Shown: one piece after another, positions 1 through 64,000 of the stretch
Position numbering within the stretch: position 1 is the stretch's first letter
Layout of the letters: each line of letters starts with the position of its first letter
Origin: Minisyncoccota bacterium
Lineage (GTDB): Bacteria > Patescibacteriota > Minisyncoccia > Phycocordibacterales > UBA5272
DNA length: 64,000 nucleotides
Assembly: GCA_046350775.1 (NCBI GenBank)
Contig: JAXLZS010000001.1
Coordinates: 22,353-86,352 of the forward strand
Direction: 5' to 3'
The notes under the pieces: model-generated
Told to the model about the DNA's origin: nothing
What the model saw: only the letters and a program-made list of their open reading frames with translations
Database searches by the model: none
Made by a program: the position numbers and the translations under genes

Positions 1-724
1 TTGCGGCCTCGATAGCTCTATTTTCGCCACTACCAGTACCAATACCAATAAGAGCTGTACCAGAATCTTTGAGCACTCTCTTGATATCTGCAAAGTCGAG
101 ATTGATAGTGCCGGCAGTTTTAATAATATCAGCAATACCGTCGACTGCTTGCTTTAATACTTCATCTACCATCTTGAAAGCATCTTTGACTGACATGTTT
201 TTATCAATCACAGAGAGAAGGCGATCATTTGGTACTACAATAAGAGCGTCCACTTCTTTTTCTAGTTCTAGTATTCCACCTTCTGCGATAGTTGTCCTTT
301 TTTGTCCTTCAAAAAAGAAAGGCTTAGTCACGATAGCCACAGTCAAGATACCTTCTTCTTTGGCAGCTTTTGCGATCACTGGAGCTGCACCTGTCGCTGT
401 TCCTCCTCCCATACCACAAGCGATGAAAATAATATCAGCACCTTTTACTACGTCTTGGATCTCTTCTTTTGTTTCTTCCGCACTTCTTCTACCAATATCT
501 GGATCCATACCAGCACCAAGACCTTTGGTCAAATTTTTTCCTAGATGGATTTTTTTACTTGCGAGACAATTATGTAAATCTTGAGTATCGGTATTCATCG
601 CTATAAAGTCTATACCTTTCAAATTTGAGCTGATCATGTGATTGATAGCCCCTTTACCAGATCCGCCAACTCCGATGACTTTTATTCTAGCAAAACTTTG
701 AATTTCAGGTAATGATTTTGACAT
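1..724 (-). CDS. ftsZ: Cell division GTPase FtsZ (partial; C-terminus beyond window start)
   Basis: Hand translation of the minus strand from ATG at 724 gives MSKSLPEIQSFARIKVIGVGGSGKGAINHMIS...GMGGGTATGAAPVIAKAAKE, with the tubulin/FtsZ G-box motifs. The + strand ORFs 69..584 and 302..544 are antisense artefacts. Confidence 0.9.
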   Translation of the reverse strand, partial: MSKSLPEIQSFARIKVIGVGGSGKGAINHMISSNLKGIDFIAMNTDTQDLHNCLASKKIHLGKNLTKGLGAGMDPDIGRRSAEETKEEIQDVVKGADIIFIACGMGGGTATGAAPVIAKAAKEEGILTVAIVTKPFFFEGQKRTTIAEGGILELEKEVDALIVVPNDRLLSVIDKNMSVKDAFKMVDEVLKQAVDGIADIIKTAGTINLDFADIKRVLKDSGTALIGIGTGSGENRAIEAA

Positions 725-841
725 AATTTTCTTATATTTATTTATAATTTCTGAGTTTCTGTTAGTGAAAAAAGTATAACATTCGATAAAAAAAAATGCA
801 AAGCATTGCATAGTTTTTTCTTTTATGTCCTAATTTTTATT

Positions 842-2014
842 TTAAGGTAATAATTTCTTTAATAAATCTGATATACCTTTTCCAATATTTCTAAATATTT
901 TACTGATACTGTAGTCTGGCAAAACTGATGGAGCTAAAAATGTTATGCCAAAGACCCTCGCATAGCTAGAATCTTTTAATTGTCCTTCAGAAAATTCACT
1001 TATTTCATAGTCGGCAAACTTTATCGGAAGTTTCATGTATTGCTTGAATATATAATCTATCTTAGCTAGTTTGCTACCATTGCCAGTCAGAACTATGCCA
1101 CCTGGTAATAGTTCACGTCTACTTATCTTATCAAGTTCTAGATTTATTTTTTCACAGATAAACTCTATTCTCGCTTCTATTATTTCTTCCAATTTTCTTT
1201 TTGAGAAAGGAATATCACTTTGTCCTAATTTTATTTTCTCTGCATCATCCAATGATACTTGAAGACCTAACGCTATATCGTTGGTGATATCATTGCTACC
1301 AATACCAAGTATTGATACTAGGATAGGATTATCATTTTCATAGACCAAAATACTTGTAGTCGAGTGACCGATATTGATGAGAGCTGTGCCGGCAATCCTT
1401 TGTTTTTTATTTAAAAGGGGGATCAATTCTGCAAATGGTCCAACCACAGTATCTTCTATCGGCAGATTAATATTATTAAAAATATTTTCTATTTTTTCTA
1501 CGTAAAGATTTGGAGCAAAGACGAATAGAAATTTACCCTCTATTCTTTTTCCAAACATACCAATAGGCAATCCTTGTACTTCTTGATGATCTATTTTGTA
1601 TCTGATAGGTATACTATGGATTACTTTTTTATTTTTAATATTTGCAACAGATATTTGAGCTTCTTTGTCTAGACGCTCTAGGTCTAGTCTGGTAATCTCA
1701 TTACTGATGTTTGATCCTACAATAGAAGTGTTATTACTAGCGCTACTTATACCAGATGCGTTTAATGAAAGCATGATATGTGGTCTCTTTTTTGAAATAT
1801 CAATCCTGAGAGATTTTATGGCTTTGGAGATAGTTTTAGCCAATTCTTTTTCGTCTGTTATATTTCCTTTATACATACCTTCGGTAGATATATCAACCAC
1901 AGACACAATCTCAGGTGTAAGACTCTTGTCAGAGAAATGATTTACGGCACAGACTTTTGTCGTGCTGCTACCAATATCGATACCGATGATCAGATGAGAC
2001 TTTTCTTTATTCAT
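842..2014 (-). CDS. ftsA: Cell division protein FtsA
   Basis: Actin-like ATPase N-terminus IGIDIGSSTTKVCAV; 390 aa; immediately upstream of ftsZ on the same strand (classic ftsA-ftsZ). Confidence 0.9.
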   Translation of the reverse strand: MNKEKSHLIIGIDIGSSTTKVCAVNHFSDKSLTPEIVSVVDISTEGMYKGNITDEKELAKTISKAIKSLRIDISKKRPHIMLSLNASGISSASNNTSIVGSNISNEITRLDLERLDKEAQISVANIKNKKVIHSIPIRYKIDHQEVQGLPIGMFGKRIEGKFLFVFAPNLYVEKIENIFNNINLPIEDTVVGPFAELIPLLNKKQRIAGTALINIGHSTTSILVYENDNPILVSILGIGSNDITNDIALGLQVSLDDAEKIKLGQSDIPFSKRKLEEIIEARIEFICEKINLELDKISRRELLPGGIVLTGNGSKLAKIDYIFKQYMKLPIKFADYEISEFSEGQLKDSSYARVFGITFLAPSVLPDYSISKIFRNIGKGISDLLKKLLP

Positions 2015-2018
2015 CTCT

Positions 2019-2447
2019 TTATTTTAACACAAATTTTTTAGAATATTTATCTTCTAGCTTTTCCATTTTTTCTCCATGGTCCAGTCCTTTTAAGTGTAAG
2101 CATCCATGAACTACAAGTAAAGTTAAAAATTGTTTATATGATAAAGAAAAATTTTTTGCTTCTTTTTTGACTATAGAAAGACAGATAAATATTTCTCCTT
2201 CATTTTTAGAAAGAGGAAAAGATAAAATATTTGGTATGTAGTCTTTGCTTCTATATTTAATATTTAAATTTTGAGCTATTTTCGGAGAAACAAAATTTAC
2301 AGACAAAGAATATTTTTCTTTTAAAATTTCATTTTTAATGTCTTTGATATGCAAAAAAAGAGCCCTTTCAATAAGACCTCCTTTTTTAGTGACTGTTAAA
2401 TTTTCTTTTTCTAAAAACATTTTTCTATCTTTTAGTCTTTTTAACAA
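2019..2447 (-). CDS. ybeY: rRNA maturation endoribonuclease YbeY
   Basis: C-terminal HGCLHLKGLDH metal-binding motif (H..H.....H). Start probably the internal Met near 2417, which avoids overlap with the upstream gene. Confidence 0.8.
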   Translation of the reverse strand: MLKRLKDRKMFLEKENLTVTKKGGLIERALFLHIKDIKNEILKEKYSLSVNFVSPKIAQNLNIKYRSKDYIPNILSFPLSKNEGEIFICLSIVKKEAKNFSLSYKQFLTLLVVHGCLHLKGLDHGEKMEKLEDKYSKKFVLK

Positions 2448-2667
2448 GCTTTCCTAGTCTTTTTAACTCTTCGTATTTAGCTCCACTCTTTAACTTTTTT
2501 AATTTTCCTTTTTTGATTTTTGATTTAGATTCTTCGCGTACATTATATCTTTTTCCTCGCACCTTTGGAAGAATACCACTCTCATGAACTTTCTTTTGGA
2601 ATTTGTGAAGAAGAAAAACAGGACTATCTTTCTCTTTTTTGTTTACTTTTATATTTGTATTTGCCAT
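2425..2667 (-). CDS. rpsU: 30S ribosomal protein S21
   Basis: 80-aa basic protein; the pattern IKV....E......L.KF.KKV.ESGIL.KVRGKRYN....SK matches S21. Confidence 0.7.
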   Translation of the reverse strand: MANTNIKVNKKEKDSPVFLLHKFQKKVHESGILPKVRGKRYNVREESKSKIKKGKLKKLKSGAKYEELKRLGKLVKKTKR

Positions 2668-2703
2668 ATGAATTAATGTGAATATATTAACATAAAAAGT
2701 CTT

Positions 2704-4038
2704 TTATTTCAACTTTTTAAGATATTCAGACAGTTTTTCTATTTTTATAATATCTTGCGAATGGGTCTTCATGTCACGTACTATGACTGTACCATCCATA
2801 GCTTCTTTTTGTCCAAATATAATGCAATATGGGGTTCCAATTTTACTGACATTGGCCAATTGAGCTGAAAGAGATTCTTTTGACAATGATTGGTATACCG
2901 AGATCTTATCCTCTCTTAAAATTTCCATAATCTTTAAAGATTTTAATTTTGCTTCAAGGCCGAGTTGTAAGAAATAAACTTTTGGTTTTTTTAAGATTTT
3001 TGGATTTAAATTTTTACATTCTTCAAACATTATTGCCCTATCTATACCTAGACCAGTACCTACTGCTGGTATTTCTTTTTTACTTCCCAATTCTTTTGCT
3101 AGATTGTTATATCTACCACCTCCGCAAATTGTCATTTCTTTTTCTTTTACAACATTTCCATCCTTATCAATTTCTTTATCTATTTTAATGACCTCAAATA
3201 CAGTGTTTGTATAGTAGTCTAGACCTCTCACAAGAGCATTGTTGATTCTGTATTCTATACCAGCCTCTTCGAGATATTGAAGGACTTCTTTAAAGTGTTG
3301 TTTAGATTCATTGCCTAGGAAATTTAGTGAAGCTGGGGCAAGCTCTTTATATTTTTGACATTCTTCATTTTTACAATCAAGCAAGCGAAGGGGATTATTA
3401 GTAAATCTGACTTGGCAGTCTTTACACATTTTTGATATATGTTTTTTATAATATGAAGTTAATTCTTTTACAAAAACATTTCTATCATTTCTATCTCCCA
3501 TACTGTTAATATCTATAATAAGATTTTCAAAACCAAATTCTTTTAATATAGTCATGATAGTCTGTATTACAAGAGCATCAGCGATAGATTTTTCAGTACC
3601 TAATATTTCTAATCCAAATTGTCTATGCTCTCTTAGTCTTCCTCTTTGAGGGTTTTCATGTCTATAAAGAGGTCCATAATAATAAAACATTAATGGTTGA
3701 GGCATATTGGTCATCCCATTTTCTATATAACTTCTCATTATGGCTGCTGTATATTCTGGTCTCATAGTAACTCTCTCTCCACCTTTTGTTTTAAAGTTAT
3801 ACATTTCCTTTTCTACAATATCTGTTCCTTCACCAACTCCTCTAATCCAAACCTCTTCCTTTTCTAGAATTGGAGTTTCGATTGGTTTGAATCCATAGTA
3901 GACAGCTATCTCTTGAGCTTTTTCAAATAATCCTTGATAGCGATAATATTTCTCATCATAAAGATCAAACATACCTTTCAAAGACTGGATAGGCTCTTTA
4001 TTCTTTAAATTTTTTATTGTGTTATCTTTTTTTGCCAT
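2704..4038 (-). CDS. hisS: Histidyl-tRNA synthetase
   Basis: Class II aaRS motifs (FDLYDE, MFYYYGPLYRHENPQRGRLREHRQFGLEILG, GGGRYNNL) plus a C-terminal anticodon-binding domain. Confidence 0.9.
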   Translation of the reverse strand: MAKKDNTIKNLKNKEPIQSLKGMFDLYDEKYYRYQGLFEKAQEIAVYYGFKPIETPILEKEEVWIRGVGEGTDIVEKEMYNFKTKGGERVTMRPEYTAAIMRSYIENGMTNMPQPLMFYYYGPLYRHENPQRGRLREHRQFGLEILGTEKSIADALVIQTIMTILKEFGFENLIIDINSMGDRNDRNVFVKELTSYYKKHISKMCKDCQVRFTNNPLRLLDCKNEECQKYKELAPASLNFLGNESKQHFKEVLQYLEEAGIEYRINNALVRGLDYYTNTVFEVIKIDKEIDKDGNVVKEKEMTICGGGRYNNLAKELGSKKEIPAVGTGLGIDRAIMFEECKNLNPKILKKPKVYFLQLGLEAKLKSLKIMEILREDKISVYQSLSKESLSAQLANVSKIGTPYCIIFGQKEAMDGTVIVRDMKTHSQDIIKIEKLSEYLKKLK

Positions 4039-4055
4039 AATATTTGAATGTCTGA

Positions 4056-4790
4056 TTAATTAATTTTAGTAAAATTTATGTCTACTTTTCCAGGGTTGCT
4101 ACCTATCTTGCTAAATGGATAAAGTCTGAATACTGCTTTTCCTGCTATGTCTTTTTTATAAATTACACCCCAGCTTCTTGAATCATAACTCTCCGCTCTA
4201 TTGTCTCCAAAAGCTAGATATTCATCTTCTCCTAGAGTTATGTCTATATTTTTTATGAAATCAGGATATTTTATAAATTTCTCATCGAGTACTTCTCCGT
4301 TTGGGTTTTCTTTATTATAAATTGTAGTGATACCACTCTCTACTATTACTCGGTCATGAGGTAGTCCTATTAATCTTTTTATAAAAAATTCACCATTATA
4401 TTGATCATTTTTTACATGTCTAAATATTATCACGTCACCACGCTCCAAAAGATCTATATCAAAACTCAATTTATCTATAAGTAGAAGCTCTCCAGATTTT
4501 AATGTTGGCAGCATTGATCCTCCGTCCACTAAAAATGGCTGGATAACAAAAGCTTGAATACTCTTGATTACCACCAAAATACCAACTATTAATAGTAATA
4601 ACTTTCCAGGAGATTCGTCTTTTTCTAAAATTTTCCAAGAAACTAAATTTTTTCTGACACTCTTAAAAAAGATAGCAAAAAATAATGAGACTATGAAAAA
4701 TAGTATGATGATTGATAGTAATAGACCATAAGGATTACCAATCGAGTCTTTGAGAAAATTATTTACAATATCAGCAAAACTATTTGTCAT
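4056..4790 (-). CDS. lepB: Signal peptidase I
   Basis: N-terminal TM segment, catalytic Ser box GGSMLPTL, Lys box and GDNRAESYDSR box. Confidence 0.85.
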   Translation of the reverse strand: MTNSFADIVNNFLKDSIGNPYGLLLSIIILFFIVSLFFAIFFKSVRKNLVSWKILEKDESPGKLLLLIVGILVVIKSIQAFVIQPFLVDGGSMLPTLKSGELLLIDKLSFDIDLLERGDVIIFRHVKNDQYNGEFFIKRLIGLPHDRVIVESGITTIYNKENPNGEVLDEKFIKYPDFIKNIDITLGEDEYLAFGDNRAESYDSRSWGVIYKKDIAGKAVFRLYPFSKIGSNPGKVDINFTKIN

Positions 4791-4880
4791 ATTTATTGTC
4801 GAAATTATAGCATAGCTGAAAGCTTTTCAGCAAATTTTTTATTAAAATTTATACCGTGTTATAATTTATTCAAAGATTTT

Positions 4881-5411
4881 ATGAAATTCTTACTCTTTCC
4901 ACTTGGAAATCATGGCCAAAAATACGAAAATAGCAGACATAATGCTGGACGATATGTCTTGCGAGAGCTCGAGAAAAATAATCTACTAGAAGAATTTAAA
5001 AATCTGGAGATATTTATTCCGCATTGCTATATGAATGAGTCTGGAGAATATCTCAAAGATTTTTTAAAAAATAAAAACTTACAAAAAGAAAATATTATAG
5101 TCATGTATGATGATAAAGATCTGGAAATAGGTGAGGTGAGATTGGCTAGAGATAGAGGAGATGGTGGACACAACGGATTAAAAAATATAATAGAAAATCT
5201 ATGCACGAAAGATTTTTACAGAATAAGAATAGGTATAGCCCCAGAAGGGACCGGCAAAAATGATCTTGTGCCACCACATGGAGATATAGTCAGAGAATAT
5301 GTCTTGCAAAATATGAGCGAAGAGGAAAAGAAAATATTGTCTTCTAAAGAAATCTTAGAAAAAGTCTCAAATTTTATTTTTAAGATAATTAGAGATAGTG
5401 AAAATCAATAA
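4881..5411 (+). CDS. pth: Peptidyl-tRNA hydrolase
   Basis: PLGNHGQKYENSRHNAG, matching the Pth signature GLGNPG..Y..TRHN.G. Confidence 0.85.
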   Translation: MKFLLFPLGNHGQKYENSRHNAGRYVLRELEKNNLLEEFKNLEIFIPHCYMNESGEYLKDFLKNKNLQKENIIVMYDDKDLEIGEVRLARDRGDGGHNGLKNIIENLCTKDFYRIRIGIAPEGTGKNDLVPPHGDIVREYVLQNMSEEEKKILSSKEILEKVSNFIFKIIRDSENQ

Positions 5412-5458
5412 AAATAAAAAGCCACAAAATTTCGTGGCTTTTTAAGAAAGTTAATCTG

Positions 5459-5950
5459 TTAAATTTTTTTAACATAAAATTTTGAAATCGAACTATTTAT
5501 ACCAGCAAAATCTCCTCCGCTTCCTTTTATGCTGTAGATTCCTCCTACAAGTAAGTTTTTCTCATCAGTATTGTAATCCAAGTCATAAATATTTATGAAA
5601 ATCTCGTCTAACTTTACTTCCTGCTTTATTTCCTGAGAGAGAGATGTAAAATTTTCATCTTTTATTATTGTAAAGTGAAAGATTTTCTGATTCATATTTG
5701 TGTTAATTCCTGTCAACACATCTGCCAGTCTCCAATAATTCTTTTGTAGTAAATTCAATTTACTGGCGACGTTCGAATGTATGGAAGATTTACTGTTGGT
5801 AGCATTTTTTATTCCCAATAAATAACTTTCTTCTTTTGCTAATTCTTTTTCCTTCTTTCCTTTTTTTGCATTATAATTTAAGCACAAGGCGAGTATTGTT
5901 ACAACAATAAACAATAATACGATGATAATGTACAATGATGTTGTATTCAT
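5459..5950 (-). CDS. Hypothetical membrane-anchored protein
   Basis: N-terminal TM helix (LYIIIVLLFIVVTILALCL) followed by a soluble domain; no recognisable family. Confidence 0.5.
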   Translation of the reverse strand: MNTTSLYIIIVLLFIVVTILALCLNYNAKKGKKEKELAKEESYLLGIKNATNSKSSIHSNVASKLNLLQKNYWRLADVLTGINTNMNQKIFHFTIIKDENFTSLSQEIKQEVKLDEIFINIYDLDYNTDEKNLLVGGIYSIKGSGGDFAGINSSISKFYVKKI

Positions 5951-6030
5951 TTTAATAAGTTTTAGTTTAAAAAATAAAATTCTTTTATTAGCCTATTATA
6001 AATAATGAAATTTGTCAAATATAAATAATA

Positions 6031-6057
6031 AAAACCATGAAATGATTCATGGTTTTT
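6031..6057. terminator. Bidirectional intrinsic terminator hairpin between convergent genes
   Basis: aaaaccatgaaatgattcatggttttt: perfect 9-bp stem flanked by A-run and T-run; lies between the 5459..5950(-) gene and the S1-like(-) gene. Confidence 0.5.
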
Positions 6058-6082
6058 ATTATTTATTATTTTTAATTATTAA

Positions 6083-7234
6083 TTACTTTTTGATAGTCAA
6101 AGTCATTTTTTCTTCAGCTCCATCAAATAGATTGATCTCAAATTTATATACTTTACCAAGTGAAAGCTCTTGCTTCATCTTTTCTTCATTTTCAAAATCA
6201 GAAATATGTACAAGTCCTGCTACACCTTCTTCAATAGATACTAGAGCGCCATGTTTGTTGAATCTGATGACTACACCATCCACAGTATCTCCTTTTTTGT
6301 ATTTCTTACTTGCGGAAATCCAAGGATTTTCTTTCAATTTTTTCATTGAAAGTGAAATCTTGTCATCTTTGATTTCGATTACTTCTACTTTTACTTTATC
6401 TCCAACCTTAGCATAGTCTTTTGTATTTTCTACAAGACCCCAATCGATCTCAGATTTATGAATAAGACCTTCAACCTCGTCATCAATCTTCACGAAGATA
6501 CCAAAGTCTACGACTCCAGTCACTACACCTTCGAGAACATCGCCAATATTGTATTTAGAGATAATCTTTGTGATGGTCTTTGTATCTTTCTTTTCTTTTT
6601 TAGTATCTTTTTTATCTTCTTTGTTTGTAGAAGAAATTTCTCCAGATACTGGATCAGTAGATTCACTGAAAATAAGCTTTCCTTCTTTTGGAATTGCTGC
6701 AATGATAGTCACAGATATTCTCTTTCCAAGTAGCTTTTTGAGTTCTGAAAGAATCTGATCTTTACTACCATCAGTCACTTTAGGATAATTTTCACCTTTT
6801 AATTGGGATGAAGGAAGGAATCCATTGATACCATTCCAATCCATAATAAGGCCTCCTTTATTTGCCTCTTTGACCACGAGAGAGAGAACTCTTCTTTCTT
6901 TTAGTGCTGATTCAGCCTCACTCCAGACGAGAGCGTGTTTTGCTTCACGAAGAGAAAGGTCTATATATCCGTCTTTATTTTCTCTTAAGATAATTTTTGC
7001 TGAGATAGCATCTCCAATATTTGTCTTTTTGATAAGATCGCGAGCGTTGATATATTCGACACCATAGATGATGCCTGTACCAACTGGTCCGAGATCAACA
7101 TAGACTGCAGTAGGAGTGATAGCTACAACTGTACCTTCAACTATATCATCTTCCTTGATAGGGGTGATAGTATTTAGGATCATTTGTGTATACTCATCCA
7201 CGACTACATTGTTTGTAGGGTTTGTATTTGTCAT
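6083..7234 (-). CDS. rpsA: Ribosomal protein S1-like protein (multiple S1 RNA-binding domains, short form)
   Basis: Repeated S1 OB-fold modules (G.V.G.V..I..FGIFV.I...VEGLIHKSEI) and a lysine-rich linker; 383 aa. Confidence 0.75.
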   Translation of the reverse strand: MTNTNPTNNVVVDEYTQMILNTITPIKEDDIVEGTVVAITPTAVYVDLGPVGTGIIYGVEYINARDLIKKTNIGDAISAKIILRENKDGYIDLSLREAKHALVWSEAESALKERRVLSLVVKEANKGGLIMDWNGINGFLPSSQLKGENYPKVTDGSKDQILSELKKLLGKRISVTIIAAIPKEGKLIFSESTDPVSGEISSTNKEDKKDTKKEKKDTKTITKIISKYNIGDVLEGVVTGVVDFGIFVKIDDEVEGLIHKSEIDWGLVENTKDYAKVGDKVKVEVIEIKDDKISLSMKKLKENPWISASKKYKKGDTVDGVVIRFNKHGALVSIEEGVAGLVHISDFENEEKMKQELSLGKVYKFEINLFDGAEEKMTLTIKK

Positions 7235-7354
7235 ATTTTTGTTTAATTCCTATCTGTGTCAAAAATATAAATAGATATCTAAATATTCATTATGTATTTT
7301 TGGTCTAATCAGATAGACAAGTACTATAACATAAAAAGGGGATTTTGCAAAATA

Positions 7355-8074
7355 AAAATCCCGCATTAAATGCGGGATTGCTTTTGAACTATTGACTTAT
7401 CTTACTCAGACTTACCCATAGATAAGGGCTTGCAATTTTGGGTTGCAGTGATGAGTAATAAGAGAAAATAATTGTATACTAAATAAACAAAAAAGTAAAA
7501 ATCTCCTTTTCTTGAATTCTCTTCGTAGAAAGCAGAGGTGAAGGAGATAAAACCTTATCATCATTTTTATTATATTATTTTAAAATAAGTCAAGTATTAA
7601 TAAATCAGTACATGATTTATAAATTATAAAAATAAACCCCCAAAAAAAGGGGTTCGGTTCTGAAAGTATTTTTTCTGTTACGATTCTCCGAAGTTTTTTG
7701 GATGGGGAAGAAAGAAAGAATCGCCAGCTTTGATATTTGTACTTAATTTTACCAGCCCAACTTACAAATTAATTTGTCTTGAGTTTCGCGAGACTCAAAT
7801 GGATTGGGTTCCGAGTTTTTTCTTTTTTTAAATGTCAGTTTGACTGAGAGGATGCCTTTTAGTGAATTTTACCCTAAAAGACATCCTTCAGCGGCCGGCA
7901 GATTACAGATTATAATATACAAAACTTTTTTGGTCTTTTTTAAGACCGGGAGCGCAATCGCTTGCGCGGAGAATTTTTTTCATTTTCTCTTGTTTTTTGT
8001 TTAAACAACAACATTGTTGAAAGGTCAACTCTCAACTACTTTTATATCTTAGCACAATACAATTTATTTGTCAA
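7355..8074 (-). ncRNA. Candidate non-coding RNA locus (one or two minus-strand transcription units; identity unresolved)
   Basis: About 900 bp lies between the S1-like gene and recA with no credible ORF. Minus-strand sigma70-like promoter: TTGACA (8069-8074 rc), 17-nt spacer, TAAGAT (8046-8051 rc). Minus-strand intrinsic terminators at 7634-7654 (cccccaaaaaaaggggtt) and 7355-7379 (aaaatcccgcattaaatgcgggatt). Many internal hairpins. Confidence 0.3.
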
Positions 8075-8115
8075 GTATTTTGTGCTAAAAATAGGGGATT
8101 TATAGATATATAACT

Positions 8116-8145
8116 AAAAATACCCTTATAAATCAAGGGTATTTT
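8116..8145 (-). terminator. Intrinsic terminator downstream of recA
   Basis: aaaaatacccttataaatcaagggtatttt: 9-bp stem plus T-run on the minus strand immediately after the recA stop. Confidence 0.6.
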
Positions 8146-8172
8146 AAGGATTATTTAGAGATAAATTATTTT

Positions 8173-9267
8173 TTATTCTTCTGGATTTTCATCGTCCTTT
8201 GACTCATCGTGTGACGGTGCAAAATCAAGACCGCCACTTTCAAGATTTTTTCTGATTTCTTTTTCGATTTCTTTTGAAATTTTTGGATTTTCTTTTAAGA
8301 AAGTACGCGATGCGTCATATCCACGACCAAGTTTCACTTCACCATAATTATAGCTGGTACCAGACTTTTCTATTATCTTAAATTTTTCTCCGAGTGCGAG
8401 TAGCTCTCCAGCATGACTGATACCTTCACCATACATGATATCGAATTCAGTAGACTTGAATGGTGCAGCGACTTTATTTTTGACAACTTTTACCTTGGTG
8501 CGAGCTCCTAGCACATCGTCTCCTTTTTTAATTTGAGCAGTCTTTCTAATATCAAGTCTGACAGATGAATAAAATTTCAAAGCTTTTCCTCCTGGTGTAG
8601 TCTCAGGATTGCCAAACATGACACCAATTTGCATTCTGATCTGATTAATGAAAATTATTACAGTCTTTGATTTGTGAGCGATAGCTGTGAGCTTTCGGAG
8701 AGCTTGTGACATGAGGCGAGCTTGTCTTCCGACATGAGCTTGAGACATGTCTCCTTCTATTTCTGCTTGAGGAGTCAGTGCCGCCACAGAGTCGATGACT
8801 AGCACATCTATTTTTCCAGAGCGGACAAGGGTCTCAGCGATGTCGAGGGCTTGCTCGCCATTGTCTGGTTGAGATATGAGAAGCTCATTAATTTTGATAC
8901 CAAGCTTTTTTGCATATTCTGGATCCATGGCGTGCTCAGCATCAATAAAGGCACAAGTGCCTCCCATCTTTTGAGCTTCAGCGATGACATGAAGAGTCAA
9001 AGTTGTCTTTCCGGAAGACTCTGGACCAAAGATTTCGATGATTCTTCCTCTTGGTAGTCCGCCAACTCCGAGTGCGAAGTCTAGACCGATTGATCCTGTA
9101 GATACAGCACCAATGTCTACTTTTGGAGTTTCTCCCAATTTCATGATAGCTCCTTCGCCAAATTTATTTTGTATTTCTTTTAATAGCTCGTCAGAATTTA
9201 CTTTCTTTCCTTCCTCTTTTACTCCTACTACTTTTTTTGCTTTCACTACTTTCTTTTTTAGTGCCAT
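8173..9267 (-). CDS. recA: Recombinase RecA
   Basis: Walker [14 protein letters not shown] and the RecA signature [13 protein letters not shown]; lysine-rich N-terminal extension. Confidence 0.95.
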
Positions 9268-9320
9268 ATTTTTAAATAATTTTATTAATTTTTTTAATTT
9301 CTAAATTATAGCATAGGAAA

Positions 9321-9674
9321 TTACTCCTTTCCCACTTCCATAATCTGCTCTTTTGTTTTGCCGTATTTGTCTACAGCCTCTATAACTATCAAAGTGTAGG
9401 GTGATTTAGCTACTATTTCTTCTTTAAAATTTCCTTTTTCGTCGATAGTTATATCTTTTCCATTAATAGATATATTTTTTACATTTTTGACATTTCCGTC
9501 TACATAAAATGTCTCAGCTTGCACGATTTCACCCTTGGTAGGTGAATATATTTTTATTATAGGTCCGTATAAATAATTAAAAATCCTGGATATAAAATAA
9601 ATTAAAATGATAGAGGCTATAGCTATAAATATCCAAGTTTTTGACTTTTCTAAAAACGATTCTTTGACTGACAT
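9321..9674 (-). CDS. Hypothetical small membrane-anchored protein
   Basis: Single N-terminal TM helix, then a roughly 80-aa beta-rich domain; no family recognised. Confidence 0.45.
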   Translation of the reverse strand: MSVKESFLEKSKTWIFIAIASIILIYFISRIFNYLYGPIIKIYSPTKGEIVQAETFYVDGNVKNVKNISINGKDITIDEKGNFKEEIVAKSPYTLIVIEAVDKYGKTKEQIMEVGKE

Positions 9675-9694
9675 GTTTATTTTTTTGTCCAGAT

Positions 9695-12220
9695 TTATTC
9701 TGGTTTATTATTTTGCTCCATTTCTGAGAGTTCTTGTTCTAATTTTTCTACTTCACTTTTAGTTTCTTTACCAAAAAGTACTTCGCGGTGGCGACCACTT
9801 GTAGCTGGACCGATGATGCCATACATCTCAAGATCATTTATGATGCGAGCAGATTTATTGTATCCCCAGCGGAAAGCTGTCTGGAGGGCACTGGTAGAAG
9901 CTTTTCCTGTAGATATGACATAATCACGAGCCGACATATAGTCTTCATCATCAGTTGGCTCCTCAGTACTACTTCTACCTCCACCGTCTTGCATCTCTTT
10001 GTAGCCACTTGTAGGTGAAGATGATATTTTGATCTTATCAATATTTATATTGTCAGGGATAAAGTCGTTATACTTTCTTTTGACATCATTTATGACGCCC
10101 ACTATCTCTTCGCTTGAGACAAAAGGAGCTTGTACACGAGTGATGGTAGATCCATTCATGTATAACATGTCTCCATTTCCCAATAAATCTTCTGCTCCAG
10201 CTTGATCAAGAATTGTGCGTGAGTCAATCTGCGAGGTGGTCTTGAGGGCGATACGTGAAGGTATGTTGGCTTTGATGGTACCAGTGATAACTTTTACGTC
10301 AGGGCGTTGAGTAGTCAGGATAAGATGTATACCGGCAGCACGAGCTTTTTGAGTGAGAGAGGTGATGACAGGAGTGATTTCTTTTGGATAGGTGAGCATG
10401 AAGTCATTAAACTCATCAAAGACTATGATGATAAATGGCATCTTTGGAGGTAAGTCTCTCACTATATCCCCTTCTTTATATTTCTTTTTTGCTTTCTCAA
10501 GTGCTGGGCCAAATATTTTTTTATTATAATCGGTGATATTTGGTACACCATATTCACCAAGGACGTCGTAGCGACGGTCCATTTCTTGAGCTGCCCAATT
10601 AAGGGACTTGATGGCGGTCTTTGCATCCTTGATAATAGGAGTGTATAGATGTGGTAATGAATTGTAAGCGGTGAATTCCACTCTCTTTGGGTCAAGAATA
10701 ATCAATTTGAGATCATATGGTGAATTTTTATAAAGCAAAGAAAGGATAAGATTGTGCAGAGTGACAGATTTTCCTGTACCTGTAGCTCCAGCTACCAAAA
10801 GATGTGGCATCTTGGATAGATCTGATATGACAGGTCTTCCAATAATATTTTTACCGATTGCAAGAGAGAGACTTGGTCCATCTTTAAACTCTGGCAATTC
10901 TAGTAGACTTCGGAGGCCGAGCATGGATTTCTTTTCATTTGGTATCTCAATACCAACGAAGGGCTTTCCTGGGATAGGTGCCTCTATGTGCATATTTGTA
11001 GCCGAGAGAGCCATTTGCAGATTGTCTTTCAATCCTAAAATCTTTTTAACATTTACTCCTTGGGCCGGCTTTAGAGTAAATTGTGTGACAGATGGCCCAA
11101 CTGTGACCTCTCCCATTTCTACTGGTATAGCAAATTGGTCTAGTACTTTTTGTATGACATTCATTTTAAATTTAGAATCACCAGCCGAAGACTTTCCAGA
11201 GTCACTATTTAATATATTGATATCAGGAGAGATAAATTCTCCATCAAGTATTATTGGTTTGCTTTCCTCTTTTATACTTTTCTGTCTCTCTTCTTCTGGT
11301 TTAGATTTCGCTTTTTCTAGCTCACTTTCTTCTATCTTTTCTGTGTCTGCGGTCGAGACGTTTAATATTTTTCTATTTAGATTTTCTTCAGCTTCTAGAT
11401 TTTCATTTTTTATGAGAGTACCCATCAGCTCTCTGTGAAGATTACTCTCAGGTAGATCTACATCTTTATTTATATTTTCTGGTATTGGCAGAATAACTTT
11501 TTCTTTCTTCTTAAATAAAGAGGCAGCAGCTCTCGATATCTTTAGAGATACCCACTTAATGAATAGGAAAATATTTTTAAAAATAATTTTTAAGATTCTC
11601 CAGCTTTCTGAGAAAATATTTCTTGATATTTTTTTAGGCTCTTCTGTTTTTTCAAAAGCGAGCTCACCAGACTCTCTTGTGATATTTTTTGTTGTTTCTT
11701 CTTTTAGAGACATAAATTTTGGTCTGTCTTCGTACAAGAATATAAACGCGATAAATCCTATAGCTAGAGATACTATAGAAGGCAATACATTACCAAAATT
11801 TTTTTTCAAAAATTCAAAGAGATATTCTCCGACCGCTCCACCAGCTGGGATGTGAAGAGAAGAAGAGAGTGTGGTCGCTGAAAAGACAAGTAAGAGAGAA
11901 GACAATACAGAGATGAGGGTAAAGCTTTTTTTCTTGTCGGTCCAAAGATAGTAGCCAAACAAAAAGAAAATTGTAAACAATAAATAAGAGCTCCAACCAA
12001 AGACTATATAGATGAGATGGAAAATATAGTTGCCGACTGCTCCGCCAGACTTTAAAGATGAGACTATTAAAAATGTGCCAATTAGAAATAGAATCACAGA
12101 GATCATACTATCGCGCATCGCGTTTTTCTTTTCATTTTTATGGACTATGACAGGCGAGTCTTTTTTATCTGACTGACTTTTGTATTTATTTTCGTATTTG
12201 TTTTCTTTGTATCTTGCCAT
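9695..12220 (-). CDS. ftsK: DNA translocase FtsK
   Basis: N-terminal multi-TM region, long linker, C-terminal motor with Walker A GATGTGKS, Walker B IIVFDEF, and a gamma wHTH (SARDYVISTGKASTSALQTAFRWGYNKSARIINDLEMYGIIG). Confidence 0.9.
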   Translation of the reverse strand: MARYKENKYENKYKSQSDKKDSPVIVHKNEKKNAMRDSMISVILFLIGTFLIVSSLKSGGAVGNYIFHLIYIVFGWSSYLLFTIFFLFGYYLWTDKKKSFTLISVLSSLLLVFSATTLSSSLHIPAGGAVGEYLFEFLKKNFGNVLPSIVSLAIGFIAFIFLYEDRPKFMSLKEETTKNITRESGELAFEKTEEPKKISRNIFSESWRILKIIFKNIFLFIKWVSLKISRAAASLFKKKEKVILPIPENINKDVDLPESNLHRELMGTLIKNENLEAEENLNRKILNVSTADTEKIEESELEKAKSKPEEERQKSIKEESKPIILDGEFISPDINILNSDSGKSSAGDSKFKMNVIQKVLDQFAIPVEMGEVTVGPSVTQFTLKPAQGVNVKKILGLKDNLQMALSATNMHIEAPIPGKPFVGIEIPNEKKSMLGLRSLLELPEFKDGPSLSLAIGKNIIGRPVISDLSKMPHLLVAGATGTGKSVTLHNLILSLLYKNSPYDLKLIILDPKRVEFTAYNSLPHLYTPIIKDAKTAIKSLNWAAQEMDRRYDVLGEYGVPNITDYNKKIFGPALEKAKKKYKEGDIVRDLPPKMPFIIIVFDEFNDFMLTYPKEITPVITSLTQKARAAGIHLILTTQRPDVKVITGTIKANIPSRIALKTTSQIDSRTILDQAGAEDLLGNGDMLYMNGSTITRVQAPFVSSEEIVGVINDVKRKYNDFIPDNINIDKIKISSSPTSGYKEMQDGGGRSSTEEPTDDEDYMSARDYVISTGKASTSALQTAFRWGYNKSARIINDLEMYGIIGPATSGRHREVLFGKETKSEVEKLEQELSEMEQNNKPE

Positions 12221-12337
12221 AAATTAATAATTAATAATATCCTAGTAATATGATCACTCTCGATGAGGCTATTATAGCACGCAGCGTCTGTGGAAAACTT
12301 TTTAGAATAAATGAAAAGGAGAATAAGTAGAAAAGAT

Positions 12338-12502
12338 TATAAAGGACAATATCTAAAGGACATATTAAAAATAAGCAAATATAATAAAAGACATATTAAA
12401 ATCATTTGTCTTTTTAATATCAAAAAGAGTTTTTTATAAAGGACGTATACATTTCTATTTGAGTATAAGAAATTTAAAATTTATATATATAAAAGACATT
12501 TT
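12338..12502. repeat. Array of iteron-like WTAAARGACAWWT motifs upstream of (and reused inside) the 12607..13533 gene
   Basis: Direct copies at 12338-12350 (tataaaggacaat), 12355-12370, 12386-12401, 12436-12448 and 12488-12502; inverted copy tgtctttttaa at 12407-12417. A further copy spans the start codon (12607-12626), and three copies lie at 13241-13285 inside the gene, including the identical 13-mer tataaaggacaat at 13254-13266. Confidence 0.45.
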
Positions 12503-12606
12503 AAAAAATAATAAATTTCAATCTTGTCTAGTTCTTGCTATTTTTTAAAAAAAGTTATAGTATCAAGCTAAAAGTGAGAAGGGAAAAAATAATTTAAAAA
12601 ATTACT

Positions 12607-13533
12607 ATGGATAAAAGACAGGTAAATGATAAAGAAAATTATAATCTACTCATAGCAAAAAAGACAGAAAAAATTGTCACCGCTATTTATCTCATCTCTC
12701 AATTTCTCTCTCGCGAAGAAAATCTAAAACACGATCTCAGAAAGTCCGCCAATGATCTTTTAAAAAATATCAACAGTATCGCCTACACTGATCTCAATCA
12801 AGATGATACAAAAAATCTTTTTGTCATTTATAAACTCTGTCTTGATAATGTCTCACTCATCATCTCATATCTATTTGTAGCTCGCGATGCAAATCTCATT
12901 TCCAGAATGAATGCTGACATAGTGATAGAGGGGCTACGTGTACTAGAAAATATTTTAATCAAAAAACAATTTAATTTCTCTAGGGAAAGTATTTTAATTA
13001 CAGAAGAAGTTTCTCTTTTAAATTTTAATAATTTTGAGTCAGATAAAAATAATCTAAATACATCTTTTGATGTGCTGACAGAGAGAAATGTCGTGATAAA
13101 TGAAAAGATTGAAAAAAATAAAAATAATAGTTTTGAAAAAATAAAAGAAATAGAAAATCTAAAAGAAGAGAATGAGAAAGAAATATTTTCTCCTGAAATT
13201 AAAATCTTAGAAAACAACCCAAAATCAAAAGCGGATTTTTATAAAGGACAAAATATAAAGGACAATACTTATAAAAGACAAAGTATTCAAAATAAGGAGG
13301 AAAATAAAGTCGGAAAAGAAAAATCTCTAAAGACTATCAATAGAAAGAATAATAGAAAAGAGCAAATTATATCTTTATTTACAAAAGGTGTAGAAGTTTC
13401 TATAAATGATATAGCTAAAAAGGTAGTCGGTTGCTCAACTAAAACTCTCCAAAGAGAGCTAAATAATCTGGTCCAAGAAAAGAAAATTCAAAGAATTGGT
13501 GATAAAAGATGGAGTAAATATACTTTGGTCTAG
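12607..13533 (+). CDS. Hypothetical Lys/Asn/Glu-rich protein with C-terminal winged-helix DNA-binding domain
   Basis: The C-terminal 55 aa (ISLFTKGVEVSINDIAKKVVGCSTKTLQRELNNLVQEKKIQRIGDKRWSKYTLV) look like a DeoR/MarR-like wHTH; the central region is low-complexity KEN-rich; the N-terminal 130 aa are unassigned. Confidence 0.55.
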   Translation: MDKRQVNDKENYNLLIAKKTEKIVTAIYLISQFLSREENLKHDLRKSANDLLKNINSIAYTDLNQDDTKNLFVIYKLCLDNVSLIISYLFVARDANLISRMNADIVIEGLRVLENILIKKQFNFSRESILITEEVSLLNFNNFESDKNNLNTSFDVLTERNVVINEKIEKNKNNSFEKIKEIENLKEENEKEIFSPEIKILENNPKSKADFYKGQNIKDNTYKRQSIQNKEENKVGKEKSLKTINRKNNRKEQIISLFTKGVEVSINDIAKKVVGCSTKTLQRELNNLVQEKKIQRIGDKRWSKYTLV

Positions 13534-13980
13534 ATTATAAGCTGAATATATAGTCTTTTATACTGAATTAACATAAGAATAGAAATGTTAAGAAATGTTA
13601 ATTTTAATTTGCATATTTTTGAAATAGTCTTTTGTTTATGGTATATTTGTGATAGACGACCTGTTTCTCTGGTGAGGGCGTCCTCTGGTATTTGAGATAC
13701 AATTATAAGTAATTATAGGTATCACAAAAGATCGGATTGATCGTTGGCAATAGAATATAGGCACAGATTAGAAAAAAATTATTAAATTATTAGTAGTTAA
13801 TGTTAACCCTAATAAGTGTTTATCTTCAATCGTACTTTTTTATTTTTACGAAGTGAAAAAGTTAAAACATCGATTGATCTCATCAAAAGTAAATAAAATA
13901 TTTGACTTGTCGAAGTCATACAAGAATATTTTATCTACTCGATCTCTATAAGATCAAATTATAAATTTAGTAAAATTTTT

Positions 13981-16900
13981 ATGAATTTAAAATTAAAGAA
14001 AGTAGCTATCGCTACTATCTCAGCAGGATTCGTAGCAGGTGCTGTTATGGCATCAGCTCAATCTGCATCAACATGCTTCCAATTCACACAGAATATGAAG
14101 CTTGGTAGTTCAGGAGCGCAAGTTCTACAACTACAAAAGACCCTCAATGCAGCTGGTTATACTATTTCTACATCAGGAGTAGGATCAGCAGGCATGGAAA
14201 CAACTTACTTTGGTGCTAAAACCAAAGCAGCTGTCATCAAGTATCAAGCAGCAAACAATATCATTCAAACTGGTAATGTTTTTGCTTTAACTAGAGCAGC
14301 TTTAAACGCAAACTGTACAGCTACTACTCCTACAACACCTGGAAATACAACAACTTCAGGTGCAGTATCAGTAGCTTTAGCTTCTGTACAACCTAATAAT
14401 GTATTAGTAGCAGGTTCAGTAAATGCAGCACTAGCTAACCTTTCATTCAACGGAAATGGTACAGTTTCTAGTGTTAAATTACAAAGACTTGGAGTATCAA
14501 ATAGTGATACATTAACAAATGTATATCTATACGATACAGCTTCAGGAGCTAGATTAACTGATGGTGCTTCAGTCCTAACAGACGGAACAGTATCATTTAA
14601 TAATGGATATGGTCTATTCACAGTTTCTGGATCAAAAGGAATCACTGTAAGAGCTGACATTGCTACATCAAGTAATGGATACTCAACATCAGGACAATCA
14701 GTCGGATTTGCTTTAGTTGGTTATACAACTGTAGGAAACCCAGCAGCTGTTGTATCTGGAGTTAATGGTCCTGCTCTTCCTATCGGATCTGCATCTGTCG
14801 TTTCTGCAAACATCACTGCAACATCATCTGTTGCTTCACAAGTTGATGCTGGAAGACAGAATGTAGTATTCTGGTCAGGAACAGTAAATACAACAAAAGA
14901 TTCTTACATGTCAGGCGCTCTATTCTCATTCACAGGCTCAGCTCCTTACTCAGTATTTGCTAATGTAAAGCTATACGTAGATGGAGTACAAGTTGGTAAT
15001 GCAGGAATGATCGACGCAAACGGCAAATTATCATTTGCTGGTTCTAATTTCATTAAGGCTGGAAATCATGACATCTCACTACGTGGTGATGTTGTAGGTG
15101 GAGCTGGAAGAAATTACTATGTAAGACTTGAAAACTCAGGACTAAGTTTTGAGGATGCAAACATTAGAGGTGTATACGGTGCTATAACAACATTTGGAGT
15201 TAATTTCTCTACAAGTCTTGTACAAACAGGTACTGTAACAATCAACTCATGTTCTTCAACAAACTGTGCTGTCTTCACTTCTGATTCATCTTTCAGTGGT
15301 GTTAAGGTAGTATCTGGTGCTACACAACAAACTATCGGTAAATTCACTCTTAAAGCTATTGGTGAAACTCTAAAGCTTGACAGTGGAAACTTGAAAGTTA
15401 CTGGTGCTACAAACACTGGTGATATCAGAAATGTATCTGTATGGGTAGATGGAGTACAAGTTGTATCAGGAAAAACTGCTTCTTTAGCAGGATCTGATGT
15501 TTCAATTTCAAACTTCAGTGGTGCTATGGTTCAAATGGGTGCAACAGCAAACATTGAAATCAAAGCAGATATTTCATCATCAACAGGTATCGCTCTTGGA
15601 TCAAATACTTTAACAGCTGGATTAAACTTCACAGCTATTGGACAAGATTCAAGAAACTCAACTCCATTCTCTTATGTAACAAGTAATTCAGTATCAGTTG
15701 GAACTTTGAATGCTTCATTTGTAAACAATTCAAACTTCACTGGTTCAAAGATTTCTGGAACACAAAACAATGTTAAAGTTGGTTCTTACACACTATCAAC
15801 AGGAAATGAAGGTGTAACTCTAAATACAATTGCAGTTACATTGACTCCTGGAGGTTCTGCTGATATGTCAAGATTCAGTAACTTTAGATTGATGGATGGT
15901 TCTACACAACTATACAGCCAATCTAATCTTGGATCTGGTACTTCAGCTCAAGTTGTAACAGCTTCTGTTTATGTACAAATCCCAGCTAATACTACAAAAA
16001 CATATGATGTCTTTGTAGATGCTAATAATGCATCAGCAGGAAATACCCTTACTTCATCATCAACAGCTTCTTACCAAGGAGCTATCAGCCTAACAACAGC
16101 TACTCCTTCAGCAGGTTCAGCAGTTACTACAACTGTTGCAGCTTCTGGATTAGCAAGTATTGTTAAGGGCGCTAATGCTTTAACAGCTAGATATGTAACA
16201 GGTGGATCTGTAAACAATGCTGGTCTATTTACACTAGTAGCAACAGGAACAACATTGAATGTTACAAAGATTCAAGCTGTAGTATCAAATGCATCAGCTG
16301 TTTCTGGAATGACAATCGCTGGTGTTACTGCACAACCTAAGAATAATGGAGTATACTCAGTTGATGTTAATCTTCCAGTTACAACTATTGGTACAGACGT
16401 TCCAGTATCAGTAACATTTAACACAGCTAATAGAGATACAAACTCATTATCTGGAGCTACAACAACAGTATCATTGTCATACATCTATGGTACTGCTGGA
16501 GCAACAACAGTTATTGTTGGTACAGAGGACGCTACATCTACTGCTTCTACAACAGCTTTAGGTGCAGCAACTTCATCAACATTTACACTTGTTGGAGCTT
16601 TACCTACAGTTAAGCTAACTTCTGTTGATAGATCTTACACTCAATCAACAGCTACAAGTACTTACAACAATATCAAGATTGGATCTGTAACAATTACTCC
16701 TTCAGCAGGAGGAACAGTTGCTGTATCACAAATCCCAGTATCATTTACTTCATCAATAGTAACTTCAGCTAGATTAGTACATGCAGGAGATGCTGATACA
16801 TCAAATCCAGTATCATCAAATGCATTATCAACTAGTGGAAACTTTGCTTTGACTTCAGGAAACATCAGTTCACCTGTAACTTATGATATCTTGGCAACTA

Positions 16901-17052
16901 TTGTTGTACCAGCAAATACAAACAGTACAACTGTTTCTAACTCAACATCTTTAGGATCTTCTTCAAACTTCCTATGGGATGATGTGACAGGAAGTGTTGC
17001 AGTAGACAACTACACAGCAGCTCTTCTAGTTGGTGGATATACAAGTAACTAA
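13981..17052 (+). CDS. Large surface (S-layer-like) protein with N-terminal peptidoglycan-binding domain
   Basis: Signal peptide (MNLKLKKVAIATISAGFVAGAVMASA). Residues about 30-110 match the PG_binding_1 pattern (GSSGAQVLQLQKTLNAAGY...TYFGAKTKAAVIKYQAANNI). The remaining roughly 900 aa are Thr/Ser/Gly/Val/Asn-rich, beta-rich and nearly charge-free. GC and codon usage are visibly higher than in neighbouring genes, with a long AT-rich 5' leader; this fits a very highly expressed gene. Confidence 0.65.
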   Translation: MNLKLKKVAIATISAGFVAGAVMASAQSASTCFQFTQNMKLGSSGAQVLQLQKTLNAAGYTISTSGVGSAGMETTYFGAKTKAAVIKYQAANNIIQTGNVFALTRAALNANCTATTPTTPGNTTTSGAVSVALASVQPNNVLVAGSVNAALANLSFNGNGTVSSVKLQRLGVSNSDTLTNVYLYDTASGARLTDGASVLTDGTVSFNNGYGLFTVSGSKGITVRADIATSSNGYSTSGQSVGFALVGYTTVGNPAAVVSGVNGPALPIGSASVVSANITATSSVASQVDAGRQNVVFWSGTVNTTKDSYMSGALFSFTGSAPYSVFANVKLYVDGVQVGNAGMIDANGKLSFAGSNFIKAGNHDISLRGDVVGGAGRNYYVRLENSGLSFEDANIRGVYGAITTFGVNFSTSLVQTGTVTINSCSSTNCAVFTSDSSFSGVKVVSGATQQTIGKFTLKAIGETLKLDSGNLKVTGATNTGDIRNVSVWVDGVQVVSGKTASLAGSDVSISNFSGAMVQMGATANIEIKADISSSTGIALGSNTLTAGLNFTAIGQDSRNSTPFSYVTSNSVSVGTLNASFVNNSNFTGSKISGTQNNVKVGSYTLSTGNEGVTLNTIAVTLTPGGSADMSRFSNFRLMDGSTQLYSQSNLGSGTSAQVVTASVYVQIPANTTKTYDVFVDANNASAGNTLTSSSTASYQGAISLTTATPSAGSAVTTTVAASGLASIVKGANALTARYVTGGSVNNAGLFTLVATGTTLNVTKIQAVVSNASAVSGMTIAGVTAQPKNNGVYSVDVNLPVTTIGTDVPVSVTFNTANRDTNSLSGATTTVSLSYIYGTAGATTVIVGTEDATSTASTTALGAATSSTFTLVGALPTVKLTSVDRSYTQSTATSTYNNIKIGSVTITPSAGGTVAVSQIPVSFTSSIVTSARLVHAGDADTSNPVSSNALSTSGNFALTSGNISSPVTYDILATIVVPANTNSTTVSNSTSLGSSSNFLWDDVTGSVAVDNYTAALLVGGYTSN

Positions 17053-17233
17053 TTTGTGTCATATTCTGACAATATTTTAAAGGAGAATATCTTTTAAAAT
17101 ATTCGGTGGGAGAGATGATTAATTCATCTAGAACACAGAAAATTAAGTAGACAAAAACCCTCGAAAGAGGGTTTTTGTTTTGTCTAAAAATTTCATGATA
17201 AAATATTTCTATTAATACGACACTTAAAACACA

Positions 17234-17779
17234 ATGACAAAAATATTTATTGGAGTTGATGAGAGTTATGATACAAAAATTGGGGGGATTTTTGTAATGT
17301 GTTTTTTAATTATTAAAAATGAAAAAGATTTAACATACATTTCTTCATATATAGAAAAGATTTTAAATACTAAAAATATAAAAGAGTTTAAAAATAAAAA
17401 AATCCCAAATAATATTAAAAAAGAATTTTTCTCTAAATTTAATAAAATAGATTTTATTGCATTATTTCATAAAGAAATAATTTATGACAATAAAGACGTG
17501 ACAAAATCATATTATAAAAATGGATTGAAATTGTTTTCTGAATATGTAATACAAAATATAAAAGACTTTAATTTAGATATTAAAATAGACAAAATAGAAG
17601 GTCAGAAATTACAGCAAGGCTCGATATTGTATCTAAATAGCATATTTAAAGAGGCAAAAATAAAGCATAATGTAAAATATGTAAGATCAGAAAGTTCAAC
17701 AATAATACAGTGCGCTGATATTTTTGCTGGAGAATATCGGAAAAATCATAAATTAGGAAAAAATAAATACCTTTTATAA
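17234..17779 (+). CDS. Hypothetical protein, DUF3800-like
   Basis: N-terminal IFIGVDESYD and C-terminal IIQCADIFAGEY resemble the two DUF3800 signature regions (DESG ... Q.AD..AG). Match recalled from memory, not computed. Confidence 0.4.
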   Translation: MTKIFIGVDESYDTKIGGIFVMCFLIIKNEKDLTYISSYIEKILNTKNIKEFKNKKIPNNIKKEFFSKFNKIDFIALFHKEIIYDNKDVTKSYYKNGLKLFSEYVIQNIKDFNLDIKIDKIEGQKLQQGSILYLNSIFKEAKIKHNVKYVRSESSTIIQCADIFAGEYRKNHKLGKNKYLL

Positions 17780-18334
17780 AAGGTATTTATCCAGTACAAG
17801 TTCAGTATTTCTTGCGAACAGGTAGCCAATCAGCTACTTTTCCATCCCTCCTGTCGGTATCTGTAGTATATAATTTTTTAATTAAAAAAGTCAAATACTT
17901 TTTCCACAGATCTTAACATGGCTAAAAAGTCTTATAAAACTAGCTTTTTATTCTAAACGGTAAAGAATGAGAAGATAATTATCTTTTTACTAGAATTTGC
18001 TTGCATTTTTTTTTCGGCTATGATAAGATACTAAAACCTAAATATGTTAAATAAAAATCAATTGAAAAGCAGCTAAATCAGAAGTGTTCTGTTCTAGCCG
18101 CTTTTAAAAAAGCGGTTTTATTTTTCAAAAATATTTAGTCTCGTAATTTGTAAACAGAATCCCATAGCATAGTCAATTTAGTGTCCCAAACATTTGGGGT
18201 CTTTTCAGACGATGTATATGGATGTGAAAATAAAGGTAAAAATATACTGTAAATCACTCATTTAAGTAAAATTAAGTGAGTCAAAAAATAAAAATAAAAT
18301 ATTTTCAGGCAGCGGTGCCGTAGAAAATATAAAT

Positions 18335-21614
<3,280 letters not shown>

Positions 21615-21895
21615 ATTGATTTTTATTTCAGATTTTTATTTTATTGTTCACATCCTGTTTACTTCTGAATTCTAGAAATTATTTTTTTGAGTTAGTTTTT
21701 AATTAATTTATTAACTTAATTTTTAGAATTCAGGAGTGAACTACACCACGGTCTGACTTAAGATTATTGTTTGGGAGTTGGAGATATATTTCTTTCAAAT
21801 CTATATCTGCAACTCACTGAAGAGTGAAGTATTAATAATTCTTTTGTCAGCCGTGACCTAATTATGTTATGCAGGATTCTAACTCAAAATATTGT

Positions 21896-21971
21896 GGTGA
21901 GATAGCTCAGTTGGTTAGAGCATCAGTATTGCATACTGAGGGTCACTGGTTCGAGCCCAGTTCTCTCCGCA
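21896..21971 (+). tRNA. tRNA-Ala (anticodon UGC)
   Basis: Cloverleaf: acceptor ggtgaga/tctctcc, D-arm gctc-agttggtta-gagc, anticodon arm tcagt-attgcat-actga (UGC at 34-36, U33, A37), T-arm actgg-ttcgagc-ccagt. Position 3:70 is U:U rather than the canonical Ala G3:U70; no CCA encoded. Confidence 0.8.
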
Positions 21972-21986
21972 ATATATTTTGAGTAT

Positions 21987-22101
21987 TCTGTTCTCCCGAT
22001 TCAGATGAAGGGTAACACACCATCTCATTTCGAACTGGATCGTGAAGACTTCACTCAGCGATGGTAGCTTTCGAGCAAGAGTAGTTTTTCGGGAGAACAG
22101 A
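21987..22101 (+). rRNA. rrf: 5S ribosomal RNA
   Basis: Helix I: tctgttctcccga pairs with tcgggagaacaga. Conserved loop C/E segments ccatctcatttcgaactggatcgtgaagacttcactcagcgatggtag and agagtag. Length about 115 nt. Confidence 0.85.
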
Positions 22102-22146
22102 GTACTTAAAAACATTAAATTCAAATTATTACCCCTATGTGCTCAG

Positions 22147-22169
22147 GTCTGCTTTACGCAGACTTTTTT
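22147..22169 (+). terminator. Intrinsic terminator after 5S rRNA
   Basis: gtctgctttacgcagac followed by ttttttc. Confidence 0.55.
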
Positions 22170-22184
22170 CTTATATAAATATGC

Positions 22185-22212
22185 TTGACATAATATATTA
22201 TAGTGATATACT
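22185..22212 (+). promoter_or_regulatory. Sigma70-like promoter
   Basis: TTGACA (22185-22190), 16-17-nt spacer, TATACT (22207-22212); about 75 nt upstream of the 22288 ORF. Confidence 0.35.
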
Positions 22213-22287
22213 ATATATAGTAGACTATATAAGTAAGTAGTCGATTTTGGAAATAGAAATAAATTTTTGTAAATCTAAATTTTTTTT

Positions 22288-22524
22288 ATGGAAATAGAAG
22301 TTGGTAAATATGCAGAAATGTTGCCACTTCTAAAAAAGATTTTAGATGAGCAACAAAAAATTGAAGAGGGTAAGATAGATGAAGCTTGTCTTAAAAAAGG
22401 AGTCTATGACAAGAAGACGGCAAAGACCATAAAAAATGCTTTGCGTAAAAAGGGACGTATTGTCCGAGAATATCACTGTGAGATTTGCAATTTTTGGCAT
22501 TTGACTCACAAAGAAAAATATTAA
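22288..22524 (+). CDS. Hypothetical small protein with C-terminal His/Cys cluster (possible zinc-binding)
   Basis: 78 aa; C-terminus REYHCEICNFWHLTHKEKY (H-C-x2-C-x3-H-x3-H); followed by a strong hairpin terminator (aaagctttagcaattaattgctaaagcttt, 22527-22556). Confidence 0.45.
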   Translation: MEIEVGKYAEMLPLLKKILDEQQKIEEGKIDEACLKKGVYDKKTAKTIKNALRKKGRIVREYHCEICNFWHLTHKEKY

Positions 22525-22559
22525 AGCTTTAGCAATTAATTGCTAAAGCTTTTTCTTTT

Positions 22560-22741
22560 GCAAAAGATTATTTTATGTGGTATATTATGAGAGTAAACCA
22601 AAGAAGTGAGCGGATCAAAAAAGTCCTTAAAATACAAGCTCGCGGAGGTCGAACTATACGCTTTAAGCGCAGTGTTTACCTTAAATTCTCAATCAAAACT
22701 TTGGTCTGGGAATTTTTGTTTATTAAAAAATAAAATCAATT
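22560..22741 (+). promoter_or_regulatory. Candidate rplJ (L10) leader / autoregulatory 5' UTR
   Basis: A 180-nt structured untranslated leader directly upstream of rplJ (gagcggatcaaaaaagtcc ... gctcgcggaggtcgaactatacgctttaagcgcagtg); the position matches L10-leader autoregulation elements. Structure not verified. Confidence 0.3.
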
Positions 22742-23227
22742 ATGGCATTAAGTAAAAATAAAAAATCTGAATTAATAGAAAAATATTCTAATATTTTAGA
22801 TAACGCAAAGACTTTTGTTTATGTAAATTTCAAAGGTTTGACCGTAAAAGATACAGAAGCTTTAAGAAAAAAGCTTTATGCAGAAAATATTTCTTACAAT
22901 GTGGTAAAAAAGACTCTCTGGAATAGAGCTGTTGATACTAAAAAATTATCTGGAGAAAAACCAGAAGTAGGAGTAGAAATGGCCGTCATTGCAGGAGAAG
23001 ATTTACTTGCTCCAGCAAGAATAGCTAATGATTTTTCAAAAGAACACAAAGGACTATTCTCAATAATCGGAGGAATCTTCGATGGAGTATTTAAAGATGA
23101 AAAATCAATGATGGAGATTGCTACAATCCCAGCAAGAGAAGTTCTTCTTTCACAATTGGCTTTCTTATTAAAATCTCCAATGCAAAGATTGGCGATTGGT
23201 ATAAATGAAGTAGCTAAAAAGAAATAA
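22742..23227 (+). CDS. rplJ: 50S ribosomal protein L10
   Basis: 161 aa; conserved L10 pattern (TFVYVNFKGLTVKDTEALRKKL...NVVKKTL) and gene order before rplL. Confidence 0.9.
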   Translation: MALSKNKKSELIEKYSNILDNAKTFVYVNFKGLTVKDTEALRKKLYAENISYNVVKKTLWNRAVDTKKLSGEKPEVGVEMAVIAGEDLLAPARIANDFSKEHKGLFSIIGGIFDGVFKDEKSMMEIATIPAREVLLSQLAFLLKSPMQRLAIGINEVAKKK

Positions 23228-23265
23228 TTAAAATATTATCAGTAATTAATAATTAAATTAAAATT

Positions 23266-23631
23266 ATGGAAAAATACGCAGACATGTTAAACAAAATCGA
23301 GGCTATGTCAGTACTCGAATTAAATGAATTAGTAAAAGCTATCGAAGAAAAATTCGGTGTTTCAGCAGCAGCTGTAGCAGCAGCTCCAGCTGGAGGTGCG
23401 GCAGCAGAAGCAGAAGAAAAGACATCTTTCACAGTACGTCTTGAGGCAGCAGGAGAAGGTAAAATCGCTGTTATGAAGGTAGTTAAAGAGTCATTAGGAC
23501 TTGGTCTAAAAGAGGCTAAAGATCTAGTTGATGGGGCTCCTGTCGATCTAAAGAAAGACATGAAGAAAGAAGAGGCTGAGAATTTCAAAAAAGCTCTAGA
23601 AGAAGCTGGAGCTACAGTAAAATTAGCTTAA
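23266..23631 (+). CDS. rplL: 50S ribosomal protein L7/L12
   Basis: N-terminal dimerisation helix ([18 protein letters not shown]), Ala/Pro/Glu hinge, C-terminal domain [56 protein letters not shown]. Confidence 0.95.
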
Positions 23632-23651
23632 TTTCTTTAAAATAAAAAATA

Positions 23652-23676
23652 AAAACGACCTAACTAGGTCGTTTTT
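23652..23676 (+). terminator. Intrinsic terminator after rplL
   Basis: aaaacgacctaactaggtcgttttt: 9-bp stem plus T-run. Confidence 0.6.
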
Positions 23677-23768
23677 ATTTTGACATATTTTTTTATTGTG
23701 TAAATATTTAATTTTGAAAATTATTTTTATATAATTAATTTATTACATAATAAAATTATAAAAAATAT

Positions 23769-24401
23769 ATGTCATTAGGAGGAGTTCCAAACAAAGAGGT
23801 AGATCGAGAAATTAAAGAAAAAAGACAAGAAAGACTTAGTGAAATAAAAGATGAAGAAGAGAAAGAAGCAAAGCTTAGAGAGTTGAGCAAAAAATTCGAT
23901 GTGACAAATTCATCGGAAAAATCAGAAAATTCTAATGAATATCAGGAAAAATTTTCTAATTTTGTAAAAAGAGTAGATGATTTTTGTGATGGTCTTGTTA
24001 ATAAGAGTAGTCCTATAATTAAAGAAATGAAAAGAGAAATTATAGAGTTTTTTGACCCTTCATTACAAAATGGTGATACTAATAAAATAAACTCTTTTTA
24101 TAGAGAGCTAAAAAAAGATCTACTCAAAAATGCTGGTAGTGTTACAGAAAATGCAAAAAAAGAATTCAGAGAATATTTAGAATCTCTCAGTACAGAATCT
24201 AAAATACCTGACTTTTTAAGACAAGTAAACAATTTTTCTGAAAATATTGAAGATGAGATTAATAAAAGATTAGTAAGAAATCTTAATAATATTTTAATGG
24301 ATATAAATGCCAATCTAGGGACTTTATATGAAAATAAAGACCTTACAAAAGATCAAAAGTCTAAAAAAGTAATAGGGTATATAGATTCTTATATAGTTTA
24401 A
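23769..24401 (+). CDS. Hypothetical coiled-coil / charged protein
   Basis: 210 aa, Glu/Lys-rich with no TM segment; no family recognised. Confidence 0.45.
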   Translation: MSLGGVPNKEVDREIKEKRQERLSEIKDEEEKEAKLRELSKKFDVTNSSEKSENSNEYQEKFSNFVKRVDDFCDGLVNKSSPIIKEMKREIIEFFDPSLQNGDTNKINSFYRELKKDLLKNAGSVTENAKKEFREYLESLSTESKIPDFLRQVNNFSENIEDEINKRLVRNLNNILMDINANLGTLYENKDLTKDQKSKKVIGYIDSYIV

Positions 24402-24492
24402 TTATTTTATTTTTTATCTTATATTTTGGGTTCTTTTCTTTTAAATTTGAATATGTTAGTATTTTATATATAAAAATAAGCATTTTAAATAT

Positions 24493-25080
24493 ATGGACTC
24501 ACTTATAAAAATCTTTCAGTCAGGAAATGGTGAAATTAGATTAAAAATTCTCAGATTTTTTTTAGCAAATGCTGACAATTCTTTCAAAATGGACGAAATA
24601 GAAGAAAGAACTAAAATCAAAAGAGATAAAATTAAAAAAGAAGTGGCATTTTTATCTGGATCTAGCTTTTTGGATAGGGTGGTTGATGGTAAAGGCTATA
24701 GCAGTTTTAGATTGAATAATAATTTTGAGCACAAAGAGGCTTTGTATGATTTAGTTTTTGATTTTCAAAATATAAATAAAAAATTAATAATAGATAAACT
24801 TAAAAAGATCGGAAGAATCAAGCTACTGTATTTTACGGGTGTTTTTGTAAATGATGTTGATGCTGATATAGATATTGTGATAGTAGCTGATAATATGAAG
24901 CAAAAAGAAATCAATCGCGCCATTTCAGACCTCAATTCTATATTTGCCAATAAACTTCGATTACTCATAATGGATGTAGAAGAATTTGATTATAGATATA
25001 AGATGTTTGATAGATTTTTAAGATTGGTACTAGAAGGTAGAAAGATAGTGATAGTAGACAAACTCGCAGGTGAATTCTAA
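24493..25080 (+). CDS. Hypothetical protein with N-terminal wHTH-like region and possible minimal nucleotidyltransferase-like motif
   Basis: N-terminus GEIRLKILRFFLAN; the central FTGVFVNDVDADIDIVIV weakly resembles the hG[GS]...D.D pattern of minimal nucleotidyltransferases. Weak. Confidence 0.4.
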   Translation: MDSLIKIFQSGNGEIRLKILRFFLANADNSFKMDEIEERTKIKRDKIKKEVAFLSGSSFLDRVVDGKGYSSFRLNNNFEHKEALYDLVFDFQNINKKLIIDKLKKIGRIKLLYFTGVFVNDVDADIDIVIVADNMKQKEINRAISDLNSIFANKLRLLIMDVEEFDYRYKMFDRFLRLVLEGRKIVIVDKLAGEF

Positions 25081-25191
25081 GATTTTTTGTGGATAACAAT
25101 TTCTTGTTATTTTTTGAGATGCTATAATTTATATGTATAGGTGTTTTTGTTTATTACTTATTAAAATTAATTTTAAATTTAAATAAAAAAT

Positions 25192-25869
25192 ATGTTAGCA
25201 CAATATATTAATGTTTTAGGCCAAGAATTGATCGATGTGTCAGTTAGAGTTGTGGCTTTTCTTCCAAATTTTATTATTGGAATAATCATTCTTTTAGTTG
25301 GTTGGTTATTTGGTCTTGTACTAGGAAGAGCTACTAGTCACGTTTTTGATATTTTAAAAATAAATCATTTATTTGGAAAAATTGGTTTTTCTCATATTTC
25401 TAAAAAGACAGGACATGATGTCTCTGTTGGCAATTTCTTCGGAGCTCTAGTCAAATGGACTGTTATAGTAGGATTTACATTGGCAGCAGCAAATATTTTT
25501 GGTTTGTTTTATGTATCTTCATTCTTACTAAGTATTTTGAATTATTTGCCATCTGTATTTGTGGCTGGATTTATATTAATCATTGCAAATATTTTTGGAA
25601 ATTTAGCAGAGAAAGTGATAGACGGATCTGTGAGAGCAGCTGGATTTAGAGCTTCTTTTGCTGGATCTTTAGCGAAATACGCTATTATGTTTACAGGTAT
25701 TTTGGCTGCTTTAAATCAGCTTGATATAATGTCTGTATTCACAAATACTCTATTTATTGGAATCATAGCAGCATTAGCACTCGCTTTTGGATTAGCTTTT
25801 GGACTCGGCGGAAAAGAGGCTGCAGCTAGAGCTGTGGAAAAGATGGAAAGAGATTTTACAAAGAAATAA
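25192..25869 (+). CDS. Membrane protein with repeated conserved TM-helix motifs (MscS-related TM-helix family-like)
   Basis: Four to five TM helices with internal repeats (LAKYAIMFTGILAALNQL, FGALVKWTVIVGFTLAAANI). Confidence 0.5.
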   Translation: MLAQYINVLGQELIDVSVRVVAFLPNFIIGIIILLVGWLFGLVLGRATSHVFDILKINHLFGKIGFSHISKKTGHDVSVGNFFGALVKWTVIVGFTLAAANIFGLFYVSSFLLSILNYLPSVFVAGFILIIANIFGNLAEKVIDGSVRAAGFRASFAGSLAKYAIMFTGILAALNQLDIMSVFTNTLFIGIIAALALAFGLAFGLGGKEAAARAVEKMERDFTKK

Positions 25870-25923
25870 TTGAAGTGATTTAAAATATAAGATTTAAAAT
25901 TAATTTGAAAAAATACTGTCTTT

Positions 25924-26781
25924 TTGGCGGTATTTTTTTACTTATATAAATATGTTAAAATAATAGTAAATTATATGAATAGTACTTGGCGTCAAAGAAG
26001 GAAAAATACTTTTATTTTAATAATCCTCATTTTAGTTTTAGCTTATTCTGGATACAAAATATATCCATATTTAAATCCTGTCCCAACTTGTTTTGATAAA
26101 AAGCAAAATGGTGATGAGCTTGGGGTGGATTGTGGAGGATCTTGTCAGGCTGTTTGTCCTACTCAAGTCGCAGCTTTTAATATTAAATTCGCAAAAGCCA
26201 TAAAAACAGAAGATGGTCTTTATGACTTGGTAGCCTTAGTAGAAAATAAGAACAGTGATAAAAATACAGTTGATGGTAGTGTGGATTATATTTTCAATAT
26301 TTACGATAAAGCAGGATCTGTTATAAAGACGGTCACAGGCACGACAAGTCTTTTACTTGGTCAGACATTTCCTGTAATTGTCCAAAATACTCCCATAGAT
26401 CTTGGTAGTTCTGGTAATGATATAGGTCAGGTATCGTTTCAAATAAAAGACAATAATAAATCTTGGAAAAATGAAAATTCTGTATATGCTAGTAGTTTTT
26501 TTAATGTTTACGATACCAGATTTGACCAAAACAAAAACGATATCTCTCAATTAAATGTCACTTTACAAAATCTGACCGCTGCTACCTTTAGAAATTTTCC
26601 AGTCCGTGTCATGCTTTATGATGATAAAAATAATCTAATAGGTGTCAATGAGACAATAGTAAAAGAATTTGGCCCAAGAGAAATGAAAAATGTTATTTTT
26701 ACTTGGCGTAATCCTTTAAACTCTGATAATCCAAAAGTAAATGTTTATGAGATAATTACACCATTTACGGTTATAAAATAA
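25924..26781 (+). CDS. Hypothetical membrane-anchored extracytoplasmic protein
   Basis: Probable start at MNSTWRQRRK (about 25975). Single TM helix, then a Cys-cluster (GVDCGGSCQAVCP) and a beta-rich domain. Confidence 0.45.
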   Translation: MAVFFYLYKYVKIIVNYMNSTWRQRRKNTFILIILILVLAYSGYKIYPYLNPVPTCFDKKQNGDELGVDCGGSCQAVCPTQVAAFNIKFAKAIKTEDGLYDLVALVENKNSDKNTVDGSVDYIFNIYDKAGSVIKTVTGTTSLLLGQTFPVIVQNTPIDLGSSGNDIGQVSFQIKDNNKSWKNENSVYASSFFNVYDTRFDQNKNDISQLNVTLQNLTAATFRNFPVRVMLYDDKNNLIGVNETIVKEFGPREMKNVIFTWRNPLNSDNPKVNVYEIITPFTVIK

Positions 26782-26786
26782 ATACA

Positions 26787-27938
26787 ATGGTAGACTTAGA
26801 AAGATTTAAATTAAATTTTCTCAATATAATAAAAAATATAGACTGGACTATCTTGTCCATTATTTCTACTTTAATGATATTTGGCCTTGTGACCATGTCT
26901 TCTCTTGATGCTGGAGACAACATATTTTGGAAACAGATAATACTTATATCTATAGCTATTGTTTCTTTTGTAGTATTTTCTTTTGTTGATTATAGATTTT
27001 TAAAAAATTCTTACATTGTGGTCATATTGTATATTTTATTAGTCGCTTTTTTGGTTGCTATATTTATTTTTGGCCATATCGCAAAGGGTGGTGCTAGATG
27101 GTTTAATTTTGGTTCTTTCTTTTTTGGCCCTAGCGAGCCAATGAAGCTTGTATTGATTATTTTATTAGCTAAATTTTTCTCCAAGCGTCACGTAGCTATT
27201 GCTAACCTGAGAAATATAATAATATCTATAGTTTATCTGTCTATACCGGCTGTACTTGTCATGCTTCAGCCAGATCTTAGTACGTCCATAATTCTTTGCT
27301 CTATTTGGTTTGGTATGGTACTGGTATCTGGTCTTTCAAAAAAGCATCTTTTTGCATTTTTGATAATAGGTATGACTTTAGCTTTGATAGCTTGGAATTT
27401 TTATTTGCATGATTATCAGAAAAATAGAATTTTAACTTTTGTGAATCCTGGTTATGATATTCACGGTACTGGATGGAATGCTTATCAATCAATAGTTGCT
27501 GTAGGGTCTGGAGGTGTGCTTGGAAAAGGTGTGGGCTATGGCACTCAATCTAGATTGGGATTTTTACCAGAGCATGAGACAGACTTCATTTTTGCATCAT
27601 TTTTAGAGGAGTGGGGGATGATAGGAGGCATGATTGTATTTGGTTTATTTTTTATTTTGATACTTAATTTATCAAATAAAAGCTCAAAAGCTAATTCTAA
27701 TTTCGAGACTTTATTTATCTTAGGTGTGTCAATTTGGTTTTTGGTACAACTTTCCATGAATATGGGCATGAATATTGGTCTTGTGCCAGTCACTGGCGTC
27801 CCTCTCCCATTTATGAGTCATGGAGGATCTCATCTCATTATAGAGAGTATTGCTCTTGGGATCTGTGTTGGTATGAGTAGATATGGTCGCGCCACTCATT
27901 CTTCGAGATTCAAAAATGAGTTTTTAGGATTGGAATAG
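26787..27938 (+). CDS. ftsW: SEDS-family peptidoglycan glycosyltransferase FtsW/RodA
   Basis: About 10 TM helices; conserved SEDS segments (QPDLSTSIIL, DFIFASFLEEWGMIGGMIVFGLFF, GVPLPFMSHGGSHL). Confidence 0.85.
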   Translation: MVDLERFKLNFLNIIKNIDWTILSIISTLMIFGLVTMSSLDAGDNIFWKQIILISIAIVSFVVFSFVDYRFLKNSYIVVILYILLVAFLVAIFIFGHIAKGGARWFNFGSFFFGPSEPMKLVLIILLAKFFSKRHVAIANLRNIIISIVYLSIPAVLVMLQPDLSTSIILCSIWFGMVLVSGLSKKHLFAFLIIGMTLALIAWNFYLHDYQKNRILTFVNPGYDIHGTGWNAYQSIVAVGSGGVLGKGVGYGTQSRLGFLPEHETDFIFASFLEEWGMIGGMIVFGLFFILILNLSNKSSKANSNFETLFILGVSIWFLVQLSMNMGMNIGLVPVTGVPLPFMSHGGSHLIIESIALGICVGMSRYGRATHSSRFKNEFLGLE

Positions 27939-27991
27939 TATTTATTTTATAATAGGTTTTAAGTGTGTTATTATTAAAATAATCATATTTT

Positions 27992-29254
27992 ATGGATAGA
28001 TTAATCAAAAAATATAAGCCAAGATACCAAGCTTTTTTAAGTGAGAAATTTAGTAATGACGGCTCTGGCTGGCTCATGCTTCAACAACTTATTATAGCTC
28101 CGATGTCTCTAATAACAACTGTCCTTTTAGCTAGAATTTTATCAATTTCCGATTATGGGTATTATAAATACGTATTATCTATGTATGCTATCATTTCTTT
28201 ATTTGGATTTGGTGGTATATACAATATTACTATAATGAATATTCAGAGAGGCGAGGATCATTTCTTTTCTTTAGGATTTAAATATAAAAAGATACTAAGA
28301 TGGATTCCTTCTATAATATCTTTATTTGTGGCTATTTATTATTTTTACAATGGTAATAATTTTTTAGCTATATTTTTTATATTAGCAATTTTTTCTTACT
28401 TGATAGTAGATACTTATGATTTTTATTTAGTAGCTTTGCAAGGGAAAGGTAATTTTAAATTAAATGCTTTATTAGGTATTTTTTATTATTTTATTTCTTT
28501 TTTTCCTCCTATTATTACAGCTTATTTTACACATAATTTATATTTAGTATTTATTACGATGTATGTTTGCCAGGGACTATTTAGAATTTTTGGATTTAAT
28601 TATGTCAAAAGAAAAAATTTAATACATAATAAAAATGAAGAAAAATTAACAGATGGTGAAATAAAAAAATGGGGAAAAGAAAGTCTGTCACTTTCATTTA
28701 ATAGTGCTTTAAATAGTTTGGGTGGCAATGTTAGCAGTGTAGTGGTTTTTAATAGGCTTGGTGCAATTAATAATGCTATTTATTCTTTAGCTCTAGCTTT
28801 AGTCGATTTTGTAAGTGGAATAATCATTAGTACTTTTTCTAAATCCTTACTTGTCTTATCACATATGTCTAAAGAAAATATGGGTGATAATTATAAGATA
28901 CATTATATTAAATCTCTATTTAAAAAGTATTTTGTCTTAGCTCTTTTAGCAACTCTGTGTAGCATGTTAGCATTACCTTTTATTTATAAATTCTTATTTG
29001 CTAAATACTTATTCTCTTATAAATACGCCGTAGTTTATTCGTTATCTTTATTAGCTTTAACATTTGCTCCGGCTCTATATTTTTTTACAGAAAAAAGAAA
29101 ATTTAAAATAATGAACACCGTACAAATAATAGTTCTTCTTTTAAATATCACATCCATATTCTTTGCGGCTATGTATTTCGGAGTCTGGGGAGCAATAATT
29201 GTGGCTATAAGTATAAAGTTTTTAGGTAATTTTATATATACAACTTTATTATAA
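27992..29254 (+). CDS. Polysaccharide biosynthesis flippase (Wzx/MOP-superfamily-like)
   Basis: 420 aa with about 12 predicted TM helices; first gene of the glycopolymer locus. Confidence 0.6.
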   Translation: MDRLIKKYKPRYQAFLSEKFSNDGSGWLMLQQLIIAPMSLITTVLLARILSISDYGYYKYVLSMYAIISLFGFGGIYNITIMNIQRGEDHFFSLGFKYKKILRWIPSIISLFVAIYYFYNGNNFLAIFFILAIFSYLIVDTYDFYLVALQGKGNFKLNALLGIFYYFISFFPPIITAYFTHNLYLVFITMYVCQGLFRIFGFNYVKRKNLIHNKNEEKLTDGEIKKWGKESLSLSFNSALNSLGGNVSSVVVFNRLGAINNAIYSLALALVDFVSGIIISTFSKSLLVLSHMSKENMGDNYKIHYIKSLFKKYFVLALLATLCSMLALPFIYKFLFAKYLFSYKYAVVYSLSLLALTFAPALYFFTEKRKFKIMNTVQIIVLLLNITSIFFAAMYFGVWGAIIVAISIKFLGNFIYTTLL

Positions 29255-29258
29255 TATT

Positions 29259-30311
29259 ATGATAGATTCTGCAGAAATAACAGTTATAATAAAAGGTTTA
29301 ATCGTTGGTAATAGTCATGATAAGTATTCAGACAGATACACCCATCAGACTATAAAAAGTATAAGAAAATATCTTCCTAAATCTAAAATCATCTTATCTA
29401 CTTGGGTGGGGAGTGATGTATTAGATTTGAATCCAGATGAGATCATCTTCAATAAAGATCCTGGTAGATTAGAAATGCTTTCATTTGATCAAAAAATAAT
29501 TTCACACATATCTATAAATAATCAAATTATAACATCTAGTAAAGGTTTGGAAAAAGTAGAGACTAAATATTCTCTAATAATTCGTAGTGATATGATTTTG
29601 ACTGGAGTTGGATTTTTAAAATATTTTTTAAAATATAATAAGCATTCTTTTGTTGGTTATCTAGATAAAAAAATTGTTGTTTTACCAACTTATAGTCCAA
29701 CTAGACTCATTAAATATAAAAACTTTTTTAATAATTTTGATTGGCTTGTTTTTGATAAAAATTTTTATAATGTTTCAGACTGGGTATATTTTGGTCTAAC
29801 AAAAGATCTCAAAAATATATTTTCTATTTCACTTGTAGATGAGGATAGATTAAGAGGTGAAAAAATTAACGGACATTATTTAGTGTCTGAGAATTTAAGT
29901 CCAGAGCAATATATCTGGGTTAGCTTTCTTCAAAAATATGAATATATTGATGTATCTCATATTAATTATTTTTCAGAAGAGAGGAGTAATAAGTCAGAAG
30001 AATCGTACGCAAAAAATACTATAATGATCTCAGCCAACAAATTTGGTGTTAGATCTCTAAAATATCCAGGTTCTGCTTATGGTGCCAGACCATGGACAAG
30101 CAGAGGGTTTTATACAATGTCAGAATACAATAAAATATATAATAAATATAATAAAGATAAAATCTTTTATATAAGAAATTATCTTGAAGAATTCATCTAC
30201 TATATACAAATAAACTTGAGATTTTTTGTGAGAAGTGGTAATAAAAAATTATACAAAAATATAGTTAATGTTATACGCGGTTTTAATGGTAATAAGGACT
30301 TGTTAAAATGA
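29259..30311 (+). CDS. Unknown-family protein, paralog A (putative polymer-modifying transferase)
   Basis: 350 aa with clear paralogy to 32932..33954. Shared blocks: KDRYT...K.IR.Y.P.S.IILSTW.GSDV, KYS.K.RSD, DW.YFGLTKDL, S.EQYIW..FL.KY, LKYPG.AY, NLRF..KS.NKK.YK. Confidence 0.6.
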   Translation: MIDSAEITVIIKGLIVGNSHDKYSDRYTHQTIKSIRKYLPKSKIILSTWVGSDVLDLNPDEIIFNKDPGRLEMLSFDQKIISHISINNQIITSSKGLEKVETKYSLIIRSDMILTGVGFLKYFLKYNKHSFVGYLDKKIVVLPTYSPTRLIKYKNFFNNFDWLVFDKNFYNVSDWVYFGLTKDLKNIFSISLVDEDRLRGEKINGHYLVSENLSPEQYIWVSFLQKYEYIDVSHINYFSEERSNKSEESYAKNTIMISANKFGVRSLKYPGSAYGARPWTSRGFYTMSEYNKIYNKYNKDKIFYIRNYLEEFIYYIQINLRFFVRSGNKKLYKNIVNVIRGFNGNKDLLK

Positions 30312-30353
30312 TTTACTTTGATTTTCAAATTATGATATATTTATCATATTATT

Positions 30354-30983
30354 ATGCAAACTAAAATCAAAGCCATATTGTTTGACTTAGACGGAGTATT
30401 AGTAAACATGCCAGAAGCTCACTATATAGCATTAAATCGCGCATTGGAGCTTTTTGGTGCGCATATAGATGAAGATGAACATCAACAATATTTCAATGGT
30501 TTACCGACTCGTAAGAAAGTAGCGGCACTCGAAGAAATGGAGCGTCTACCAATAGGATTGCTTGAATTTATTAACGAGATAAAGCAAAAATATACTCACG
30601 AGCTTATACCAAAATATTGTGTTCCTGAGCATTCAAAGATAATACTTATGCGCCACCTTAAAGATAGTGGACTATTATTAGCTTGTTGCTCTAATTCTGT
30701 TAAAGAAACATTACATCCGATGCTTCGCTCAGCTGGATTATTTGATTATATGGATTTGATTGTTGGCAACGATGAAGTTACAAAACCTAAACCAGATCCA
30801 GAGATTTACATTCACGCTATGAAAAGATTATCTTTAACTCCAGAAGAAGTTATTATTGTAGAAGATTCTCCTCATGGTATAGAGGCTGGACGGGCAAGTG
30901 GTGCAGAGGTACGTATTGTCCGTGGAGTGGAAGATGTGAATATTAGTTTATTTAATGATATTTTAAATTATGAAAAAATATAA
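30354..30983 (+). CDS. HAD-superfamily hydrolase (phosphatase / beta-phosphoglucomutase-like)
   Basis: Motif I ILFDLDGVLV, motif III KPKPDP, motif IV VIIVEDSPHGIEAGRASGA. Confidence 0.8.
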   Translation: MQTKIKAILFDLDGVLVNMPEAHYIALNRALELFGAHIDEDEHQQYFNGLPTRKKVAALEEMERLPIGLLEFINEIKQKYTHELIPKYCVPEHSKIILMRHLKDSGLLLACCSNSVKETLHPMLRSAGLFDYMDLIVGNDEVTKPKPDPEIYIHAMKRLSLTPEEVIIVEDSPHGIEAGRASGAEVRIVRGVEDVNISLFNDILNYEKI

Positions 30984-31302
30984 TCTAGATTTGTTTACTC
31001 GTGGTTGGATAGTGGGAGATTTTGAGCCAAATATCTTAAAGACAAAAGATTTTGAATTCATGGTACGCTCTTATAAAGAGGGAGATTCTGAGGAGAAGCA
31101 TGAACATAGAGTGGCTGATGAAATAACCGTCATCGTGTCTGGAAAATTTATTATGAATAATGAGGTTTTACAAGCTGGAGATATCGTGCATTTACCTCCT
31201 GGCACACCGGCTGATTTTATGTGTCTTATAGATGGGGCTACAGCAGTTATCAAGACACCATCAGTAAAAGGTGACAAATATATTGTCCAAAATGGAAGTT
31301 AA
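30970..31302 (+). CDS. Small cupin-fold protein
   Basis: 110 aa with two His-containing beta-barrel motifs (EEKHEHRVADEITVIVSGKF ... GDIVHLPPG). Confidence 0.4.
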   Translation: MKKYNLDLFTRGWIVGDFEPNILKTKDFEFMVRSYKEGDSEEKHEHRVADEITVIVSGKFIMNNEVLQAGDIVHLPPGTPADFMCLIDGATAVIKTPSVKGDKYIVQNGS

Positions 31303-32147
31303 AGTAATTTTTTTACTTTGTCTGGATAATCTGTACATAGACCATCTGGGTTAAGAGTAATTATTTTTTTGATTCGTCTTATTAATTTTTTCTCACTTAT
31401 AGCATCTTGATGAGATTCTCCTCCGTAAAGTCCTGGTGAGCTAAAATGCAATTCTGGAGTTACTAGAAATATTTTTAGAGAGACAGACCTGCAGGTATCA
31501 AAAATTTCTTTGGTATAAAGAGTCTTACTGATTCCATTTTTATCTAGAATGTCCCACTCGTCTAGCCATACGCCATAAAATAGATTTTTATTTTCCAAGA
31601 CATCTTTAATATTCCATAATGTGCCTCCAACTAATTTATTATAGCGTTCTATATCGTATGGGTGTGCGACAGATGGGGCTAATTGTATATTTGGCAGGGC
31701 ATTTTTTAGATAAATTGCAGTATCTTTTAACACATCGAAAACAATAATCTTATTGAGATCTGTATATTTCAGTTCACTTACAAGTATATCTAAAGTCTCT
31801 CTGTCTTGTGTAGAAGATTTTAAATGTAATGCGGATATAGATTTTGGTGTTGAAAAGAGTTTGATTATATTTAAAATTTGTGAAAGTTCCGTGATCTTAC
31901 TGTTACTTATATTAATATTTAATATTTCATTAAGCTTCAAATCTTTAATCGATCTGGTATCTTTACCTTCAGTTATTCTTGTTAAATTATCATCATGAAT
32001 AACCACAAGTCTGCCATCTTTAGTTTTTCTTATATCAAATTCTATACCGTATCCACGTTTTAGATGATCTAAGAAAACATAAAAAGAGCTCTCGGTATAA
32101 TTATTTCTCTCTGGATCTAGTCCTCTATGGGTTATTATTGTGGTCAT
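31299..32147 (-). CDS. Glycerophosphodiester phosphodiesterase (GDPD family)
   Basis: N-terminal HRG...E(N)T..SF...G...EFDIRKTKDGRLVVIHDDNLTRI, the GDPD catalytic signature. Confidence 0.85.
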   Translation of the reverse strand: MTTIITHRGLDPERNNYTESSFYVFLDHLKRGYGIEFDIRKTKDGRLVVIHDDNLTRITEGKDTRSIKDLKLNEILNINISNSKITELSQILNIIKLFSTPKSISALHLKSSTQDRETLDILVSELKYTDLNKIIVFDVLKDTAIYLKNALPNIQLAPSVAHPYDIERYNKLVGGTLWNIKDVLENKNLFYGVWLDEWDILDKNGISKTLYTKEIFDTCRSVSLKIFLVTPELHFSSPGLYGGESHQDAISEKKLIRRIKKIITLNPDGLCTDYPDKVKKLL

Positions 32148-32173
32148 TCTTTGTATATGATATACTATATCAC

Positions 32174-32935
32174 ATGTTGAATATTATAATACCTATGGCT
32201 GGCCGTGGTTCTCGTTTTGTGAGTGCGGGTTACACATTCCCTAAACCTTTAATAGATGTTGCCGGTATGACTATGATTGAGGTGGTTATAAAAAATCTTC
32301 ACCCTAAAAAGGTGAAGGATTTTCGTTTTATATTTATTTGTCAGAGGGAACATTATGAACAGTATGATCTATATAATATTTTTAGAAATGCTGTAGGTGG
32401 GGATAATTTTGAAGTTGTAAAACTGAATGGAGTGACCGCTGGAGCGGCATGTACAGTCTTGACCGCAAAATTTTTTATTAATAATCAAGATGATATTTTA
32501 ATAGCAAATTCCGATCAGTATGTAGATTTTTTAGTAGATGACTTTATTAAAAAAGGCCGTGAAGGTAATAAAGATGGTCTCATTCAGACTTTCGAAGCTT
32601 CTCATCCTAAATGGAGCTATGTTCGTATTGATAAGAATGGAAAAGTACTCGAGACTGCTGAGAAGAAATTGATATCAAACAAAGCAACTACTGGTTTATA
32701 TTATTTTAAATCTGGTTCTGATTTTGTTCGGGCCACAGAAGCGATGATCAAAAAAGATTGTAGATATAATGGGGAGTTTTATGTCTGCCCAGTTTACAAT
32801 GAGCTTATTATAGAAGGAAAAGATATTTTTATTGATGATATTACGATCGAAAAAATGCATGGGCTAGGCACACCAGAAGATTTAAAAAAATTTCTTGAGT
32901 GTCTCAATAGTGGACAGATAAAACTCAACTCATGA
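32174..32935 (+). CDS. Sugar/alcohol-phosphate nucleotidyltransferase (LicC/TarI/RmlA-like NTP-transferase fold)
   Basis: Begins MLNIIIPMAGRGSRF...PKPLIDVAGMTMIE (the G.G.R nucleotide-binding loop). The six-frame ORF at 32138 is a TTG-extended version that would overlap the convergent GDPD gene. Confidence 0.75.
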   Translation: MLNIIIPMAGRGSRFVSAGYTFPKPLIDVAGMTMIEVVIKNLHPKKVKDFRFIFICQREHYEQYDLYNIFRNAVGGDNFEVVKLNGVTAGAACTVLTAKFFINNQDDILIANSDQYVDFLVDDFIKKGREGNKDGLIQTFEASHPKWSYVRIDKNGKVLETAEKKLISNKATTGLYYFKSGSDFVRATEAMIKKDCRYNGEFYVCPVYNELIIEGKDIFIDDITIEKMHGLGTPEDLKKFLECLNSGQIKLNS

Positions 32936-42725: not shown

Positions 42726-44564
42726 ATGACAATCAACGAAATCAGAAAGAGATATCTAGAATTTATGAAAGCGAATGGTCACGCTATCGTAAAGTCTAGC
42801 TCTCTCGTACCAGAAAATGACCCCACAACACTTTTTACTGCCGCAGGAATGCAGTCGATGATTAATTATATTCTAGGTGCAAAGCATACAGCCGGCACTC
42901 GCGTAGCTGACACACAAAAATGCTTCCGCTCACAAGATATCGAAGAGATTGGTGATAATCGTCACACTACATTTTTTGAAATGCTCGGCAATTGGAGCTT
43001 TGGAGATTATTTTAAAAAAGAGCAAATTGGCTGGATGTATAGATTTTTAGTAGATAAAGATTTAGGATTGGGATTGGATAAAGATAGACTATATTTTTCT
43101 TGCTACACTGGAAATGAAAAATTAGGCTTACCAAAAGACATTGAAGCAAAAAATTTCTGGATAGAAAATGGAATAGATGAGAGTCATGTGTCATTTTATG
43201 ATGAGAGTAAAAATTGGTGGAGTCGTGCCGGCTCTCCAGAAAATATGCCAGAAGGCGAGCCTGGCGGACCTGATTCTGAAATGTTTTTTGATTTTGATCC
43301 AAAAGGTGAAAAAGGAATTCATGCAAATAGTAAGTGGGCGAGCGAAGAATGTCATCCAAATTGTGATTGTGGAAGATTTGTAGAAATTGGAAATAGTGTA
43401 TTTATTCAATACAAAAAATCAGGAGATAAATTGGTAGAGCTAGAGCAGAAAAATGTAGATTTTGGTGGAGGATTGACTCGTATGGCTGCCGCGACAGTAG
43501 ATGACAATGATATTTTTAATTTAGATATTTTTTCTCCTGCTAAAGATATTTTAGAAGAGATCTCAAGTAAAAAGTATAATGAGGACAAAATTAATTTTAG
43601 AATAATTTTTGATCATATTCATGCGGCGACATTTCTCGTTGGTGATGGAGTAGTGCCCGGCAATAAGGACCAGATGTATTTTGTGAGAAGACTGATTCGT
43701 CGCGCAATTGTAGCTGGACACAAATTAGGAATTCAAAATAATTTTACAAAAAATATTGCCGAGACATTTATTGAAAAGTATAAAGAAGCTGAAGAATACC
43801 TCGGAGATAATCTTTCTCAAAATAAAAATAAAATTTTAGAAGAACTTGATAAAGAAGAAAGTAAATTTAGAAAGACTTTGATTTTAGGAATGAGAGAATT
43901 TGAAAAACTTTCTCATAAAGATATTTCTAGTGAAGACGCTTTTAATCTTTTACAAAGTTTTGGGTTCCCAATTGAATTAACAGAAGAACTCGCAAAAGAA
44001 AATAATCTAAAAGTAGATCTTGATGGATTTTATAAATTAAAAGAGGAGCATGCGGAAAAAAGTCGTACGGCCAGTGAAGGAATGTTTAAGGGAGGACTGG
44101 CGGATCAATCTGAAGTCACTACAGCCCTTCATACAGTATGTCATCTCATGCTCGCTGGTATGAGAAAAGTACTTGGTGATAAAGTATCTCAAGCTGGCAG
44201 CAATATCACGCCAGAGAGAGTGCGTTTTGATTTTACATTTGATAGAAAAGTAGAGGATGATGAAATAAAAGAAATAGAAAATTATGTGAATACTGCTATC
44301 AAAAATGGATTTATAGTATCGATTGAAGAAATGCCAAAGAGTGTCGCAAAAGAATCAGGAGTGGTGGGATCATTTTGGGATAAATATCCAGAGACAGTGA
44401 AAGTCTATACAATGAAAGGTGGTGATGTGATTTATTCTCGTGAATTGTGTGGTGGTCCTCATGTTGAAAATAGTAAAGACTATTTAGAAGGAAAAACTTT
44501 TGAAATATCAAAACAAGAATCTGTCTCAGCTGGCGTCAGAAGATTTAAAGGAGTTTTGAAATAA
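42726..44564 (+). CDS. alaS: Alanyl-tRNA synthetase, compact form lacking the C-terminal C-Ala domain
   Basis: Catalytic motifs (FTAAGMQ, FEMLGNWSFGDYFK), editing-domain HxxxH (HTVCHLM) and CxxxH (CGGPHV); ends about 35 aa after the CxxxH motif (612 aa from ATG 42726). GTG-extended ORF start at 42660 rejected. Confidence 0.85.
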   Translation: MTINEIRKRYLEFMKANGHAIVKSSSLVPENDPTTLFTAAGMQSMINYILGAKHTAGTRVADTQKCFRSQDIEEIGDNRHTTFFEMLGNWSFGDYFKKEQIGWMYRFLVDKDLGLGLDKDRLYFSCYTGNEKLGLPKDIEAKNFWIENGIDESHVSFYDESKNWWSRAGSPENMPEGEPGGPDSEMFFDFDPKGEKGIHANSKWASEECHPNCDCGRFVEIGNSVFIQYKKSGDKLVELEQKNVDFGGGLTRMAAATVDDNDIFNLDIFSPAKDILEEISSKKYNEDKINFRIIFDHIHAATFLVGDGVVPGNKDQMYFVRRLIRRAIVAGHKLGIQNNFTKNIAETFIEKYKEAEEYLGDNLSQNKNKILEELDKEESKFRKTLILGMREFEKLSHKDISSEDAFNLLQSFGFPIELTEELAKENNLKVDLDGFYKLKEEHAEKSRTASEGMFKGGLADQSEVTTALHTVCHLMLAGMRKVLGDKVSQAGSNITPERVRFDFTFDRKVEDDEIKEIENYVNTAIKNGFIVSIEEMPKSVAKESGVVGSFWDKYPETVKVYTMKGGDVIYSRELCGGPHVENSKDYLEGKTFEISKQESVSAGVRRFKGVLK

Positions 44565-44892
44565 TACTTGTATATTGACTTATTATTCTTTTTATGCGAT
44601 GATCAATCCCTATACAAGTTGGTGAAGCGTCGACATCAATGTCTGGTCTTTCATTCCAGAAAAAATCTTTACAACCTTTTCCGTCAATAATTTTTTGTAC
44701 CAGCAGGCTATCATTGCAAGGAAAATCCTTTCTAGCTCTGAATATCACCAATCCTTCACCTTTAGGAATTTTTTCATATTCCTCTTGTGCTTTTTTTGTA
44801 TTGGTTATACCAGTAATGAATTTTGTATTTTCATCATAAAGAGTGTCATGTACTTTTAATACACCACCACCAGCAAGTATTATTGTTCTCAT
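44545..44892 (-). CDS. Hypothetical protein
   Basis: 115 aa; IILAGGGVL...GEGLVIFRARK faintly resembles the C-terminal part of RibD_C/DHFR-like folds; convergent 20-nt overlap with alaS. Confidence 0.35.
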   Translation of the reverse strand: MRTIILAGGGVLKVHDTLYDENTKFITGITNTKKAQEEYEKIPKGEGLVIFRARKDFPCNDSLLVQKIIDGKGCKDFFWNERPDIDVDASPTCIGIDHRIKRIISQYTSIISKLL

Positions 44893-45001
44893 TTTTTACT
44901 TGTTTTAGTTAAAAATAACGTATCTTTATTTATACTATTCTATTTGTTGTAACTTGTCAAAAATTAATTTTTTTCATGCTAAAATATACTTATATATAAA
45001 T

Positions 45002-45481
45002 ATGAATCAAAATTATCTTAAAAAATATTTAGATATTGTTGTATTTCCAGATAAGACTCTCATAAAATATTGGCACGATGATATTCTCTCTTTTACTCAT
45101 GAGCATCCAGTCGGATTGTCTCATATAGAAAAAGAATTAGTAAGTGAATTAATAATGAGTGATTGGGTGAATGGACTCATTCACACTCTCAATATTATCT
45201 CTCTCACAGATCGAGTACCAACTTTTATTTATCTCACCACAGAAAAATATGGAAATGTTTTCGAGAGACAGATAAAAAATAAAAACACTTATTCACAGTT
45301 TTACATTGAAAATAATAATTATGGTAAAGGTGTGCATGTTATAATAAAAAAGATAAATTATGCGAATATAAATAGTTTGACTTCCGATTCTAATTTACCA
45401 AAACATTTAAAAGATAATTCAAATAATAAATCCAAATCATATGAGAGATATACGAAGACCATATCGCAATTCAAGGTCTAG
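45002..45481 (+). CDS. Hypothetical protein
   Basis: ORF 44954..45481; ATG at 45002 preferred (MNQNYLKKYL). The 3' end overlaps the next gene by 40 nt in another frame. Confidence 0.35.
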   Translation: MNQNYLKKYLDIVVFPDKTLIKYWHDDILSFTHEHPVGLSHIEKELVSELIMSDWVNGLIHTLNIISLTDRVPTFIYLTTEKYGNVFERQIKNKNTYSQFYIENNNYGKGVHVIIKKINYANINSLTSDSNLPKHLKDNSNNKSKSYERYTKTISQFKV

Positions 45482-46874
45482 CGCCTCGACTGAGATCAGG
45501 GTAAAAAAAAGACCAACTGATAAAGCTCGAGAGGTAGAGAATTTTGAAAAAGATGCCTATACAAATGAATATAAAGATATTGCTTATGATAAAAATGGTA
45601 AGCCGACCATGAAGGCTGTCACACATTTTGACTTGGCTGGATTTGGTAAAAGATCTAAAAAGAGAGGTGAATATGATATTTTAAAAAGAGAGGCTTTTTT
45701 TAATAGTAAGAGTCATGATTTTGACGAAGAGGACATACAAAATTTTCGTCGCTCAAAAAATAAAAAGAAAAAAGTACGAAAGACTATTTTATATTTTTCT
45801 ATTTCAATCATAGCTTTAGCTTTGATACTTTGGACTTTTGTATTTGATTCTGCCGGTGTCGTCATCAATCCAAAATATAAAGATGTAGATGTGTCAGATA
45901 CTTTTATCTTTTTTAAAGAGGATTTAATAATGGATTATTCTAGTACTACCATATCTAAAGATGTAATGAAATCTGCCCCAAAAGAAGTAAATCAAAAATC
46001 TTCTGGCGAGATTACAATTTATAATAATTATTCTACCAATCCTCAAATACTCATAAAAAATACTCGCTTTCAGACTTCTGATGGAAAGATATTTAGGATA
46101 AACGATAGTGTCACGGTCCCAGGTAAAAATGGAAACACCCCAGGATCTGTCACAGCCAAGGTTTCTGCTGACACTTATGGTAGTGATTATAATATTAAAC
46201 CTTCAGATTTTACCATCCCAGGATTTAAGGGTACACCCAGATATGCTGGATTTTATGCTAAATCAGTATCTCCTATGTCAGGGGGTATGTCTGGCACTGT
46301 CTCTACAGTTTCTCCAGAAGATATAATGGTGGTAAATAATGATTTAAAACCATCTATAAATTCAACCCTCACAACATCTACAAAAAAGATTACTCATGAT
46401 GGATATTTTAGTTTATACAATAATCTGATAATAAATTATTCTGATAACCAGAATGTATTAATGACTTCTGATCAGAATTCTTATAATTTGACCGGTATAG
46501 CATTATTGCTTTCTATTAAAAAAGATGTATTAGCTTCTGTCATTGCAAAGCAAGTTTTACAGGACAATTATAACGCTTCTCAGCCAGTACATATCGACGA
46601 TATAGATAGTTTGACTTTCACTATAGATCCAAATGCTGATATAAATAGCAATATTATAAAGATTCTAATAAACGGAAAAGTCAGAATTATTTGGACTTAT
46701 GGTCCTGATAATGTTAAAAAATCTATAGCTGGACAATCTACATCACAATTTGATACTATTATAAATAAATATTCTTCTTCTATTATTCATAGCAGTTTTA
46801 AAGTTAGTCCTCCATGGATAAAAGCCTTTCCTAAAGACATAAATAGAATAAAAATAGAAGAAGTATTAAAATAA
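45441..46874 (+). CDS. Hypothetical type-II membrane protein with large extracytoplasmic domain
   Basis: Basic N-terminal 100 aa, a single TM helix (ILYFSISIIALALILWTFVF), and a roughly 350-aa Ser/Thr/Asn-rich external domain. Confidence 0.5.
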   Translation: MRDIRRPYRNSRSSASTEIRVKKRPTDKAREVENFEKDAYTNEYKDIAYDKNGKPTMKAVTHFDLAGFGKRSKKRGEYDILKREAFFNSKSHDFDEEDIQNFRRSKNKKKKVRKTILYFSISIIALALILWTFVFDSAGVVINPKYKDVDVSDTFIFFKEDLIMDYSSTTISKDVMKSAPKEVNQKSSGEITIYNNYSTNPQILIKNTRFQTSDGKIFRINDSVTVPGKNGNTPGSVTAKVSADTYGSDYNIKPSDFTIPGFKGTPRYAGFYAKSVSPMSGGMSGTVSTVSPEDIMVVNNDLKPSINSTLTTSTKKITHDGYFSLYNNLIINYSDNQNVLMTSDQNSYNLTGIALLLSIKKDVLASVIAKQVLQDNYNASQPVHIDDIDSLTFTIDPNADINSNIIKILINGKVRIIWTYGPDNVKKSIAGQSTSQFDTIINKYSSSIIHSSFKVSPPWIKAFPKDINRIKIEEVLK

Positions 46875-46880
46875 AAGCAC

Positions 46881-47168
46881 ATGAAAAAGCAACAATTCAA
46901 TAGTAAAAAAACAAACAAAAAGAAACAAAATACAAAAAATCAACCAGAGCTCGATGATGTTGAGGATGGCATGGAAGTAAAAGAAGGAAGAGTGATAGAG
47001 GCTTTGCCGGCCGCTCTTTTTAGGGTAAAATTTGATGACGGAAAGGATCTTATTTGCTTTTTGAGAGGAAAAATAAAGGTTTTTAAGATTAAAATATTGG
47101 TGGGTGACAAGGTGCTAGTTGAGCTTGATCCATATGGTGGAAAAGGTAGAATTGTAAGAAGAATTTAA
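46881..47168 (+). CDS. infA: Translation initiation factor IF-1 (with Lys-rich N-terminal extension)
   Basis: S1-like OB core GRVIEALPAALFRVKFDDGKDLICFLRGKIK...ILVGDKVLVELDPYGGKGRIVRR. Confidence 0.85.
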   Translation: MKKQQFNSKKTNKKKQNTKNQPELDDVEDGMEVKEGRVIEALPAALFRVKFDDGKDLICFLRGKIKVFKIKILVGDKVLVELDPYGGKGRIVRRI

Positions 47169-47292
47169 AGGTTTTAAAACTCTGGCAGTAGATATTTTAA
47201 TTTATCCTTAAAAGATTTGCATTTTTTAAAGATTTATAGTATACTCTCTCCATAACTATAAAAATTAGTTTTTTATTTTTGTGCTCTAAATT

Positions 47293-47406
47293 ATGAAAGT
47301 AAAATCATCTATCAAAAAAATTTGTGCTAATTGCAAAATGATAAAGCGTAGTGGAACATTACGTGTGATTTGTACTAACCCAAAACATAAACAAGCTCAA
47401 GGATAA
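47293..47406 (+). CDS. rpmJ: 50S ribosomal protein L36
   Basis: Hand translation [37 protein letters not shown] (C-x2-C...C...H zinc ribbon). Below the 60-aa cutoff of the ORF track. Confidence 0.85.
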
Positions 47407-47432
47407 TAAACTATTAAAATTAATTAATTTTT

Positions 47433-47813
47433 ATGCGTATCGCAGGTATCACAATTCCAGAAAAAAAGAGATTAGAAGTAGCTTTGACTGCTGTTTATGG
47501 TATTGGCCGTCCAAGAGTTAAGATGATTTTAGAAAAGCTAAATATCGATCTTGGTAAAAAAGTAGAAGAATTGACTGCTGATGAAGAGAAAGACATCAGA
47601 AGAGAAGTTGAGTCTTTTAAAATAGAAGGAGATTTAAGAAGAGATGTACAATTAAATATAAAAAGACTAAAGGATGTAAAATGTTACAGAGGTATAAGAC
47701 ATCTAAGACATTTACCAGTGCGTGGACAAAGAACAAAGACCAATAATCGTACTGTGAGAGGAAATACTAGAAAGACAATGGGATCTGGTAGAAGAAAGGT
47801 AGAAAAGACATAA
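47433..47813 (+). CDS. rpsM: 30S ribosomal protein S13
   Basis: MRIAGITIPEKKR...GDLRRDVQLNIKRLKDVKCYRGIRH...LPVRGQRTKTN. Confidence 0.95.
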   Translation: MRIAGITIPEKKRLEVALTAVYGIGRPRVKMILEKLNIDLGKKVEELTADEEKDIRREVESFKIEGDLRRDVQLNIKRLKDVKCYRGIRHLRHLPVRGQRTKTNNRTVRGNTRKTMGSGRRKVEKT

Positions 47814-47835
47814 AATTAAAAAATAAAATAAAATT

Positions 47836-48270
47836 ATGGGAAAGAAACGCGTAGTAAAACAAGTTGGTTCAGGAATAGATAATGCTCTAAAGGCAAGATC
47901 TCTTTCAAAGGGTCTAAAGAAAAAAGTCTCAGAAGGGATTTTGTATATCGAGTCAACTTATAACAACACAAAATTAACTTTGACTGATCTAAAAGGGAAT
48001 GTGATGACATGGTCAACATCTGGATCTCTTGGATTTAAAGGAGCTAAAAAAGGTACACCTTTTGCAGCTGGAAAAATTGCCGAAGTTATTGGAGAAAAGG
48101 CTTCTCAAGCTGGAGTTAAAGAAGTAAAGATTATAGTCAAAGGTGTGGGATCTGGAAGAGAGGCAGCAATCAGATCATTTGCAGCTTTTGGTATCGAAGT
48201 AACTTCACTTGAAGATCAGACTCCTGTGCCTCACAATGGTCCAAAGCCAAAGAAGCCAAGAAGAATTTAG
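47836..48270 (+). CDS. rpsK: 30S ribosomal protein S11
   Basis: GILYIESTYNNTKLTLTDLKGNVMTWSTSGSLGFKGAKKGTPFAA...GVGSGREAAIRSFAAFGIEVTSLEDQTPVPHNGPKPKKPRR. Confidence 0.95.
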   Translation: MGKKRVVKQVGSGIDNALKARSLSKGLKKKVSEGILYIESTYNNTKLTLTDLKGNVMTWSTSGSLGFKGAKKGTPFAAGKIAEVIGEKASQAGVKEVKIIVKGVGSGREAAIRSFAAFGIEVTSLEDQTPVPHNGPKPKKPRRI

Positions 48271-48291
48271 AAAAATTATTAAAATAAAATT

Positions 48292-48915
48292 ATGACAGAT
48301 AAAAAATGTAAAGTTTGTAGAAGAGCCGGTGAAAAACTTTTCCTAAAAGGAGACAGATGTTTTTCTCCTAAGTGTGCTATGAACAATCGTCCATACGCTC
48401 CGGGAAAATTGGATTCAGAAAAGAAACACAGATCAGCTGTATCTGAATACGGTCTTCAAATGAAAGAAAAACAAAAGATTAAAAATATTTATGGTCTTTC
48501 TGAGAAGCAATTTGCTTCTTATGTAAAAGCTTCTGAAAAATCTTCTGATGTTGTACCTACTCTTGCTATTTACTTATCTCTAGAATCACGTCTTGATAAT
48601 CTTGTGTATAGAATGGGATTTGCTAAAAACAGAGCACTTGCAAGACAAGTGGTATCTCACGGACACATTTTAGTAAATGGAAAGAAAATCAATGTAGCAT
48701 CTCATAAAGTGAGATTGGGAGACGTCGTCTCTATAAGAGAAGGATCAAAAGCTACAAAGCTATTCTCTGATTTAAATAATAAATTGAAAGACTTCACTGC
48801 TCCAAATTGGATTACTTTGGATGCTGCAAAAGGTGAAGCTAAACTTACTTCTCTTCCAAAAGAAGTAGAGAGTGGATTCGATTTTGCTAAGGTTCTTGAA
48901 TTTTATAATAAATAA
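48292..48915 (+). CDS. rpsD: 30S ribosomal protein S4
   Basis: N-terminal zinc ribbon CKVCRRAG...CFSPKC, then the S4 domain SRLDNLVYRMGFAKNRALARQVVSHGHILVNGKK. Confidence 0.95.
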   Translation: MTDKKCKVCRRAGEKLFLKGDRCFSPKCAMNNRPYAPGKLDSEKKHRSAVSEYGLQMKEKQKIKNIYGLSEKQFASYVKASEKSSDVVPTLAIYLSLESRLDNLVYRMGFAKNRALARQVVSHGHILVNGKKINVASHKVRLGDVVSIREGSKATKLFSDLNNKLKDFTAPNWITLDAAKGEAKLTSLPKEVESGFDFAKVLEFYNK

Positions 48916-49032
48916 TTTTAATTAAATATTATATACTTGCTTTTTATAGTGATTTCGTGTTATAATTTCACACGTTAATTTTATTAATCTTAAAGAACAA
49001 TAGGTCAGAAAAATAAGAAAATAAATAAATTT

Positions 49033-50001
49033 ATGCATTCACAAAATATCAATTTGCCATCAAAGCCAAAAATTATCAAAGAAGAAGGAAATAAGGGTAT
49101 CTATGAGATAGATGGTCTTTATCCTGGATATGGATATACATTAGGAAATTCTATTCGTAGAATTATAATTTCATCTATTCCTGGAGTTGCTATAACTTCA
49201 CTTTCTATTGAAGGTGTAAAGCATGAATTTTCTTCAATCGAAGGAGTAAAGGAAGATGTCATTTCTATGATATTGAACTTAAAAGCTATTCACTTTACTC
49301 TACATTCTGATGAGCCACAAAAAATATCACTTAAAATAAAAGGACCAAAAGTAGTGACCGCTGAAGATATTGAAATACCATCTAATGTTGAAATAATAAA
49401 CAAGGATGCTTATATTTGTGAGATTACTGGAAAAGTCGGCTTAAATGTTGAAATGACTCTTGAAAAAGGTATTGGATATATCTCTAAAGAGCAAGTCGAA
49501 AAAGAAAGAACAGCTATCGGCGCTATCTCACTAGATGCAGCTTTTACTCCAGTAAAAAGAGCTAGCTATGAAGTAGAAAATATGCGTGTCGGTGACAGAA
49601 CAGATCACAATAGATTAAGATTATCAATTGAGACTGACGGATCTATATCACCAAAAGAAGTATTAGAATTTTCTATTGCTACTATGATTACTCAACTTCA
49701 AGCTATTGTAGGATTTAAGGAGACCGTCTCACAAGATGAAGTAATGTTTTCAGATAATATGTCAGATGAAAAAGTTGATTCTGATAGTTCACCAGCTAAG
49801 ATAAAAATCGAAGAATTAGAATTTTCAACAAGAACTGAAAATGCATTAATCTCTGGAGGTATCAAAACTTTGTCTGGCCTTTTAAAGAAATCAGAGCAAG
49901 ACCTTAAAAATTTAGGTGGACTTGGAGACAAGGCTATAGAAGAGATAAAAGAATTATTAGATGGTAAAGGTCTTTCTCTTAAAAAGGAAAAACAAAAATA
50001 A
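49033..50001 (+). CDS. rpoA: DNA-directed RNA polymerase alpha subunit
   Basis: N-terminal domain GYGYTLGNSIRRIIISSIPG; C-terminal domain helix-hairpin-helix ELEFSTRTENALISGGIKTLSGLL. Confidence 0.95.
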   Translation: MHSQNINLPSKPKIIKEEGNKGIYEIDGLYPGYGYTLGNSIRRIIISSIPGVAITSLSIEGVKHEFSSIEGVKEDVISMILNLKAIHFTLHSDEPQKISLKIKGPKVVTAEDIEIPSNVEIINKDAYICEITGKVGLNVEMTLEKGIGYISKEQVEKERTAIGAISLDAAFTPVKRASYEVENMRVGDRTDHNRLRLSIETDGSISPKEVLEFSIATMITQLQAIVGFKETVSQDEVMFSDNMSDEKVDSDSSPAKIKIEELEFSTRTENALISGGIKTLSGLLKKSEQDLKNLGGLGDKAIEEIKELLDGKGLSLKKEKQK

Positions 50002-50048
50002 TTTGCAAAATTCCTAAAAAAAGTGTATAAAATATAGAAAATAAAAAC

Positions 50049-50402
50049 ATGAAGCATCACAAAAATTTCCGAAAATTTGGTAGAGAGAAAAATCAAAGAA
50101 AATCCTTTATAAAAGGATTGGCTATTAATCTTATTCGCCATGGCAAAATTGAAACTACTCTTGCTCGCGCAAAAGAGATTCGCCCTTATGTAGAGAGACT
50201 TGTAACTCTTGCAAAGGTTGACAGTGTAGCCAGAAGAAGATTGATTGCTAGTAGAATCTTAAATCAAGAAGATGAGACCAAAAAGCTATTTTCTGATTAT
50301 GCTAAAAAGTATCAAGATGTCCAAGGGGGATACTTGAGAATTACTAAGCTCGGTCAAAGATTGGGTGATGGTTCTTCAATGGCTGTAATAGAATTTATTT
50401 AA
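50049..50402 (+). CDS. rplQ: 50S ribosomal protein L17
   Basis: GREKNQRKSFIKGLAINLIRHGKIETTLARAKEIRPYVERLVTLAK. Confidence 0.9.
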   Translation: MKHHKNFRKFGREKNQRKSFIKGLAINLIRHGKIETTLARAKEIRPYVERLVTLAKVDSVARRRLIASRILNQEDETKKLFSDYAKKYQDVQGGYLRITKLGQRLGDGSSMAVIEFI

Positions 50403-50407
50403 AATAT

Positions 50408-50773
50408 ATGACAAATATCAAAGACACAAAAGAATATACAATTGATGCTACAGGAAAACCTCTTGGAAGACTTTCTACAGAAGTGGCTGCTATTTTAAAT
50501 GGAAAAAATTCTACAAGCTTCGCAAAGAATATAGTGACAGCTGTCAAAGTAAAAGTTATTAATGCTTCTAAAATAAAATTGACTGGCAATAAATTAAAAC
50601 AAAGCATTCACAAGACTTACTCTGGATTTCCAGGAGGACAAAGAGTGAGAAGTCTAGCTAATGTTATTGAAAGAAAAGGCTATGGAGAAATTATTCTTCA
50701 TGCTGTAGAAGGAATGCTTCCTAAGAATAAATTACAAGATAAAAAGATGATGAATCTTTCTGTAGAAGAATAA
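50408..50773 (+). CDS. rplM: 50S ribosomal protein L13
   Basis: YTIDATGKPLGRLSTEVAAILNGK ... HAVEGMLPKNKL. Confidence 0.9.
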   Translation: MTNIKDTKEYTIDATGKPLGRLSTEVAAILNGKNSTSFAKNIVTAVKVKVINASKIKLTGNKLKQSIHKTYSGFPGGQRVRSLANVIERKGYGEIILHAVEGMLPKNKLQDKKMMNLSVEE

Positions 50774-50797
50774 GAGAAATAAATTTTTAATAAAGAT

Positions 50798-51196
50798 ATG
50801 AATAAAGACAAATATATAGAAACAATAGGAAGAAGAAAGACAGCTACAGCTAGAGTTCGTATGGCGCCTTCTTCAAAATCATCATTTATTGTAAATGATA
50901 AAGATGTAAATGATTATTTTCAAACATCAGAATTACGCTCAATAGTAGAATCAGCTTTCACAAAAGGAGATCTTCCAAATAAATACACTATTACTGTAAA
51001 AGTAGTTGGATCAGGTATTCATTCTCAAGCTGAAGCCGTGAGACATGGTATCACTCGTGCGCTAGTCAAAGAAGATGAGACACTTAGATCACAATTAAAG
51101 AAGCTTGGATTCCTTAAAAGAGATCCTAGAAGTAAAGAAAGAAAGAAATTCGGTCTCAAAAAAGCTCGCAAGGGACCAACATGGTCAAAAAGATAG
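50798..51196 (+). CDS. rpsI: 30S ribosomal protein S9
   Basis: GRRKTATARVRM...GGIHSQAEAVRHGITRALV...PRSKERKKFGLKKARKGPTWSKR. Confidence 0.9.
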   Translation: MNKDKYIETIGRRKTATARVRMAPSSKSSFIVNDKDVNDYFQTSELRSIVESAFTKGDLPNKYTITVKVVGSGIHSQAEAVRHGITRALVKEDETLRSQLKKLGFLKRDPRSKERKKFGLKKARKGPTWSKR

Positions 51197-51205
51197 TAAA
51201 AATAA

Positions 51206-51232
51206 AAACCTCGACAGATTGTCGAGGTTTTT
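51206..51232 (+). terminator. Intrinsic terminator after rpsI
   Basis: aaacctcgacagattgtcgaggttttt. Confidence 0.6.
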
Positions 51233-51286
51233 ATTTGACCGCTCTATCTATTTAATATATATTGTAACAAGTTAAAACTCTAAAAA

Positions 51287-51826
51287 ATGTGTACCTTCAA
51301 AGAATTTTTGTTTGGTTTTGATCCTGAAATCATAGATCCAAACATTCAAAAAATTGAATTTCGAATCTTAAAATTAAAACAAGAAAAAAAGAGGATTAGC
51401 AAAGCCTTTAAGGAAAAATTATTTTTTAACACTCACTTTTTAAAAAAGATACCACAAATAGAAAAGAGTGATAATGTTATTTATATTTTTTCTTTAAATT
51501 ATTCTCCAAAATTTGGTCGCCTGATAGAGGAGTATCGCTTTAGAAATTTAAGGCCGACAAATGCGGCTTTGCTTTTAAAGTTCAATCTTAAAAATCCTGA
51601 ATTTAAAGAAAAGATTCCCGGTCTGACATATCTTAATTCTAGTAAAAAAGGTAAATTTTATTACACACTTAGTTTTTTAAAACAAAAAGGTGAAGATAAA
51701 ATGAGTCTTGATATTATAACTAAAGACAGTGTTATATCAAAAGAATTTTATTTCTTTGGAGAAAGGAGGTTGAGTTTTTTAGAAAGATTCCTCAACTTTT
51801 TTAATGTGAAAATTTTACAGATTTGA
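51287..51826 (+). CDS. Hypothetical protein (upstream of grpE, in the position often occupied by hrcA)
   Basis: 179 aa, basic, no recognisable HrcA motifs; followed by a long-loop hairpin (aacatcctt...aaggatgtt + T7, 51835-51885). Confidence 0.4.
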   Translation: MCTFKEFLFGFDPEIIDPNIQKIEFRILKLKQEKKRISKAFKEKLFFNTHFLKKIPQIEKSDNVIYIFSLNYSPKFGRLIEEYRFRNLRPTNAALLLKFNLKNPEFKEKIPGLTYLNSSKKGKFYYTLSFLKQKGEDKMSLDIITKDSVISKEFYFFGERRLSFLERFLNFFNVKILQI

Positions 51827-51982
51827 TCAAAACATCCTTATTATTAATAATTTTTAAGACAAGGATGTTTTTTTGCTTGAAAATATTTTTTATGATATTA
51901 TATTTACAACACTAATAGGTGCAAAAGATTGATTATTTTCAGAAATGATAGACAAAATAGTGTTTTGTTATTTCAAACAAAT

Positions 51983-52591
51983 ATGCAAGATAAAAATTTA
52001 AAAAACGAAGAAGAATTGGAAAAGGATGATGTGGTTTTTGAAGAATTAAATTCTGACGGAGAAGAAATGAATGAAAAACAAAAAAGTAAAAATAAAGAAG
52101 ATAAGTTAAAAGAGAAGTTTGAAGATAAAATAGAAAGGCTTGAAAAAGAGAGAGATGAATACTTGAGAGGTTGGCAAAGAGTTCAAGCTGATTATAAAAA
52201 TCGTGAGAAAGAAATAGAAGAATACAAAAAATCAGTCATCAAATTAGCTAATTCTGATTTAGTAAAAGATATCCTACCAGTGCTCGATGGCTATGATATG
52301 GCAAGAAGTAATAAAGAGCAATGGGAAGGAGTGGACAGTAATTGGAGGATGGGTATAGAATATCTATTTTCTCAATTATTAAAAGTATTAGAAAATAATG
52401 GTGTAGAAATGTTTGGTAGTGAAGGTGAAGCTTATAATCCAAATCTTCATGAAGCGATAGAAATGATAGATTTAAAAGATGAAGAAAAAGACAAAGATGA
52501 TAAAATTATATCTGTAATACAAAAAGGATATAAGATTGGTGAGAAAATATTGCGACCAGCAAGAGTCAAGGTCGGACATTATCAGGAATAA
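51983..52591 (+). CDS. grpE: Nucleotide exchange factor GrpE
   Basis: LRGWQRVQADYKNREKE, DILPVLDG and the C-terminal beta domain. ATG at 51983 preferred over the TTG-extended 51929. Confidence 0.85.
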   Translation: MQDKNLKNEEELEKDDVVFEELNSDGEEMNEKQKSKNKEDKLKEKFEDKIERLEKERDEYLRGWQRVQADYKNREKEIEEYKKSVIKLANSDLVKDILPVLDGYDMARSNKEQWEGVDSNWRMGIEYLFSQLLKVLENNGVEMFGSEGEAYNPNLHEAIEMIDLKDEEKDKDDKIISVIQKGYKIGEKILRPARVKVGHYQE

Positions 52592-52632
52592 TTATTAAAT
52601 ATTATATTAATCTATAAAATTCTTAAAAATAT

Positions 52633-54516
52633 ATGAGTAAAATTATTGGTATTGACTTAGGAACAACAAATTCAGCGGTGGCTATCATCGAAGGTGGTCA
52701 TCCAAAAATTATTGAGAATGTAGAAGGATATCGTACGACTCCTTCTGTGGTCTCTTTTTCAAAGACAGGAGAAAAATCAGTCGGAGTGACAGCAAAGCGT
52801 CAATCTGTGATCAATCCAGAAAATACTATCTATGGAGTAAAGAGATACATGGGACACTCTTTTAAAGATAAAGAAGTGCAAGATGATATGGGAAATGTAG
52901 CTTATAAATTGAAAGAAGGTCCAAACGGATCTGTACTCGTGACTTTGTCAGGAAAAGATTATCGTCCAGAAGAAGTCTCAGCTATGATTCTTCAAAAAAT
53001 AAAAGCAGACGTCGAAGCAAAGCTCGGAGAAAAAGTGACAGAAGCAGTCATTACTGTACCAGCATATTTTAATGATACCCAAAGACAAGCGACAGTCGAT
53101 GCTGGAAAGATCGCAGGACTTGATGTGAAAAGAATTATCCCAGAGCCTACAGCAGCAGCACTTGCTTATGGATTTAATTCAAATAAAAACGAAAAATTAG
53201 CTGTCTTTGATCTCGGAGGAGGTACTTTTGATATCTCAATTCTTGAAGTCGGTGATGGAGTAGTAGAAGTAAAATCAGTGGATGGGGACTCACATCTTGG
53301 AGGTCGTGATATTGATCAACAAATAATCAAATTTATCGCTGATAAATTTAAAGCGGAGACTGGTATCGATGTCACCAAAGATCCTCTTGCTCTACAAAGA
53401 ATTGATGAGGCAGCAGAAAAGGCAAAGCATGAACTATCAACTCAATCTGAGTCAGAGATCTTTTTACCATTCTTAGCAGCAGGACAAGATGGTCCAAAAA
53501 ATCTTCAAATGAAGTTGACTCGTGCTGAGCTTGAAAATATTGCTCGTCCATTTGTAGAGAGAGCAATTGAAATCACAAAGAGAGCTCTTGCAAATTCTCC
53601 ATTTAAAAAAGAAGAGATTCATGATGTGATCCTTGTCGGAGGACAAACAAGAATGCCAATGGTGATAGAAGCTGTGAAAAATCTTTTTGGTAAAGATCCA
53701 AATAGATCAATCAATCCAGATGAAGTGGTAGCTCTCGGAGCGGCTGTACAAGCTGGAGTTCTTCAAGGAGACGTAAAAGATGTTCTTCTATTAGACGTGA
53801 TACCTCTATCACTTGGTATTGAGACAATGGGAAATGTTGCTACAAAGCTCGTAGAAAAAAATACTACAATCCCAACACAGAGATCACAAGTGTTTTCTAC
53901 CGCCGCTGATAATCAGACATCTGTAGAGATCCATATCGTCCAAGGTGAGAGACCAATGGCCGCCGATAATAAATCTCTTGGAAGATTTATTCTTGACGGC
54001 ATTCCTCCAGCACCTCGCGGAGTACCACAAGTCGAAGTGACTTTTGATATCGATGCCAATGGTATCCTACAAGTAAAAGCAAAAGACAAAACAAGCGGTA
54101 AAGAGCAATCAATCAGAATTGAGGCTTCTTCAGGTCTTTCAAAAGATGATATTGCCAAGATGCAGCAAGAAGCAGAAATGAATGCTGAAGCTGATAAAAA
54201 GAAAATGGAGCTGGCAGAAGTGAAAAATCTTGCAGATCAAATGATCCATACTGCTGAAAAAGCTCTCAAAGATGCAGAAGGAAAAATCTCTGACGAGATT
54301 AAAAATGAAGTCACAGAAAAGAGAATTAATTTAACTTCAATTAAAAATAATCCCGATTCAACAAAAGAGCAAATCGAAAAAGCCACAGAAGAATTGTCAC
54401 AATCAATGATGAAGATCGGTGAAGCTATGAAGACTGCAAATGATCAGGCTGGTCAAAATGCTGCCACTGAAAATCCTTCACAAGAAAATACAAATAATAA
54501 CGAAACACAAAGCTAA
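52633..54516 (+). CDS. dnaK: Chaperone DnaK (Hsp70)
   Basis: [29 protein letters not shown]; full-length 627 aa. Confidence 0.97.
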
Positions 54517-54595
54517 TTAAAAGTTTTTAAAGTAGAAAATATGAAAATATTTTCTACTTGGTAAAGAGTTTAATTTTGGTATATAATAAAAATAT

Positions 54596-55711
54596 ATGTC
54601 ACAGAAAAATTATTACGAATTATTGGGAGTAGCAAAAAATGCAAGTAAAGAAGAAATTAAAAAAGCTTTTTATAAGCTAGCGGCTAAATATCACCCAGAC
54701 AAAAAAGGTGGAGACGAAGCAAAATTTAAAGAAGTAAACGAAGCCTATCAAGTACTCTCTAATGATCAAAAAAGAAAGGAGTACGATACCTATGGACAAA
54801 CATTCTCTGGCGCTGGATCACAAGGCGGAGCTGGACCATTTGGACAAGGTCAAGGATTTGGTGGATTTGATTTTTCTGGATTCAATCAAGGCGATTTTCA
54901 AAATATGAATTTTGATTTTGAAGATCTCGGAGATATTTTTGGTGATATCTTTGGTGGTGGATTTGGAGCTAGAGAAAGAGAAAAAAGAGGTCGTGACATG
55001 TCTCTCGAGATGGATATATCTTTCGAAGAATCTATTTTTGGCGTAGAGAGAAATGTCTTGATCTCAAAAATTTCTAAATGTAAAACTTGTGCTGGTAGTG
55101 GTGCTAAAGCTGGTACAAAAATGGAGACTTGTAAAAAATGTAACGGAAAAGGAAAGATTCAAGATATAAAAAGGACTATCTTTGGAGCAATGCAATCTGT
55201 AAAAATTTGTGATGACTGTCACGGAAAAGGAGAAGTGCCAAAAGATAAATGTGAGACTTGTAAGGGTCATGGTGTGATGAATCAAAAAGAAGATATCAAG
55301 ATCTCAATACCAGCAGGTATCAATAATGGAGAGGTGATAAGAATGAGTGGCATGGGTGAAGCCATCAAAGATGGAAAGAGTGGAGATCTCTATATTAAAA
55401 TTTTAGTTAAGCCAAGCAAGGTGTGGAAAAGAGAGGGCAATGATCTTGTGATGGATCACAATATAAAATTGTCTGATGCATTACTCGGTGCAAAGCACAC
55501 AATATCGGCTCTTGATGGAAATGTTGAAATAATAATCCCTGCAGGAGCACACACTAATGATGTCTTAAGGATAAAAGGTAGAGGAGTGCCTCATACTTCA
55601 AATCCAAAATTGAGAGGAGACATTTTGATAAGACTAAATATTCAGATACCTAAAAAACTTTCAAAGAAAGCCGAGGAGATGGTCCATAAACTAAAAGAAG
55701 AAGGTCTCTAA
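54596..55711 (+). CDS. dnaJ: Chaperone DnaJ (Hsp40)
   Basis: J domain with HPD (YHPDKK), G/F-rich region, four CxxCxGxG zinc-finger repeats ([32 protein letters not shown]). Confidence 0.95.
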
Positions 55712-55727
55712 TATTAAATTATCAGAA

Positions 55728-56009
55728 TTAATTTGATAATACTTTAGCGCCGTTTATATAAGAGATTATAAAGAGAGTTATTATTATTATGAGTAAAGCG
55801 AAGATGACCATCATTGATGCCGTCAATTTCTTTTGCTCTTTTTCTGATTCTTCTTCACACTTTTCATAAAGATCTTCAACTTTTGCAACTCTAGCTTCTG
55901 CTGCAAATATCCTTTGATTCTGATCTTTGTTTACATCAGTAGTATTTTTTTCAACACTATTTTCTGGTGGAGTTGGTATCTGGTTATTTAAATTTTCCAT
56001 ATTTTCCAT
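55728..56009 (-). CDS. Hypothetical small C-tail-anchored membrane protein
   Basis: 93 aa; acidic N-terminal part and a C-terminal TM helix (MMVIFALLIIIITLFIISYI). Confidence 0.35.
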   Translation of the reverse strand: MENMENLNNQIPTPPENSVEKNTTDVNKDQNQRIFAAEARVAKVEDLYEKCEEESEKEQKKLTASMMVIFALLIIIITLFIISYINGAKVLSN

Positions 56010-56108
56010 AATTATTTTTTAATATATTATTCTATAAATAAATTATAACATATATAAAATATTGTTTTTAATTTTTCCACATTTTAGTGTATAATGTCAA
56101 AAATAAAT

Positions 56109-56180
56109 TGCCTGATCGTCTAATGGTAGGACAACGGTTTCTGGCACCGTTAATTGGGGTTCGAATCCCTGTCGGGCAGC
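56109..56180 (+). tRNA. tRNA-Gln (anticodon CUG)
   Basis: Acceptor tgcctga/tcgggca (U1:A72 as in bacterial tRNA-Gln), 3-bp D-stem gtc/gac, anticodon arm acggt-ttctggc-accgt (CUG), T-loop ttcgaat; CCA not encoded. Confidence 0.85.
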
Positions 56181-56217
56181 AAGCTTTAAACTAATATCTT
56201 AATGATATAATAATTAC

Positions 56218-56580
56218 ATGTCACTTCCAAAACCAAAAAAAGTTCCAGAATTAGGATTTTATTATCACTATAAACATGACCCAAATGGACCCATTAATAA
56301 TTGCTCTTTTGAAGTCGTTGGAGTAGGATTTCATACCGAAGAAGCGAGAGAAGGTGAAGAGCATTTCGTAATTTATAGACCATTATATATTTCTTCAGTA
56401 TATGAAGCAGAAAAAGAATTTAATATTCCTTGTTTTGATGCGAGACCACTTGAAATGTGGATGGGAGATGTAGAAATAAATGGAAATACTCAAAAAAGAT
56501 TTACAAAAATTAATGATTCAAAAATAATTGAAGAATTAGAAAAAATTAAAAGAGATTTTTATGAAAACAGTCATCGTTAA
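56218..56580 (+). CDS. DUF1653-like protein
   Basis: GFYYHYKHD...YEVVGVGFHTEEAREGEEHFVIYRPLY...DARPLEMWM follows the DUF1653 pattern (G.Y.HYKG..Y.V...A.HTE..E..V.Y..LY....W.RP...F). Memory-based. Confidence 0.5.
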   Translation: MSLPKPKKVPELGFYYHYKHDPNGPINNCSFEVVGVGFHTEEAREGEEHFVIYRPLYISSVYEAEKEFNIPCFDARPLEMWMGDVEINGNTQKRFTKINDSKIIEELEKIKRDFYENSHR

Positions 56581-57073
56581 TGACAAAATGCAAAATGGAT
56601 ACAAGTACAGTCTTGTAGCGGCTGTTGGTAAAAATTTTCACAAAGATTTTAAACCGGATCTCACTCCAAAAGAAATGCTTGAGCTCGGAGTTTTTGGTGG
56701 CAGATATATGCGAGACTGCACAAAAGAATTTCCTAAAAGTTGGTTCGTCAAAGCCAAGCTTCATAAGCAAGGTGCGCCAGGTCATGATAAAAATTTAAAC
56801 TTTTTTAAAGTGGATGCCTCACAACCATTATCTGTCTGGAGAGAAAAGGGTTGGATATATAAAGATGATCCTAGGGGATGGTTTCAATGGTATTGTCGAT
56901 ATTATATGGGTCGCAGAATAAAAGATGAAGATGAAAGACAAATAAAAAGATGGAAAGCTATAAGAAGACATATTGGTGGTTTAAAGTCAGCGTGTAGAGT
57001 CGGTGATATAAATTGCCGTCCGAGACAAAGACAAGCTTTGCTACATTGGGCCTACGATAGTAGAAGAATTTAG
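56561..57073 (+). CDS. Hypothetical conserved protein
   Basis: 170 aa; Trp/Arg-rich (WFQWYCRYYMGRR); overlaps the upstream gene by 20 nt. Confidence 0.45.
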   Translation: MKTVIVNDKMQNGYKYSLVAAVGKNFHKDFKPDLTPKEMLELGVFGGRYMRDCTKEFPKSWFVKAKLHKQGAPGHDKNLNFFKVDASQPLSVWREKGWIYKDDPRGWFQWYCRYYMGRRIKDEDERQIKRWKAIRRHIGGLKSACRVGDINCRPRQRQALLHWAYDSRRI

Positions 57074-57194
57074 AATTATTTTTTAATCTTGACAGATGTT
57101 GCTTTTTTTATCAATATAGTGTATATTTACAATATAATAGAAAAATATACCTGTCTAGTCTGTAGGTGTAAATAAAAATAATTAAAATAAAAAT

Positions 57195-57662
57195 ATGGGA
57201 TTTGAAAGAGGTGGTAACAGGGGTGGAAATGGTAGAGGTGGATTTGGTGGTAGTCGTGGAGGAGGAAGATCTGGGGGCTTTAGTGGTGGTAGAGGTGGTG
57301 ACAGAGGTGGAAGTAGAGGAGGTTTTAGGGAGAAACCTGCTATGCACAAAGCTGTCTGTGATCAATGTGGTAAAGATTGTGAAGTGCCTTTTAGACCTTC
57401 AAATGATAAACCAATTTTTTGTGATGCATGCTTTGGTGGTAAAAGAGAAGGAAGTAGAAATGAATCAAGATCCTCATCTAGATCATCAGCTCCATTAGCA
57501 GATTTTAGTAAACAATTTTTAGAGATAAACGATAAATTAAATAAATTAATTTCTCTCTTAGAAAAGTCATCAGTTGTAGAAGTGAAAAATGAAGAAGAAA
57601 AAGAAATTAAAAAAGTAGCAAAAAAATCAGTCGCTAAAAAATCAATTTCAAAAAAGAAATAA
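57195..57662 (+). CDS. RGG/Gly-Arg-rich protein with CxxC-x17-CxxC zinc ribbon and Lys-rich tail
   Basis: N-terminal 50 aa of RGG/GGR repeats; CDQC-(17 aa)-CDAC with exact x17 spacing; C-terminal KKVAKKSVAKKSISKKK tail. Confidence 0.65.
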   Translation: MGFERGGNRGGNGRGGFGGSRGGGRSGGFSGGRGGDRGGSRGGFREKPAMHKAVCDQCGKDCEVPFRPSNDKPIFCDACFGGKREGSRNESRSSSRSSAPLADFSKQFLEINDKLNKLISLLEKSSVVEVKNEEEKEIKKVAKKSVAKKSISKKK

Positions 57663-57897
57663 TTTTTTTCAAAAAATAAAAATAAAAAATAGATATCAAG
57701 TTGTGGTATCTATTTTTTATTTTTAGAATATTTTTATAAATTATTTTTTTCATTTTTTATTTTTTCTTATAAAAAATTATTTTAAAATTAAAAAGAAATT
57801 AAAAATTTTATTAGGGCTTTTTTGTTAATATTTTTATCCCCAGTTTTATCTTAAAAAGCAATTTTTTGTCATTATTTTTTGGTATAATATTTATATT

Positions 57898-60800
57898 ATG
57901 TGGTCGAGATTTTTCCAAAAAATTAAAATAGTTTTCATTTTTATTTTCTTTTTTGCTGTCTTTGTTTTTAAAGCTTCAGCTGATGAAATAGTTGTGGTAC
58001 AAACTACGGATTTTCCTGTTGAGCAGTCAGCTGTCTTGGCAGATGCTCCAGTAGAAAATTTATCTACAATAAATTCTACAGAAGTCACAAGTGATGCCGT
58101 GACCCCTGATACTACTACTTCATCAGCATCATCAGACACTTCTTCTTCAACTCAAGTTACAGAAAATAATTCTTCTACTACTATAGAAAATATTATAGAA
58201 AATATTTCAAACGAAAATTCTTCATCAACTGTAGAAAATATTTTTTCTACAAACAGCACGAGTAGCACAACCACAAATGAAAATATTTCTTCATCAACTT
58301 TAGAAAATAATTTTACAGAAAATATTTTAAATGAAATTTCTTCTAGCACCACTCTCGAAACTCCATCTTCTTCGATAGAAAATAATTTTTCTTCTACTAC
58401 AGAAATAGATCTCACACCAAAGGTGGTCGAAGAATTTACAGAGGTAGGAAAACTCGTCACTATATCTGCGACCGATGAGCAAGAAGCGATCAAGCCGATG
58501 ATAGACATACCAGTCTCGACTTCTATTCCAGAAATTTTTAAAGTTGGTCAAGAAGACAAAATAAAAATTAAATGGAAAAATAATTTAAATCAAGAAATGC
58601 AATTTACCACTTCTGATGAAGATGGAAATGGATACATAGATCACATCAGTTGGATAGTGCCACATCTCTCAACTCAGACTTTTGAGATTATTTTTATTTC
58701 AAACGCTTTACGCTTGGATTCTGACAAAAACATCATCGAAGATATTTTCAGCTCAGTCGGAGAGTGGGATAAAAATTTTGCTAGCATTTTGAATGGTCAA
58801 TATGTGAGAGTGACTTTTGAGCATTTGCTAGACAGTACTAGAGACATCACAATCTTTGCTAGACCAACAGATAATAGTTCTCCCGCATCAATAGAAGTCT
58901 ATACAAAAGATGGTACATATGTAGGAACTATATCTAATATAGATCATGACGGAAAATATACTCTAGTCCTAAATAATCTTGCTACATCTACAGATGTTTT
59001 TGATTTAAAAATCATTGGCAATGTAGATATCGACTATATTACAGATCCTGATGCGTATTGGGTAGGAGGTACAGGCAACTGGTCTGATCCAAGTCACTGG
59101 GCCTCTTCATCTGGTGGTGTGGGTGGTAGCTTTGGAGGTATACCTAATGCTACAACAAGAGTCTATTTTGATTCTTCTTCTGGAGCTTCTACTACCATTG
59201 TAACAATTGATACATCAGCTACAGTAGGATTTTTTAGCCTTTCTGGGTATTTGGGAACAATTGTTCAAGATGCGGATTTAGATATAACAGATTCTGGAGG
59301 ACAGCCTGGCGGATTTATTATAAGTCAAGGAGGAACATTTACATCAACAAATCCTTTGGTTAATAATTTTTCTGTTACAGGATCTTTTGTTATATCTATT
59401 AACAGTGGAATATTTCGTCGCTACACTGGACTTGGGACAACCAATGATCCGTATTTGATTTATGATGTCTATGGTTTACAAGGGATGTTTACAGGACTTT
59501 CTAATTCTTATAAATTAAATAATGATATTGAGGCGACAAGTACTCGCCTATGGGATACCATTTTTTATGGATATGGATTTAGACCCGTAGGAAATAATAC
59601 GACTCCATTTTCAGGAGTTTTTGATGGAGCAGGACATTCTATAAACAATCTTTACATCAATGCTTTTTCTAATGGTATAGCAGTAACAAGCTATATTGGA
59701 CTTTTTGGATATTCTACTAATCTTATAAAAGATGTAACACTTAATAATTTATCAATTACAGCAACAAGTTCATCTGGATCAAATGGTTCTTCTTATGGTG
59801 ATGGGGTTGATGGTATATCTACTTCTAATGGAATAGCTGGGTTTGCGGGAAATGCTGGCTCTGTCTTATATTTGGGTGGTCTAGTAGGTTATAATACGGG
59901 TAATATTAGTAATGTAAATATCAGTGGAAGTGTATCAGGTACCGCAGGAAGTGGAGGTAGTGGATCAAGAGGTGGAAATGGAGGAAATATCACAAGTGGG
60001 AGTAATACAGCTGGATCTGGTGCATCTGCTCCTACAAATGCAGTAGCTGTAGGAGGTGTAGCATATGTCGGAGGTCTGGTAGGATATTCTCAGCAAGGTA
60101 TCATAAATTCAGCTTCAAGCTCTTTGACGGTCACTGGACAGGGTGGAGCTGGTGGAAATGGAGGCGCTGGTGGAAATGGTGGAAATGGGTCTGTGGCCGG
60201 AGTTGGAACTGGAGCTGGCGGTGCTGGTGGAGCTGGTGGAATAGGTGCTGCAGGTAATGTGGCCTATGTCGGAGGATTGGTGGGAATGATAAATACTGGC
60301 GTCATATCACAGTCAAACTCTACCGGCAATGTGACAGCGATAGGTGGAGCTGGGGGAAATGCTGGTACGGCAGGTACTGGTGGTAACGCCGGAGTAGGAG
60401 CTGGAGGGTCTGCTATTGGAGGTATTGGTGGTGCTGGTGCCGCTGGAGGTGCTGGAGGAATAGCATATGGAGGAGGACTGGTCGGATACAATTCTGGTAC
60501 TATCCAGAATGGAAGCTATGCCACAGGAATAGTCCAAGTAACTGGTGGTACTCCTGGTAATAGTTCATCTGGAGCTGCTGGTGGAGCATCTGCTGCTGGA
60601 TCTGTGACTACAGCTGCATCAGGAGCTACAGCTGTTGGTGGTGCTGGCGCTGCCGGAGGTGCAGCTTATGCTGGAGGATTGGTCGGATTAAATTATATAT
60701 CTGGAATAATTGACGGAGCTGTATCTTCTGTGTATGCCTCAAGTACTGTGACAGCGACTGGATCTAATGGTAAAAATGCTGGATTTGGTGGAACTGGAGG

Positions 60801-63800
60801 TAGTGCTGCACTTACAACTTCTGGAACTGGAGGAGTCGGTGGAGCAGGAGGAACAGGAGGTGCGGGAGGACTTGCTTATGTAGGAGGATTGGTAGGATAT
60901 AATTATGGTACTATAGGATCTTCGTATTCAAAGACTGGACTTGTAAGTATAGTCGGTGGATCAGGAGGAGTAGGTGGTACTGGTGGATCAGGTGGAGCAA
61001 AAGGATCGGCTGGTACTTCTGGTGCTGGCGGAGCGTCGGGTGCAGGAGGAACTGCTGCTGTCGGTGCTGGTATTATTTATGCTGGAGGATTAGTTGGAAT
61101 AAATGAAGGGATTATTCAAAATACGTATTCCACAAATCCTGTTTATGGAGTCGCTGGTACTGGTGGAGCCGGCGGTGCAGGAGTCGCGGCACAAACTGGT
61201 CTTGCTGGATTGGCGGGAGGTGTCGGCGGAGCTGGAGGAATTTTAAATATTGGAGGTATAACTGGTAGAAATAATCTATCAGTGGTTGGCAGTTATCACG
61301 CGACAGGGACAATTATCGGATTTTCTGGTGCTGGTGGAGCCGGCGGTATCGGTGGAGCTGGTGGAGCTTGGACTGGTGGAATTGCTGGAGTGTCAGGTAC
61401 TTCTACTGCTGGTGGATATATTATTGCTGGTGGAGTAATAGGTATTAATTATGGTAACTCTGTTTTAAATAACTACTCTATTTCAGATATTACAGCTACC
61501 GGTGGCGCTGGTGTTGCTGGAGCTAATGGTAGAGATGGATATACTTTTACTACAGGTGTCGCTGGTGTGGCTGGTAGTGCTGGTGCTATTGGTGGTATAG
61601 CATATACAGGAGGTGTGGTGGGTTATAATAATAACGGAGAAATTTCTAATTCATATTCTATTGGAAATATTACAGCAAATGGCGGATCTGGAGGAAATGG
61701 AGGGAATGGAGGAAATGGAGGTGCTGGCACATCGAGTACTGGGGGAGCTGGAGGCGCTGGTGCTGCTGGAGGTACTGGAGGCGCCGTTTTTGCTGGTGGA
61801 GTAGCTGGACAGATTATTTTAGGAACAGTAACGTCAAGCTATAATATTGGAAATGTAATTGGTACTGGAGGATCAGGAGGTACTGCTGGAAATGGAGGAA
61901 ATGGTGGAGTCGGTGGTACGAATTTTGCTGGTGGAGTAGGAGCAATAGCTGGAGCCGGTGGATCTGGAGGCGCTGCAAAAGTTGGAGGTATATCTGGACA
62001 GAGCGCCGGAGTAATACAAGAAAATTCTTATTCAATTGGAGATATTACTGCTACAGGAGGTACAGCTAGAGTTGGTGGAATCGGTGGAAATGGTGGCGCT
62101 TCTTCTGGAACATTTGTCGGTGCTGGAGCAGTTGGTGGTGCTGGTGGTGCAGGAGGAGCTGGTGCATTAGCATATGCCGCAGGTATTGTTGGTGACAACA
62201 GTAATACTATTATAAATACATACGCAAGTGGAAATATTATAGCTACAGGATCCTCTGGAGGAAATGGTGGGGCTGCTGGATCAGGAGGAAGTAATGCTAC
62301 AGGTGGATCATCGAGTACTGGAGCAGCGGGTGTTGCTGGTGGTGCTGGCGGAGCCAGTGCAGCTGCTTATGCTGGTGGTATTGCTACTTCAAATAACGGT
62401 GCTACAATTGCAAATTCTTATATAGAGTCAGGATCTGTCATGGCTATAGGAGGAAATGGTGGAAATGGTGCAACTGGAGGGGCTGGAGGGGTGGCTGGTA
62501 CAGGAGCTCTTGGAGCTGTAGGAGGTACTGGTGGAGCTGGTGGAACAGGATCTTTTGGTTTGGCTGGTGGTATAGTTGGTCAAAATCTTGGTGGTACTGT
62601 CGATAATTCTCATGCGACTATAAATGTAAGCTCTATTTCTGGTCGTGGAGGAAATGGTGGTACTGGTGGTACTGGTGGAGCGGGTGCAAATGGAGGAGTT
62701 GGCGGAGCTAGCTCTGGAGTTGGAGCTGTAGGATATGTTGGAGGTGCTGTAGCATATAATGTTGGTATTTTAAACAACATTTATGCTTCAGGAAATGCTT
62801 CCACTACTGGAGGAATTCCGGGATCTAATGGTAGTGGAGGAAATGGTGGATCAAGTAGTATATCAGCCGGAGGAGCCGGAGGAGCCTCTGGTGCTATAGC
62901 CGGATCTGGAGGTAATGCTTATGCTGGAGGACTTGTAGGTCTAAATTTTACCAACGGAGTAATTCAAGGAGCTTCTCATGCGAGTGGAAATTCGATAGCT
63001 GTAGGTGGAGCTGGCGCGGCTGGAGCAAATGGTGCCTCAGGTGGAAATTCTACTGGGGCTTTTGCTGGAGGCGCTGCTGTTGCTGGTACTGCTGGAACGG
63101 CTGGTGGATTTTCTGGCTCTGGAGGACTTGTGGGATATAATTCTTGGTCAGTTTCTTCTGATTCTTATGCTGAAGGCTCTGTATTTTCAATTGGTGGTGC
63201 CGGAGGAGCTGGTGGAAATGGAGGAAATGGAGGGTCTAGTGGTGCTGGAGTAGCAGGTACCGCAGGTGCTGCTGCTGCTGGTGGTGGTACCGGCGGTGTG
63301 TCTTATGCAGGTGGAGTCATTGGTTCCAACACTGTTTTGGCTGGCACAATTAATATTGCAAATAGTACGGGAACAATATATTCAAAAGGAGGAGCTGGTG
63401 GCGCCGGAGGAGCTGGTGGAAATGGCGGAAATGGCGGTAGTTCAACCGGCGCTATTGGTGGCGCAGGAGGCCTTGGCGGGACTGGTGGTACTGGAGGAGC
63501 AGGGTATGGCGGTGGAATAGCTGGCTCAAATGCTGGAGTGATAAGAAATGTTACTTATACAATTACTAGTATTACTGTAGGTGGAGGTGAAGCTGGAGTA
63601 GGTGGCTCAGGAGGTAATGCTGGAGCTTCAGGTAATATATCTGGTGGTGCTGGTGCAACTGCTGGCGCTGGTGGCGCTGGTGGTGCTGGTGGTGCTACAT
63701 ATATAGGAGGTCTCGTAGGAGATAATTCTGGATTAATAAATACATCAATCGTTTATGGAAATTTAGCAAGTAACAATATTGATGGTGGTGCTGGCGGAGT

Positions 63801-64000: not shown

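Follow-up and report, generated by a model that had tools for sequence, protein, structure and literature searches.

What is encoded in the 938 bp that separate recA from an S1-like gene in a low-GC bacterium of the candidate phyla radiation? Bacteria of this radiation have tiny genomes with short intergenic regions, and a gene-free gap of this length is therefore conspicuous. To our knowledge, almost none of their regulatory or structural RNAs have been described. The gap lies in a 64-kb stretch of DNA (the window) whose closest genomes are Patescibacteria MAGs, and the S1-like protein of the window is 100% identical to a protein of a Candidatus Paceibacterota MAG (614-kb contig). A sequence-only reading had proposed that the gap encodes minus-strand RNAs of 400 and 280 nt. 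Our analysis supports the 400-nt unit (RNA1), which has a promoter, a terminator, a strand-specific predicted fold and homologs, and gives little support to the 280-nt unit (RNA2). The locus is laid out as follows:

8173-9267, minus strand: recA
8114..8148, minus strand: intrinsic terminator hairpin of recA (AAAAUACCCUU...AAGGGUAUUUUU; inverted repeat I4), kept directly 3' of recA in relatives
7235-8172: recA-S1 gap, 938 bp, between two minus-strand genes
8046..8074, minus strand: promoter P1, with -35 TTGACA (8074..8069), a 17-nt spacer and a TG-extended -10 TAAGAT (8051..8046)
7626..8039, minus strand: RNA1, a putative structured non-coding transcript of ~410 nt with predicted ends
7625..7655, minus strand: terminator T1 (hairpin 7655..7634), GAACCCC-U7-GGGGGUU plus U-tract, 3' end of RNA1
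7349..7600, minus strand: RNA2 unit, with TTGACT (7593..7588), only 13 nt to TATAAT (7574..7569), and T2 at its end
7548..7501, minus strand: 5' hairpin of RNA2, AUCUCCUU/AAGGAGAU
7379..7357, minus strand: terminator T2, hairpin plus U-tract, end of RNA2
7235..7351, minus strand: the S1-like gene's own promoter, TTTGCA (7351..7346) and TG-extended TATAGT (7328..7323), plus an A/U-rich 5' UTR of ~80 nt
6083-7234, minus strand: S1-like gene

RNA1 has a predicted promoter and terminator of its own

The sigma70-type promoter TTGACA-17-TAAGAT claimed for the minus strand at 8046-8074 is indeed present, and its -10 element is of the extended (TG) type. Promoter-like sites between 6000 and 9500 occur at chance level (12 vs 12.0 +/- 3.7 in shuffles), so the match alone carries little weight, and the support for P1 comes from its conservation. 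P1 is kept in sequence and near-fixed position in at least 10 related genomes: its -35 element lies 51-53 nt from the 3' arm of the recA terminator in nine genomes (the window, L018, L001, L004, L028, L013, L002, L030 and L005) and 43 nt from it in L012, and P1 is also found upstream of the RNA of L006. Transcription of RNA1 would start near 8039. An inverted repeat around P1 (8049-8064 / 8073-8088) was considered as an operator and rejected, since it is absent from L018.

Both factor-independent terminators of the earlier reading were found (7655..7634 and 7379..7357, minus strand), each with its U-tract, and terminator-like sites are enriched between 6000 and 9500 (9 vs 2.0 +/- 1.4 in shuffles). 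At the position equivalent to T1, L018 and L030 carry terminators of different sequence. By sequence, RNA1 and its homologs have what a stand-alone non-coding RNA gene should have at its two ends, a promoter of their own, whose sequence and place are kept across at least 10 genomes, and an intrinsic terminator of their own.

The predicted fold of RNA1 is strong and strand-specific

The modelled folding of RNA1 (8040..7630, minus strand) is strong and strand-specific. Compared with shuffled sequences, it gave z = -5.57, and z = -5.80 once the terminator was left out, whereas the plus strand gave -2.08. Moreover, G-U pairs in helices Pa, Pb and Pc would become C-A mismatches on the opposite strand. 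The predicted parts of the transcript, from its 5' end, are:

8016..8036, minus strand: 5' hairpin H1, at the start of RNA1
7967..7952, minus strand: hairpin A, overlapping a 26-codon ORF
7947..7932, minus strand: hairpin B, overlapping the 26-codon ORF
7894..7901, minus strand: island I1, CUGCCGGC, 5' strand of the long-range helix Pa
7850..7886, minus strand: hairpin Pb, GGAUGUCUUUUAG / CUAAAAGGCAUCC, with a 13-bp stem
7806..7818, minus strand: island I2, AAACUCGGAACCC, containing the 5' strands of stems P0 and Pc
7756..7808, minus strand: three-way junction, Pc (CCCAAU/GUUGGG) around hairpins Pd (7798..7779) and Pe (7777..7764)
7736..7755, minus strand: island I3, CUGGUAAAAUUAAGUACAAA, predicted to be mostly single-stranded
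7728..7723, minus strand: GCUGGC, the partner strand of helix Pa
7681..7723, minus strand: 3' hairpin (CGAUUCU...AGAAUCG), upstream of T1

Three of the further hairpins noticed earlier correspond to Pd (7798..7779), Pb (7886..7850) and hairpin A (7967..7952). Taken separately, the segments containing Pb are far more stable than their shuffles in the window (z = -6.75), L018 (-3.93) and L030 (-4.83). The corresponding segment of L006 gave z = -3.03, and its hairpin may be the 5' hairpin of L006 rather than Pb. The distal segments, which hold the junction, are weaker (z = -1.5 to -4.0).

RNA1 homologs keep islands and hairpin positions

Clear homologs of RNA1 were found in L018 and L030, both from related Paceibacteria, and a partial one in L006, which makes four genomes including the window, all at this one locus; a search of the window and of 241 kb of related loci gave no further copies. 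S1 identity to the window is 95% in L018, 84% in L030, which represents a different lineage, and 82% in L006. L018 has P1 followed by an RNA1 homolog that is similar in length and has a terminator of its own; RNA2 is absent there. The window and L018 are 64% identical over window gap positions 26-437, with an 87-column block (~85 nt) at 86%. Independent folds of the two cores gave the same five-helix core, and a covariance model made from the window core and its structure matched L018 over its full length with 50.4 bits, compared to 32.0 bits over positions 64-171 for a sequence-only model. The match of L006 to the core model is weak (17 bits, E = 0.04), and L006 folded alone gives the same junction or sub-core with different helix sequences. 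L030 was not reached by the covariance model built from the window alone. It carries CUGCCGGG, AAACUCAGAACCC (I2) and GGGCUAGUAAAGUUAAGUAAAAAA, the last two letter-for-letter as in L018, and it agrees with L018 in 11 of 12 positions at I1. Its Pb stem, by contrast, is unrelated, and it has one distal stem instead of two.

What the homologs have in common are short single-stranded islands of sequence, set between hairpins that are fixed in position and variable in sequence. The motif CUGCCGG of I1 occurs in the window, L018 and L030. I2 reads AAACUC(A/G)GAACCC in the same three genomes and AACUAGGUAUCCC in L006. I3 of the window is identical to that of L018 and L030 at 17/20 positions, and L018 and L030 agree with each other at 20/20. 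As for the hairpins, the place of H1 is taken by a 5' hairpin of different sequence in L018, L030, L002, L013 and L034, that of Pb by a stable hairpin with a related stem in L018 and an unrelated stem in L030, and that of the 3' hairpin by a different hairpin in L018. Folded independently, the window, L018 and L006 all gave the Pc/Pd/Pe junction, and L030 has a single stem there. Helix Pa pairs GCCGGC with GCUGGC in the window and GCCGGG with CCCGGC in L018, a difference of one compensatory and one one-sided change; no Pa partner for I1 was found in L030.

Note that the conservation of RNA1 is read from three to four sequences at one locus, which makes the covariation statistics thin, and that raw MAFFT alignments put the variable hairpins out of register. 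On the unedited MAFFT pair alignment the consensus fold gave z = -1.41, which is not significant. A hand count of six compensatory pairs in the core was also discarded as too generous, because Pd of L018 is a different hairpin in a different register and because the innermost Pe pair would leave a sterically impossible loop of 2 nt. In the comparison with recA-adjacent regions of relatives, proposed earlier as a check, the shared architecture, the stable Pb segments and the gain from a structured model (50.4 vs 32.0 bits) speak for a conserved structure, and the small number of sequences and the raw-alignment z speak against it.

RNA2 is probably a second, weaker cassette

RNA2 (7633..7350, minus strand) gave z = -4.88, which fell to -1.96 without the terminator (6/200 shuffles were as stable); the opposite strand gave -0.22. 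Its alifold z on the raw alignment is not strand-specific. A homolog was found only in L019-L023, a single genome type, with 67% identity and a better promoter, TTGATT-16-TATAAT. RNA2 is poorly supported as a stable RNA because most of its fold signal comes from the terminator, because its promoter has a 13-nt spacer and because it has a counterpart in only one other genome type. Judged by its sequence, it is probably a second small cassette of a similar general kind, weakly expressed or decaying here.

The recA-S1 gap is a variable cassette site

The order recA-gap-S1 is kept in every relative examined, while the gap itself can be as short as 211 nt or as long as 1014 nt in syntenic relatives. 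Just two blocks are common to them, ~100 nt after recA (terminator and P1) and ~120 nt before S1 (promoter and 5' UTR). Between these blocks other genomes carry small ORFs of 169 aa (L008), 58 aa (L002 and L030) and 81 aa (L019), the 58-aa gene being an unrelated cassette located between the RNA and S1. In L019-L023, whose S1 is 99% identical to that of the window, a clean deletion of 432 nt between short TTG repeats has removed RNA1 together with the -35 element of P1; the RNA2 homolog is retained and is followed by the unrelated 81-aa ORF. Many metagenome contigs break inside the gap, which fits strain heterogeneity.

The RNA bodies behind P1 also differ between genomes:

P1 followed by the RNA1 domain: the window, L018, L030, and L006 in part
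P1 followed by motif X: L001, L002, L004 and L013
P1 followed by other bodies: L012/L026 and L034
P1 followed by ~35 nt only: L028

L005, too, keeps P1 with almost no RNA body. The exchange is best seen between L030 and L002, which are ~86% identical across the gap and match in the terminator and in the 5' ~190 nt of the RNA, with an unrelated internal stretch of ~190 nt. Motif X has no match in Rfam. Its covariation is strong: in the unedited alignment, pairing is complete (100% of 76 cells) for 19 pairs, 10 of which change on both sides; when the partners were slid as a control, 24-47% of cells paired and 1-2 pairs changed on both sides, and 0/500 shuffles reached the observed value. Motif X resembles an aptamer in that three covarying helices are stacked and an internal loop is conserved. 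RNA1 and RNA2 are 64-67% identical to their homologs, compared to 86% (L018) to near identity (L019) in the adjoining block upstream of S1. Divergence of the RNAs so far above that of their flanks suggests that diverged alleles were exchanged and not simply inherited vertically. By sequence comparison the locus is a cassette site that varies between strains, and the predicted RNA1 is accessory and modular, not housekeeping.

A site of this kind could also be a hot spot of cassette gain and loss and nothing else, with RNA1 and RNA2 as leftover promoter and terminator frames in drifting, functionless DNA. The variation in gap length with only its two ends in common, the clean deletion of RNA1 in L019 and of the body in L028, the unrelated small ORFs at the same site, the low identity of both RNAs next to their flanks, and the 13-nt spacer and z of -1.96 without terminator of RNA2 are all what this explanation would predict. 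Drift would, however, erase both the islands and the persistent hairpins. Instead, L018 and L030 agree fully in I2 and I3 and almost fully in I1, although their stems are unrelated and their S1 lineages show 95% and 84% identity to the window; the hairpins stay in place while their sequences are renewed, and each lies well below its shuffles; and RNA1 keeps z = -5.8 without its terminator. We regard a neutral remnant as rather unlikely.

RNA1 and the expression of S1

RNA1 and RNA2 lie on the strand of S1 and directly upstream of it, and this raises the possibility that P1 is an upstream promoter of S1 and that both units form its leader, with the terminators as attenuators that might, for example, sense S1 or translation capacity through a short A-rich ORF. 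In line with such a role, P1 is kept even where there is almost no RNA body (L028 and L005), a short ORF in the A-rich, SD-less context typical of this genome stands near the 5' end in five relatives, and in L013 the terminator of the motif-X RNA directly abuts the S1 promoter block. Downstream of T2, however, the S1-like gene has a TG-extended promoter and a 5' UTR of its own, both strongly conserved. This block is the best conserved intergenic block across all relatives (72-86% identity by blastn), and it is separate from RNA1 and RNA2. In addition, P1 is absent from the short-gap relatives L007, L009 and L010 and lacks its -35 element in L019, the 58-aa cassette intervenes between the RNA and S1 in L002 and L030, two strong terminators stand in series, and no conserved alternative pairing that competes with T1 was found. 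A cis-acting leader is thus quite unlikely.

A riboswitch or attenuator was rejected: the downstream unit varies, S1 has its own promoter, and inspection revealed no conserved competing helix. RNA1 does resemble such leaders in that a structured domain is followed by an intrinsic terminator upstream of a gene on the same strand. It differs from them in what lies downstream, which may be S1, the 58-aa ORF cassette or another small RNA unit, in the promoter that S1 has of its own, and in that no anti-terminator pairing was found.

Coding potential of the gap

The earlier statement that the gap has no plausible ORF is essentially right, as its ORFs are without coding-type conservation. The longest ones encode 66 aa on the plus strand and 50 and 41 aa on the minus strand, and the small ORFs of the gap have no match in Pfam or NCBIfam. 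A pseudogene or other coding origin was rejected: the ORFs of relatives (169, 58 and 81 aa) do not match the gap of the window, and tblastx similarity between RNA1 homologs is equal in all six frames.

One short ORF deserves attention:

7903..7983, minus strand: 26-codon ORF (MKKILRASDCAPGLKKDQKSFVYYNL), overlapping hairpins A and B

RNA1 might be the mRNA of a basic peptide of 20-27 residues (MKK...) with the structured remainder as its 3' UTR. An ORF opening with ATGAAAAAA is found in the window, L018, L030, L002 and L034 (26, 20, 27, 25 and 12 codons, respectively), and in the first four of these it stops upstream of I1. L030 and L002 differ in it by two in-frame indels of 3 nt. The missing Shine-Dalgarno sequence is uninformative, because this genome hardly uses such sequences (2/43 long ORFs vs 15% background). 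The frame, however, shifts relative to the homologous RNA landmarks, which is why we do not take the ORF to be a conserved coding sequence: at the loop of hairpin B it is 0 in the window and 1 in L030, and at I1 it is 1 in the window, 2 in L030 and 0 in L018. Moreover, the peptides have little in common past MKK and no Pfam or NCBIfam match, the changes in hairpins A and B preserve RNA pairing and not residues, and tblastx shows no frame preference. The 26-codon ORF is probably non-coding, and a small-protein mRNA is improbable. Judged by tblastx and by these frame shifts, RNA1 has no conserved reading frame, which agrees with a stand-alone non-coding RNA gene.

No Rfam family matches RNA1

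Rfam 15 was searched at gathering scores on the window and nine relatives, and with permissive filters on three gaps (7100-8300 in the window). No family reached its gathering score in the gap and nothing relevant appeared at E <= 10. The best sub-threshold matches were Trp_leader (29 bits, cut-off 41), driven by T2, and RAGATH-19 (24 bits, cut-off 85.6). In the gaps of the relatives no known family was found, only sub-threshold matches driven by terminators. ARAGORN found three tRNAs and no tmRNA in the window. The covariance search proposed earlier therefore does not assign the gap to any housekeeping RNA, and the failure to recognize tmRNA, RNase P, SRP or 6S RNA by eye is upheld by Rfam 15 and ARAGORN.

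The four housekeeping RNAs were also considered one by one. For RNase P RNA (types A and B) there was no Rfam match in 7100-8300 at gathering score or E <= 10, nor in the gaps of relatives; this RNA is essential and should be present in all close relatives, and RNA1 is absent from L019-L023 and replaced by another domain in L002. No tmRNA was found by ARAGORN in the window or by Rfam in the gap at E <= 10, and no SRP RNA by Rfam in the gap at E <= 10. 6S RNA is a ~180-nt rod with a central bubble, an abundant regulatory RNA whose sequence is poorly conserved and which is recognized mainly through its structure. RNA1 is like it in being a stand-alone gene, but it is twice the size, with a predicted multi-branched fold of ~410 nt, and it gave no 6S match at E <= 10. 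A very divergent housekeeping RNA missed by the Rfam models, for which one could cite the ~410 nt of RNA1 (within the size range of RNase P RNA and tmRNA) and the lack of Rfam hits to any of the four in the 64-kb window, is very unlikely indeed, because RNA1 is lost in a strain with 99% identical S1 or replaced by another domain in close relatives, because permissive searches of the window and of relatives' gaps at E <= 10 and ARAGORN were negative, and because the window is about one tenth of the 614-kb contig, so that the four RNAs are expected elsewhere.

Other identities were examined and rejected. A type I toxin-antitoxin system would not fit the small ORF of RNA1, which is basic and not hydrophobic; the hydrophobic 50-aa ORF of RNA2 has no ATG counterpart in L019, and on inspection of the alignment the homologous stretches are in different frames. 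A MITE or repeat element was dismissed, as there is no second copy in the window (64 kb, the part of its own genome that was searched) or in 241 kb of related loci, and no terminal inverted repeats at the boundaries of the RNA1 indel. The gap has no tandem or interspaced repeats, which speaks against a CRISPR- or TIGR-like array. A phage or plasmid origin was rejected: three conserved patterns gave 0 matches in viral contigs, there was no phage match, and the only plasmid matches were AT-rich chance matches of 73 nt on three Lawsonia records.

A proposed lineage-restricted, modular RNA gene

Our literature search turned up no account of such RNAs for this lineage. RNA1 is best read as a previously undescribed, lineage-restricted RNA family, and the earlier suggestion of a divergent or novel RNA is supported for the 400-nt unit, which has no Rfam 15 family and whose homologs were found in related genomes. 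With moderate confidence, we propose that RNA1 is transcribed from a gene of its own as a structured non-coding RNA of ~410 nt, a modular accessory whose islands form the surface for a partner. RNA polymerase would start at P1, directly after the recA terminator, and stop at T1. Folding and comparison suggest a transcript with a 5' hairpin and two small hairpins, followed by a core domain in which the islands CUGCCGG, AAACUCRGAACCC and CURGUAAARUUAAGUA would be held by helices that are kept in position and change in sequence. The core domain appears to be a module, since the same frame of promoter, 5' hairpin and terminator elsewhere carries motif X, other bodies or none. We infer that RNA1 acts in trans, that the conserved single-stranded islands contact a partner, which is more likely to be a protein than an mRNA, and that the RNA is accessory rather than essential. 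Note that RNA1 is missing altogether from a strain with 99% identical S1 and that hardly any RNA body follows P1 in L028 and L005; RNA1 is thus dispensable and could be drifting.

The lineage-restricted large structured RNAs of Rfam, namely the OLE, ROOL, GOLLD and raiA types, offer a comparison. Like them, RNA1 has several hundred nucleotides, many helices, conserved single-stranded islands and a restricted taxonomic range. Unlike them, it has no Rfam 15 match in sequence or structure, is known from four genomes and one locus only, is lost or swapped between near-identical strains, and has a core that is exchangeable on the same frame. RNA1 also resembles the genes of trans-acting sRNAs in its sigma-70-type promoter, U-tract terminator, intergenic position, fast turnover and strain-level presence or absence. 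It is unlike typical base-pairing sRNAs in its ~410 nt and its heavy predicted folding with a three-way junction; moreover, sites complementary to I3 are not enriched in the window (10 vs 10.95 expected), so that no complementary target for I3 is seen there.

More speculatively, the P1 transcript may be a scaffold RNA with exchangeable payload domains (the RNA1 core, motif X and others) that each fold independently and are well conserved, and that are swapped by recombination among co-occurring Paceibacteria populations. We consider this unlikely, but if it were true, the recA-S1 gap would be a hypervariable RNA locus under diversifying selection. Such a locus would be the RNA equivalent of the variable islands that serve defence or interaction, or would supply alternative sensors for ligands or proteins, and this organisation of RNA genes would be of a kind not described so far.

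For the lineage itself, the core of RNA1 and motif X can serve as seeds of covariance models for a wider search, and the strain-level presence and absence of RNA1 provides a natural comparison for metatranscriptomes. The use of one promoter and terminator frame with unrelated, individually conserved domains points to modular RNA evolution by cassette exchange. If transcribed, RNA1 and motif X would count among the earliest lineage-specific structured RNAs to be described from Paceibacteria.

A conserved structured motif behind P1 in relatives

Behind P1, the promoter that follows the recA terminator, some relatives carry motif X, a domain that is unrelated to the core of RNA1 (the ~410-nt structured RNA inferred in the window) and replaces the RNA1 domain. 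Four copies were collected from related genomes and metagenome contigs.

Copies of motif X
L001: 5548-5626
L004: 5595-5667
L013: 1035-1118
L002: 5340-5429

Motif X is ~75-90 nt long and directly precedes the terminator of the P1-driven RNA. Its conserved core, GACAGARUAA....YUCUGNGAAUC, is enclosed by three stacked helices, and the raw MAFFT alignment showed 100% pairing at 19 pairs, with two-sided changes at 10. A GGG...CCC hairpin has the 5' strand of the outer helix as its loop, so motif X may form a pseudoknot or act as a structural switch. The Rfam search returned no match for motif X, and the motif was found neither in the window nor in viral contigs.

A 16-nt inverted repeat (81% complementary; window 8049-8064 / 8073-8088) flanks the P1 -35 on both sides. 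This repeat looks like an operator; however, it is not conserved in the relative L018, and this candidate was rejected.

Variable content of the recA-S1 gap

In other genomes, the gap between recA and the S1-like gene houses unrelated small protein cassettes.

Cassettes in the recA-S1 gap of relatives
L019: 3596-3841, 81-aa ORF
L008: 5368-5874, 169-aa ORF
L002: 5560-5733, 58-aa ORF
L030: 2069-2245, 58-aa ORF

The 81-aa ORF matched no Pfam family, the 169-aa protein has a hydrophobic N-terminus, and the 58-aa cassette, inspected in the sequence of both of its carriers, has a promoter-like site of its own. Downstream of the S1 gene, one relative (L028: 4348-5736) carries an inserted 462-aa gene with a faint match to RVT_1 (reverse transcriptase); in the other relatives, this position holds just a small ORF plus pth. 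Moreover, eight metagenome contigs from different samples (L003, L024, L025, L027, L029, L031, L032 and L033) terminate within the recA-S1 gap or at its edge, which fits assembly breaks arising from strain-level variation there.

rRNA genes and translation starts

The 23S rRNA (window 18348-22098 region) spans 3256 nt, exceeding the 2925-nt model, and thus contains insertions. It is followed by two further RNA genes.

RNA genes after the 23S rRNA
21896-21969: tRNA-Ala(UGC)
21991-22098: 5S rRNA

No 16S rRNA was found in the 64-kb window. Note that GTAAAATTAAGTG (18266-18278, plus strand), ~70 nt 5' of the 23S rRNA, differs by 1 mismatch from island I3, a short, conserved sequence of RNA1 predicted to be mostly single-stranded; I3-like matches of this kind occur in the window at chance level.

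Shine-Dalgarno sequences are essentially absent from the genome, as judged from the start regions of 43 long ORFs (window 1-64000): an SD-like 4-mer lies at -20 to -4 in 2 of the 43, compared with 15% of random 17-nt windows. The start codons of these ORFs are surrounded by an A-rich context.

A candidate leader upstream of the S1-like gene

No other non-coding block of the region is as well conserved as the ~120 nt located 5' of the S1-like gene.

7235-7351: S1-upstream block (S1-like gene on the minus strand)

This block showed 72-86% identity by blastn to every relative retaining it. It comprises a TG-extended promoter and an A/U-rich 5' UTR of ~80 nt, which bears a small hairpin (GUCUA-UCUGAU-UAGAC). 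The block may act as an autoregulatory leader of the S1 gene.

Follow-up and report, generated by a model that had tools for sequence, protein, structure and literature searches.

The window (the whole 64-kb stretch of DNA that was analysed) contains a plus-strand gene for a 308-aa protein, which is read divergently from an operon comprising ftsK, a gene for a 117-aa protein and recA, and which is followed downstream by the gene of a surface protein. Copies of a short asymmetric motif are found upstream of the 308-aa gene, at its start codon, within its coding sequence and just past its stop codon. The features are listed below in window coordinates, A4 being an alignment of five loci of the window's clade.

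8173..12220, minus strand: divergent ftsK / 117-aa gene / recA operon (Pfam; synteny in 76/80 loci)
12271..12297, minus strand: promoter-like element of ftsK, with an extended -10, TGcTATAAT, at 12271-12279 (conserved block in A4)
12289-12297: DnaA-box-like TGTGGAAAA (DnaA-box scan; conserved in A4)
12340..12498, plus strand: upstream array of five direct copies and one inverted copy, between two divergent promoter-like elements
12340, plus strand: direct copy TAAAGGACA
12354, plus strand: direct copy TAAAGGACA
12385, plus strand: direct copy TAAAAGACA
12407-12416: inverted copy, reverse complement TAAAAAGACA, with one A more
12437, plus strand: direct copy TAAAGGACG, the final base deviating
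12490, plus strand: direct copy TAAAAGACA
12535..12563, plus strand: promoter-like element of the 308-aa gene, TTGCTA, 17 nt, TAGTAT (invariant block in A4)
12607..13533, plus strand: gene for the 308-aa protein (ORF and translation)
12612..12620, plus strand: start-codon copy ATGGATAAAAGACAGG / ATGGATAAAAGACAG, overlapping codons 2-5
12628..12969, plus strand: predicted N-terminal four-helix bundle, aa 8-121
12658-12666: additional copy AAAAAGACA, codons KKT, missing from the first-pass annotation
12979..13326, plus strand: disordered K/E/N-rich linker, aa 125-240, about 115 residues (pLDDT <50)
13242..13280, plus strand: three intragenic copies (13242, 13256 and 13272) in two frames
13327..13530, plus strand: C-terminal winged helix-turn-helix, aa 241-308
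13552..13560, minus strand: inverted near-copy TAAAAGACT directly 3' of the stop codon, likewise missing from the first-pass annotation
13981..17052, plus strand: secreted surface protein with a PG_binding_1 domain (Pfam), with a signal peptide and rich in S/T/G

All the copies that the first-pass annotation did list are present where it placed them, and the exact 13-mer TATAAAGGACAAT does occur both upstream, at 12338, and in the coding sequence, at 13254. The repeat is real; the 13-nt consensus derived from it, WTAAARGACAWWT, is too strict, with exact matches at two sites only, and the conserved core is the 9-10 nt (W)TAAARGACA, flanked by sequence that is just A/T-rich. TAAARGAC[AG] has nine copies in 12330-13290, a region of 25% G+C, against 0.07 expected from composition (5000 composition-preserving shuffles of the 961 bp; mean 0.07, maximum 2). 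Across the full 64-kb window TAAARGACA has 11 matches against 2.67 expected, and 8 of the 11 fall within 12330-13290; the three beyond it are at the level of chance (about 2.6 expected), so that within the window the motif does keep to this one place. The intragenic copies at 13242, 13256 and 13272 encode YKGQ, IKD and YKRQ, respectively; the outer two share a frame and the middle one uses another, so that no peptide repeat results. In alignment A4 the upstream copies, which sit between the two conserved promoter-like blocks, are kept while the spacers diverge.

Around the homologous genes of 78 different Patescibacteria species the 8-mer TAAARGAC has a density of 4.15 per kb, compared with 0.047 per kb over 530 kb of flanking DNA, an approximately 88-fold difference. 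De novo enrichment of 7-mers returned sub-words of the motif for all top-ranked words, in intergenic regions and coding sequences, and the sole other enriched set in intergenic regions was the promoter block GGCATAGAAT. Together with the flank contrast, this agrees with the earlier proposal of a gene-linked motif that is not a product of composition. All 78 loci carry at least one upstream copy and at least two intragenic copies (medians 3 and 6), with a median of nine per locus and arrays of 5-17 asymmetric sites at broad, irregular spacings of 8-60 bp. Direct repeats make up 198 of 275 adjacent pairs, and 339 copies are sense against 59 antisense around the 78 genes. Reverse-strand copies are nevertheless enriched about 10-20 fold over expectation, in intergenic and coding DNA alike (19 intergenic reverse-strand copies against 3.6 expected for both strands combined), and palindromic pairs such as TGTCCTTTATAAAGGACA are seen. 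Placement relative to the promoter varies by clade: the window's clade has its sites upstream of the -35, whereas a second clade has them in the leader. Clades other than the window's have a copy no more than about 25 nt from the ATG, and several other loci also have copies just 3' of the stop codon.

The intragenic copies of the 78 genes fall mainly in the disordered linker, which is unconserved in alignment A1 save for the motif-encoded FYKGQ/IKD, and they use both of the stop-free reading frames open to the motif (153 to 61). Identical tripeptides in neighbouring genes served as the control for codon choice. [IV]KD is written xTA-AAR-GAC in 141 of 188 cases (75%), against 8 of 56 (14%) in the neighbours (p = 2e-16), and K[GR][QH] is written xxT-AAA-GGA/AGA 55 times out of 76, compared with once out of 12. 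Such skewed codon choice indicates that the intragenic copies are under selection at the level of nucleotides.

The predicted model of the 308-aa protein combines one winged helix with a four-helix bundle, and the C-terminal winged-helix domain proposed earlier is thus found in it. Full-length homologues number 158, all from Patescibacteria, and the family comprises 4770 clusters at 50% identity in a library of 1.84 billion proteins and at least 517 species representatives. The recognition helix hardly departs from CSxKT[LI]QREL. Some relaxed motif matches coincide with the conserved peptides KKTEK and CSxKT. Pfam and NCBIfam contain no family above cut-off for this protein; HTH_DeoR (PF08220) matches the C-terminal residues 250-297 and scores 15.4 bits where the cut-off is 21, and NCBIfam DeoR/GlpR models score 12.7-19.8 bits against cut-offs of at least 300. 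Membership of the DeoR family was rejected, the match being below threshold and C-terminal and the DeoR-type effector-binding (sugar-phosphate isomerase-like) domain being absent, and sequence and profile searches of PDB gave, like Pfam and NCBIfam, sub-threshold generic HTH matches only. By these searches the protein is uncharacterised and without a curated family match. Armadillo-repeat matches of the N-terminal domain were judged spurious. The best fold matches of the four-helix bundle are Avd / S23-IVS structures (PDB 4dwl, 8ub7, 2rld and 2gsc); sequence and profile searches established no sequence-level homology of the protein to Avd. Avd forms pentamers, and the modelled fold suggests that the bundle may confer oligomerisation.

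Three homologues have KTV[AS]REL in the recognition helix in place of KT[LIV]QREL. In one of these loci (P0093) the motif reads CTATAAGACA both upstream and within the coding sequence, and in another (P0122), on a contig that extends hardly at all upstream of the gene, CTATAAGACA is found within the coding sequence. This covariation of helix and motif amounts to one clade-level event. If it reflects direct read-out, the change from KTLQREL to KTVAREL would pair with that from TAAARGACA to TATAAGACA.

The surroundings of the gene had been taken for non-core, a view that does not hold. The block formed by recA, a small gene and ftsK and, divergent from them, the 308-aa gene and the surface-protein gene is deeply conserved, its order being kept in 76 of 80 species. 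The downstream gene with PG_binding_1 is the most persistent neighbour (59 of 80 loci) and is retained in the P0093 clade, which lacks ftsK upstream, and rRNA and ribosomal protein genes lie near the family gene; DUF3800 is the sole variable element. To judge from this comparison, the 308-aa gene is core chromosomal rather than accessory, and vertically inherited. A second conserved arrangement was seen at 25 loci, where a promoter-like GTCTTTACA, 17-18 nt, TAGAAT is overlapped at its -35 by an inverted motif core and a mean of 2.5 motif copies lie between the promoter-like -10 and the ATG. The promoter assignments are consensus readings, and the window's own TTGCTA-17-TAGTAT element was absent from the output of a generic scan; that scan of promoters and terminators gave no excess of sites over shuffles, and was consequently discarded as evidence. 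Rfam gave nothing relevant in 12200-14000 or 57600-64000, and no covariation was found for a conserved leader RNA, since the sequences are too conserved. Literature searches on CPR origins, on Patescibacteria SOS/LexA motifs and on the motif words returned nothing relevant, the matches to the motif words being primer sequences.

The confinement seen within the window does not extend to related bacteria, in which the motif again forms irregular arrays, both upstream and embedded in codons, at the gene for the CCA-adding enzyme (cca) and also between yraN and cca. A scan of metagenomes for triple motifs gave 120 matches, of which 53 were tandem repeats of constant period that share the word and were excluded by their spacing alone. 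The cca arrays suggest a small regulon, and the 308-aa protein may therefore be a regulator whose few targets include cca and yraN. The cca and yraN arrays lie on contigs without the family gene, so that a different binder is possible.

Motif copies both upstream of the gene and inside its own coding sequence, where they are selected as DNA, make a self-regulating transcription factor the most likely product, rather than a component of a plasmid, phage or replication-origin module. A DNA-binding domain occurs here with a conserved repeated site at the gene's own promoter, leader and body, and among the options offered in the first-pass annotation the autoregulated repressor seems to fit the comparative data best. 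From their co-location and a single clade-level covariation, we infer that the 308-aa protein binds the motif. Its C-terminal winged helix would read the asymmetric 9-10-bp site (W)TAAARGACA, its N-terminal four-helix bundle would oligomerise it, and the flexible linker would let several DNA-binding heads fill irregularly spaced sites simultaneously in the promoter region, the 5' leader, at the start codon, in the coding sequence and just past the stop codon. Occupancy of these sites would exert negative feedback on transcription of the gene, by promoter occlusion, by a roadblock and/or by looping from the upstream to the intragenic clusters. Conserved divergent gene pairs reportedly predict relations between regulator and target (Korbel et al. 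2004); the common intergenic region may bring the divergent operon under the same control, and ftsK, the 117-aa gene and recA are thus possible co-regulated neighbours. To the full reading, that of a multivalent autoregulator whose operators are partly intragenic, whose winged helix reads (W)TAAARGACA and which controls a small regulon, we give somewhat better than an even chance.

The repeats could in principle be without function, an artefact of composition or of coding in a gene rich in A/T and in Lys/Asp. The low G+C content of 25%, the K/E/N-rich linker and the relaxed matches that fall on KKTEK and CSxKT would suit such an origin, but nine copies where 0.07 are expected, the 88-fold excess over flanks in 78 species, the codon bias relative to identical tripeptides in neighbouring genes and the conservation of non-coding upstream copies between divergent spacers effectively refute it. 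A motif acting in RNA is a more serious proposal, with UAAARGACA in the mRNA leader and body either bound by the 308-aa protein for autoregulation of translation or stability, or serving as a pause or processing signal, and the sense-strand bias of 339 to 59 is equally expected from it. However, the five upstream copies in the window's clade sit 5' of the conserved -35 and consequently would not be transcribed from that promoter, antisense copies are enriched 10-20 fold in intergenic and coding DNA and form palindromic pairs, and the inverted core at the 25 loci overlies a -35; we consider an RNA signal improbable. Another factor, for example a more global Patescibacteria regulator, might bind the motif, with the 308-aa gene, cca and yraN as its targets and the 308-aa protein recognising something else. 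The arrays on contigs without the family gene fit this, as do the DnaA-box-like sequences and TrmB-like HTH genes that recur by the cca and yraN arrays, and the pairing of protein and motif is itself deduced from sequence. Those cca stretches are short, 9-14 kb, so that the absence of the family gene from them is uninformative about the genome; furthermore, 78 of 78 family genes are embedded in an array far denser than any flank, and in the P0093/P0122 clade motif variant and recognition helix shift together. We regard this alternative as unlikely. Slightly easier to entertain, although still a minor possibility, is a gene-body operator system in which the multivalent protein, an oligomeric hub of four-helix bundles bearing winged-helix heads on tethers of about 115 residues, would assemble on the irregular arrays and coat, loop or roadblock its own gene, cca and the region around yraN, or alternatively mark landmarks linked to ftsK and recA. 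Were it true, control would be exerted via the gene body instead of a classical promoter operator, and a 9-bp word would have evolved, in two frames, into the coding sequences of a handful of genes.

A chromosomal landmark was also considered, that is, an unconventional iteron origin or a centromere-like or segregation nucleation site tied to the adjacent ftsK, which adjoins the gene in 76 of 80 loci. oriC looked likely from the sign change of the total GC skew and the divergence of the genes at 12.2-12.6 kb, the intergenic region holds a conserved DnaA-box-like sequence, and the sites span about 1.3 kb and take in the gene body, which parS-like sites can also do. Nevertheless, coding-strand GC3/AT3 skew averaged -0.105 for minus-strand genes to the left, -0.062 for minus-strand genes to the right and +0.095 for plus-strand genes to the right, a test of limited power with only nine genes in the left arm. 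Minus-strand genes are thus alike on both sides and unlike the plus-strand genes to the right, and the plus strand keeps one bias across the locus, which indicates that there is no switch between leading and lagging strand and that the change in total skew is a coding-strand effect. The ±3-kb flanks of 63 loci had mean GC skews close to 0 and were uninformative. The window's intergenic region has two DnaA boxes with one mismatch each, and 73 intergenic regions have 17 against 8 expected, just twice chance. Neither dnaA nor dnaN is present in the 64-kb window, and oriC was rejected for want of a skew switch at third codon positions, of a DnaA-box cluster and of these genes there. The plasmid or phage Rep-iteron module suggested earlier fared no better, as the core is 9-10 bp and not 17-22 bp, the spacing is irregular, the locus is chromosomal with synteny in 76 of 80 loci, and Pfam, NCBIfam and PDB sequence searches gave the 308-aa protein no match to Rep families. 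As to a partition or centromere module, the protein lacks the N-terminal domain of ParB (ParB/Srx, CTPase), the scanned ORFs of the window include neither a ParA nor a ParB, and the motif is not a palindromic 16-bp parS, so that ParB-parS was dismissed too. Similar arrays at two more loci (cca and yraN), and the P0093 clade locus without ftsK, also count against a landmark of either kind, which we find as hard to credit as the RNA signal.

To our knowledge, experiments have revealed almost nothing of how genes are regulated in the candidate phyla radiation, which makes up a large fraction of bacterial diversity. The autoregulator reading would yield a concrete candidate pair of regulator and site in a very widespread family, with a sharply defined 9-10-bp site and with predicted targets of which the gene itself is strong and cca, yraN and the ftsK-recA operon are candidates. 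It would also offer an unusually clean natural case of a coding sequence under constraint from a DNA-binding code that overlaps it, with one word set into two frames of a disordered linker and a codon-usage signature shared by hundreds of species. Such a case would be useful for studies of dual-coding constraint and for annotation of Patescibacteria genomes.

Several known systems resemble parts of this predicted arrangement. In plasmid Rep-iteron systems (RepA, pi and TrfA, with 17-22-bp iterons) direct repeats likewise lie beside and over the start of a winged-helix gene, and autoregulation through the repeats is typical of rep genes. Here, in contrast, WH1-WH2 homology, a DUE and a DnaA-box cluster are absent, the core is 9-10 bp at irregular spacing, and the locus is chromosomal, syntenic and vertically inherited. 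ParB-parS, RefZ-RBM and Noc-NBS share motifs that are conserved at the nucleotide level inside genes, and parS sites are often found inside parB; they differ in that the present protein has no ParB or TetR-type domain and no ParA partner, the motif is non-palindromic, and the sites are clustered at one or a few genes instead of being scattered across a domain near the origin. The N-terminal domain resembles, by fold, bAvd / S23-IVS (PF22296 / PF05635), a DGR accessory protein. E. coli PurR binds operators that lie beyond the transcription start of purR, one of them within the purR coding region, and this binding of a regulator inside its own coding sequence in negative autoregulation is what we predict here; PurR uses two palindromic operators and has a large, well-defined regulon, whereas the present loci have 5-17 asymmetric sites in two frames of a disordered linker. 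E. coli DeoR, LacI (O2) and GalR (OI) are repressors with several separated operators, some in coding sequences, and with DNA looping by the oligomer. The present sites are asymmetric 9-mers, mostly direct and with a median of nine per locus, and the intragenic ones, which are situated in the gene of the regulator itself, are conserved throughout a bacterial class; unlike DeoR, the 308-aa protein has its HTH at the C-terminus, below the Pfam cut-off, and lacks the C-terminal sensor domain. The likeness lies in an HTH of weak DeoR-like sequence type, in operators distributed over about 1 kb including the coding sequence, and in a candidate oligomerisation module that could bridge the clusters.

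Every motif copy listed in the first-pass annotation was found again when the region was read directly and searched. Their positions, together with those of the conserved elements around them, are as follows.

Motif copies and conserved elements around the family gene (motif copies from the sequence search; other elements from a five-locus alignment, the promoter-like ones being read from conservation)
12271-12279, - strand: ftsK-side promoter-like block, extended -10 TGcTATAAT
12289-12297: conserved DnaA-box-like TGTGGAWAWC at the ftsK promoter-like block
12340, 12354, 12385, 12437 (last base G) and 12490, + strand: direct motif copies upstream of the family gene
12407-12416, inverted: motif copy with an extra A
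12535-12563, + strand: gene-side promoter-like block TTGCTA, 17 nt, TAGTAT
12612, + strand: motif copy over codons 2-5 of the family gene
13242, 13256 and 13272, + strand: intragenic motif copies in the family gene

The exact 13-mer TATAAAGGACAAT is common to 12338 and 13254. The repeat described by the annotation stands, but its 13-nt consensus was over-specified, being exact at only two sites; the true core is (W)TAAARGACA, bordered by A/T-rich sequence. TAAARGAC[AG] matches nine times in the 961 bp that run from upstream of the family gene into its coding sequence (25% G+C), against a mean of 0.07 and a maximum of 2 in composition-preserving shuffles. TAAARGACA occurs 11 times in the whole window, with 2.67 expected, and the three matches outside the family-gene region are at chance level.

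Across the family, motif statistics come from the 78 loci whose gene model was usable. From -400 to the stop codon TAAARGAC had a density of 4.15 per kb (339 copies on the strand of the family gene, 59 on the other), and in the flanks, 530 kb in all, one of 0.047 per kb. In an unbiased comparison of 7-mers in intergenic regions or coding sequences with those in the flanks, the top-ranked words of both sets were all sub-words of the motif; the reverse complement TGTCCTT was 23-fold enriched in family coding sequences, and the sole further enriched set, in intergenic regions, was the GGCATAGAAT block of a promoter-like element. Relaxing the core to AARGACA/ARGGACA gives at least one upstream copy and at least two intragenic ones at every locus (medians 3 and 6). 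The copies are irregularly spaced, their distances peaking weakly at 11, 13-17, 24 and 35 bp, and neighbouring pairs are mostly direct (198), convergent (44) or divergent (28), including perfect palindromes such as TGTCCTTTATAAAGGACA. The motif is a sharply defined, asymmetric word of 9-10 bp, conserved, enriched on both strands and, within the window and flanks, confined to the family gene.

The intergenic alignment, made from five loci with proteins at 54-77% identity to that of the window, shows three kinds of conserved block between diverged sequence: the motif copies themselves, the ftsK-side block and the gene-side block. The window's clade thus has its array flanked by two divergent promoter-like elements, plus one further copy on the start codon. 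Another clade, of 25 loci, has a conserved promoter-like element (GTCTTTACA, 17-18 nt, TAGAAT) that ends 115-169 nt before the ATG; an inverted motif core lies inside its -35 region, and 2.5 copies on average follow between the -10 and the ATG. This layout is classical repressor geometry around putative promoters; a generic promoter scan did no better than chance. DnaA-box-like sequences recur beside the motif in other loci as well (L205/L207 at ~5200-5300, L100, L132, L192, L199), and runs like GTCYTTTATCAACACTnTnCACAnAGTTATCCACAG are found upstream of yraN. Fusions of DnaA box and motif also occur, for example TGTGGATAAAGGACA, and the start codon in the window reads TATGGATAAAAGACA.

Downstream, a small second conserved element (13570-13612, columns ~58-75 of alignment A5) directly follows the regulator stop codon, upstream of the promoter-like site of a probable conserved leader; four of the five aligned loci carry the direct repeat CTTAACAnTCTTAACA there, which an inverted TTAACAT..ATGTTAA replaces in the window, the fifth. 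At the DNA level, the spacer between the regulator and the PG-binding gene (13619-13980; also in L001-L032, L081-L084 and L209) is conserved far better than the flanking genes, with 81% column identity among loci whose regulators share 54-77% identity with the window's protein. Its core of ~110 nt (13653-13773; AGACG..GCGTCCTCTGGTATTTGAGATAC..GTATC..GATCGTTGRCAAYAGAATA..GCAGATTA) begins directly after a promoter-like TTGAAA, 17 nt, TGnTATATT and is found once per locus in 36 loci. The core had no match in Rfam and folds with z = -3.3, without compensatory changes; the surface-protein gene probably has a conserved leader here, or a small RNA.

Inside the family gene, the linker is unconserved in the protein alignment save for FYKGQ and IKD, exactly the residues that the motif encodes. 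A peptide repeat was rejected for the three intragenic copies of the window, which are read in different frames (two as YKGQ/YKRQ, one as IKD). Family-wide, intragenic copies use both stop-free frames, 153 reading x-K-D and 61 K-G/R-Q/H. Identical tripeptides in neighbouring genes of the same loci served as codon control: [IV]KD is spelled xTA-AAR-GAC in 141/188 cases in the family gene and in 8/56 in the neighbours (Fisher p = 2e-16), a p-value that overstates independence because the loci, one per species, are phylogenetically related, although the effect size is still large. The Asp of [IV]KD is GAC in 85% and 27% of cases, respectively, and K[GR][QH] spells the motif in 55/76 and 1/12. Intragenic copies recur at particular alignment positions, namely the linker, the 'S[IV]KDI' that opens the winged helix, and a bundle site in some clades, and they also overlap the KKTEK and CSxKT codons. 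This codon usage points to nucleotide-level selection on the motif in two reading frames.

The ORF at 12607-13533 encodes 308 residues. No Pfam or NCBIfam model scored above threshold, the best family match being a sub-threshold DeoR-type HTH at residues 250-297; membership of the DeoR family failed its defining tests and was rejected. The protein falls in none of the described families. An AlphaFold2 model based on 35 homologs predicts a confident four-helix bundle (residues 8-121, pLDDT ~90-97), a long disordered tether (~125-240, pLDDT <50) and a C-terminal helix-helix-helix-hairpin, that is, a winged helix (241-308), bearing out the annotation's call of such a domain. The invariant polar residues of the bundle (K19, E21, R45, S99, N102) might read a candidate signal.

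Across the family both the motif and the recognition helix, CSxKT[LIV]QRE[LI], are nearly invariant, and this joint invariance is consistent with direct recognition although not informative about it. Three family proteins, P0092, P0093 and P0122, have KTV[AS]REL instead, and two of their loci were fetched. The P0093 locus repeats the word CTATAAGACA, with eight copies upstream (five of the TATAAGACA form, three retaining AAAAGACA) and three in the coding sequence, two of them giving the peptide SIRHSDSIRQMS; the P0122 locus carries CTATAAGACA twice in the linker. Among 230 family proteins with a locatable recognition helix, the 227 with a Q helix average ~3 IKD/KGQ-type and ~0.1 IRH/YKT-type peptides, and the three with an A/S helix show the reverse. 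These sequences do show a joint change of the upstream and the intragenic copies. The co-change of helix and motif is probably a single evolutionary event, and is therefore supportive evidence only.

A word-indexed search gave 158 homologs, all full-length, and all the named ones are from Patescibacteria (Nomurabacteria, Pacebacteria, 'Patescibacteria group'). An exhaustive profile search gave 4770 clusters at 50% identity, of which 1835 have E <= 1e-30, and among the best 150 of the 4770 every length was within 224-343 residues; a scan of one genome per species placed the gene in at least 517 species. By tblastn against 80 fetched loci, ftsK lies upstream on the opposite strand in 76, recA was detected in 67 and the 1023-aa PG_binding_1 surface protein lies downstream in 59, most undetected neighbours being in loci that end at a contig end. 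In all 63 evaluable loci the upstream genes are on the opposite strand and the downstream genes on the same strand as the family gene, and in 10-kb flanks synteny reaches ybeY, hisS, lepB, pth and S1. The divergent P0093 clade no longer has ftsK upstream and keeps the PG-binding gene downstream. By this conserved chromosomal context the family gene is core and vertically inherited; this contradicts the 'non-core' surroundings of the first-pass annotation, and a mobile-element reading was rejected on the same grounds.

Other features of the window were also observed. Between ftsK and recA (9321-9674, - strand) lies the gene for a 117-aa protein that has a Glucodextran_B-like domain and, N-terminally, a hydrophobic segment; it is a conserved operon member in 68/80 species (tblastn). 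The rRNA genes (18348-22098 region) are unlinked and in an unusual order: a DUF3800 gene immediately upstream, a 23S gene of 3256 nt (~330 nt of insertions relative to the 2925-nt model), tRNA-Ala(tgc), then 5S, with 16S absent from the 64 kb. A giant ORF (58498-64000 and beyond the window's end, >1800 codons in view), with S/T/N-rich and then Gly-rich (GGAGGxGG) repeats, probably encodes a huge surface protein and accounts for the local 49% G+C and +0.41 GC skew.

An origin of replication was suggested by total GC skew, which changes from negative (1-10 kb) to positive (18-64 kb), and by the genes, which run leftwards on the left of the locus and mostly rightwards on the right. Coding-strand GC3 skew averages -0.105 in eight left-arm '-' genes, -0.062 in four right-arm '-' genes and +0.095 in 30 right-arm '+' genes, and AT3 skew follows the same pattern; thus the + strand is G-rich at silent sites on both sides of the locus, and it is purine-rich coding strands that make total skew change sign, with no replication switch. 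The 73 intergenic regions hold 17 DnaA boxes with 8 expected, and the locus itself has two one-mismatch boxes and no cluster; dnaA and dnaN are absent from the 64-kb window. The skew and origin check proposed by the annotation consequently left an origin unsupported, and we rejected it on third-position skew, the lack of a box cluster and the absence of both genes, keeping it, together with centromere-like readings, as an improbable rival because the left arm has only nine genes. The annotation's Rep-iteron and partition (ParB-parS) options also failed their defining tests.

A metagenome scan for three TAAARGACA copies with short gaps returned at least 120 loci. The family gene is on 16 of the matches listed, and at least one more (L117) is a family locus whose gene is lost at a contig end. 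Tandem repeats of constant period (9-39 bp) with TAAARGACA in the unit occur on many unrelated metagenomic contigs (L087, L102, L113, L127, L140 and ~48 other loci) and dominate naive multi-copy searches, so that filtering was necessary; 53 of the listed matches were excluded in this way, by spacing alone. Among the irregular arrays, the CCA-adding enzyme gene cca stands out as a second gene. Its arrays (L103, L104, L110, L114, L162, L164, L177, L194, L205-L208) have 2-4 sense-strand copies embedded in the codons between RRDFT[IM]NA and [IL]RxVG. Three copies encode SKGQ..YKGQEDIKDK in L104, L114, L164 and L177, and also in L110 except that KGH stands there for the first KGQ. L103 keeps the third copy as well, in the other frame (LKGH, not IKDK), and the copies of L162 read HKGQ, SKGH and IKDI; the frame of one copy thus differs between species. 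Four further cca loci, picked by protein similarity only, have 2-4 AAGGACA-type copies each in the same 80-bp stretch, 12 in total compared with ~0.25 expected from the loci background. Additional copies are present in the divergent spacer yraN(UPF0102)-tRNA-tRNA-cca. The layout of an upstream plus a codon-embedded array is thus found again at a second gene within this bacterial group. The arrays at the two genes may have a common binder.

The explanation that we favour, with moderate confidence, is a self-regulating winged-helix factor of Patescibacteria with putative intragenic operators. The winged helix would read the word in duplex DNA, and the bundle would oligomerise, bringing several tethered heads cooperatively onto irregularly spaced sites. 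Occupation of the sites over the -35, leader and start codon and of the intragenic cluster ~650 bp downstream would repress the gene by occlusion, roadblock and/or looping, and would hold the 308-aa protein at a steady level. Other candidate targets of the protein are ftsK-recA, by way of the intergenic region shared with the family gene, and, elsewhere, cca and yraN. In the literature library that was searched, no relevant paper had the motif words. This would be an uncharacterised, very widespread regulator family of Patescibacteria with putative operators in coding sequence on an unusual scale. Its functional likeness is to DeoR, LacI and GalR as multi-operator, looping repressors, and to PurR for operators inside the regulator's own coding region.
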